This document shows, piece after piece, positions 1 through 25,075 of a DNA stretch of 25,075 nt. The position numbers and the translations under genes are program-made. Positions within the stretch are counted from its first letter, which is position 1. Every line of letters begins with the position of its first letter. The stretch spans positions 1 to 25,075 of the forward strand of contig JAYVPP010000056.1 in assembly GCA_043757305.1 (NCBI GenBank), written 5' to 3'. The notes beneath the pieces are model-generated. The model saw only the letters and a program-made list of their open reading frames with translations, did not search any database and had not been told where the DNA came from. This DNA comes from Candidatus Kaiserbacteria bacterium. GTDB taxonomy: Bacteria > Patescibacteriota > Minisyncoccia > Phycocordibacterales > UBA918.

Positions 1-1
1 C

Positions 2-802
2 CATATCATCAACCTCATGGGTCTCATGCGCATTATGCTTGGAGGACTTAGCCCTGAAGAGGAGTCTGTGGTTGACCGCGCTATTGCAGAAACGTATGCG
101 CTTAAAGACATCAACGGCGAGAGCGACTACTCGCATCTGCCGCCCCCACTCCTTTCTGACTTTGAGCTGGTGCTCCGTGGCATGGAAGGTTCAGACTCTA
201 TTGTACAGCGACTTCAAAAGTACACGACCGGCACCTGGTCTGGCTTCCTAAACCAGCCATCGAACGTTGACATCGACCAAAAGTTCGTAGTCTTTTCGCT
301 CCGCGATATGGAAGACGAGCTCAAGACTATTGCGATGTACATTATTACCCATCACATCTGGAGTGCTATTCGTCGTACACTAAAGAAGCGTCTCCTCGTC
401 ATCGACGAAGCGTGGTGGATGATGAAGTCCGAAGATACCGCGCAGTTTCTTACCTCTATCGCAAAACGCGGACGTAAATACTATCTTGGCCTTTCCACCA
501 TCACACAAGACGTGAACGATTTCTTGCAGTCTGAGTACGGCATCCCGATGATAACAAACTCTTCGATCCAACTCCTCATGAAACAGTCCCCGACGTCTAT
601 CGACCGCGTGCAACAGGTGTTCAACCTCACTGATGAAGAAAAATATCTGTTGCTTGAGTCTGGGGTGGGGGAGGGTATCTTCTTTGCGGGTATGAAGCAT
701 GTGGCGCTCAAAATCATATCGTCGTATACCGAGGACCAAATCATCACGTCAGATCCCTCGCAGCTCCTCGCTATCGCGAAGGCACGCACCGAGCTCGGGT
801 AA
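2..802 (+). CDS. VirB4/TraC-like ATPase, C-terminal part (5'-truncated by window edge)
   Basis: Frame is open from base 2 (HIINLMGL...). Walker B LLVIDEAW and RKYYLGLSTITQDVNDF ('RK..TQ') motifs of the VirB4/FtsK-HerA superfamily; upstream of a VirB2-like pilin. Confidence 0.85.
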   Translation, partial: HIINLMGLMRIMLGGLSPEEESVVDRAIAETYALKDINGESDYSHLPPPLLSDFELVLRGMEGSDSIVQRLQKYTTGTWSGFLNQPSNVDIDQKFVVFSLRDMEDELKTIAMYIITHHIWSAIRRTLKKRLLVIDEAWWMMKSEDTAQFLTSIAKRGRKYYLGLSTITQDVNDFLQSEYGIPMITNSSIQLLMKQSPTSIDRVQQVFNLTDEEKYLLLESGVGEGIFFAGMKHVALKIISSYTEDQIITSDPSQLLAIAKARTELG

Positions 803-813
803 TAGAGAGATAT

Positions 814-1356
814 ATGCGACTACCGCCTATTCCGAAAAAACCTCGCTATAGAATAAGCACTACAGACCGTGCATTTATGATTGTTGCAGCACTTTTTTTC
901 GATCTCGTGCAGCTGATTCCAAAATTATTTGTGTCGGTAGGCATGGTGGGGGCGCTCGTACCTATAGTCGGGTGGATAGTGGGTGGCGCTTCTGTTGCAA
1001 TTGGCGTCGCGTTTGATTTGGTATTTGGTCTCTTAGTATCGACGATTGGATTTAGCAGCATGTGGCTGTGGTTTCAGTGCAAAGATGTTCCCGTGCTTGG
1101 GGGCACGTATATGCAGCGGAAAGTACTGATGCTTCCTGCTTTTTTCATGCTCGAGTTCTTTGTCAGTAGTCTTCCGTCTATCACTGTATGGACGTGGATT
1201 ACTGTCCATTTAGCACGAAAAGAAGACGAGGAGGCACATGCTAAACTGGTAGCAAGGCTTCGCAAAGCACACGATTTTTCGAAGCGTCGAGAAATACAGC
1301 GAGAAGCTGAGCTCGAGGAGCTCAGCGCGCGAGTGGCTCTAAAAACTGCAGCATAA
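814..1356 (+). CDS. Multi-pass membrane protein (hypothetical) of the VirB4/pilin locus
   Basis: 180 aa, several hydrophobic segments (MIVAALFFDL..., GWIVGGASVAIGVAFDLVFGLLV...), charged helical C-tail; tightly spaced in the operon (11 and 6 nt gaps). Confidence 0.75.
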   Translation: MRLPPIPKKPRYRISTTDRAFMIVAALFFDLVQLIPKLFVSVGMVGALVPIVGWIVGGASVAIGVAFDLVFGLLVSTIGFSSMWLWFQCKDVPVLGGTYMQRKVLMLPAFFMLEFFVSSLPSITVWTWITVHLARKEDEEAHAKLVARLRKAHDFSKRREIQREAELEELSARVALKTAA

Positions 1357-1362
1357 ATATCT

Positions 1363-2376
1363 ATGCGATCAACGATACATTATTTTTTACATACTCTTGT
1401 TATAGCATTGGTATTTCTTGTGCCCTTACTTCCACTTGCTCATGCGCAGCTCTTTATGGAACAGAGGACAAATATCGGTCTTTCCGTCAGCCCTCAGTTT
1501 CCTCAACCTCAAGGCACTGTTACTGTTTCACTGTCGGCCTATGGCTACGCCACAAAAGACGCCACCATACTGTGGTATATCAATGGTTCCCCGAGTACCG
1601 AAAATAAAAATGCCCGCGAAATAACTATCCCTACTGGTGACGGCACAAAGTCTCTCACAGTTGAAGCGCGTATTACTGCGGAAGCATTTGGTACAAAAGT
1701 CCTCAAACGTGTCATCGCACCGAGTGCTGTAGATATTATCGCTGAGCCAGATACCTATGTGCCGCTCATGTATCGCGGAAGTGCGCTTCCAAGTGGAGAG
1801 AGCGCCGTTCGGGTTATTGCCATGCCGCAGCTCTATGCAAATGGAAAGTTGGTTTCAAATAAAGACATTCTTTTCACCTGGAAATTAAACGGCGAGGCAC
1901 TCCTCGGGGGAGCGCAACGTGGTACCAACGTAACCACCATTACGATGCCGCGTTTTGGTACAGCGGAGGTAACAGTGCTGGCAGAGACAGCCGACGGAAC
2001 GCGCTCGGCACAAAACACCCTCGCCCTTGCGTCGGTTAAGCCAAAACTCTTGTTCTACGAAACAAGCTCACTCTATGGTACGAGGCTCATTGCACCAAAA
2101 CATTTTGAGTCGTCAAAAGAAGAGCTTTCGGTACTAGCGGAGCCGTACTACATACAAAAGAGTAGTGTCGCAAGTCCGCTTGTGAGCTATAGCTGGAGCG
2201 TCGATGGTAAAAAAGTTACTACGGAAAATCCTCGCATTCTGACTCTCACCAAGGGTGCTCTAGATGCCCGCCAGAATGTTAGTATGATATTTATGAGCAC
2301 CGAAAGAAATATGGCATTTACCGAGAACTCCTTCGATGCAACATTTGTCGATGTGCCAACAATACCTTCACTATGA
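1363..2376 (+). CDS. Secreted beta-rich protein with probable tandem Ig-like domains
   Basis: Signal peptide ending LAHA|Q; three repeats of an Ig/PKD-like motif (TILWYINGS, LFTWKLNGE, SYSWSVDGK). Confidence 0.75.
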   Translation: MRSTIHYFLHTLVIALVFLVPLLPLAHAQLFMEQRTNIGLSVSPQFPQPQGTVTVSLSAYGYATKDATILWYINGSPSTENKNAREITIPTGDGTKSLTVEARITAEAFGTKVLKRVIAPSAVDIIAEPDTYVPLMYRGSALPSGESAVRVIAMPQLYANGKLVSNKDILFTWKLNGEALLGGAQRGTNVTTITMPRFGTAEVTVLAETADGTRSAQNTLALASVKPKLLFYETSSLYGTRLIAPKHFESSKEELSVLAEPYYIQKSSVASPLVSYSWSVDGKKVTTENPRILTLTKGALDARQNVSMIFMSTERNMAFTENSFDATFVDVPTIPSL

Positions 2377-2765
2377 AAAAGATTTATATAACACTTATAT
2401 TTTTTCTACTTTGCTCCGCACCACTTGCTCTCATGGCAGCGGGCGCAACAACCAACAGCCAATATCATCCGCTTGCCCTCGGCATCCCTGGAGTAACGGA
2501 CAAAGAAGGGGCGACACCGTCGCTCATCGCGTATCTCAATGCCATCTTTACGCTCACCATTTCACTCGCTGCAACCTTTGCGGTGCTCCGTATCGTAGTT
2601 GCAGGTTTTCAGTATATGATGACCGACGCATGGGGAAGCAAAGAAGAAGCAGTGGGTACCATTTGGGCTGTTATCACAGGTCTCGTTGTACTCCTGCTCT
2701 CGGTCATTATCTTAAAGACGATCAACCCCGATTTGCTCAATCTTGATATTCTTCGTCTGAAGTAA
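2373..2765 (+). CDS. VirB2/TrbC-like (CPR T4SS-type) pilin
   Basis: Signal peptide, then two hydrophobic helices with the typical pattern IFTLTISLAATFAVLRIVVAGFQYM...KEEAVGTIWAVITGLVVLLLSVIILKTINPDL; ATGA overlap with the upstream gene. Confidence 0.85.
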   Translation: MKKIYITLIFFLLCSAPLALMAAGATTNSQYHPLALGIPGVTDKEGATPSLIAYLNAIFTLTISLAATFAVLRIVVAGFQYMMTDAWGSKEEAVGTIWAVITGLVVLLLSVIILKTINPDLLNLDILRLK

Positions 2766-2775
2766 TACACATACT

Positions 2776-3951
2776 ATGAAGCACCCCTTTATCATCTTTG
2801 GTTCACTTGGTGCAGCAGTGGTACTTGGTGCTGCGGCGTGGATATACTTCATGCTTTTTTATACACACTCGGCACCTGCACACTCAGCACCAAACCCTTT
2901 TACTGAGGCGAGTTCCACTAAGGGCTTTGACGCGTTGGCACAAGAACGTGCCGCGGAAGTAGGGACTACAACCCCTGGTCAGGTAGCTTCATCTGGTGGA
3001 GCGCGCTTACTCACTCTTCGAAAATCTCTTGCTGCTGTTGCACTTCAAGGTGAAACGTATCGTTTTGTCGAAGCAGGTACGGGTCATATATACCAGACCG
3101 ATACTTCAGGAACTGAAACAAAAATTTCTGGCACCACGTTTCCTGGAGTAAGACAGGCTGTATGGTCAAAAGAAGGGACTCGAGTCGCACTAATTCAAGA
3201 AACTGAAAGTGGAGCGTTTGAAACCTTTGCTGGTGTCCTTCAGAAAAATGATGCTGGAGCAATGACGCTCGAAGGCTCAATTATAAACAGTAGTGGTGAA
3301 AATATTTCCTTTAGCGAGTTGGGCGACACATTATTTTCTACTCGACCTACTCTACAGGGGGGGACTGAGGGCATCGCAGTAAGCCTCAAAACAAAGAAGA
3401 CTCAGACGCTTTTTACAACACCACTTCGTAACACCGTTGTTTGGTGGGAGCCATCCATCATCATAAGCACCAGGCCTTCAGCGGTTTTGCCAGGATTTGC
3501 CTACACAAAAGACGGTATTCGTATCACTGACAGTATGAATGCGTTCTCAGAAAAGGAGATGGGTAATGCAACACTTTTCTCTGGGGAGAGTGGCGGGACA
3601 CTCACCTCATGGATCCGTATAGGTTCCCGTACAACCCTTCTTTCACGAGGAGTAATTCCAGAAAAATGTACGCGCAAGGACTTCTTGCTTGTGTGTGCAA
3701 TTCCCTCAAGTTTTGAAAACGCAGGTTACCCAGACCTGTGGTATCGAGGGGAAATCTCCTATAGCGATTCACTTTGGCAGTTTGATATGCAGTCAGGAAG
3801 TTCGACTCTTCTCTTCGACTTTGAGACAACGACAAAAAAACCAATTGACGTTCGCTCTATTGCCATCACCGCAGACGGATATCTTCTCGAAGGGAAGACT
3901 GATGGCAGTCTGTGGTTTGTACAAAACAGAGCTATACAGCGGCCTCAGTAG
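2776..3951 (+). CDS. Membrane-anchored extracytoplasmic protein, probable beta-propeller (TolB-like)
   Basis: N-terminal TM anchor, Pro/Ser/Thr linker, blade-like motifs (AVWSKEGTRVAL, ISFSELGDTLF, IAITADGYLL). Overlaps the yidC 3' end by 20 nt. Confidence 0.65.
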   Translation: MKHPFIIFGSLGAAVVLGAAAWIYFMLFYTHSAPAHSAPNPFTEASSTKGFDALAQERAAEVGTTTPGQVASSGGARLLTLRKSLAAVALQGETYRFVEAGTGHIYQTDTSGTETKISGTTFPGVRQAVWSKEGTRVALIQETESGAFETFAGVLQKNDAGAMTLEGSIINSSGENISFSELGDTLFSTRPTLQGGTEGIAVSLKTKKTQTLFTTPLRNTVVWWEPSIIISTRPSAVLPGFAYTKDGIRITDSMNAFSEKEMGNATLFSGESGGTLTSWIRIGSRTTLLSRGVIPEKCTRKDFLLVCAIPSSFENAGYPDLWYRGEISYSDSLWQFDMQSGSSTLLFDFETTTKKPIDVRSIAITADGYLLEGKTDGSLWFVQNRAIQRPQ

Positions 3952-4711
3952 CGAGTGGCGGTTGCTCATTCTGTTCGCTTTTCTTATGGAGCGCTCGCAC
4001 AAGATACTCCTGCACGATGCCCATGATATTGGACACAATAAAGTAGAGCGCGACGGTTGCTGACGCCGAGTACGCAAAGAAAAAGATAAGAAGCGGCATT
4101 ACATACCGCATCTGTAAATGCATACTTTGTGCAAAATCATCTTTAAGCGAGGGTTTGTCACCCTCCTTTCGTGCAGCTGGTTTTGGAAACGTGAGATAGA
4201 CTTGAAAAAATTGTGTTGCACCCGCAAGAGCAGCGAGAAAAATATTTTTAGTCGCAATATTAACAAGATCGAGAAACAGCATCGATGTTGTGTGCGGTGC
4301 GCTAATGAACGAATACAAAATTGCGGTGTTGATATCAGGGAGATGAATGCCGTTTCGAGTATACACCGAAAGGTACAACGCGATGACTACCGGAATCTGT
4401 ATAAAGAGCAGAGCGATACTCGCAAATGGATTTACCTTTGCGTGCTTATAGATTGCAAACGTTTCTCGAGCAAGTGTTTCGCGATCATCTTTATAACGCT
4501 CTTTGAGCTCGGCGAGCTTTGGTTCAATAGCACGCATTGCATGCTGCGTGCGTGCGGCCTTAATAGAGAGGGGGAGGAGCGCAACTTTTACACAGACAGT
4601 GAGCACGATGATAGCGATACCGACATCCCCCCGAGGTACTACATCGATTAAGAAAACAAGCCCGTTGTATATAGGGTCAAAGAAAACTGTATGCCAAAAA
4701 GTAGAAATCAT
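3932..4711 (-). CDS. yidC: Membrane protein insertase YidC (short form without a large periplasmic domain)
   Basis: GIAIIVLTVCVKVALLPL, IEPKLAELKERYKDD, NPFAS..LFIQIP, ALYFIVSN; position after rpmH-rnpA. Confidence 0.95.
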   Translation of the reverse strand: MISTFWHTVFFDPIYNGLVFLIDVVPRGDVGIAIIVLTVCVKVALLPLSIKAARTQHAMRAIEPKLAELKERYKDDRETLARETFAIYKHAKVNPFASIALLFIQIPVVIALYLSVYTRNGIHLPDINTAILYSFISAPHTTSMLFLDLVNIATKNIFLAALAGATQFFQVYLTFPKPAARKEGDKPSLKDDFAQSMHLQMRYVMPLLIFFFAYSASATVALYFIVSNIMGIVQEYLVRALHKKSEQNEQPPLATEAAV

Positions 4712-4719
4712 GCGAGGTA

Positions 4720-5052
4720 TTATACCTTCTTTTCAAGAAACAGACCTGCGAGCTCCTCATCTATGTGCGCAGCTGTCATGCCACGAGCCTCTTTTTTTGC
4801 AACACACACGAGAAGCATCGGTGCTGCTGCACGAGGAAGAAGTGTGCAGAGCACTTCATACGTCTGACGACGCATTCTATTACGCATCACTGCAGTGGCA
4901 GCGACCTTCTTGCTAACCACAACACCTGCGCGCGCATGTCCTTCTGGAGCGGGGAGATATACATACGAAAATAGCGTGCTTTGTACACGCTTACCTCGTT
5001 TCATAACATCGACGAGCTCTGTTCTTCCGAGTCGAAAACGTGTCCGACGCAT
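4720..5052 (-). CDS. rnpA: Ribonuclease P protein component
   Basis: GVVVSKKVAATAVMRNRMRR (RNR motif); position between rpmH and yidC. Confidence 0.93.
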   Translation of the reverse strand: MRRTRFRLGRTELVDVMKRGKRVQSTLFSYVYLPAPEGHARAGVVVSKKVAATAVMRNRMRRQTYEVLCTLLPRAAAPMLLVCVAKKEARGMTAAHIDEELAGLFLEKKV

Positions 5053-5058
5053 AGGAGA

Positions 5059-5196
5059 CTATACAGCAAGTCGCTTTCGTCCAACCGCACGACGACGTGC
5101 AAGCACTTTCTTGCCGCCCACAGTTTTAGTGCGAGTGAGAAAACCGTGCGTTCTTGCACGCTTGCGCTTCTTTGGTTGGTAAGTTCGCTTTGGCAT
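5059..5196 (-). CDS. rpmH: 50S ribosomal protein L34
   Basis: [22 protein letters not shown]...GRKRLAV (45 aa). True start is ATG at 5196, inside the 91-aa ORF of the track. Confidence 0.97.
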
Positions 5197-5273
5197 ACGG
5201 AATACAGTACACCACAATGATATTTTTATCAAATGAGGTATTTCATCTATTGACGTCGTCGCAATCATCTTGT

Positions 5274-5307
5274 TGTCCCCACGCTGTACACAGGTGTAGC
5301 GGGGACA
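5274..5307. repeat. Imperfect hairpin in the rpmH-dnaA intergenic region
   Basis: TGTCCCC/GGGGACA 7-bp base, 2-nt bulge, then 7 more pairs (2 G-U). Overlaps two 2-mismatch DnaA-box-like 9-mers (TTGTCCCCA 5273, CTGTACACA 5284). Confidence 0.45.
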
Positions 5308-5336
5308 CGGCACGAAAGCCTTATTTATCGCCATAG

Positions 5337-5364
5337 TTTACAGCATAAACCACGAGAGTATAAT
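5337..5364 (+). promoter_or_regulatory. Sigma70-type promoter for dnaA
   Basis: TTTACA-N16-TATAAT. Predicted TSS near 5371 favours ATG 5389 over GTG 5368. Confidence 0.7.
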
Positions 5365-5388
5365 GCTGTGACAAGTTATTTTGTTCTC

Positions 5389-6768
5389 ATGACTACTACG
5401 CATAATGCTTCGCTGACACAAAGTCGTATTGAACATATCGACATTAAAGCATTGTGGGATAATTCACTGGTCAATATCGAGCTTTCTATTTCCCCCGCTA
5501 ATTTTAAGACATGGTTTCGCGACACACATATAGTGTCACTTGAAGATGGTACAGTCACTCTTGGAGTGCCGTCGGTATTTGTAAAAGACTGGCTCTCGGA
5601 TAAATTCAATCCCCTTATTCTGAAAACGCTCCGCTCCCTCTCAACATATGTCCGCGCAGTAGAGTATGTAGTGGTGCAGAAAAACGATCGTCGTGTCGAA
5701 AAACAAAAAACTCAGACGGTAAACGCCACCATCCCGCTCGAGGAGTACTACATAAACAAGAGCGACAACCTGAATCCTCGCTATGTGTTTGATACCTTTG
5801 TGGTTGGTCCATTCAATCAGCTTGCACATGCAGCCGCTTTTACCGTGGCTCAAAAGCCAGGTATCGCATATAACCCGCTTTTTATTTATGGTTCAACAGG
5901 ACACGGCAAAACACACCTCATCCAGGGCGTAGGCAACCACCTCAAGCGCATGGGGAAAAAAGTATTTTACGTTACCAGCGAACGCTTTGCTGTGGATTAT
6001 ATGAATGCACTTCAGAGTGGCTCCGCAAACAACTTCAAAGATAAGTACCGTCAGTACGATGTGCTTATTATGGATGATATTCAGTTTCTTTCGAACAAAG
6101 AAAAAACTCAGGAGGAGCTGTTCCACCTCTTTAACGCAATGCATGACAACAACCGCCAGATTGTTTTTTCATCTGATGTACATCCGTCGCTCATGCAGGG
6201 GATGGAGGAGCGTCTTCGCTCTCGCTTCTCACAGGGCATGATCGTCGACATTCCAAAACCAGATTTTGAATCTCGTATAGCCATTCTTAAAGCAAAGGCT
6301 GCTCATATTCATATCAATCTTGGCGACGATGTGGTGGAGCATCTTGCAGGAACCATCGAAGGTAACATCCGTGAGCTCGAAGGCGCACTCAACACTATCT
6401 TGTGTCAGTCACAACTCCTTGGAAAAACTTTAACACTTGACGAGGTGCGTACCCTTATCAAAAATAGTACTCGCCCTCGGAAGACACTCGCGGTACAAGA
6501 TGTGGTTGATAAAATTGCACGCTTTTATAACATAGATCCATCTTCTATTTACGAAAAGACTCGCAAAAAGGAGGTGGTGAAACCCCGCCAGCTCATTATG
6601 TATATTCTCCGCGAGGATTTTCAAGTGTCGTACCCTGCAATCGGACAAAAACTTGGTGGCCGTGACCACACCACAGTCATTCACTCATGTGAAAAAATTA
6701 AACATGATATGAAAAACGATACAGAGCTTGAGGAAGAAATAGGTCACATTCGCGCACTTCTAAAGTAG
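5389..6768 (+). CDS. dnaA: Chromosomal replication initiator DnaA
   Basis: LNPRYVFDTFVVG, YNPLFIYGSTGHGKTHL (Walker A), DVLIMDDIQF, RLRSRF, GGRDHTTVIHS. Confidence 0.98.
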   Translation: MTTTHNASLTQSRIEHIDIKALWDNSLVNIELSISPANFKTWFRDTHIVSLEDGTVTLGVPSVFVKDWLSDKFNPLILKTLRSLSTYVRAVEYVVVQKNDRRVEKQKTQTVNATIPLEEYYINKSDNLNPRYVFDTFVVGPFNQLAHAAAFTVAQKPGIAYNPLFIYGSTGHGKTHLIQGVGNHLKRMGKKVFYVTSERFAVDYMNALQSGSANNFKDKYRQYDVLIMDDIQFLSNKEKTQEELFHLFNAMHDNNRQIVFSSDVHPSLMQGMEERLRSRFSQGMIVDIPKPDFESRIAILKAKAAHIHINLGDDVVEHLAGTIEGNIRELEGALNTILCQSQLLGKTLTLDEVRTLIKNSTRPRKTLAVQDVVDKIARFYNIDPSSIYEKTRKKEVVKPRQLIMYILREDFQVSYPAIGQKLGGRDHTTVIHSCEKIKHDMKNDTELEEEIGHIRALLK

Positions 6769-7050
6769 GGGTGGTTCTTGTTTTGTTTTTTTGTACCCTC
6801 TGTTAGTGTGGAAAACATCTGTATAAGACATCATGACGCACTGCGCGACACATGCGTGAGATGTGTACAAAAAGAGCTCTGGGCAACTTATCTCTACTTA
6901 TACACATTGTATGCACCACAACCTTAATTAGTACCAACTCCCTCTCCACACCCTCATATTCCAAAATACGCCCTAAAAAAAGAAGATAATAAACTTTTCC
7001 ACACATCCACACCCCTAATAAGAGTAGTAAAACTTTTAAACCTAAAATAT
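6769..7050. other. Replication origin oriC (dnaA-dnaN intergenic)
   Basis: DnaA boxes TGTGGAAAA 6807, TCTGTATAA 6818, TGTGTACAA 6862, TTATACACA 6898, CTCTCCACA 6942, TTTTCCACA 6995, ACATCCACA 7003, followed by a trinucleotide-phased run CTA ATA AGA GTA GTA (7015-7029) and an AT-rich tract. Confidence 0.85.
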
Positions 7051-8151
7051 ATGAAAGTACTGTGTACAAAAGAAAAACTGCAAAAGGTGTTGGAAACCGC
7101 AGTTCGTATTAGCGCCCGCCACCACACACTCGCCATACTTCAAACCGTTCGTATTGAAGCAAAAGAGAATACTCTTGAGATCCGAGCAACTAACCTTGAG
7201 ATAGGTCTCATTGCACAAACTGAAGCCGAAATTTCTACCACAGGAGTTGTTGCGGTATCTGCACAAACACTTCTTCAAACACTCACTGTCTCATCAGCCT
7301 CTAAGGTTTCTCTTGAGGTGGTAGGAGAAACACTAATCGTAACCCTCGATCGTACGAAATCCGAGCTCAAGATTTACCCCGCCGATGATTTTCCAACAAT
7401 CAATTACATTACTGGCGAGGGAGTGCGCATCGACGGTAAACTTTTTGCAAATGGTATCAAGAGTGTCGTATTCGCTGCATCACAGTCGTCTATTAAACCA
7501 GAGCTCTGTGCTGTATATATGTACCAAAAGAAAGCTCATACACTCACCTTGGTCGCAACAGACTCTTTTCGGTTGGCAGAATGTCAGGTACCAATGATAT
7601 CGTTTACACTCGCTCATTCGATTTTAGTACCACAAAAAAACGCTCTCGAAATAGCCCGAACACTTGAAAGTATTGAGGAATCACCAACACTTACGATTAC
7701 AGAAAACCAAATTGCGCTCTCGTTCCCAAGTGGTGTATATCTCGTGTCGCGTCTCATAGAGGGCAATTTTCCTGATTACGAGCAAATTATTCCCAAAGAG
7801 TATCAAACCCACGCAACACTCCTTTTGAAAGATCTGGAGCGAGGCTTGCGCTCTGTAACAATTTTTGCAAATAAATTTATGCAAATTGCTGCTGATGTGA
7901 AGCCTTCCACACATTCCCTTACACTTCGTGCAGAGAACCTAGACTCTGGTCGCGCAGAAGATGTTGTGCGCATCGAGGGTGATGGTGCAGACCTCACGCT
8001 CAGCTTCAATCAGCACTACTTAAGCGAGGCGTTGTCGCATTTTTCTTCAGACAGTGTGCTTTGTTCCTTTGCAGGTATTGGGCGACCACTTGTTATGAAA
8101 GGTGTTTCTGATGAACGTTTCCGGTACCTGGTGATGCCAATGAATAAATAG
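7051..8151 (+). CDS. dnaN: DNA polymerase III beta sliding clamp
   Basis: RATNLEIG, ADDFPTI, LVATDSFRLA, SRLIEGNFPDYEQIIP, FRYLVMPM. Confidence 0.98.
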   Translation: MKVLCTKEKLQKVLETAVRISARHHTLAILQTVRIEAKENTLEIRATNLEIGLIAQTEAEISTTGVVAVSAQTLLQTLTVSSASKVSLEVVGETLIVTLDRTKSELKIYPADDFPTINYITGEGVRIDGKLFANGIKSVVFAASQSSIKPELCAVYMYQKKAHTLTLVATDSFRLAECQVPMISFTLAHSILVPQKNALEIARTLESIEESPTLTITENQIALSFPSGVYLVSRLIEGNFPDYEQIIPKEYQTHATLLLKDLERGLRSVTIFANKFMQIAADVKPSTHSLTLRAENLDSGRAEDVVRIEGDGADLTLSFNQHYLSEALSHFSSDSVLCSFAGIGRPLVMKGVSDERFRYLVMPMNK

Positions 8152-8154
8152 TCT

Positions 8155-8424
8155 ATGGCACTTGATATCCGCGGTATTCTCGAGGCATACAAACAGCGGC
8201 TACGAGCTCCGCAGAAGACGGTGATAAATGAAATAGTTGCTGCCTATGAAGCTGTGGGCCTTAAGGTTTCTGATCGCGACCTCGCATATACTCCAAGTAC
8301 ACGCACACTTACCATACGGGCAATGGGGCCGCGTAAGATGGAGATGTTGCTGCGTAAAGATGCTGTGCTTCGCCAAGCACGCACTACACTAAACGACAAA
8401 GATATTCCACTTGATATTATTTAA
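8155..8424 (+). CDS. Small protein downstream of dnaN, possible DciA/DUF721-like helicase loader
   Basis: 89 aa, starts 3 nt after dnaN. Alpha-beta-beta-alpha-beta pattern (RTLTIRAMGPRKMEMLLRKDAVLRQARTTL) like the DciA KH-like core. The CDS is well supported; the function is inference. Confidence 0.55.
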   Translation: MALDIRGILEAYKQRLRAPQKTVINEIVAAYEAVGLKVSDRDLAYTPSTRTLTIRAMGPRKMEMLLRKDAVLRQARTTLNDKDIPLDII

Positions 8425-10613
8425 TTTGTTGTCGACGCTGTCTCGTTTGGAGTGCTGAGGGGAGTGGTGCTACCTGCAAGAGGTATCAACGACTGCTTCC
8501 AAAGTGTGACAGGGTATTCCCAGTACTTATACTGTGGATCACTTGCAGGATTGTTTGGGTATGGTCCTCGAGGATCATCTTTGATCACGTACTGCAAAAT
8601 ATCGTGGGCAGAACCAAGTGCTCCACCCAGGTCGACAGTGCTGCTGCCATCACCCACGCTACCCTGTGCGTACCAGATACCACGAAGCACGGGCTTGATA
8701 TCAGATGGCAATGGGTCGGGCTCAGTGAACTTTTTGTCAGGGCGTTTCGTGAGCGCAAAATCCATAAACTCACGCCACATCGGAGACACAATGAAACCAG
8801 CTACCTGATGAGCCATCGAGTGATTATTGTTGTTTCCTGCCCATGCCCCCACTGCAAGTGTTGGTGTATAGCCAATGATCCACGTGTCTCGGTAGTCGTT
8901 GGTGGTGCCTGTTTTTGCGGCGACATCCTTACCTTCAAAATGGAGAGGAGAATTCCACCCATACGAAGGCGCACGCGCAGCATTGTCCGACAGGACGCCT
9001 GATATCTGTCGAGCAACCTGAGGGTCAATAATTTGTGTTGAATTATCTTTATACTCTTCTACAACCTTTCCTTGCGCATCTTCAATACGGAGAATACCGG
9101 TGATGTCGTGCTTTTTTCCTTCATCGCCAAACACACCGTACGCACCTACCATGTCGAGCAGCTTCACCTCACCACCACCGAGTACGAGCGTGAGACCATA
9201 GTGGGCTTTGTCGGTGAGGGTTGAGATGCCGAGGTCGCGCGCAAACTTTATCGCATTATCGACACCTACGAGATAGAGCAGCTTCACTGCGGGGACGTTG
9301 ATCGACTGTGCAAGTGCATCGCGAAGCTTCATGGGGCCGCGGAATTTCGCATCGTAGTTTACTGGGGCATAACAATTGTCAGCTGTCGTGAGGTTGTCGA
9401 CAGCGCAAGCAGTAGAAAACTCAGTCTTGAGGTCAAAGATAACCGTATCTGGTGTATATCCAATCTTAAACGCTGCTGCGTACACAAATGGTTTGAACGA
9501 CGAGCCAGGCTGGCGCGTTGCAACCGCAATATTGAAATTACCGTCGATAGCTTTGTCAAAATAATCACGCGAACCAACCATGGTGAGTATCTGGCCTGTC
9601 TGAGGGTCGGTCGCGACAATAGCCGCATTTTCTGCATCAAAGGTGATTTTATTTTTGAGTGCCCATTTCTTTGCTACTTCCTCCGCTTTTTCCTCGAGTG
9701 GATAGTCGAGGGTCGAGATGACCTTAAAGCCCCGCTCACCAAGCGACTCCTCACCATATTTTTGTGCAAGGTAATCACGAATAAAAAATACAAAGTGTGG
9801 CGCGCGAATGCCGGTCGCAGACTGTGGTCTAAACGCCACGACTTCTTTGCGTGCCTGCTCGTACTCATCACTCGTAATGAAATTATGCTTTTTCATTTGT
9901 ATGAGCACGAGGTTTTTTCGATTTTCTAGATCGTTGCGGTGTTCGCCGTATGGAGAGAGGTACGTGGGTGCTTGCGGTAGTGCTGAGATATACGCAGCTT
10001 CAGCGATGGTGACATCCGCTGCACTCTTTCCAAAAAATGATTGAGTGGCCTCTTCTACGCCATAGAGCGTGCCGCCGTAGGGCGACTCATTTAGGTAGTG
10101 TCCAAGGATTTCTTCTTTTGTTAGTTGACGCTCGAGCTTGATGGCAAGAATTGCCTCTTTTATTTTTCGAGTAAGCGTCTTGTCGTGCATGAGAAGTGAG
10201 TTTTTGATGACCTGCTGTGTAATAGTCGAGCCACCCTGGCCATGAAAATCCCCCCCTGAGAGATTGGCAAGGGCAGCTCGCAGAATAGAAAGTGGACGGA
10301 TACCGATGTGCTCAAAAAACGTGTCGTCTTCAATAGCAACCGTAGCGTTTTTTATGTTGCGCGAGATATTTTCGTAGGGCACCACCGAACGGCGGACGTC
10401 TTGATGGAGGTCGTAGAGGAGAATTTGTCCAGTACGGTCATAGATTTTTGTAGACTGAAGTACGCGGCGCTGGTCAAACGACGAAAGGTCAGGTATCTGA
10501 AGGGTCGACACCCACATCATGAGGATACCGGCACCAATAAACCCAACGGCCACAAGGCCTATGAAGATATCAATGAGGATTTCTTTCAGGTGATGTCGGA
10601 GAAAACTACGCAT
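8421..10613 (-). CDS. Class A penicillin-binding protein (PBP1A family, transglycosylase + transpeptidase)
   Basis: TM anchor; TG motifs EDDTFFEHIG, GGSTITQQVIK, RKIKE; TP motifs RQPGSSFK, SIN, KTGT. Start taken as ATG 10613 (track gives 10679). Confidence 0.95.
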   Translation of the reverse strand: MRSFLRHHLKEILIDIFIGLVAVGFIGAGILMMWVSTLQIPDLSSFDQRRVLQSTKIYDRTGQILLYDLHQDVRRSVVPYENISRNIKNATVAIEDDTFFEHIGIRPLSILRAALANLSGGDFHGQGGSTITQQVIKNSLLMHDKTLTRKIKEAILAIKLERQLTKEEILGHYLNESPYGGTLYGVEEATQSFFGKSAADVTIAEAAYISALPQAPTYLSPYGEHRNDLENRKNLVLIQMKKHNFITSDEYEQARKEVVAFRPQSATGIRAPHFVFFIRDYLAQKYGEESLGERGFKVISTLDYPLEEKAEEVAKKWALKNKITFDAENAAIVATDPQTGQILTMVGSRDYFDKAIDGNFNIAVATRQPGSSFKPFVYAAAFKIGYTPDTVIFDLKTEFSTACAVDNLTTADNCYAPVNYDAKFRGPMKLRDALAQSINVPAVKLLYLVGVDNAIKFARDLGISTLTDKAHYGLTLVLGGGEVKLLDMVGAYGVFGDEGKKHDITGILRIEDAQGKVVEEYKDNSTQIIDPQVARQISGVLSDNAARAPSYGWNSPLHFEGKDVAAKTGTTNDYRDTWIIGYTPTLAVGAWAGNNNNHSMAHQVAGFIVSPMWREFMDFALTKRPDKKFTEPDPLPSDIKPVLRGIWYAQGSVGDGSSTVDLGGALGSAHDILQYVIKDDPRGPYPNNPASDPQYKYWEYPVTLWKQSLIPLAGSTTPLSTPNETASTTN

Positions 10614-10717
10614 AGAATGGTTTATATACAACAATGAGTCGATAGTGTTCATAGTATCACGAAGGTGTAGAGGAGACATGCAAGCCCCTTTATAAATATG
10701 CTAAAGTGTCCCTATAT

Positions 10718-11917
10718 ATGAAAAAAGTCATTGTCGACGAGCAAAAAATCGACGAACTCCTCTCACGCGGTGTCTCCGAGGTTATTGTCCGAGACGACCT
10801 AAAAAAGAAACTCATGAGCGGCAAGCGTCTGCGAGTGAAGCTTGGCATTGACCCGACGAGCCCCCATATTCACATTGGTCGCTCAATACCGCTCCTCAAG
10901 CTCCGCGATTTCGAAGAGCTGGGCCACCAGGTGGTACTCATAGTGGGTGACTTCACTGGACAAATCGGAGACACCTCCGACAAAGAGAGTGAACGACCAA
11001 TGCTCGACAAAAAAACCATCGACCAAAATAAAAAAAGCTATTTCAAACAGGTCGCAAAGATTATCGATACAAAAAAAGCTGAGCTCCACTATAACTCCGC
11101 ATGGCTCTCAAAGCTTAAGTACGCTGACATCGGCGCACATGCAGATGTTTTCTCCGTCGCAGACTTCATCTCGCGTGAAAATATTGCAAAACGTCTTGAA
11201 AAAGGAAGTCGTGTTTCACTTCGTGAAGTGCTCTATCCACTCATGCAGGGCTATGACAGTGTGGCTATTAAAGCAGACGTTGAGCTCGGCGGCACTGACC
11301 AAAAGTTTAATGTCCTTGCCGGACGTCCGCTTCAGGAAAAATACGGACAAGAGCCTCAAAACGTTATGTTGAATCCACTCATCAATGGGCTCGACGGGCG
11401 CAAAATGAGCTCGTCGTGGGGTAATGTGATCAACCTCGAGACGCCAGCACCCGACATGTACGGAAAGGTGATGAGTATGGCAGACAGCGAGATCGTGACC
11501 TACTTCAGTGTAGTCACACGCGTGCCACTTTCGGAGGTGGAGGGAATTGAGCGATCTCTCGCGGCAGGCATGAACCCTCGTGATGCAAAAATGCGCCTCG
11601 CCCGAGAAATTGTGCGTATGTACCATGGTGAAAAGGAAGCACAAAGTGCAGAAGCGACATTTGTTGCAACCTTTCAAGAAAAAAGTATTCCCGACGATGT
11701 TGCGGTTGTGAAAGTGGGTGAGGCTAGAGCTGTTCCAGATGCGCTCGTGAAAGCAGGTATCGTAGCCTCAAAGACTGAGCTCACTCGTCTGCTTCAGGCT
11801 GGTGGCGTGCGCCACGCAGAGTCAGGAGAAAAAATTTCTGCAATCGCAGACATTGTCAAAGGAGAGTCGGTATTGAAAGTTGGAAAACGACGGTTTGTAA
11901 AAATTGTTCTTGGATAG
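10718..11917 (+). CDS. tyrS: Tyrosine--tRNA ligase
   Basis: GIDPTSPHIHIGR, YPLMQGYD, GGTDQKFN, KMSSS, C-terminal S4-like domain ending VGKRRFVKI. Extended -10 TGcTAAAGT at 10699-10707 favours ATG 10718. Confidence 0.97.
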   Translation: MKKVIVDEQKIDELLSRGVSEVIVRDDLKKKLMSGKRLRVKLGIDPTSPHIHIGRSIPLLKLRDFEELGHQVVLIVGDFTGQIGDTSDKESERPMLDKKTIDQNKKSYFKQVAKIIDTKKAELHYNSAWLSKLKYADIGAHADVFSVADFISRENIAKRLEKGSRVSLREVLYPLMQGYDSVAIKADVELGGTDQKFNVLAGRPLQEKYGQEPQNVMLNPLINGLDGRKMSSSWGNVINLETPAPDMYGKVMSMADSEIVTYFSVVTRVPLSEVEGIERSLAAGMNPRDAKMRLAREIVRMYHGEKEAQSAEATFVATFQEKSIPDDVAVVKVGEARAVPDALVKAGIVASKTELTRLLQAGGVRHAESGEKISAIADIVKGESVLKVGKRRFVKIVLG

Positions 11918-11924
11918 TCAAAAA

Positions 11925-11968
11925 TATCTAACAAAAATCCTCGCATATGCGAGGATTTTTGTTAGATA
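11925..11968. terminator. 44-bp perfect palindrome, bidirectional terminator between tyrS and the acidic protein
   Basis: TATCTAACAAAAATCCTCGCAT|ATGCGAGGATTTTTGTTAGATA, 22-bp arms, A5/T5 tracts on both sides. Confidence 0.8.
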
Positions 11969-12171
11969 GGGTCTATATCGTCGTGGCGATCGAAGTCAAC
12001 AATTTTTTCATCCTCGTCATCTTCGTCGGCAGCCGGAGCGAGCGCGAGCTCTGTATCAAGACCATCGTCCACTGCCGAATCGTCCCCGATCTCATCGAGT
12101 GCGTCGTCAGCAATAGCTGCATCTTCGTCTTCTTTTTCTTCTTCGTCATCACGAAAGGTCATGTGGGTCAT
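11962..12171 (-). CDS. Small, extremely acidic protein
   Basis: 69 aa with 31 D/E and 4 K/R. Candidate promoter TTGCAC-N17-TACAAC (12228-12200, minus strand); terminator immediately downstream. Start could be the second Met (12162). Confidence 0.7.
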   Translation of the reverse strand: MTHMTFRDDEEEKEDEDAAIADDALDEIGDDSAVDDGLDTELALAPAADEDDEDEKIVDFDRHDDIDPI

Positions 12172-12252
12172 GGTATAGATTATTTTCTGCTACGTGACTG
12201 TTGTACCAAAGGTACACTCTTTGTGCAAATCGAAGAGGGGATAACTTCGCAA

Positions 12253-12351
12253 CTGTCCTGGCGTGACATATTTTTCACCCGCTCGGACGTTCGTGTTGCT
12301 ACTATGGGCATTGGGTCCCACGAAGGTTCAAAATATGTCACGCCAGGACAG
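12253..12351. repeat. 22-bp perfect inverted repeat enclosing 55 nt (long hairpin)
   Basis: CTGTCCTGGCGTGACATATTTT (12253-12274) / AAAATATGTCACGCCAGGACAG (12330-12351); inner TTCGTG/CACGAA helix (12290-12295/12319-12324). Confidence 0.85.
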
Positions 12352-12372
12352 CCCAGTCTTACGCTGCCGAGT

Positions 12373-12846
12373 TTAGCTTTTTTCACTAACCAAGCAGGTG
12401 ATTGCAGCAGCAATGGCGTCGTACTCGTCATCAAGTGCGGATGCGGGGATATTTTGAACTAAACGACGGAGCATATCTTCCACCTGCTCCTTCTTGCTCG
12501 CTCCATGACCAGTCACAGCTATCTTGATGGCCTGCGGGCTATATTCAAAGACCGACACATCGTGCGCTTGGCAGACGTAGAGTATGACGCCGCGTGCTTC
12601 CGCGACATTCAGTGCCGTCTTCACATTTTTGTTAAAGAAGAGTGTTTCGATCCCGAGCCGTGTAGGCGCATATTCTGTCACAATCTTTGCGAGCGCTTCA
12701 CCAGCCTCGAGAAGTCGCTTCGGGATAGATGCTTTTTTGTCTGTGGTGATACATGTCGAAAAAATCAGACGCTGCGAATGTACATCGCCTTCAAGTATGG
12801 CAACACCAAGGCGGTCGTATCCAGGGTCAATTCCTATTACTCGCAT
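12373..12846 (-). CDS. ruvC: Holliday junction resolvase RuvC
   Basis: MRVIGIDPG, GIETLFFNKN, AEARGV, KIAVTGHGASKKEQV, DDEYDAIAAA. Confidence 0.97.
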   Translation of the reverse strand: MRVIGIDPGYDRLGVAILEGDVHSQRLIFSTCITTDKKASIPKRLLEAGEALAKIVTEYAPTRLGIETLFFNKNVKTALNVAEARGVILYVCQAHDVSVFEYSPQAIKIAVTGHGASKKEQVEDMLRRLVQNIPASALDDEYDAIAAAITCLVSEKS

Positions 12847-12867
12847 AAAAAGAGTATATCGTGAAGT

Positions 12868-12936
12868 GGAAGCGTCGGGCAGTGATTTTAAAAGGTGGGG
12901 GTAGGTCTGGGTTTAAAATCACTGCCCGAGGCTTCC
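12868..12936. repeat. Long inverted repeat (18 bp perfect + 1 mismatch + 6 bp) with a G-rich 19-nt loop
   Basis: GGAAGC-G-TCGGGCAGTGATTTTAAA / TTTAAAATCACTGCCCGA-G-GCTTCC; loop AGGTGGGGGTAGGTCTGGG. Confidence 0.85.
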
Positions 12937-12998
12937 TTAACCGCGCTTGTTCTTTTTGACTGCCTGTGGCACAGTGCACACAGCAAAAGGAGGCTTAG

Positions 12999-13409
12999 AT
13001 GTCCAACGTACTAGATCTTTCTCTCGATTTTTATCGGTTTTCAGCGGTTACTACTATCCGGTCGGCTCAGGGCAAGGCTTTGGACCACAGGTCACACTTC
13101 GGCGTAATTGTGCGGGGCAGCTCGATTCTGCAGTACGCGCAATTCTATCAGATTGGCAGCGTACTCATTGCGCAAAAGCTGGACGTACCAAGCAGGGAGC
13201 AACTCAGACGAGGGGCTCATGTGGTGGTTAACACATCGCAGGGAGAGTACCCCAACCTCTCACTGCGCCTCTTTGACTCACAAAACCCACACAATACTTC
13301 TTTGGTGAAAACGCTTCCCCAAAATAAGATCCGCCAGACCTTCAGCTCTAGTAGTGTCATTGGTGTTATTGTAGCTGTCGCAGTAGACAAGGCGAAGTCA
13401 TTTCTCTAG
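12999..13409 (+). CDS. Stand-alone S24/LexA C-terminal-like domain protein, catalytic Lys apparently absent
   Basis: Strong SD AAGGAGG 5 nt before ATG and a terminator after the stop. FGVIVRGSSI ~ FxLxVxGDSM, IGSVLIA ~ GDxLxV, RGAHVVV ~ NGxVVV, VIGVIVAV ~ IxGxVV. No HTH. Confidence 0.55.
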   Translation: MSNVLDLSLDFYRFSAVTTIRSAQGKALDHRSHFGVIVRGSSILQYAQFYQIGSVLIAQKLDVPSREQLRRGAHVVVNTSQGEYPNLSLRLFDSQNPHNTSLVKTLPQNKIRQTFSSSSVIGVIVAVAVDKAKSFL

Positions 13410-13416
13410 CAAAAAC

Positions 13417-13445
13417 AAAACCTCCACAAAATATGTGGAGGTTTT
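13417..13445. terminator. Bidirectional intrinsic terminator between the S24-like gene and yebC
   Basis: AAAACCTCCACA-aaata-TGTGGAGGTTTT, 12-bp stem. Confidence 0.85.
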
Positions 13446-13464
13446 TTACTTGAGACTCTATTAT

Positions 13465-14001
13465 TTATTCCACCTCGTCTGCAGACGTAAACACATCCTG
13501 CACGTCGTCGTTGTCTTCAATAGCCTCAATAAGATTTGCGAGCTTCTCGCCATCTTCGTCGCCGAGCGCCATCGGCATAGTAGGAATGTATCGGCCATCT
13601 TTTTTTACAAACGCCCATGATGCGCTGCCGGGGGTACCAAGCGCGTAGCCTTCTTTCGTAAAGATATGTCGGATCTCCTGACTTGTGCGGTTGTTGTTGT
13701 CGGTTAGTCCCGTAATGACGAGCGCCACACCACCAGGGCCAAACGCCTCAAAGGTGACGTCGGTCATTGCTGCTTCCGTTCCTTTTCCTTTTTGAAGCGC
13801 ACGTTCGATATTTTCTCCTGGCATCGAGTCTGCCTTAGCGCGCTCGACAGCAGCACGCACCGTCGATGCATCGCTATTGCCACCCGCTCGCTTTACTTCA
13901 GTGGCGATGAGGCTCGCATGCTTTGAAAAAATCTTGCTCCGCTCGGAATCCAGCGCACCCTTCTTTCGTTTAATCTTTGACCATTTATTATGACCTGACA
14001 T
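13465..14001 (-). CDS. yebC: YebC/PmpR family protein, short form
   Basis: MSGHNKWSKIKRKKG, MPGENIERA, FEAFGPGGVAL, TDNNNRT, EDNDDVQDVF; 178 aa. Confidence 0.95.
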   Translation of the reverse strand: MSGHNKWSKIKRKKGALDSERSKIFSKHASLIATEVKRAGGNSDASTVRAAVERAKADSMPGENIERALQKGKGTEAAMTDVTFEAFGPGGVALVITGLTDNNNRTSQEIRHIFTKEGYALGTPGSASWAFVKKDGRYIPTMPMALGDEDGEKLANLIEAIEDNDDVQDVFTSADEVE

Positions 14002-14010
14002 AAATTAATT

Positions 14011-14673
14011 TTATTTATCTTCAATTTCTCTTAAAATTCTTAATTTCTCTTTATCAATTGCGACCCTGTTTATCCTGGGATAACTCTGAGAAATCAGTAG
14101 ATATATATTTGAGTATAAAGGGGACAATAGAAAGTTTGTCTTTTGCATACCTAAACAGCGAATATATGCCATATAATCAAACGTGCATTCTTCCATCATA
14201 GAGATATCAGTTCTGAAGTCCACCCAGCCTTTCTTGATTGCTTCTACTGCATTACTTTTCTCAGACAAGGGTAATTTTCGAAAATCTGTGTACAAAGACC
14301 ACAAGTGAACAATATTTCCATTATAACGGTTAAACCAGATATTGAGCTTAATAGTTCTATTAAGCAACTCTATATTAGATATTGTTTCTATAATTTTTTC
14401 ATCAACTAGGTCTAGTTCTTCTATCCAGTTGGCCCAAAGTTCTCCTTTTTCTAAAGAGGTGATTAGCGCAGAGATAAAACGCTTTGATTCAACAAGATAA
14501 GTTTGATTAGTTGCAGTTATAATCTGTAACTTAGAAATATTTTTCCTTTCAATAATATATTTTTCATAGCCCGACTTTAGTAGCCATGCAAGGAAAACGA
14601 ACGTAGCCGTTATAAAAGACGCTTCCAAGGAGCCAACTCCGGCTTGAAATTTTTGAATCAAAAAATCAATCAT
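14011..14673 (-). CDS. AT-rich hypothetical protein with one N-terminal TM helix
   Basis: 220-aa ORF with an ATGA overlap to the ruvB stop. Sampled 60-nt lines have 13-22 G+C, against 44 in the adjacent ruvB line. Confidence 0.8.
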   Translation of the reverse strand: MIDFLIQKFQAGVGSLEASFITATFVFLAWLLKSGYEKYIIERKNISKLQIITATNQTYLVESKRFISALITSLEKGELWANWIEELDLVDEKIIETISNIELLNRTIKLNIWFNRYNGNIVHLWSLYTDFRKLPLSEKSNAVEAIKKGWVDFRTDISMMEECTFDYMAYIRCLGMQKTNFLLSPLYSNIYLLISQSYPRINRVAIDKEKLRILREIEDK

Positions 14674-15689
14674 TTCCCTAAATGTTCGTAGGCGTCCTGG
14701 GTGGCGGTGCGGCCGCGCGGTGTGCGCTCGATGAGGCCTTGGCGGAGGAGGTGTGGCTCAATAACGTCTTCGATGGTTGCTTGTTCTTCTGAGAGCGCGG
14801 CCGCGAGAGTGTTAAGACCCACCGGACCACCGCGATACTTTTCGATGATGAGCCGCAAGAGCTGGCGGTCGAGTGCATGAAGACCGCGTTCGTCGATATC
14901 GAGCAGTGTAAATGTTTTTGAGATAATGTTTGCATCGATATCGCCACCTTCGAGCTGTGCTAGGTCACGGCAGCGTTTGAGGAGGTAGTTGGCCGTGCGC
15001 GGCGTAGCACGCGCACGCTTGGCGATGGCACGGAATGCGTCGGTTGACGCTTTGATGCCGAGCACCTTTGCAGAGCGCGAAAGAATCGTGACGATCTCTT
15101 CATCACTGTAATACTCCAGGCGGAAGGTACCACCAGAAAAACGTGAGCGGAGTGGCGCTGAAAGCATTGCGATGCGTGTGGTGGCAGCCACGAGTGTAAA
15201 CGGAGGGAGGTCGAGCTGCACGGTGCGTGCTGAGGGACCTTTGCCGATGATAAGATCGAGAACGCCAGACTCCATCGCAGGGTAGAGGACTTCGTCCACG
15301 GCCTTCGAAAGGCGGTGTATTTCGTCGATAAAAAGCACATCGCCAGGAGAGAGGTTTGTGAGGATAGAGGCGAGGTCGCCAACACGCTCGATAGCTGGAC
15401 CAGACGTCGTGCGCATGTTGGTGCCGAGGGTCTGAGCTATGAGGTTTGCAAGCGTCGTCTTGCCCAAACCTGGTGGCCCATAGAGCAAAATATGCTCGGG
15501 AGCATGACCGCGCTCACGCGCTGCAGTGAGCAAAATACGGAGGTTTTCCTTCGTTTTTTCCTGTCCTACGTACTCCTCCCAGGTCTTCGGACGAAGGGTT
15601 TGGTCGAGTGAGCCATGACCTCCGTGGGTATAGGCAAAAACCTCACTTGAGACGGGTTCGGGCGAAGATGAAGGGGGAGTGCTTGACAT
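14670..15689 (-). CDS. ruvB: Holliday junction branch migration helicase RuvB
   Basis: LRPKTWEEYVGQ, GPPGLGKTT, LFIDEIHRL, ATTR..LSAPLRSRF, RTPRGR. Confidence 0.98.
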   Translation of the reverse strand: MSSTPPSSSPEPVSSEVFAYTHGGHGSLDQTLRPKTWEEYVGQEKTKENLRILLTAARERGHAPEHILLYGPPGLGKTTLANLIAQTLGTNMRTTSGPAIERVGDLASILTNLSPGDVLFIDEIHRLSKAVDEVLYPAMESGVLDLIIGKGPSARTVQLDLPPFTLVAATTRIAMLSAPLRSRFSGGTFRLEYYSDEEIVTILSRSAKVLGIKASTDAFRAIAKRARATPRTANYLLKRCRDLAQLEGGDIDANIISKTFTLLDIDERGLHALDRQLLRLIIEKYRGGPVGLNTLAAALSEEQATIEDVIEPHLLRQGLIERTPRGRTATQDAYEHLGK

Positions 15690-15711
15690 AAAATATATTC
15701 TATGCTAATAT
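15683..15711 (+). promoter_or_regulatory. Near-consensus sigma70 promoter facing away from ruvB
   Basis: TTGACA-N17-TAATAT with an extended -10 TG; predicted TSS near 15718. Confidence 0.6.
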
Positions 15712-15798
15712 AGCATTGTTAGTTCGCATACCCATTATAGCAGCAGACGAGGGTATTTCACGCAAGGCTCGCTCGGGCCTCGTTTCATCGAAAAAAGA

Positions 15799-15948
15799 AT
15801 ATCCAGCCGATAACTCTCGGAACAACATTGGTTGGTTCGCGGGGGTGTTTTGGTCCTCTACTTCGGTAGTGCCACTGGGGCATACCTTGGCAAAACAATC
15901 ACTTTTCATACAAGAGAAGGTTTGTTCCGAGAGTTATATGTTGGATAT
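15799..15948 (+). ncRNA. Candidate structured ncRNA with 6S-RNA-like architecture
   Basis: 9-bp plus 16-bp closing helices (ATAACTCTCGGAACAA 15810-15825 / TTGTTCCGAGAGTTAT 15922-15937), central bubble, inner helix 15843-15852/15891-15900, C(UUCG)G hairpin 15858-15869. G-U pairs favour the + strand; lies between a promoter and a terminator. Confidence 0.55.
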
Positions 15949-15954
15949 GAAAAG

Positions 15955-15991
15955 AACGCTGTGCTTTGGACTATAGCACAGCGTTTTTTTT
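15955..15991 (+). terminator. Intrinsic terminator (probably also serves pilB on the minus strand)
   Basis: AACGCTGTGCT / AGCACAGCGTT 11-bp stem, with a T8 run at 15984-15991. Confidence 0.85.
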
Positions 15992-16041
15992 GTGCACTCT
16001 TGACCACGCAAAATCTCTGTTCGTAAATATAGACGATAATT

Positions 16042-17709
16042 TTAGGAGACTCGCAAGTCGACGACACGAGCAAGCTCGTCAAGCGAGGTGTCTCCAGAGA
16101 GCACTTTAAATACACCATCTTGCTGCATAGTAGGGATGTGCTGTGAGAGGGCGATAGCCTCGATGGAGGCATCACGAGCATCCGAAATAACAATGTCCGA
16201 AATCTCTTTCGTCACTCGAATACCTTCATAGACACCTGCGCGTCCACGGAAACCGGTACCGTTACACACATTGCATCCGACCGCATCGTACACAACTGTC
16301 GCACTCGTTGGCGCTGAAACATATGTCGTATTTCCTAGTAGTGTATTCATAAGCGTAAGCTCGTCGTCATGGACTGGTCGTGCTTTTTTGCACGTGTTAC
16401 ACAGCACACGAATGAGGCGCTGCCCAATGATGAGGTTGACGGCGCTTCCTATCATTTCGCGATCAATACCGAGGTCGAGGAGGCGAGGAAATGCACCAGC
16501 GGCACTGTTGGTGTGAAGCGTCGAGAGCACAAGGTGGCCGGTGAGCGCAGCGTGGAGCGCGGTCTCTGCAACTTCGCGGTCGCGGATTTCTCCGACGAGA
16601 ATGACATCAGGATCTTGGCGAAGTATTGCACGAAGGCCCTCTGCGAAATGATAGTGTTCACCCACTTGTGTTTGTACGATGCCCTCGATTTTATATTCGA
16701 TCGGGTCTTCAAGTGTAATGATTTTTACTTCAGGTGTATGGATGTGTCGAAGGAGTGCATAAAGTGCGGTAGTTTTTCCCGAGCCAGTAGGACCAGTGGT
16801 GATGATCATGCCGTTTGGGCGCTTTACTTCGTCTTCTACCACTGCTTTGAGAACAGGGTTAAAGCCAAGATCCTCTATACCTTTGATGGCTGAGCTCGGG
16901 TCGAGCAAACGCATGACGATGGATTCGCCAAAACCTCCGGGAATGATGGACGAACGAATATCGAGCTGTTTGCCGTCGTGCGCAATGGTAAAGCGGCCGT
17001 CTTGCGCGATATCACTTTTGTTAAGCTTCAATCCCGAGAGGAGTTTGAGACGTGAACGAAGAAGCTCATAGAGTGGTTTTGGAATATCGAATACATCGAC
17101 GAGTACGCCGTCGAGACGGAAGCGGAGTCGTACGACACTTTCCTCTGGTTCAATATGAACGTCAGAGGCATGAAGCGCGATGGCACTTCCTAGGATAACC
17201 TCGAGGATCTCAGACACTTGGTGCGCATGGTCGCTGCCCGAAAGTGCACCGATGCGCGTACCAACGTCGGCAAGTGTTTTTGTTCGGCTTGAGATCTCAT
17301 CGACCTGTTTTTCAACAAATGACATGACACCCTTTTCACTTGCCTCCGTTTGTTTGATGTCGTGATAGCGCGCCCATGCATAGATGAGGCTCGTCTCGGA
17401 ACAAATAAAGACAGATACTGCGAGACCTTGTGCTTTGAGTGCGTCAAGCACTTCTTTCGTGTGTGTTTTATTGGGGTTGCGGAGCGCTACTGAAATGCGT
17501 GAGCCTGCACGCTCAAAGATAGCGACCTCAGCAAGACGCGCAATGTCTTCTTGAACTATGCGAAGCGCCTCAGTGTTAATGGTTGTGCCCTTCAGGTCTA
17601 TATAACTCTGACCATACTTTTGTGCAAGCGCGCTCATGAGCGTTTCTTCCTCGTGGCGCTTGAGCTCCGAGAGCTTGTCGCCGAGCCTAGTATCGTCAAA
17701 GTGCGCCAT
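16042..17709 (-). CDS. pilB: Type IV pilus / T2SS assembly ATPase (PilB/GspE family)
   Basis: GPTGSGKTT, TLEDPIEY, LRQDPDVILVGEIRD, TGHLVLSTLH, CNTC...CNVC Zn site. ATG 17709 preferred over GTG 17727. Confidence 0.9.
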   Translation of the reverse strand: MAHFDDTRLGDKLSELKRHEEETLMSALAQKYGQSYIDLKGTTINTEALRIVQEDIARLAEVAIFERAGSRISVALRNPNKTHTKEVLDALKAQGLAVSVFICSETSLIYAWARYHDIKQTEASEKGVMSFVEKQVDEISSRTKTLADVGTRIGALSGSDHAHQVSEILEVILGSAIALHASDVHIEPEESVVRLRFRLDGVLVDVFDIPKPLYELLRSRLKLLSGLKLNKSDIAQDGRFTIAHDGKQLDIRSSIIPGGFGESIVMRLLDPSSAIKGIEDLGFNPVLKAVVEDEVKRPNGMIITTGPTGSGKTTALYALLRHIHTPEVKIITLEDPIEYKIEGIVQTQVGEHYHFAEGLRAILRQDPDVILVGEIRDREVAETALHAALTGHLVLSTLHTNSAAGAFPRLLDLGIDREMIGSAVNLIIGQRLIRVLCNTCKKARPVHDDELTLMNTLLGNTTYVSAPTSATVVYDAVGCNVCNGTGFRGRAGVYEGIRVTKEISDIVISDARDASIEAIALSQHIPTMQQDGVFKVLSGDTSLDELARVVDLRVS

Positions 17710-17817
17710 ATGGCTCAATGGTAGCACGACACATGATGCAGAAACCTATTTTTCTACAGAAATAGAGTGATTTTTATGCCCCTGTTATGCCATTGTAAGA
17801 GTGGTACAATGCCTGCT

Positions 17818-18264
17818 ATGGAAGTATTTCATGCAGGTACGGTAGCTGATGTTGTGCTGCTTGCAAAACGCATCACTGCTTCTCTTGAAGTTTCAAAGGA
17901 GCCAGGACATATCGCACTCTCAGGTGATTTAGGTGCAGGAAAAACGACGTTGGTACAAGCAATTGCACGCGAGCTTGGCGTTACCGAAACTGTCACGAGT
18001 CCCACTTTTGTGGTGATGAAGCAGTACGCAGTTTCTGGAAGTCGCTTCAAAACGCTCGTGCACATCGATGCATATCGTATCGAAGACGAAGCAGAGCTCG
18101 ACGTGCTCCACATTCGCGATCTGCTTGCAGACAGAGCGAACCTTGTGATCGTTGAATGGCCTGAAAAAGTGCCAACGTATACGAACGACAGTACGATCCA
18201 TATTCACGGAACGGTTGCTGACGATGGCGGAAGAAATTTTGAAATTGTAAAAGGCGACATATGA
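17818..18264 (+). CDS. tsaE: tRNA threonylcarbamoyladenosine biosynthesis ATPase TsaE
   Basis: GDLGAGKTT, VTSPTF, HIDAYRI, IVEW. TGgTACAAT lies 7 nt before ATG 17818. Confidence 0.95.
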   Translation: MEVFHAGTVADVVLLAKRITASLEVSKEPGHIALSGDLGAGKTTLVQAIARELGVTETVTSPTFVVMKQYAVSGSRFKTLVHIDAYRIEDEAELDVLHIRDLLADRANLVIVEWPEKVPTYTNDSTIHIHGTVADDGGRNFEIVKGDI

Positions 18265-20696
18265 CAAAAAAAATAGCCACAACTCCAAAAACCAGCACAA
18301 AAAAAACAAGCGCGCCAAAAGAGGAACGCAAGCGTCTCGTGCTGCTCGACACGCACGCCATTCTTCACCGCGCGTACCATGCACTCCCGGACTTTGTGTC
18401 GCCAAAAGGCGAGCCGACTGGCGCGCTCTACGGCCTCGTCGCCATGATCCTTGCTCTTATAGATGACCTAAAGCCCGACTACATCGCGGCGTGTCTTGAC
18501 CTTCCGGGACCGACACACCGACATGAAGCATTTGAAGCATACAAAGGTACGCGCGAAAAAACAGACGATGCGCTGGTGTCTCAGATCGTGCGCGTGCGCG
18601 ATATTTTTCTCGCACTCGGTATTCCGATGTATGACATGCCGGGCTTTGAAGCAGATGACATGCTCGGCACTATTGCGGTGCGTGCAAAAGGCGATGTCGA
18701 TGTCATCATTGCATCGGGTGACATGGACACACTCCAGCTCGTCGATGGAAAAAAAGTGCAGGTGTACACCCTTCGGAAGGGGATTAAAGACACCGTGCTC
18801 TACGACGAGCGCTCGGTAAAAGAGCGCTACGGCTTTGGTCCGGAGCGCGTCGTCGACTACAAAGGTCTTCGTGGCGACCCGTCTGACAACATTCCTGGTA
18901 TCAAAGGCATTGGAGAAAAAACAGCGACTGACCTCATCTTGAAGTTTGGTAGCATTGAGGAGATATATACAAAGCTCAAGAAAAATCGTGAATCGTTTCT
19001 TGCCGCTGGTATTCGCGAACGCATCATCGGTCTTCTTGAAGCAGGCGAAGAAGAAGCGCTTTTTTCCAAAGCACTTGCAACCATTCACAAAGATGCGCCC
19101 ATCACCTTTGCGCTTCCAGAGAAAACCTGGAAAGACAATATAGACGTCGAGCAGACACTCATGCTCTTTAGCGAGCTCGGCTTCCGGACACTTCGTGAGC
19201 GCATCAAGACGCTCTTTGGTGCCGAGGACGCAGATGGTACTGAAGGTGAAGCGAATACAGTGCCCGAGGAAATTGTTGCAGAAGAGAAGGTAGAAAAAAC
19301 TGCAATCGCGCTCTGGCTCATTGAGTCGGATATCACGAGTGCTGGCAAAAGCGACATTCTGGAGTACGGAAGGCAAGAAAAGAAAGAAGGTTTTGCTGCA
19401 ACACGGGACCTCATTTTTGAAACACTTGAAAAAACAGGACGACTCAAAGAAATATATACGGACATTGAGCTGCCACTTCGCGATGTGCTCAAAAAAATGT
19501 CTGCGACTGGCATTCTTCTTGACACTGCGTATCTCGCGACACTTTCAAAAGTATTTCACACAGAGCAAGATGCACTTGAAACGTCCATTCATACACATGC
19601 GGGTTCTGCTTTCAATATTAATTCCCCAAAACAGCTTGGTGAAGTACTGTTCGATACGCTCGCGCTTGGCGGTTCGAAACAAAAGCGCACAGCAACAGGG
19701 CAGAGAACAACCAAGGAGTCTGAGCTCGAGAAAATGCGAGGCGAGCACCCAATCATTGACGACATTTTGCGCTACCGCGAGCTTCAGAAGCTTGTGTCGA
19801 CGTATGTCGATAGTTTACCGCATGCGCGGGGCGACGATAAGCGCATCCACACTACCTTTTTGCAGTCGGGCGCAGTGACTGGTCGCATGGCGACGACCAA
19901 CCCAAGCCTTCAGAATATTCCGGTCAAGACCGAGGAAGGAAAGCTCATTCGCCGCGCATTTGTTGCGGGCGAGGGAATGTCGATTCTTTCCATCGACTAT
20001 TCCCAGATCGAGCTTCGTCTTGCTGCGATGCTGTCAGGCGACAGCAAGCTCACGGAGATTTTTAACGAAGGACAAGACGTGCACACAGCGGTCGCTGCAC
20101 AAGTGTTTGGTGTATCAGAAAAAGAAGTGACGAGTGACATGCGCCGACGCGCGAAGGTCATAAACTTCGGCATTCTCTATGGTATGGGTGTAAACGCGCT
20201 CCGTCAAAACCTCGGCGAAGGCACGTCGCGCGCCGACGCCGACGCATTTCTCACTGCGTATTTTCAGACCTTTACACGCCTTGCGGAGTATCTCGAAGAA
20301 ACAAAAGCGTATGCCAGAAAACACGGCTATACAGAAACATACTTTGGTCGACGCCGACATTTTCCTGGCATCAAGTCGACTATTCCGTACATCAAGGCAA
20401 GCGCTGAGCGTATGGCTATCAACGCGCCAATACAAGGCACTCAGGCAGATATCATTCGCATCGCGATGGTACGTATCGCGCGCGAGCTCGAAGAAAAAAA
20501 ATGGCAGGGAAAAGTATCGATGCTTCTGCAAGTGCATGACGAACTTCTCTTTGAAGTAAAAAATGACACCGTGTCTGATGTCGTGCCAGTACTCAAACGC
20601 ATCATGGAGGATGTGCTGACAAAAGAAGTTGCGCACGTGCCGATTATTACAGAAGCAGCGGTTGGCAAAAATTGGGGAGAACTCAAACGCATCTAA
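18261..20696 (+). CDS. polA: DNA polymerase I
   Basis: 5'-3' exo motifs (DTHAILHRAYHA, FEADD, GDPSDNIPGIKGIGEKTA); polymerase motifs A DYSQIELR, B AKVINFGILYG, C QVHDEL; 3'-5' exo region largely missing. Confidence 0.98.
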   Translation: MTKKIATTPKTSTKKTSAPKEERKRLVLLDTHAILHRAYHALPDFVSPKGEPTGALYGLVAMILALIDDLKPDYIAACLDLPGPTHRHEAFEAYKGTREKTDDALVSQIVRVRDIFLALGIPMYDMPGFEADDMLGTIAVRAKGDVDVIIASGDMDTLQLVDGKKVQVYTLRKGIKDTVLYDERSVKERYGFGPERVVDYKGLRGDPSDNIPGIKGIGEKTATDLILKFGSIEEIYTKLKKNRESFLAAGIRERIIGLLEAGEEEALFSKALATIHKDAPITFALPEKTWKDNIDVEQTLMLFSELGFRTLRERIKTLFGAEDADGTEGEANTVPEEIVAEEKVEKTAIALWLIESDITSAGKSDILEYGRQEKKEGFAATRDLIFETLEKTGRLKEIYTDIELPLRDVLKKMSATGILLDTAYLATLSKVFHTEQDALETSIHTHAGSAFNINSPKQLGEVLFDTLALGGSKQKRTATGQRTTKESELEKMRGEHPIIDDILRYRELQKLVSTYVDSLPHARGDDKRIHTTFLQSGAVTGRMATTNPSLQNIPVKTEEGKLIRRAFVAGEGMSILSIDYSQIELRLAAMLSGDSKLTEIFNEGQDVHTAVAAQVFGVSEKEVTSDMRRRAKVINFGILYGMGVNALRQNLGEGTSRADADAFLTAYFQTFTRLAEYLEETKAYARKHGYTETYFGRRRHFPGIKSTIPYIKASAERMAINAPIQGTQADIIRIAMVRIARELEEKKWQGKVSMLLQVHDELLFEVKNDTVSDVVPVLKRIMEDVLTKEVAHVPIITEAAVGKNWGELKRI

Positions 20697-20697
20697 T

Positions 20698-21396
20698 ATG
20701 CTCGTTGTATTTTCAGGAAACAATACCGTCGAAACGCGCTCACATGCGCGAGAGTATGTTTTAAGCGAAGAAGAGAAGGGGAAATCGGTTCGCACAGTGT
20801 CGAGTGATGCGTACCAAGCGGGCGAGCTCGCAGCTTCCGCGCAGGGTGCGTCTCTTTTTGGTGGAACGGAGTGTATCGTGCTCGATACACTTTCTGAAAA
20901 CGAAGAGGCATTTGCAGAGCTATTCACGGCACTTCCGCTCCTTGCGTCATCACCCCATACGTTTGTGGTTATCGAAAAAAAGCTACTTGCAGATGCTGCG
21001 AAAGTATTTGCGGAGCATGCAGAAAAAATAGTACTAAGCAAAGACGGAGCTGCAACCCGTTTCAATGCTTTTGCTCTTGCAGATGCACTTGCGGCAAAAG
21101 ACAAAAAGACTCTCTGGATGTTGCTTCTGCGAGCACAGCAAGAAGGTCTGACACCAGAAGAGATCATTGGCACACTTTTTTGGCAGCTCAAAAGTCTGCG
21201 TCTCGCCAAGATAACCACGACTGCAGCAGACGCAGATATGAAAGATTTTCCATACAACAAAGCAAAACGAGCCGCAGCGAAGTTTACAACTGAAGAACTA
21301 CAAACGCTGTCTGAACGACTTCTCACTGTCTACCACAAAGGCCATCTCGGCAGTGACATCAACCTCACGCTGGAGCAGTGGGTGCTGTCGATATAG
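20698..21396 (+). CDS. holA: DNA polymerase III delta subunit-like protein
   Basis: Starts 1 nt after polA; ASLFGGTECIVL, FNAFALADAL..KDKK, IIGTLFWQLK, NLTLEQWVL are typical HolA segments. Confidence 0.8.
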   Translation: MLVVFSGNNTVETRSHAREYVLSEEEKGKSVRTVSSDAYQAGELAASAQGASLFGGTECIVLDTLSENEEAFAELFTALPLLASSPHTFVVIEKKLLADAAKVFAEHAEKIVLSKDGAATRFNAFALADALAAKDKKTLWMLLLRAQQEGLTPEEIIGTLFWQLKSLRLAKITTTAADADMKDFPYNKAKRAAAKFTTEELQTLSERLLTVYHKGHLGSDINLTLEQWVLSI

Positions 21397-21505
21397 AAGG
21401 AGTGATACTGCAATAGATTGCCGTCACAGATAATTTCTTTCAGAAATTTCCGCGATCCCACCTCGCGGTCGCAAGGCGACATCGCTGCGGCTCGGACAAG
21501 TAAAC

Positions 21506-21531
21506 AAAAACAGCACGCAAGTGCTGTTTTT
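21506..21531. terminator. Bidirectional intrinsic terminator after holA
   Basis: AAAAACAGCAC-GCAA-GTGCTGTTTTT, 11-bp perfect stem with a GNRA loop. Confidence 0.85.
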
Positions 21532-21840
21532 CATCGTGTCCACATGACGCTGCCGATTCTCGAAGCAGTCCCGACCTGCTCAATCAGCAATTTGAGCTGC
21601 TAGTAGCCATTGCGACATCGGAAGATGTTTGTGAACTACACGAGCCTCGATCTGTTGAAAGCACTATTCCGACTTCAGCCAAGGCCAAGAATTTTCACGC
21701 TCCATCCGTTCACTCCGAACAGACCTCGGACAAAAAAGTCAGCGATGATTGAGACAATCAGGATCATCATGAGCATGCTTCTCACACTCGACGAATTCAG
21801 AGGTGTGGCAAAACACTTCAGTGCAACCTTCCTCGTCTAC

Positions 21841-21868
21841 TTGCAAAAAAACAGCAAGAGCATACAAT
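21841..21868 (+). promoter_or_regulatory. Candidate sigma70 promoter
   Basis: TTGCAA-N16-TACAAT; only a ~55-nt hairpin/terminator lies downstream before the NYN gene end. Confidence 0.45.
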
Positions 21869-21885
21869 AGAAGCTAATCACTACC

Positions 21886-21930
21886 GAGGGCGTTCGCCAA
21901 AGGGTTCATCCCGAGGAGGACGCTCTTTTT
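21886..21930 (+). terminator. Hairpin plus T-run on the + strand (terminator or small RNA)
   Basis: AGGGCGTTC/GGACGCTCT stem with 2 G-U pairs, inner GGG-TTCAT-CCC, followed by TTTT. Confidence 0.55.
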
Positions 21931-21932
21931 AG

Positions 21933-22427
21933 TTACGATTTCCTTCCAATTTTATCCTTCAGCACATTGAGAAACTGCAGCGATCCATCAGTCCCTACGG
22001 CGCGCTTAAGCAGGAATGAGGTCTTTGTGGTACTCGTTGAAAGAACTGCTTTGAGCTTTCGTGCATCCTTGAGATGACTCACCAATACTGCAAAGTCACC
22101 ATCACTTGTCACCAACAGCGCATTGTCATAAGTTGCAAGTGTTGAGACAGCATAGAGGGTGAGGTGTACATCAACATTTCCTTTAGGCTTCCCATCACTC
22201 CCTTTGGATACCTCCTTGAAGACCACATGGAATCCTGCGTCCTGAAGAAGATCATAGAACTTCTGATTTTCAGGTAGGAAGCCGATGAACCAGTATGCTT
22301 TAGTGACATGGTATTTGTCAGTGAGATACGTTCGAAATCGATACACATCCACTGACCACCCGAGGTCTTTGAGACCCATGAAAAGATTCTGTGCATCGAT
22401 GAATGCATGATTGTTTTCGGCAGACAT
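21933..22427 (-). CDS. NYN domain protein (LabA/DUF88, PIN-like nuclease)
   Basis: AFIDAQNL, KGNVDVHL, LLVTSDGDFAVLV acidic active-site motifs. Confidence 0.92.
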   Translation of the reverse strand: MSAENNHAFIDAQNLFMGLKDLGWSVDVYRFRTYLTDKYHVTKAYWFIGFLPENQKFYDLLQDAGFHVVFKEVSKGSDGKPKGNVDVHLTLYAVSTLATYDNALLVTSDGDFAVLVSHLKDARKLKAVLSTSTTKTSFLLKRAVGTDGSLQFLNVLKDKIGRKS

Positions 22428-22631
22428 AGAGAGTTTCGAAAACTATATCATGTCTGTTCGTGTTGGTTTCTGTAAACTCACAGAATGGACTGTCGTCGTA
22501 TTACTCTAAATACAACACAACCCTATAGGCCATACTAAAAACCCTACTTGCCCACTCACTGTGTACCGTTCAAGTTCTGGACTGATCTCTGACTGCTTTT
22601 CTATTCTTTTTTCATATGTTTTAACGGTCAA

Positions 22632-23030
22632 TCATTCCAATAAGCCCAATGGCGTACAGTCCTTTATGATCTCCCCGGCAAATTCTTTAAAAGTGCCACC
22701 GTATTCCCATTGTGGGTTATTGCAAAACCTCGGACAGTTTGTGTTGCCCACGGTTTGTGCGTAGCCAGGTATGAGACAATTACCGCCCAATCGCCAATCG
22801 GTACAAATCTGTCTTCGGCGCTCAAAGACATGGTACAGAGTGAACACACCGCATTTTACTCGCGATATCTTTCCAGCGACTTTCACCACCTTCACAATGT
22901 TTCCCTTGAAGACAATATCTCTGCCGACTCTTATCACTTGACCGTCTTCAGAATATGCAACACTAGTCCAAATCATTGCGCATACAAATGCCAAAAAACC
23001 CGTCCGCTGAGTTATGAATCGCTTCCCCAT
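22632..23030 (-). CDS. Small secreted cysteine-rich protein
   Basis: SD AGGAGG 10 nt upstream; signal peptide ending SVAYS|E; six Cys in the mature part (C60, 76, 85, 99, 103, 125). Confidence 0.7.
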   Translation of the reverse strand: MGKRFITQRTGFLAFVCAMIWTSVAYSEDGQVIRVGRDIVFKGNIVKVVKVAGKISRVKCGVFTLYHVFERRRQICTDWRLGGNCLIPGYAQTVGNTNCPRFCNNPQWEYGGTFKEFAGEIIKDCTPLGLLE

Positions 23031-23066
23031 AAAACGAACTCCTCCTGTCCATGATATGATCCATAG

Positions 23067-23261
23067 ATGAAATTCACTAGAATGACAATTCTATGGATTG
23101 TGTGGGTATTGTTGCTCGGTCCTTTGGTCGCATGGCAACTATATTCGATAATTTCCAATCTGACGTTTGGTTCATGGTTCCGAGACATACTTTCCGCAGT
23201 GGTGCCAGTTGGAATATATCTGGGAGTAATGTGGATTTTTGAGCGAAAAATATCAAAATAA
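23067..23261 (+). CDS. Small two-TM membrane protein
   Basis: 64 aa, two hydrophobic helices and a basic C-tail (ERKISK); TGaTATGAT extended -10 lies 6 nt before the ATG. Confidence 0.7.
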   Translation: MKFTRMTILWIVWVLLLGPLVAWQLYSIISNLTFGSWFRDILSAVVPVGIYLGVMWIFERKISK

Positions 23262-23276
23262 GACGTGGTTCGCTGC

Positions 23277-23431
23277 CTACTGGCGGTCATTAAGAATGAA
23301 GAAAAGTTCAAGAAGTGACTTATTTTGAATCAAAATATCAGTAGCATTAAGCAACTTCTTCATCTCGGCAGCGTGTTCGATGTGTGCATATAGTCTTTCC
23401 GGAAGGAGTTGCTGTATTCAATGCGTTGCAT
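23277..23431 (-). pseudogene. Frameshifted, truncated YafQ/RelE-family toxin remnant
   Basis: Frame A gives MQRIEYSNSFRKDY; the shifted frame gives AHIEHAAEMKKLLNATDILIQNKSLLE. Together they resemble the YafQ N-terminus. The DH(P/A)L...CHI catalytic half is absent. Confidence 0.5.
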
Positions 23432-23504
23432 TTGGAGTAACAGCTATGGGTCTCTGCCTAATGCAGCTTCAACTTAACTTTCTAGTCTTATAGGCACATA
23501 GCTT

Positions 23505-23538
23505 AAGCCGCCCAAAAATCTGGGTGGCTTTTTATTTT
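23505..23538 (+). terminator. Intrinsic terminator
   Basis: AAGCCGCCCA/TGGGTGGCTT 10-bp stem (1 G-U) followed by TTTATTTT. Confidence 0.7.
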
Positions 23539-23613
23539 AGGAGGCTGTTTCCGTTATTAGCACGAGTTTACGCGAAATTCTGACATGAGAATTCGACATT
23601 TGGGGCCTTCTTG

Positions 23614-23686
23614 TCCGCCCGGCAGGAATCGAACCTGCGACCATCTCCTTAAAAGGGAGCCGCTCTACCGACTGAGCTACGGGCGG
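23614..23686 (-). tRNA. tRNA-Lys(UUU)
   Basis: CCGCCCG TAGCTCAGTCGGTAGAGC G GCTCC CTTTTAA GGAGA TGGTC GCAGG TTCGATT CCTGC CGGGCGG A; 73 nt, CCA not encoded. Confidence 0.97.
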
Positions 23687-23918
23687 GAATGAGGACGGAT
23701 GAAAAAGTTTACTTTTTCATTTTGTCCGAATGAACCGCCAGCCGTGCGAAGCACGTCAGGGCGGAAGTGAGGATGAGTAGAAAAACAAGTTTTTCTATAT
23801 CGTCCGAATGAACCGCCTGGAAGCCTTGCTTACAGGGCGGGGTGTTGTACTGACACCGCCAGCCGTGCGAAGCACGTCAGGGCGGATATTCTTTTGTACA
23901 TACCGCCGAAAGGGCGGT
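23687..23918. repeat. Array of hairpins with shared stems and constant linkers upstream of tRNA-Lys
   Basis: Four ACCGCC-x-AGGGCGG units (23734, 23812, 23855, 23902), two carrying the identical 18-nt insert AGCCGTGCGAAGCACGTC; GTCCGAATGAACCGCC twice, 78 bp apart; GAATGA linkers at 23687, 23728, 23806. Confidence 0.85.
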
Positions 23919-23955
23919 TACCATTCAAAAACTTCCGTATTTGAAGTGCCCCGAA

Positions 23956-23983
23956 AATATACCACAAAATCAGTTTCTGTCGA
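23956..23983 (-). promoter_or_regulatory. Candidate promoter for the hairpin array / tRNA-Lys transcript
   Basis: Minus strand TCGACA-N16-TATATT with an extended -10 TG; predicted TSS near 23949. Confidence 0.5.
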
Positions 23984-24063
23984 TTTTTTACGATGGTAAA
24001 AATGCGCGGTCTTGTCCCCGTTTTCTAGAGGGAAATTGAGCCATTTGTTGGTAGAATGAGGGC

Positions 24064-25075
24064 ATGGATATGAAGACGCGAGTTTTTATAGTGGGACTCG
24101 TTTTCTGTGTGTCTGCAGGAGTTGCCACAGTCTACCGAGATGCGCATACGTTTACACTTGGCACTGATGCAGAAACACCGATCCAAATGGCTACAGGTGG
24201 CGTGGTCATCACGGGAAATAATGAGGATTCGAGCTCTGCTTTAGAAGGTGCGGCCCCTGCGGAGAGCGGACAAGTCCTCGGCGCATATACCGTCACCGCC
24301 CCACGTTTTATCGAGTCGATTACAAAGACTGTCGCAGGACAAACAAAAAACCCGCTCACCCTTCAAGAACTCTTTTCTAAAAAGCATTTCGTTTATGCTG
24401 ACGTTCTGGGAGTGGGGAGCGACTACGTTGCCTCACTTACTGGCAAGGGTCTGCAGATAGTGGGCGGCAAGCTCACCTGCGCACCCGCGGGTGACAATAC
24501 ATACGGTTGTATCAACGGCAATACTCTCGACCGTCTCAGTGGAAAAGTAAGCGGGACGGATATTTCAAGCTCTGCGTCATTGCGCTCCCTCATTCAGGAT
24601 GAAACTGGCACTGGCAATATTGTATTCAATACCAACCCCTCTTTGAGTGGCGTGGTCTTGACGGACATTGGCACAAGCACACTTCTTGCAACTGACGGCA
24701 GTGGAAAGGTGGTGGGTACCACCACACCCACACTCGCAGGGCTTGTCGTGACGGGAGCTGCAACTTCCATATTTGCGAGCGGTATTGATCTTACAACCGG
24801 ATGTTTTTCTATAAACGGCACATGTCTCGGTGGCGGAGGTGTCCTCTCCATAAACGGACAAGGGGGTGCTGTAGTTCAGACGTTTGCATCGACCGCAAGT
24901 GGCACCGACTTCTCGATCGCCACATCAAGCAATACGTTCACGTTTAATCTTCCATCAGCAAGTGCGAGCAACCGCGGACTTCTTCTCTCTTCAGATTGGA
25001 ATACGTTTAATGCTAAACAGAGCGCAATCACTCCCGGCAGCCTCCTCTCATTTTCTGGTGCAACGCTCAACTCCA
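24064..25075 (+). CDS. Large Ser/Thr/Gly-rich surface/adhesin-like protein, 3'-truncated (absent from the ORF track)
   Basis: 337 open codons from ATG 24064 to the edge. N-terminal TM/signal (VFIVGLVFCVSAGVATVY), GQVLGA, DETGTGNIVFNTNPSL, TGCFSINGTCL, QTFASTASGTDFSI..FTFNLPSASASNRGLLLSSDWNTFNAKQ. Confidence 0.85.
   Translation, partial: MDMKTRVFIVGLVFCVSAGVATVYRDAHTFTLGTDAETPIQMATGGVVITGNNEDSSSALEGAAPAESGQVLGAYTVTAPRFIESITKTVAGQTKNPLTLQELFSKKHFVYADVLGVGSDYVASLTGKGLQIVGGKLTCAPAGDNTYGCINGNTLDRLSGKVSGTDISSSASLRSLIQDETGTGNIVFNTNPSLSGVVLTDIGTSTLLATDGSGKVVGTTTPTLAGLVVTGAATSIFASGIDLTTGCFSINGTCLGGGGVLSINGQGGAVVQTFASTASGTDFSIATSSNTFTFNLPSASASNRGLLLSSDWNTFNAKQSAITPGSLLSFSGATLNS

What the first reader, a model, noticed from the sequence alone, without database searches (positions are those of the whole stretch)
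15683..15991. Promoter- and terminator-bounded structured RNA with 6S-like architecture between ruvB and pilB
A TTGACA-N17-TGcTAATAT promoter and a + strand T8 terminator enclose about 270 nt with no credible ORF. The core (15799-15948, 150 nt) folds into a 9-bp helix, a 2x2 loop, a 16-bp perfect helix, and a large asymmetric bubble (17-nt 5' side; 3' side able to form CTTTTC/GAGAAG). An inner helix follows, capped by a C(UUCG)G hairpin and a TGCC/GGCA hairpin. G-U pairs fit the + strand. A long helix, open bubble and second helix is the open-promoter mimic shape of 6S RNA. The 5' 80 nt hold two mutually exclusive helices (ATACCC/GGGTAT versus ACGAGG/CCTCGT). This is either a divergent CPR 6S RNA or a new ncRNA class.
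Basis: partly seen in the sequence, partly recalled or inferred. Interest (0 to 1): 0.75.

Follow-up and report, generated by a model that had tools for sequence, protein, structure and literature searches.

The report
New conserved RNA gene beside ruvB
The gap between the DNA-repair gene ruvB and the pilus gene pilB holds a real gene for a tightly folded, rod-shaped non-coding RNA that nearly every relative of this ultra-small (Parcubacteria) bacterium keeps in one copy. It matches no catalogued RNA family, is probably not the cell's 6S RNA, and its job is unknown.

Summary
The element is real. A consensus promoter (15683-15711), a 150-nt hairpin core (15799-15948) and a hairpin plus T8 terminator (15949-15991) are all present, and the + strand folds far better than shuffles (z -6.8).

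The core is a conserved RNA. A model built from it hits one locus in 149 of 151 genomes of the same family. It also hits 86 of 121 genomes of the order and 49 of 151 of the class. It hits none outside the class. On 94 distinct sequences, 93.7% of cells pair and 35 of 40 pairs show double changes.

The 6S reading is not supported:
- There is no Rfam hit, even at E 10.
- The proposed open bubble is closed by a covarying helix (P2b).
- The same genomes carry a second small RNA downstream of ndk that does have 6S architecture and weak RF00013 hits.

SRP RNA is excluded because the lineage has no Ffh. The -35 box overlaps the ruvB start codon here and in about 113 other loci.

In this family the RNA is a three-way-junction variant with a non-conserved 80-nt 5' leader. 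No transcript data were found, and the function is unknown. The most likely role is a trans-acting, protein-binding RNA.

This scan has already reported the same family on at least ten other genomes.

The parts
15683..15711 (+). Sigma-70-type promoter: -35 TTGACA (15683-15688), 17-nt spacer, extended -10 TG-n-TAATAT (15703-15711). The -35 box overlaps the ruvB start codon (CAT on the + strand, 15687-15689).
   Evidence: 10/12 match, TG present. Among 169 distinct homologous loci, 163 have a promoter scoring at least 10; of these, 160 have a perfect TTGACA and 162 have the TG. TTGACAT occurs in 113-115 loci, and the longest ruvB ORF starts there in 98 of 153.
15718..15798 (+). 5' leader of about 80 nt, counted from the predicted start about 7 nt after the -10 box. 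It holds small lineage-specific hairpins and is not part of the conserved RNA.
   Evidence: The start site is inferred from promoter geometry. The distance from the -10 box to P1 varies from 17 to 106 nt (median 51) across loci. The leaders of the two same-genus genomes are unrelated in sequence.
15799..15807 (+). P1, 5' strand. It pairs with 15940-15948 (9 bp, including one G-U).
   Evidence: In one search, helix 1 has 8 of 8 pairs with changes on both sides and 87% of cells paired.
15810..15825 (+). P2, 5' strand. It pairs with 15922-15937 (16 perfect bp). Most relatives have the sequence CUCUAAGCAA here. This genus has changed four to five positions, each with a compensating change.
   Evidence: In one search, helix 2 has 13 of 16 pairs with double changes and 97.5% of cells paired.
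15829..15834 (+). P2b, 5' strand (UGGUUG).
   Evidence: Constrained folds show this helix in 94 of 94 sequences. The cognate versus non-cognate duplex test supports it.
15839..15891 (+). P3 arm. It comprises a lower helix (relatives: CGAGGAC opposite UAUCCUUAG, with a conserved G / UA internal loop), a conserved UGG/CUG tandem wobble, an upper G-U-rich helix, and a variable apical hairpin 15858-15869 capped by UUCG.
   Evidence: In one search, helices 3 and 4 have 11 of 13 pairs with double changes and 93% of cells paired. The invariant columns lie here.
15902..15919 (+). P4 side hairpin (CUUUUC, 6-nt loop, GAGAAG), branching from the 3' strand at the junction.
   Evidence: In one search, helix 5 has 3 of 3 pairs with double changes. 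The arm is absent in the shortest (127-nt) relatives, L150 and L173.
15922..15948 (+). 3' strands of P2 (15922-15937) and P1 (15940-15948).
   Evidence: As for P1 and P2.
15949..15991 (+). Intrinsic terminator: a G+C-rich stem (15955-15964 / 15976-15985) followed by T8. It has an A-rich 5' flank, so it can also act as a terminator for the convergent pilB gene.
   Evidence: Sequence and fold. The bidirectional use is inferred.
14670..15689 (-). ruvB, divergent from the RNA gene. Its start codon lies inside the RNA promoter's -35 box.
   Evidence: ruvB is divergent and upstream in 151 of 159 loci that have enough flank.
16042..17727 (-). pilB/gspE-type ATPase gene, convergent with the RNA gene. 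Its stop codon lies 51 nt beyond the T-run.
   Evidence: pilB is convergent and downstream in 161 of 167 loci.

Best explanation
This is a stand-alone gene for a stable, rod-shaped structured RNA from a family that no database catalogues. The family is found in Parcubacteria/Paceibacteria.

Shown here:
- It has its own consensus promoter and terminator.
- It is present in one copy per genome.
- It has a covarying fold made of a 25-bp closing stem (P1-P2), a junction, a continuing arm (P2b-P3) and a small side hairpin (P4).
- The strongest sequence conservation lies in P2 and in lower P3, which holds a G/UA internal loop and a UGG/CUG tandem wobble.
- It keeps a fixed position head-to-head with ruvB, with its -35 box overlapping the ruvB start codon.

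Inferred:
- The mature RNA is the ~150-nt core. The variable 5' leader and the terminator may be trimmed off, perhaps by RNase III acting at the long P1-P2 duplex.
- It works in trans as a protein-binding RNA, either as a scaffold or a decoy. The conserved P3 loops and the P2 helix would be the recognition surface.
- It is not the cell's 6S RNA. That role fits the separate RNA linked to ndk.
- Because the two promoters overlap, transcription of this RNA and of ruvB probably compete for RNA polymerase.
For: - Promoter, terminator and fold.
- Homologues found with covariance models: 149 of 151 genomes in the family, including 126 of 126 high-quality genomes, at one locus each. Also 86 of 121 in the order and 49 of 151 in the class. 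Three of four 'negative' genomes that were inspected show weak syntenic hits.
- Covariation: 93.7% of cells paired against 79.4% in shuffles, 35 of 40 pairs with double changes, and slid controls at or below 53%.
- P2b helix.
- Strand: conserved U-G pairs, and a forward score of 112 bits against 47 for the reverse strand.
- No conserved ORF.
- Other housekeeping RNAs are accounted for elsewhere. RNase P RNA lies on another contig, tmRNA is present in relatives, and a 6S-like RNA lies downstream of ndk.
- Synteny and the promoter/start-codon overlap.
Against: - There is no evidence of transcription. No confirmed RNA run holds the sequence. The two runs of unknown kind hold only short, low-depth contigs of related strains, and these also cover the promoter.
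- No protein partner has been identified, and no known RNA 3D module was recognised.
- The most conserved letters lie inside helices. That could also reflect alternative pairings rather than protein contacts.
- In this genus the otherwise conserved P2 sequence has changed. Recognition of P2 therefore cannot be strictly sequence-specific.
- The tight linkage to ruvB and pilB could mean a local, cis role.
Confidence: 0.55

Rival explanations
1. It is a divergent 6S RNA, or a second 6S paralogue like 6S-2 of Bacillus. It would bind RNA polymerase holoenzyme by mimicking an open promoter, with the weak P2b helix melting to give the bubble.
For: - It is a rod about 55 bp long with paired ends.
- It has a central irregular region with a hairpin on the 3' side, a feature of many 6S RNAs (established knowledge).
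- It has a strong housekeeping-type promoter and occurs in one copy.
- P2b is short, averaging -6.5 kcal/mol.
- Rfam's 6S model finds no match over its cut-off in this order.
Against: - RF00013 gives no hit on this RNA, even at E <= 10.
- The centre is a helix kept by covariation plus a three- or four-way junction, not a single-stranded bubble.
- A separate RNA downstream of ndk (G000 contig C85:14496-14643) has a closing stem, a 17-nt single-stranded 5' bubble strand, a 3' bubble hairpin and an apical stem.
- That ndk-linked RNA gets RF00013 hits of 21-23 bits in three genomes at the syntenic place.
- It co-occurs with the ruvB-side RNA in 23 of 24 other family genomes searched.
Confidence: 0.13
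2. It is mainly a local (cis) device. A very strong promoter is interlocked with the ruvB start, and a stable hairpin RNA ends in a bidirectional terminator. Together these would set ruvB-yebC-ruvC and pilB expression by promoter competition and by insulating the convergent transcripts.
For: - The -35 box overlaps the ruvB ATG here and in about 113 loci.
- ruvB is divergent in 151 of 159 loci and pilB is convergent in 161 of 167, across several orders.
- The terminator has an A-run on one side and a T-run on the other.
Against: - Promoter competition needs no 150-nt covarying fold with conserved internal loops.
- A ruvB -10 box at leaderless spacing inside the spacer is not clearly enriched: 31 of 115 loci against 21 in shuffles, with a shuffle maximum of 33.
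- The 5' leader length varies freely.
Confidence: 0.12
3. It is the missing SRP (4.5S) RNA of this lineage in a divergent form.
For: It is a universal, single-copy, hairpin-shaped RNA in genomes where RF00169 and RF01854 find nothing.
Against: - The partner protein is not found. SRP_SPB (PF02978) gives no match in 41 genomes.
- The ffh model gives no match over its cut-off in four closed genomes.
- The own genome has no SRP54 GTPase domain over the cut-off.
- The absence of ffh and ffs in Parcubacteria is published (PMC4508563).
- The RNA has no domain IV motif.
Confidence: 0.01
4. It is a DNA-level palindrome or the remnant of a mobile element (MITE-like), not an RNA gene.
For: It has 27-bp terminal inverted repeats. 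Foldback repeats are common in Patescibacteria (earlier scan notes).
Against: - It is single-copy in every genome and always in the same place.
- It has a conserved promoter in one orientation.
- Conserved U-G pairs would be A-C mismatches on the other strand.
Confidence: 0.02

Closest known systems
6S RNA (SsrS; Rfam RF00013)
   Same: A stand-alone, abundant-type promoter. Length of about 150-200 nt. The 5' and 3' ends pair in a long closing stem. The overall shape is a rod with an irregular centre and a small hairpin on the 3' side of that centre. One copy per genome.
   Different: There is no covariance-model match. The centre is a conserved helix (P2b) plus a junction instead of an open bubble. 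The conserved sequence motifs (P2, CGAGGAC/UAUCCUUAG, UGG/CUG) are unrelated to 6S. The same genomes hold another RNA, next to ndk, that fits 6S better.
Ms1 RNA of Actinobacteria (binds RNA polymerase core)
   Same: A lineage-restricted, highly structured, stand-alone RNA that standard 6S models do not recognise.
   Different: No sequence or structure relationship was tested or seen. Ms1 is about 300 nt. The comparison rests on my own knowledge and on an earlier scan note, so it is a lead only.
Bacterial SRP RNA (4.5S; RF00169)
   Same: A single long hairpin whose conserved letters sit in small internal loops of the distal arm. Universal and single-copy within its range.
   Different: The lineage has no Ffh or FtsY. 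There is no domain IV motif and no GNRA-capped helix 8. The conserved loops lie far from the apex, and the apex itself is variable.
Orphan structured bacterial RNAs found by comparative genomics (for example the raiA motif RNA and OLE RNA)
   Same: Conserved, covarying, lineage-restricted folds of unknown biochemical function, recognised from sequence alone.
   Different: Different folds and different lineages. None of them matches in Rfam 15.

Membership tests
6S RNA (RF00013) | Scores at or above the family's covariance-model threshold (46.4 bits) | tested here: not met
   No RF00013 match on window 15600-16100 at E <= 10. None in the whole genome at E <= 10.
6S RNA (RF00013) | A large central bubble, single-stranded on both sides, between the closing and apical stems | tested here: not met
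   The two sides pair as P2b in 94 of 94 sequences. Cognate duplexes average -6.46 kcal/mol against -3.45 for non-cognate. Many relatives add a hairpin (P2a) on the 5' side.
6S RNA (RF00013) | 5' and 3' ends pair in a long closing stem, and the total length is about 150-200 nt | tested here: met
   P1 plus P2 give 25 bp. The core is 150 nt.
6S RNA (RF00013) | Binds sigma-70 holoenzyme and templates product RNA | not testable with these tools
   No RNA data were available.
6S RNA (RF00013) | It is the genome's best 6S-like locus | tested here: not met
   L215:795-948 (contig C85) scores 22.3 bits with RF00013 and folds into the canonical 6S shape. A model of it finds one copy in 23 of 24 other family genomes.
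SRP RNA (RF00169 / RF01854) | Matches the covariance model, and the genome encodes Ffh with an M domain | tested here: not met
   The published absence is in PMC4508563.
tmRNA / RNase P RNA | Matches the model or has a tRNA-like domain | tested here: not met
   ARAGORN finds only tRNA-Lys in the window. RNase P RNA lies on contig C105. Canonical tmRNA is found elsewhere in relatives.
The ruvB-side junction RNA of Paceibacteria (unpublished; reported repeatedly by this scan) | Lies between a divergent ruvB and a convergent pilB, with a consensus promoter whose -35 box overlaps the ruvB ATG | tested here: met
   Window 15683-15689. The family-wide pattern is shown.
The ruvB-side junction RNA of Paceibacteria (unpublished; reported repeatedly by this scan) | Helices P1, P2, P2b, P3 and P4 with the conserved P3 motifs | tested here: met
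   The window scores 150 bits with R1 and 112 bits with the order-level model R2.
The ruvB-side junction RNA of Paceibacteria (unpublished; reported repeatedly by this scan) | A fourth arm (P2a) that makes a four-way junction | tested here: not met
   The segment is 11-14 nt with no hairpin in 13 of 13 aligned members of this family. The arm is present in 60 of 81 others. The window therefore carries a three-way-junction variant, and the fourth arm is not a defining feature.

The most novel reading that the evidence does not exclude
The RNA is the RNA subunit or dedicated decoy of a still unknown ribonucleoprotein. It would be housekeeping for many Paceibacteria, making it a new core cellular RNA comparable in rank to 6S or SRP RNA in a lineage that has lost SRP. 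Its physical interlock with ruvB might reflect a role in the response to DNA damage or DNA uptake.
Probability: 0.3. Interest if true: 0.85.

Novelty: categorically new. Interest (0 to 1): 0.6.

Why it matters
Parcubacteria have some of the smallest bacterial genomes (about 0.5-1.2 Mb in those searched) and have even lost the signal recognition particle. Yet almost every genome of this family, and many beyond it, spends about 300 bp and one of its best promoters on this RNA. A conserved single-copy RNA of unknown function in such a pared-down cell probably does something important.

It is absent from Rfam and from the papers searched. Genome annotation therefore leaves this gap empty. It may also be mistaken for 6S RNA, while the real 6S-like gene next to ndk is overlooked too.

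The three-way-junction form seen here, and 127-nt relatives that lack both side arms, show that the functional part is the rod (P2, P2b, lower P3). That narrows what any experiment needs to test.

Tried and rejected
- **Rfam.** Scanning the window at gathering thresholds, and the region at E <= 10, gave only chance-level hits such as terminator look-alikes.
- **SRP RNA.** Rejected because there is no Ffh or FtsY.
- **tmRNA or tRNA-like.** Rejected. The own assembly simply lacks its tmRNA, probably in a gap.
- **Holliday-junction mimic replacing RuvA** (an idea from an earlier scan note). RuvA is present in the own genome and in 142 of 151 class genomes whether or not the RNA is detected. This family's RNA also has only three arms.
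- **Conserved leaderless ruvB -10 box inside the RNA promoter spacer.** Not clearly enriched.
- **The 86-aa ORF.** Not conserved.
- **Transcript evidence.** The indexed runs that hold the sequence are DNA metagenomes, apart from two of unknown kind. Those two hold short contigs of related strains that also cover the promoter, so they say nothing about transcription.
- **Terminator count across loci.** My crude filter (hairpin at or below -8 kcal/mol plus T5) found only 30 of 168, although several loci it missed have obvious terminators. I draw no conclusion from it.
- **Literature searches.** Searches for a described CPR or Parcubacteria RNA of this kind found nothing.

Full report
**What is in the window**

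ruvB occupies 14670-15689 on the minus strand and a pilB/gspE-type ATPase gene occupies 16042-17727 on the minus strand. The 352-bp gap between them holds, on the + strand:
- A near-consensus promoter: TTGACA at 15683-15688, a 17-nt spacer, and TG-n-TAATAT ending at 15711.
- About 80 nt of leader.
- A 150-nt hairpin, 15799-15948.
- A G+C-rich hairpin followed by T8, 15949-15991.

The 277-nt transcript folds at -103.4 kcal/mol. Shuffles average -71.1, giving z = -6.84. The opposite strand folds less well, at z = -4.64.

**It is a conserved RNA, not chance**

BLAST of the region against relatives found the core in both other genomes of the genus and in three further genera of the family. The promoter was also recognisable in three of these five loci. 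Six sequences already showed compensating changes in P2.

Covariance-model searches gave these counts:

| Model | Group searched | Genomes with a hit |
|---|---|---|
| R1 (six sequences) | Family | 149 of 151, one locus each; 126 of 126 high-quality |
| R1 | Order | 86 of 121 |
| R2 (44 sequences) | Class | 49 of 151, consistently within families |
| R2 | Other classes of the phylum | 0 of about 144 |

The class figure is an underestimate. I inspected four R2-negative genomes by synteny. Three have a strong divergent promoter and a long-stemmed RNA in the ruvB-upstream spacer, and they give weak R2 hits of 21-34 bits when the filters are off.

Record titles of pattern matches name Parcubacteria/Paceibacteria groups such as Nomura-, Adler-, Taylor-, Kaiser- and Zambryskibacteria.

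I aligned 99 forward-strand matches, 94 of them distinct. On this alignment:
- 93.7% of cells form standard pairs, against 79.4% after shuffling.
- 35 of 40 pairs show changes on both sides.
- Sliding the partner columns drops pairing to 38-53%.

This alignment was fitted to the model, which favours the structure. However, an independent MAFFT/RNAalifold analysis gave the same helices, with 32 of 40 pairs showing double changes.

The strand is settled by three observations. One U-G pair is kept in 75 of 94 sequences. The forward score is 112 bits against 47 for the reverse strand. The promoter orientation is the same in 163 of 169 loci.

There is no conserved reading frame.

The conserved fold is a rod:
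- P1 (9 bp), a 2x2 loop, then P2 (16 bp).
- A junction.
- P2b (4-8 bp), small internal loops, then P3 with a variable apical hairpin.
- A small hairpin, P4, branching from the 3' strand at the junction.

In folds constrained only by the covarying helices, these two segments pair in all 94 sequences. In an alignment-free test, each sequence's own two segments form a better duplex than segments swapped between sequences. The averages are -6.46 and -3.45 kcal/mol, the cognate duplex is better in 87 of 94, and Wilcoxon p is about 6e-16.

The TGCC/GGCA hairpin is incompatible with conserved P3 pairs.

Sequence conservation is highest inside helices:
- P2: CUCUAAGCAA opposite UUGCUUAGAG in most lineages.
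- Lower P3: CGAGGAC opposite UAUCCUUAG, with a G / UA internal loop.
- A UGG/CUG tandem wobble.

**What is particular to this window**

1. Its family lacks the extra 5'-side hairpin (P2a) that gives most other lineages a four-way junction. The hairpin is seen in none of 13 aligned family members and in 60 of 81 others.
2. Two 127-nt relatives also lack P4. The rod is therefore the invariant part, and the side arms are accessories.
3. This genus has rewritten four to five positions of the otherwise conserved P2 sequence, with perfect compensation. P2 is therefore needed as a helix, not as a fixed sequence.
4. The 80-nt 5' leader, with its alternative helices, is lineage-specific. The distance from the -10 box to P1 ranges from 17 to 106 nt, and the leaders differ within the genus.

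**Is it 6S RNA?**

Probably not.

RF00013 gives no match on this RNA, even at E <= 10. The defining open bubble is absent.

A better candidate also exists. Weak RF00013 hits in two relatives lie just downstream of ndk. In the window's own genome, ndk is on contig C85. A 150-nt RNA about 300 nt downstream of it scores 22.3 bits with RF00013. That RNA folds into the textbook 6S shape: a closing stem, a 17-nt single-stranded 5' bubble strand, a hairpin on the 3' bubble strand and an apical stem (z = -5.3). A crude three-sequence model of it finds one copy in 23 of 24 other family genomes and in 4 of 16 other families of the order.

Both RNAs therefore coexist in the same genomes. A two-6S situation, as in Bacillus, cannot be excluded, but nothing argues for it.

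**Other known RNAs**

SRP RNA was a serious rival, because no SRP RNA model hits this order. But the partner protein is not found either:
- SRP_SPB gives no match in 41 genomes.
- There is no ffh match over the cut-off in four closed genomes.
- The own genome has no SRP54 GTPase domain over the cut-off.

This agrees with the published absence of ffh and ffs in Parcubacteria (Nelson and Stegen 2015, PMC4508563).

RNase P RNA is on contig C105. Canonical tmRNA is present in relatives and is simply missing from this 93%-complete assembly.

**Context**

The gene order is remarkably fixed. ruvB is divergent and upstream in 151 of 159 loci. pilB is convergent and downstream in 161 of 167.

The -35 box reads TTGACAT in 113-115 loci. 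Its last three letters are the ruvB ATG on the other strand, and the longest ruvB frame starts exactly there in 98 of 153 loci. This interlock may be why the pair has never been separated. It also implies that the two promoters compete for polymerase.

I could not show that a ruvB -10 box at leaderless spacing is conserved inside the spacer.

RuvA is present almost everywhere, and this family's RNA has three arms, not four.

**Mechanism**

Shown: this is a conserved, independently promoted, single-copy structured RNA.

Inferred: it is a trans-acting RNA that binds a protein through lower P3 and P2, acting as a scaffold or decoy. It may be trimmed to the core by a double-strand-specific nuclease at P1-P2.

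I put 0.55 on this reading, 0.13 on a 6S-type polymerase binder, 0.12 on a mainly cis role at the ruvB/pilB locus, and very little on SRP RNA or a mobile element.

No transcript data could be found. This is the main gap.

**Novelty and prior notes**

Nothing in Rfam 15 or in the searched literature describes this RNA.

Within this scan it is not new. At least ten earlier reports on other genomes describe the same ruvB-side RNA, and three describe the ndk-linked compact 6S-like RNA. One earlier check warned against over-stating distribution and noted the lack of RNA data. I have therefore given counts rather than 'class-wide' or 'phylum-wide' claims.

What this window adds:
- The three-arm variant.
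- The demonstration that P2b closes the supposed bubble.
- The co-occurrence test against the ndk-linked 6S-like RNA.

Noticed in passing
L215:795-948 (own genome, contig C85:14496-14643; outside the window): A compact 6S-like RNA gene lies about 300 nt downstream of ndk. It scores 22.3 bits with RF00013 and has the canonical 6S fold. A three-sequence model finds one copy in 23 of 24 other family genomes and in 4 of 16 other families of the order.
   Followed up: partly
window 15971-15979 and 16000-16005: A family-specific module, ACTATAGCA followed 19-23 nt later by TTGACC, lies just downstream of the RNA core. It occurs in 31 of 168 distinct loci against 0.7 in shuffles. In this window the first box is in the terminator loop and the second lies after the T-run. 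In other genera TTGACC sits in the terminator loop. On the minus strand the first box reads as an extended -10 (TGCTATAGT). Its meaning is unknown.
   Followed up: partly
own genome contig C85:14271-14395 (L215:572-696): A perfect long inverted repeat, with arms containing CCCCAGACCTACCCCC, is inserted between the ndk terminator and the 6S-like RNA. It is absent at this place in the two relatives inspected. It may be a foldback repeat or MITE.
   Followed up: no
L003:1640-1760 (genome G001, same genus): The 3' strands of P2-P1 (a 22-nt stretch) are duplicated about 95 nt downstream of the core, with an unrelated insert between the two copies.
   Followed up: no
genomes of one family of the class (f136; G296 and three others): The one family in the class sample with no RuvA (0 of 4) also has no detected ruvB-side RNA (0 of 4). 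No RuvB was found in the one member tested. This may be co-loss of RuvAB and the RNA, but many genomes with RuvA also lack a detectable RNA with this model.
   Followed up: partly
whole genome G000 and 40 relatives: No SRP RNA, no Ffh M domain and no SRP54-type GTPase over the cut-off were found. This confirms the published absence of SRP in Parcubacteria (PMC4508563).
   Followed up: yes
whole genome G000: Neither Rfam's model nor ARAGORN finds a tmRNA in this 114-contig assembly, and ARAGORN's tRNA scan of the assembly returned only 31 tRNA lines. Relatives have a canonical tmRNA, so this is probably an assembly gap.
   Followed up: partly

Follow-up and report, generated by a model that had tools for sequence, protein, structure and literature searches.

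In Escherichia coli, the tRNA-linked repeats (TLRs) comprise 22 units in tRNA and rRNA operons, which lie downstream of a gene and repeat its last 18-19 nt, most of them without a known function (PMC8144298). In genomic habit, the TLRs are the system closest to the repeat units described here, which were found in the leader of a tRNA-Lys gene. In both cases, the units are restricted to operons of tRNA and rRNA genes, include an exact short copy of one end of a neighboring stable-RNA gene and are co-transcribed with it, the latter being likely for our units. Unlike the TLRs, however, the units studied here reside upstream of the gene, repeat its first 6-7 nt in sense and antisense, contain a conserved hairpin core and are inserted DNA in relatives.

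The closest kinds of element are TA-flanked MITEs and structured repeats, i.e., the TA-target MITEs (non-autonomous IS630/Tc1-mariner derivatives), the Correia/NEMIS elements and the Rickettsia palindromic elements. The likeness comprises a short, non-coding, multi-copy and patchily distributed sequence that forms a long imperfect palindrome, the occurrence of both empty and filled sites, flanking TAs, copies in tandem or nested in one another, and a tolerated insertion in transcribed non-coding stretches. Unlike in those elements, an additional hypervariable hairpin lies outside the palindrome, the outermost arms vary and equal tRNA nucleotides 1-7 in one family, no transposase with matching ends was found, and the copy number is only 1-19 in genomes of 0.5-1.2 Mb. 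REP, BIME and REPIN sequences, with palindromes of 20-40 nt, show some resemblance to our element in their conserved mismatches, a GTAG-like flank (here read along the tRNA, where it may simply be tRNA sequence), a fold biased to one strand and a vertical persistence in intergenic DNA. They differ in that the element studied here has no linked or co-distributed RAYT, is longer, compound and TA-flanked, has a low copy number and, in the family of the window, is bound to tRNA genes. Lastly, the attL/attR duplicates of integrative elements also place a partial tRNA gene copy beside an intact gene, but these are usually 3' parts of tens of nucleotides at kilobase islands with an integrase, whereas here the 5' 7 nt flank units of 75-95 nt. 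In these terms, the element is MITE-like with an unusual adaptation to tRNA genes. Literature searches returned no description of such elements in Patescibacteria.

Repeat units in the leader of tRNA-Lys

The window, i.e., the whole stretch of 25,075 nt analyzed here, is contig C56 of an 833-kb, 114-contig and 93%-complete genome (G000) of a Candidatus Kaiserbacteria bacterium, whose relatives have genomes of 0.5-1.2 Mb. Its minus strand encodes tRNA-Lys(UUU) at 23614-23686 (ARAGORN; Rfam tRNA, 71.5 bits), which starts with C1 and does not have its CCA encoded. A consensus scan identified a candidate promoter on the same strand at 23956-23983, with a -35 element TCGACA (23978-23983), a spacing of 16 nt and an extended -10 element TG-n-TATATT (23956-23964). 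This promoter-like site (23983-23956) is almost letter-identical in a syntenic metagenome contig from a relative (L094), which carries the same promoter and tRNA and a neighboring protein of 71% identity. We infer that the ~260-nt leader is transcribed from this upstream site and is simply removed through an RNase P cut at position +1 of the tRNA; a gene for RNase P RNA was found in the genome.

A preliminary description of the window, made from its letters only, had reported a chain of hairpins joined by a 6-nt linker in this leader. The chain is real, and all of its coordinates proved correct. Comparison across copies (see below) showed that a unit of ~75-95 nt consists of a TA, a variable hairpin (S), a 6-7-nt arm (a'), a pyrimidine linker (L1), an AT-rich hairpin of 29-36 nt (H), a second linker (L2), an arm (a) and another TA. 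In the fold that is conserved among 18 aligned copies, a' is base-paired to the arm a located behind L2, and the resulting helix P1 closes over L1-H-L2. The halves a'-L1-H(5') and H(3')-L2-a are inverted repeats of each other and form a compound palindrome of ~63 nt, with S lying outside on one side and the outer arms differing between copies. In most copies, the palindrome is followed on the tRNA strand by (G)TAG, which is also the native sequence of tRNA nucleotides 7-10. The hairpin that the preliminary description had termed U corresponds to an alternative pairing, in which a' engages an extra sense copy of a located upstream.

On the plus strand, the linker GAATGA occurs at 23687-23692, 23728-23733 and 23806-23811, with the variant AAGTGA at 23765-23770. 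The motif CCGCCC, i.e., the first six letters of the tRNA, opens five units within leader and tRNA, namely U0, U1, U2, U3 and the tRNA itself, all read on the minus strand. U0 (23903-23917) is a shrunken fold-back formed by CCGCCC, a 4-nt loop and GGCGG. As the first copy of tRNA nucleotides 1-6, it probably shows where the 5' end of the tRNA originally lay with respect to the promoter. In L094, a complete a-S-a' hairpin takes its place, with a similar spacer behind it. U1 (23856-23885) is a solo a-S-a' hairpin with a CGTGC/GCACG inner stem in its S and without L1-H-L2 behind it. U2 (23813-23840) combines a sense arm a (CCGCCC), TG-TA, an S hairpin of the AAGC/GCTT type, which is present in many other copies of the family, and the arm a' (GGCGG) of the distal full unit. 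The core of this distal unit (23755-23820) spans a', L1 (TCATTC, 23806-23811), H1 (23771-23805), L2 (TCACTT, 23765-23770) and a (CCGCCC, 23759-23764). H1 together with its L2 is the part that most closely matches the single unit of L094. U3 (23735-23764) is the a-S-a' hairpin of the proximal unit, and its a doubles as the right arm of the distal one. The sequences of U1 and U3 agree fully over 32 nt (23855-23886 and 23734-23765, respectively; repeat D2, 100%). The core of the proximal unit (23677-23742) runs from a' over L1 (TCATTC, 23728-23733), H2 (23693-23727) and L2 (TCATTC, 23687-23692) into a (23680-23686), which is at the same time nucleotides 1-7 of tRNA-Lys, and TAG (nucleotides 8-10). 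The gene itself hence supplies the right arm of the proximal unit, and T8A9 of tRNA-Lys is the TA that flanks it.

The earlier description is to be corrected in two points, as CCGCCC opens five units, and as the partner of the GGCGG arm in the fold conserved in the family is the CCGCC located downstream, beyond L1-H-L2 (P1), and not solely the upstream copy. H1 and H2 contain perfect inverted repeats of 9 and 10 bp with differing sequences (I8, I5), and a block of 59 nt recurs with a period of 78 nt at 71% identity (D1). Leader and tRNA together (361 nt) fold with a z-score of -4.9 relative to dinucleotide shuffles, and the P1-plus-H fold of the proximal unit is predicted on both strands. A covariance model built from a' to TAG (R1) scored the proximal unit with 79.4 bits and the distal one with 58.7 bits, corresponding to genome-wide E-values of ~5e-19 and ~5e-13, far beyond chance. 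In contrast to a further suggestion, a degenerate tandem of tRNA genes, only nucleotides 1-7 and the TA are repeated; D-, anticodon- and T-arm homology is absent from the units, and ARAGORN and Rfam report a single tRNA in the region. An Rfam cmscan of 22800-24400 on both strands (E up to 1) returned only the tRNA and two chance-level matches; the element has no Rfam family.

Two full and three partial units are present at tRNA-Lys in the window, compared to one full unit and one solo U hairpin in L094, while G001 and G002 of the same genus possess a plain short tRNA-Lys leader without units. By this comparison, the array of the window represents an expansion.

A separate stretch near the locus lies on the plus strand at 23365-23535, opposite to the tRNA strand. 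Here, ~140 nt with no clear ORF are enclosed by a promoter-like site (23365-23394) on one side and a strong intrinsic terminator (23505-23530, followed by a T run) on the other. This stretch may be a small RNA gene; its sole Rfam match is a weak one to RcsR1 (E = 0.26).

Occurrence, insertion sites and mobility of the element

R1 detected ~19 copies in the 833-kb genome that contains the window. Within the family of the window, 86 of 100 genomes possess the element with 1-19 copies per carrier, and in other families of the class it was found in 27 of 150 genomes with up to 13 copies. Outside of the class, a phylum sample of ~144 genomes yielded 6 weak single matches. The element is thus short, non-coding, multi-copy and patchy across related genomes. 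Among the carriers, G004 from the family of the window was deposited under the name Candidatus Kaiserbacteria, and others under Parcubacteria or Paceibacterota.

Simple pattern scans of the own genome had found the combination of U hairpin, H hairpin and linker at tRNA-Lys alone; R1 later placed the repeat family at tRNA and rRNA loci. Inspection of the leaders of all 30 tRNAs reported by ARAGORN revealed the same module upstream of the Arg-gcg, Arg-tcg, Pro, Asp, Ala and Phe tRNAs, and in each of these leaders the outer stem copies the first 6-7 letters of the respective tRNA. Relatives carry the module in front of Ile, Asn, Asp, Gly, Met, Ala, Arg-tct and Lys tRNAs. A device specific for lysine, such as a decoy for an anticodon nuclease, was therefore dismissed, as the module is found in front of many tRNAs. 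Several genera carry modules at the same set of tRNAs (Arg-gcg, Gly-tcc, Ala, Met and Asp), which could reflect a long retention and, with it, some use.

In the own genome, all copies lie either in the gene for 23S rRNA or no farther than ~320 nt from a tRNA gene. Seven copies abut nucleotide 1 of a tRNA, and others are second-tier tandem copies. Three reside in the D-loop (GG/TA/GAGC) of truncated tRNA copies, which closely precede the intact Ile, Trp and Gln genes, and two precede the variable-loop TAGGTC of 3'-part tRNA copies behind tRNA-Thr. One copy apparently sits in the P6 region of a group I intron of the 23S rRNA and is kept in three other genomes. Across the loci of the family, arm a starts exactly at nucleotide 1 of a same-strand ARAGORN tRNA in 18 of 29 cases. 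In five further genomes, this applies to 13 of 33 matches, and the remaining 20 are found either on the tRNA side of a partial tRNA copy or no more than 625 nt away from a tRNA. Other families of the class present a different picture, with 9 of 10 loci being ordinary intergenic DNA in either orientation relative to the neighboring genes. The preliminary description had named dispersed copies without a link to tRNAs as contrary to its reading; copies of this kind occur in other families, where they are intergenic and in both orientations, but not in the own genome, where all are at tRNA or rRNA genes.

The 23S rRNA gene mentioned above (L082:981-4869) spans 3889 nt, compared to 2925 positions of the model. 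One insertion (L082, ~4200-4560) contains the core motifs of a group I intron, S-type AAGATATAGTCC and R-like GTAGAGACTACA, and the copy of the element is found at 4413-4479. Between the 23S and 5S genes of the same contig (C110), Rfam reports a 96-nt tRNA (L082:4974-5069, 52.5 bits) that was missed by ARAGORN and has an apparent insertion of ~22 nt in its anticodon region.

Of the two letters after the element, the first is T in 101 and the second A in 107 of 113 distinct copies. Within tRNA genes, T8A9, T20A21 and the TA of the variable loop serve as insertion sites, and in the family of the window the element occupies T8A9 with tRNA nucleotides 1-7 as its right arm. A TA also precedes S in most copies of the family.

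Direct evidence for mobility comes from g91, a genus of another family of the class, which provides the one empty site at base level. Here, the copy in G183 (L090) was compared to the congeners G410 and G411, in both of which the flanks are contiguous and the 75-nt unit is missing. The insert in G183 comprises S, a', L1, H, L2 and a, with an ambiguity of 2 nt (TA) at the junction, which may reflect a duplication of the target or microhomology. Thus, the whole unit from S to a is inserted DNA flanked by TA. Copies at unrelated loci of this genus are 88-95% identical over the conserved part, and all six copies inspected have TA on both sides, including the one before S, and each a different, perfectly paired S. 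At locus L245 (G410:C44:6850-7140), a copy with different arms is nested at a TA inside the H loop of another copy. On the basis of the empty sites, the nearly identical copies elsewhere and the nested insertion, we conclude from the sequence comparison that the element most probably is a TA-flanked, MITE-like mobile element.

The S hairpin itself deserves a remark. At L241-L245 and L090:1486-1501, both its sequence and its length differ from copy to copy, yet it is always a near-perfect palindrome with a stem that starts with TATAC; the remainder of the element in these copies is 88-95% identical.

In the own genome, copies are merely 70-83% alike apart from local tandems, and recent jumping is therefore not seen. 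Its activity may be old, or the sequences may be saturated with change. A nearest-neighbor analysis of the L1-H-L2 cores placed 19 of 52 cores next to one from the same genome, compared to 10.6 expected, much of which stems from tandem copies, and revealed no grouping by tRNA identity and no clear one by genome.

Considering these observations, the leader of tRNA-Lys is likely a head-to-tail pile of a small, non-coding, TA-flanked mobile element that sits at T8A9 of the tRNA, employs its nucleotides 1-7 as right arm and is tolerated. The option of a REP-like element expanding at the tRNA, which was among those offered in the preliminary description, comes closest to this reading, as the element is a multi-copy, patchy and insertion-polymorphic structured repeat.

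Strand tests and candidate partners

An element that abuts tRNA genes might instead act as a cis-acting leader RNA of the pre-tRNA, in which a' pairs either with the upstream decoy or with tRNA nucleotides 1-7 and thereby gates formation of the acceptor stem and cleavage by RNase P or RNase III, or protects the 5' end. Several observations would fit such a role: in the family of the window, the element is always in tRNA orientation when abutting a tRNA, its arm matches whichever tRNA comes next, and the same tRNAs carry it in several genera. The base pairing of the element covaries. For P1 and H, 84% of the cells are paired in the aligned copies, compared to 59% in shuffles and 40-48% in controls with a slid partner. 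Pairing of the stems looks maintained, but R1 picks up well-paired copies only, which introduces an ascertainment bias. Double changes occur in 19 of the 21 pairs of P1 and H, and two extra covarying pairs (AT/AT, GT/AC, AC/GT, GC/GC) were found inside the linkers.

The nature of the substitutions, however, argues against selection on an RNA of the tRNA strand. In the stems of the 113 copies read on this strand, we counted 2042 Watson-Crick, 32 G.U and 116 A.C pairs (88 A.C pairs without one doubtful pair). At sites that alternate between A-T and G-C, the A.C intermediate is ~4 times as frequent as G.T, the reverse of what would be expected. The compensatory changes that had been noted for the hairpins are real as covariation, but are almost purely of the Watson-Crick type. 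The opposite strand folds better in 104 of 113 copies, with a mean of -24.9 kcal/mol compared to -20.0 kcal/mol for the tRNA strand; in a control, the sense strand was favored in 22 of the 30 tRNAs of the own genome. This bias is a family-level result under RNA parameters; with DNA parameters, the strand difference of the two units in the window is small (1.4-2.2 kcal/mol for P1-H) and mixed for the U hairpins. The linker letters T14, C15, T81 and C82 are invariant in 113 of 113 copies. As a constraint, they might speak for the leader RNA, but when read on the tRNA strand, they result in pyrimidine-pyrimidine mismatches, and the other strand has a tandem G.A motif in their place.

Further points against the leader RNA are that other families carry the element in non-tRNA intergenic DNA in both orientations, that tRNA-Lys genes of the same genus do without it, and that the empty sites and the nested copy identify it as inserted DNA. 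As the A.C pairs outnumber the G.U pairs and the opposite strand folds better, a leader RNA is probably not the selected function, and we judge this explanation to be improbable.

The same data bear on RNase P- or RNase Z-processed minihelix RNAs, the option favored in the preliminary description, which would mimic acceptor stems as decoys for anticodon or acceptor-stem nucleases or serve as substrates for CCA addition or aminoacylation. The a-S-a' hairpins indeed begin with the 5' strand of their own tRNA and have an L2-like leader before them. Their outer stem, on the other hand, is only 5-7 bp long, contains an internal loop and lacks discriminator and CCA. The upstream copies decay, as seen from an extra T in the window and substitutions in the Gly and Ala cases, and copies in D-loops, the intron and non-tRNA DNA lack the upstream sense copy. 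With the strand tests also contrary to selection at the RNA level, such minihelices found no support and are hardly credible.

A preference for the bottom strand could instead point to an element of the REP/RAYT or IS200/IS605 (PATE) kind, in which the opposite strand folds as single-stranded DNA and a Y1 HUH enzyme cuts beside a tetranucleotide (CTAC or TTAC) 5' of the hairpin. The biased fold would agree with this proposal, as would the tandem G.A motif formed by the invariant letters and the GCGAAGC mini-hairpin sequence noted in the preliminary description, both of which lie on the bottom strand. In addition, the own genome encodes a solo IS200-type Y1_Tnp gene (L172:583-1038, contig C64), a 151-aa ORF with 135 bits to PF01797. 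This gene, however, is not flanked by the element, and Y1_Tnp, present in 60 of 101 family genomes, is unrelated to presence of the element: it occurs in at least 9 of 14 genomes without the element and is missing from many that are rich in it. Thus, we rejected a Y1/RAYT partner. Furthermore, TA is found on both flanks, and the ambiguity at the junction resembles a duplication of the target, something that elements of this kind do not produce. A single-stranded hairpin element therefore appears distinctly improbable. A second, weak Y1-like match is a 267-aa ORF on contig C67, and Y1-like ORFs of ~225 aa recur in the family.

Coming back to the reading as a TA-flanked mobile element, an IS630-type DDE_3 transposase was sought in five genomes as an autonomous partner with matching ends, and none was found. 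The searches detected no DDE_3 in G000, G183, G410 and G125, and the single copy in G411 has unrelated ends.

Fitting of the arms to tRNA genes

As the element occupies T8A9 with nucleotides 1-7 as its right arm, the tRNA behind it is still complete. The original nucleotides 1-7, which are displaced by the insertion, stay upstream as the sense copy, and their pairing with a' gives rise to the U hairpin. The array may have been built and reshuffled through several insertions at this TA or through unequal recombination involving the L2-a-TA repeats. With the leader removed at position +1 of the tRNA, the element would be tolerated rather than used.

Simple transposition, however, does not account for the match of the arms to tRNA genes. 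In the family of the window, the arms equal nucleotides 1-7 of at least 12 different tRNAs, whereas in genus g91 they are borne by the element and are unlike the target flank. Arm-guided targeting is unsupported in this genus, where the arm has no match in the 7 nt ahead of the TA. Arms that do not match would, on the other hand, destroy a single-copy tRNA when inserted at T8A9, so that some step must fit them to the gene. As candidates, we consider a templated palindrome correction from the displaced copy, a capture of nucleotides 1-7 as right end followed by local re-insertion, or an arm-guided choice of the target. The arm a' itself is the complement of the tRNA 5' strand. A copy of the 3' acceptor strand was rejected as its source, since three tRNA-Ala have C and not a U70-type T opposite G3; the G.U positions of the Arg-tcg and Asn tRNAs also contradict it.

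A bolder version would be a 'self-healing' insertion, whose arms consist of nucleotides 1-7 of the host tRNA and their complement and whose ends are rewritten for each target, such that it can sit in, leave and re-enter T8A9 without breaking the gene. The rewriting might be achieved through a templated fold-back, a step of palindrome correction or pairing of the arms to the target. We regard this version as unlikely, although it has more than a token claim. To our knowledge, no transposon has been described whose ends are rewritten to match each target.

In either case, an insertion that is tolerated would have consequences beyond this locus. It would unify many odd 'structured leaders', 'acceptor-stem mimics' and 'broken tRNA copies' beside the tRNA genes of ultra-small bacteria as a single family of mobile elements, and it would illustrate how genomes in which every tRNA gene is single-copy tolerate insertions within the first ten letters of the gene. 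It also serves as a warning, as covariation in such units would be poor evidence for a functional RNA. If matching of the arms were part of the insertion mechanism, it would represent a new route by which mobile DNA targets essential genes safely. From a practical perspective, the units also confuse tRNA finders and assemblies, and several tRNA genes are located near contig ends here.

Other tRNA leaders contain repeats of other kinds that likewise copy the 5' end of a tRNA. At Val-tac and Gln-ttg, two tandem leader units start with the first 10-12 nt of the tRNA. Upstream of Lys-ctt and of many tRNA-Lys(UUU) genes in relatives, we observed a '5'-half-like' unit that consists of a copy of the acceptor/D-arm, an unrelated hairpin and a copy of the anticodon loop. 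Leader repeats of these other kinds are located on the G000 contigs C9 (~1490-1596), C44 (~2003-2112) and C101 (~1497-1606) as well as at L004, L007, L015, L024 and L029.
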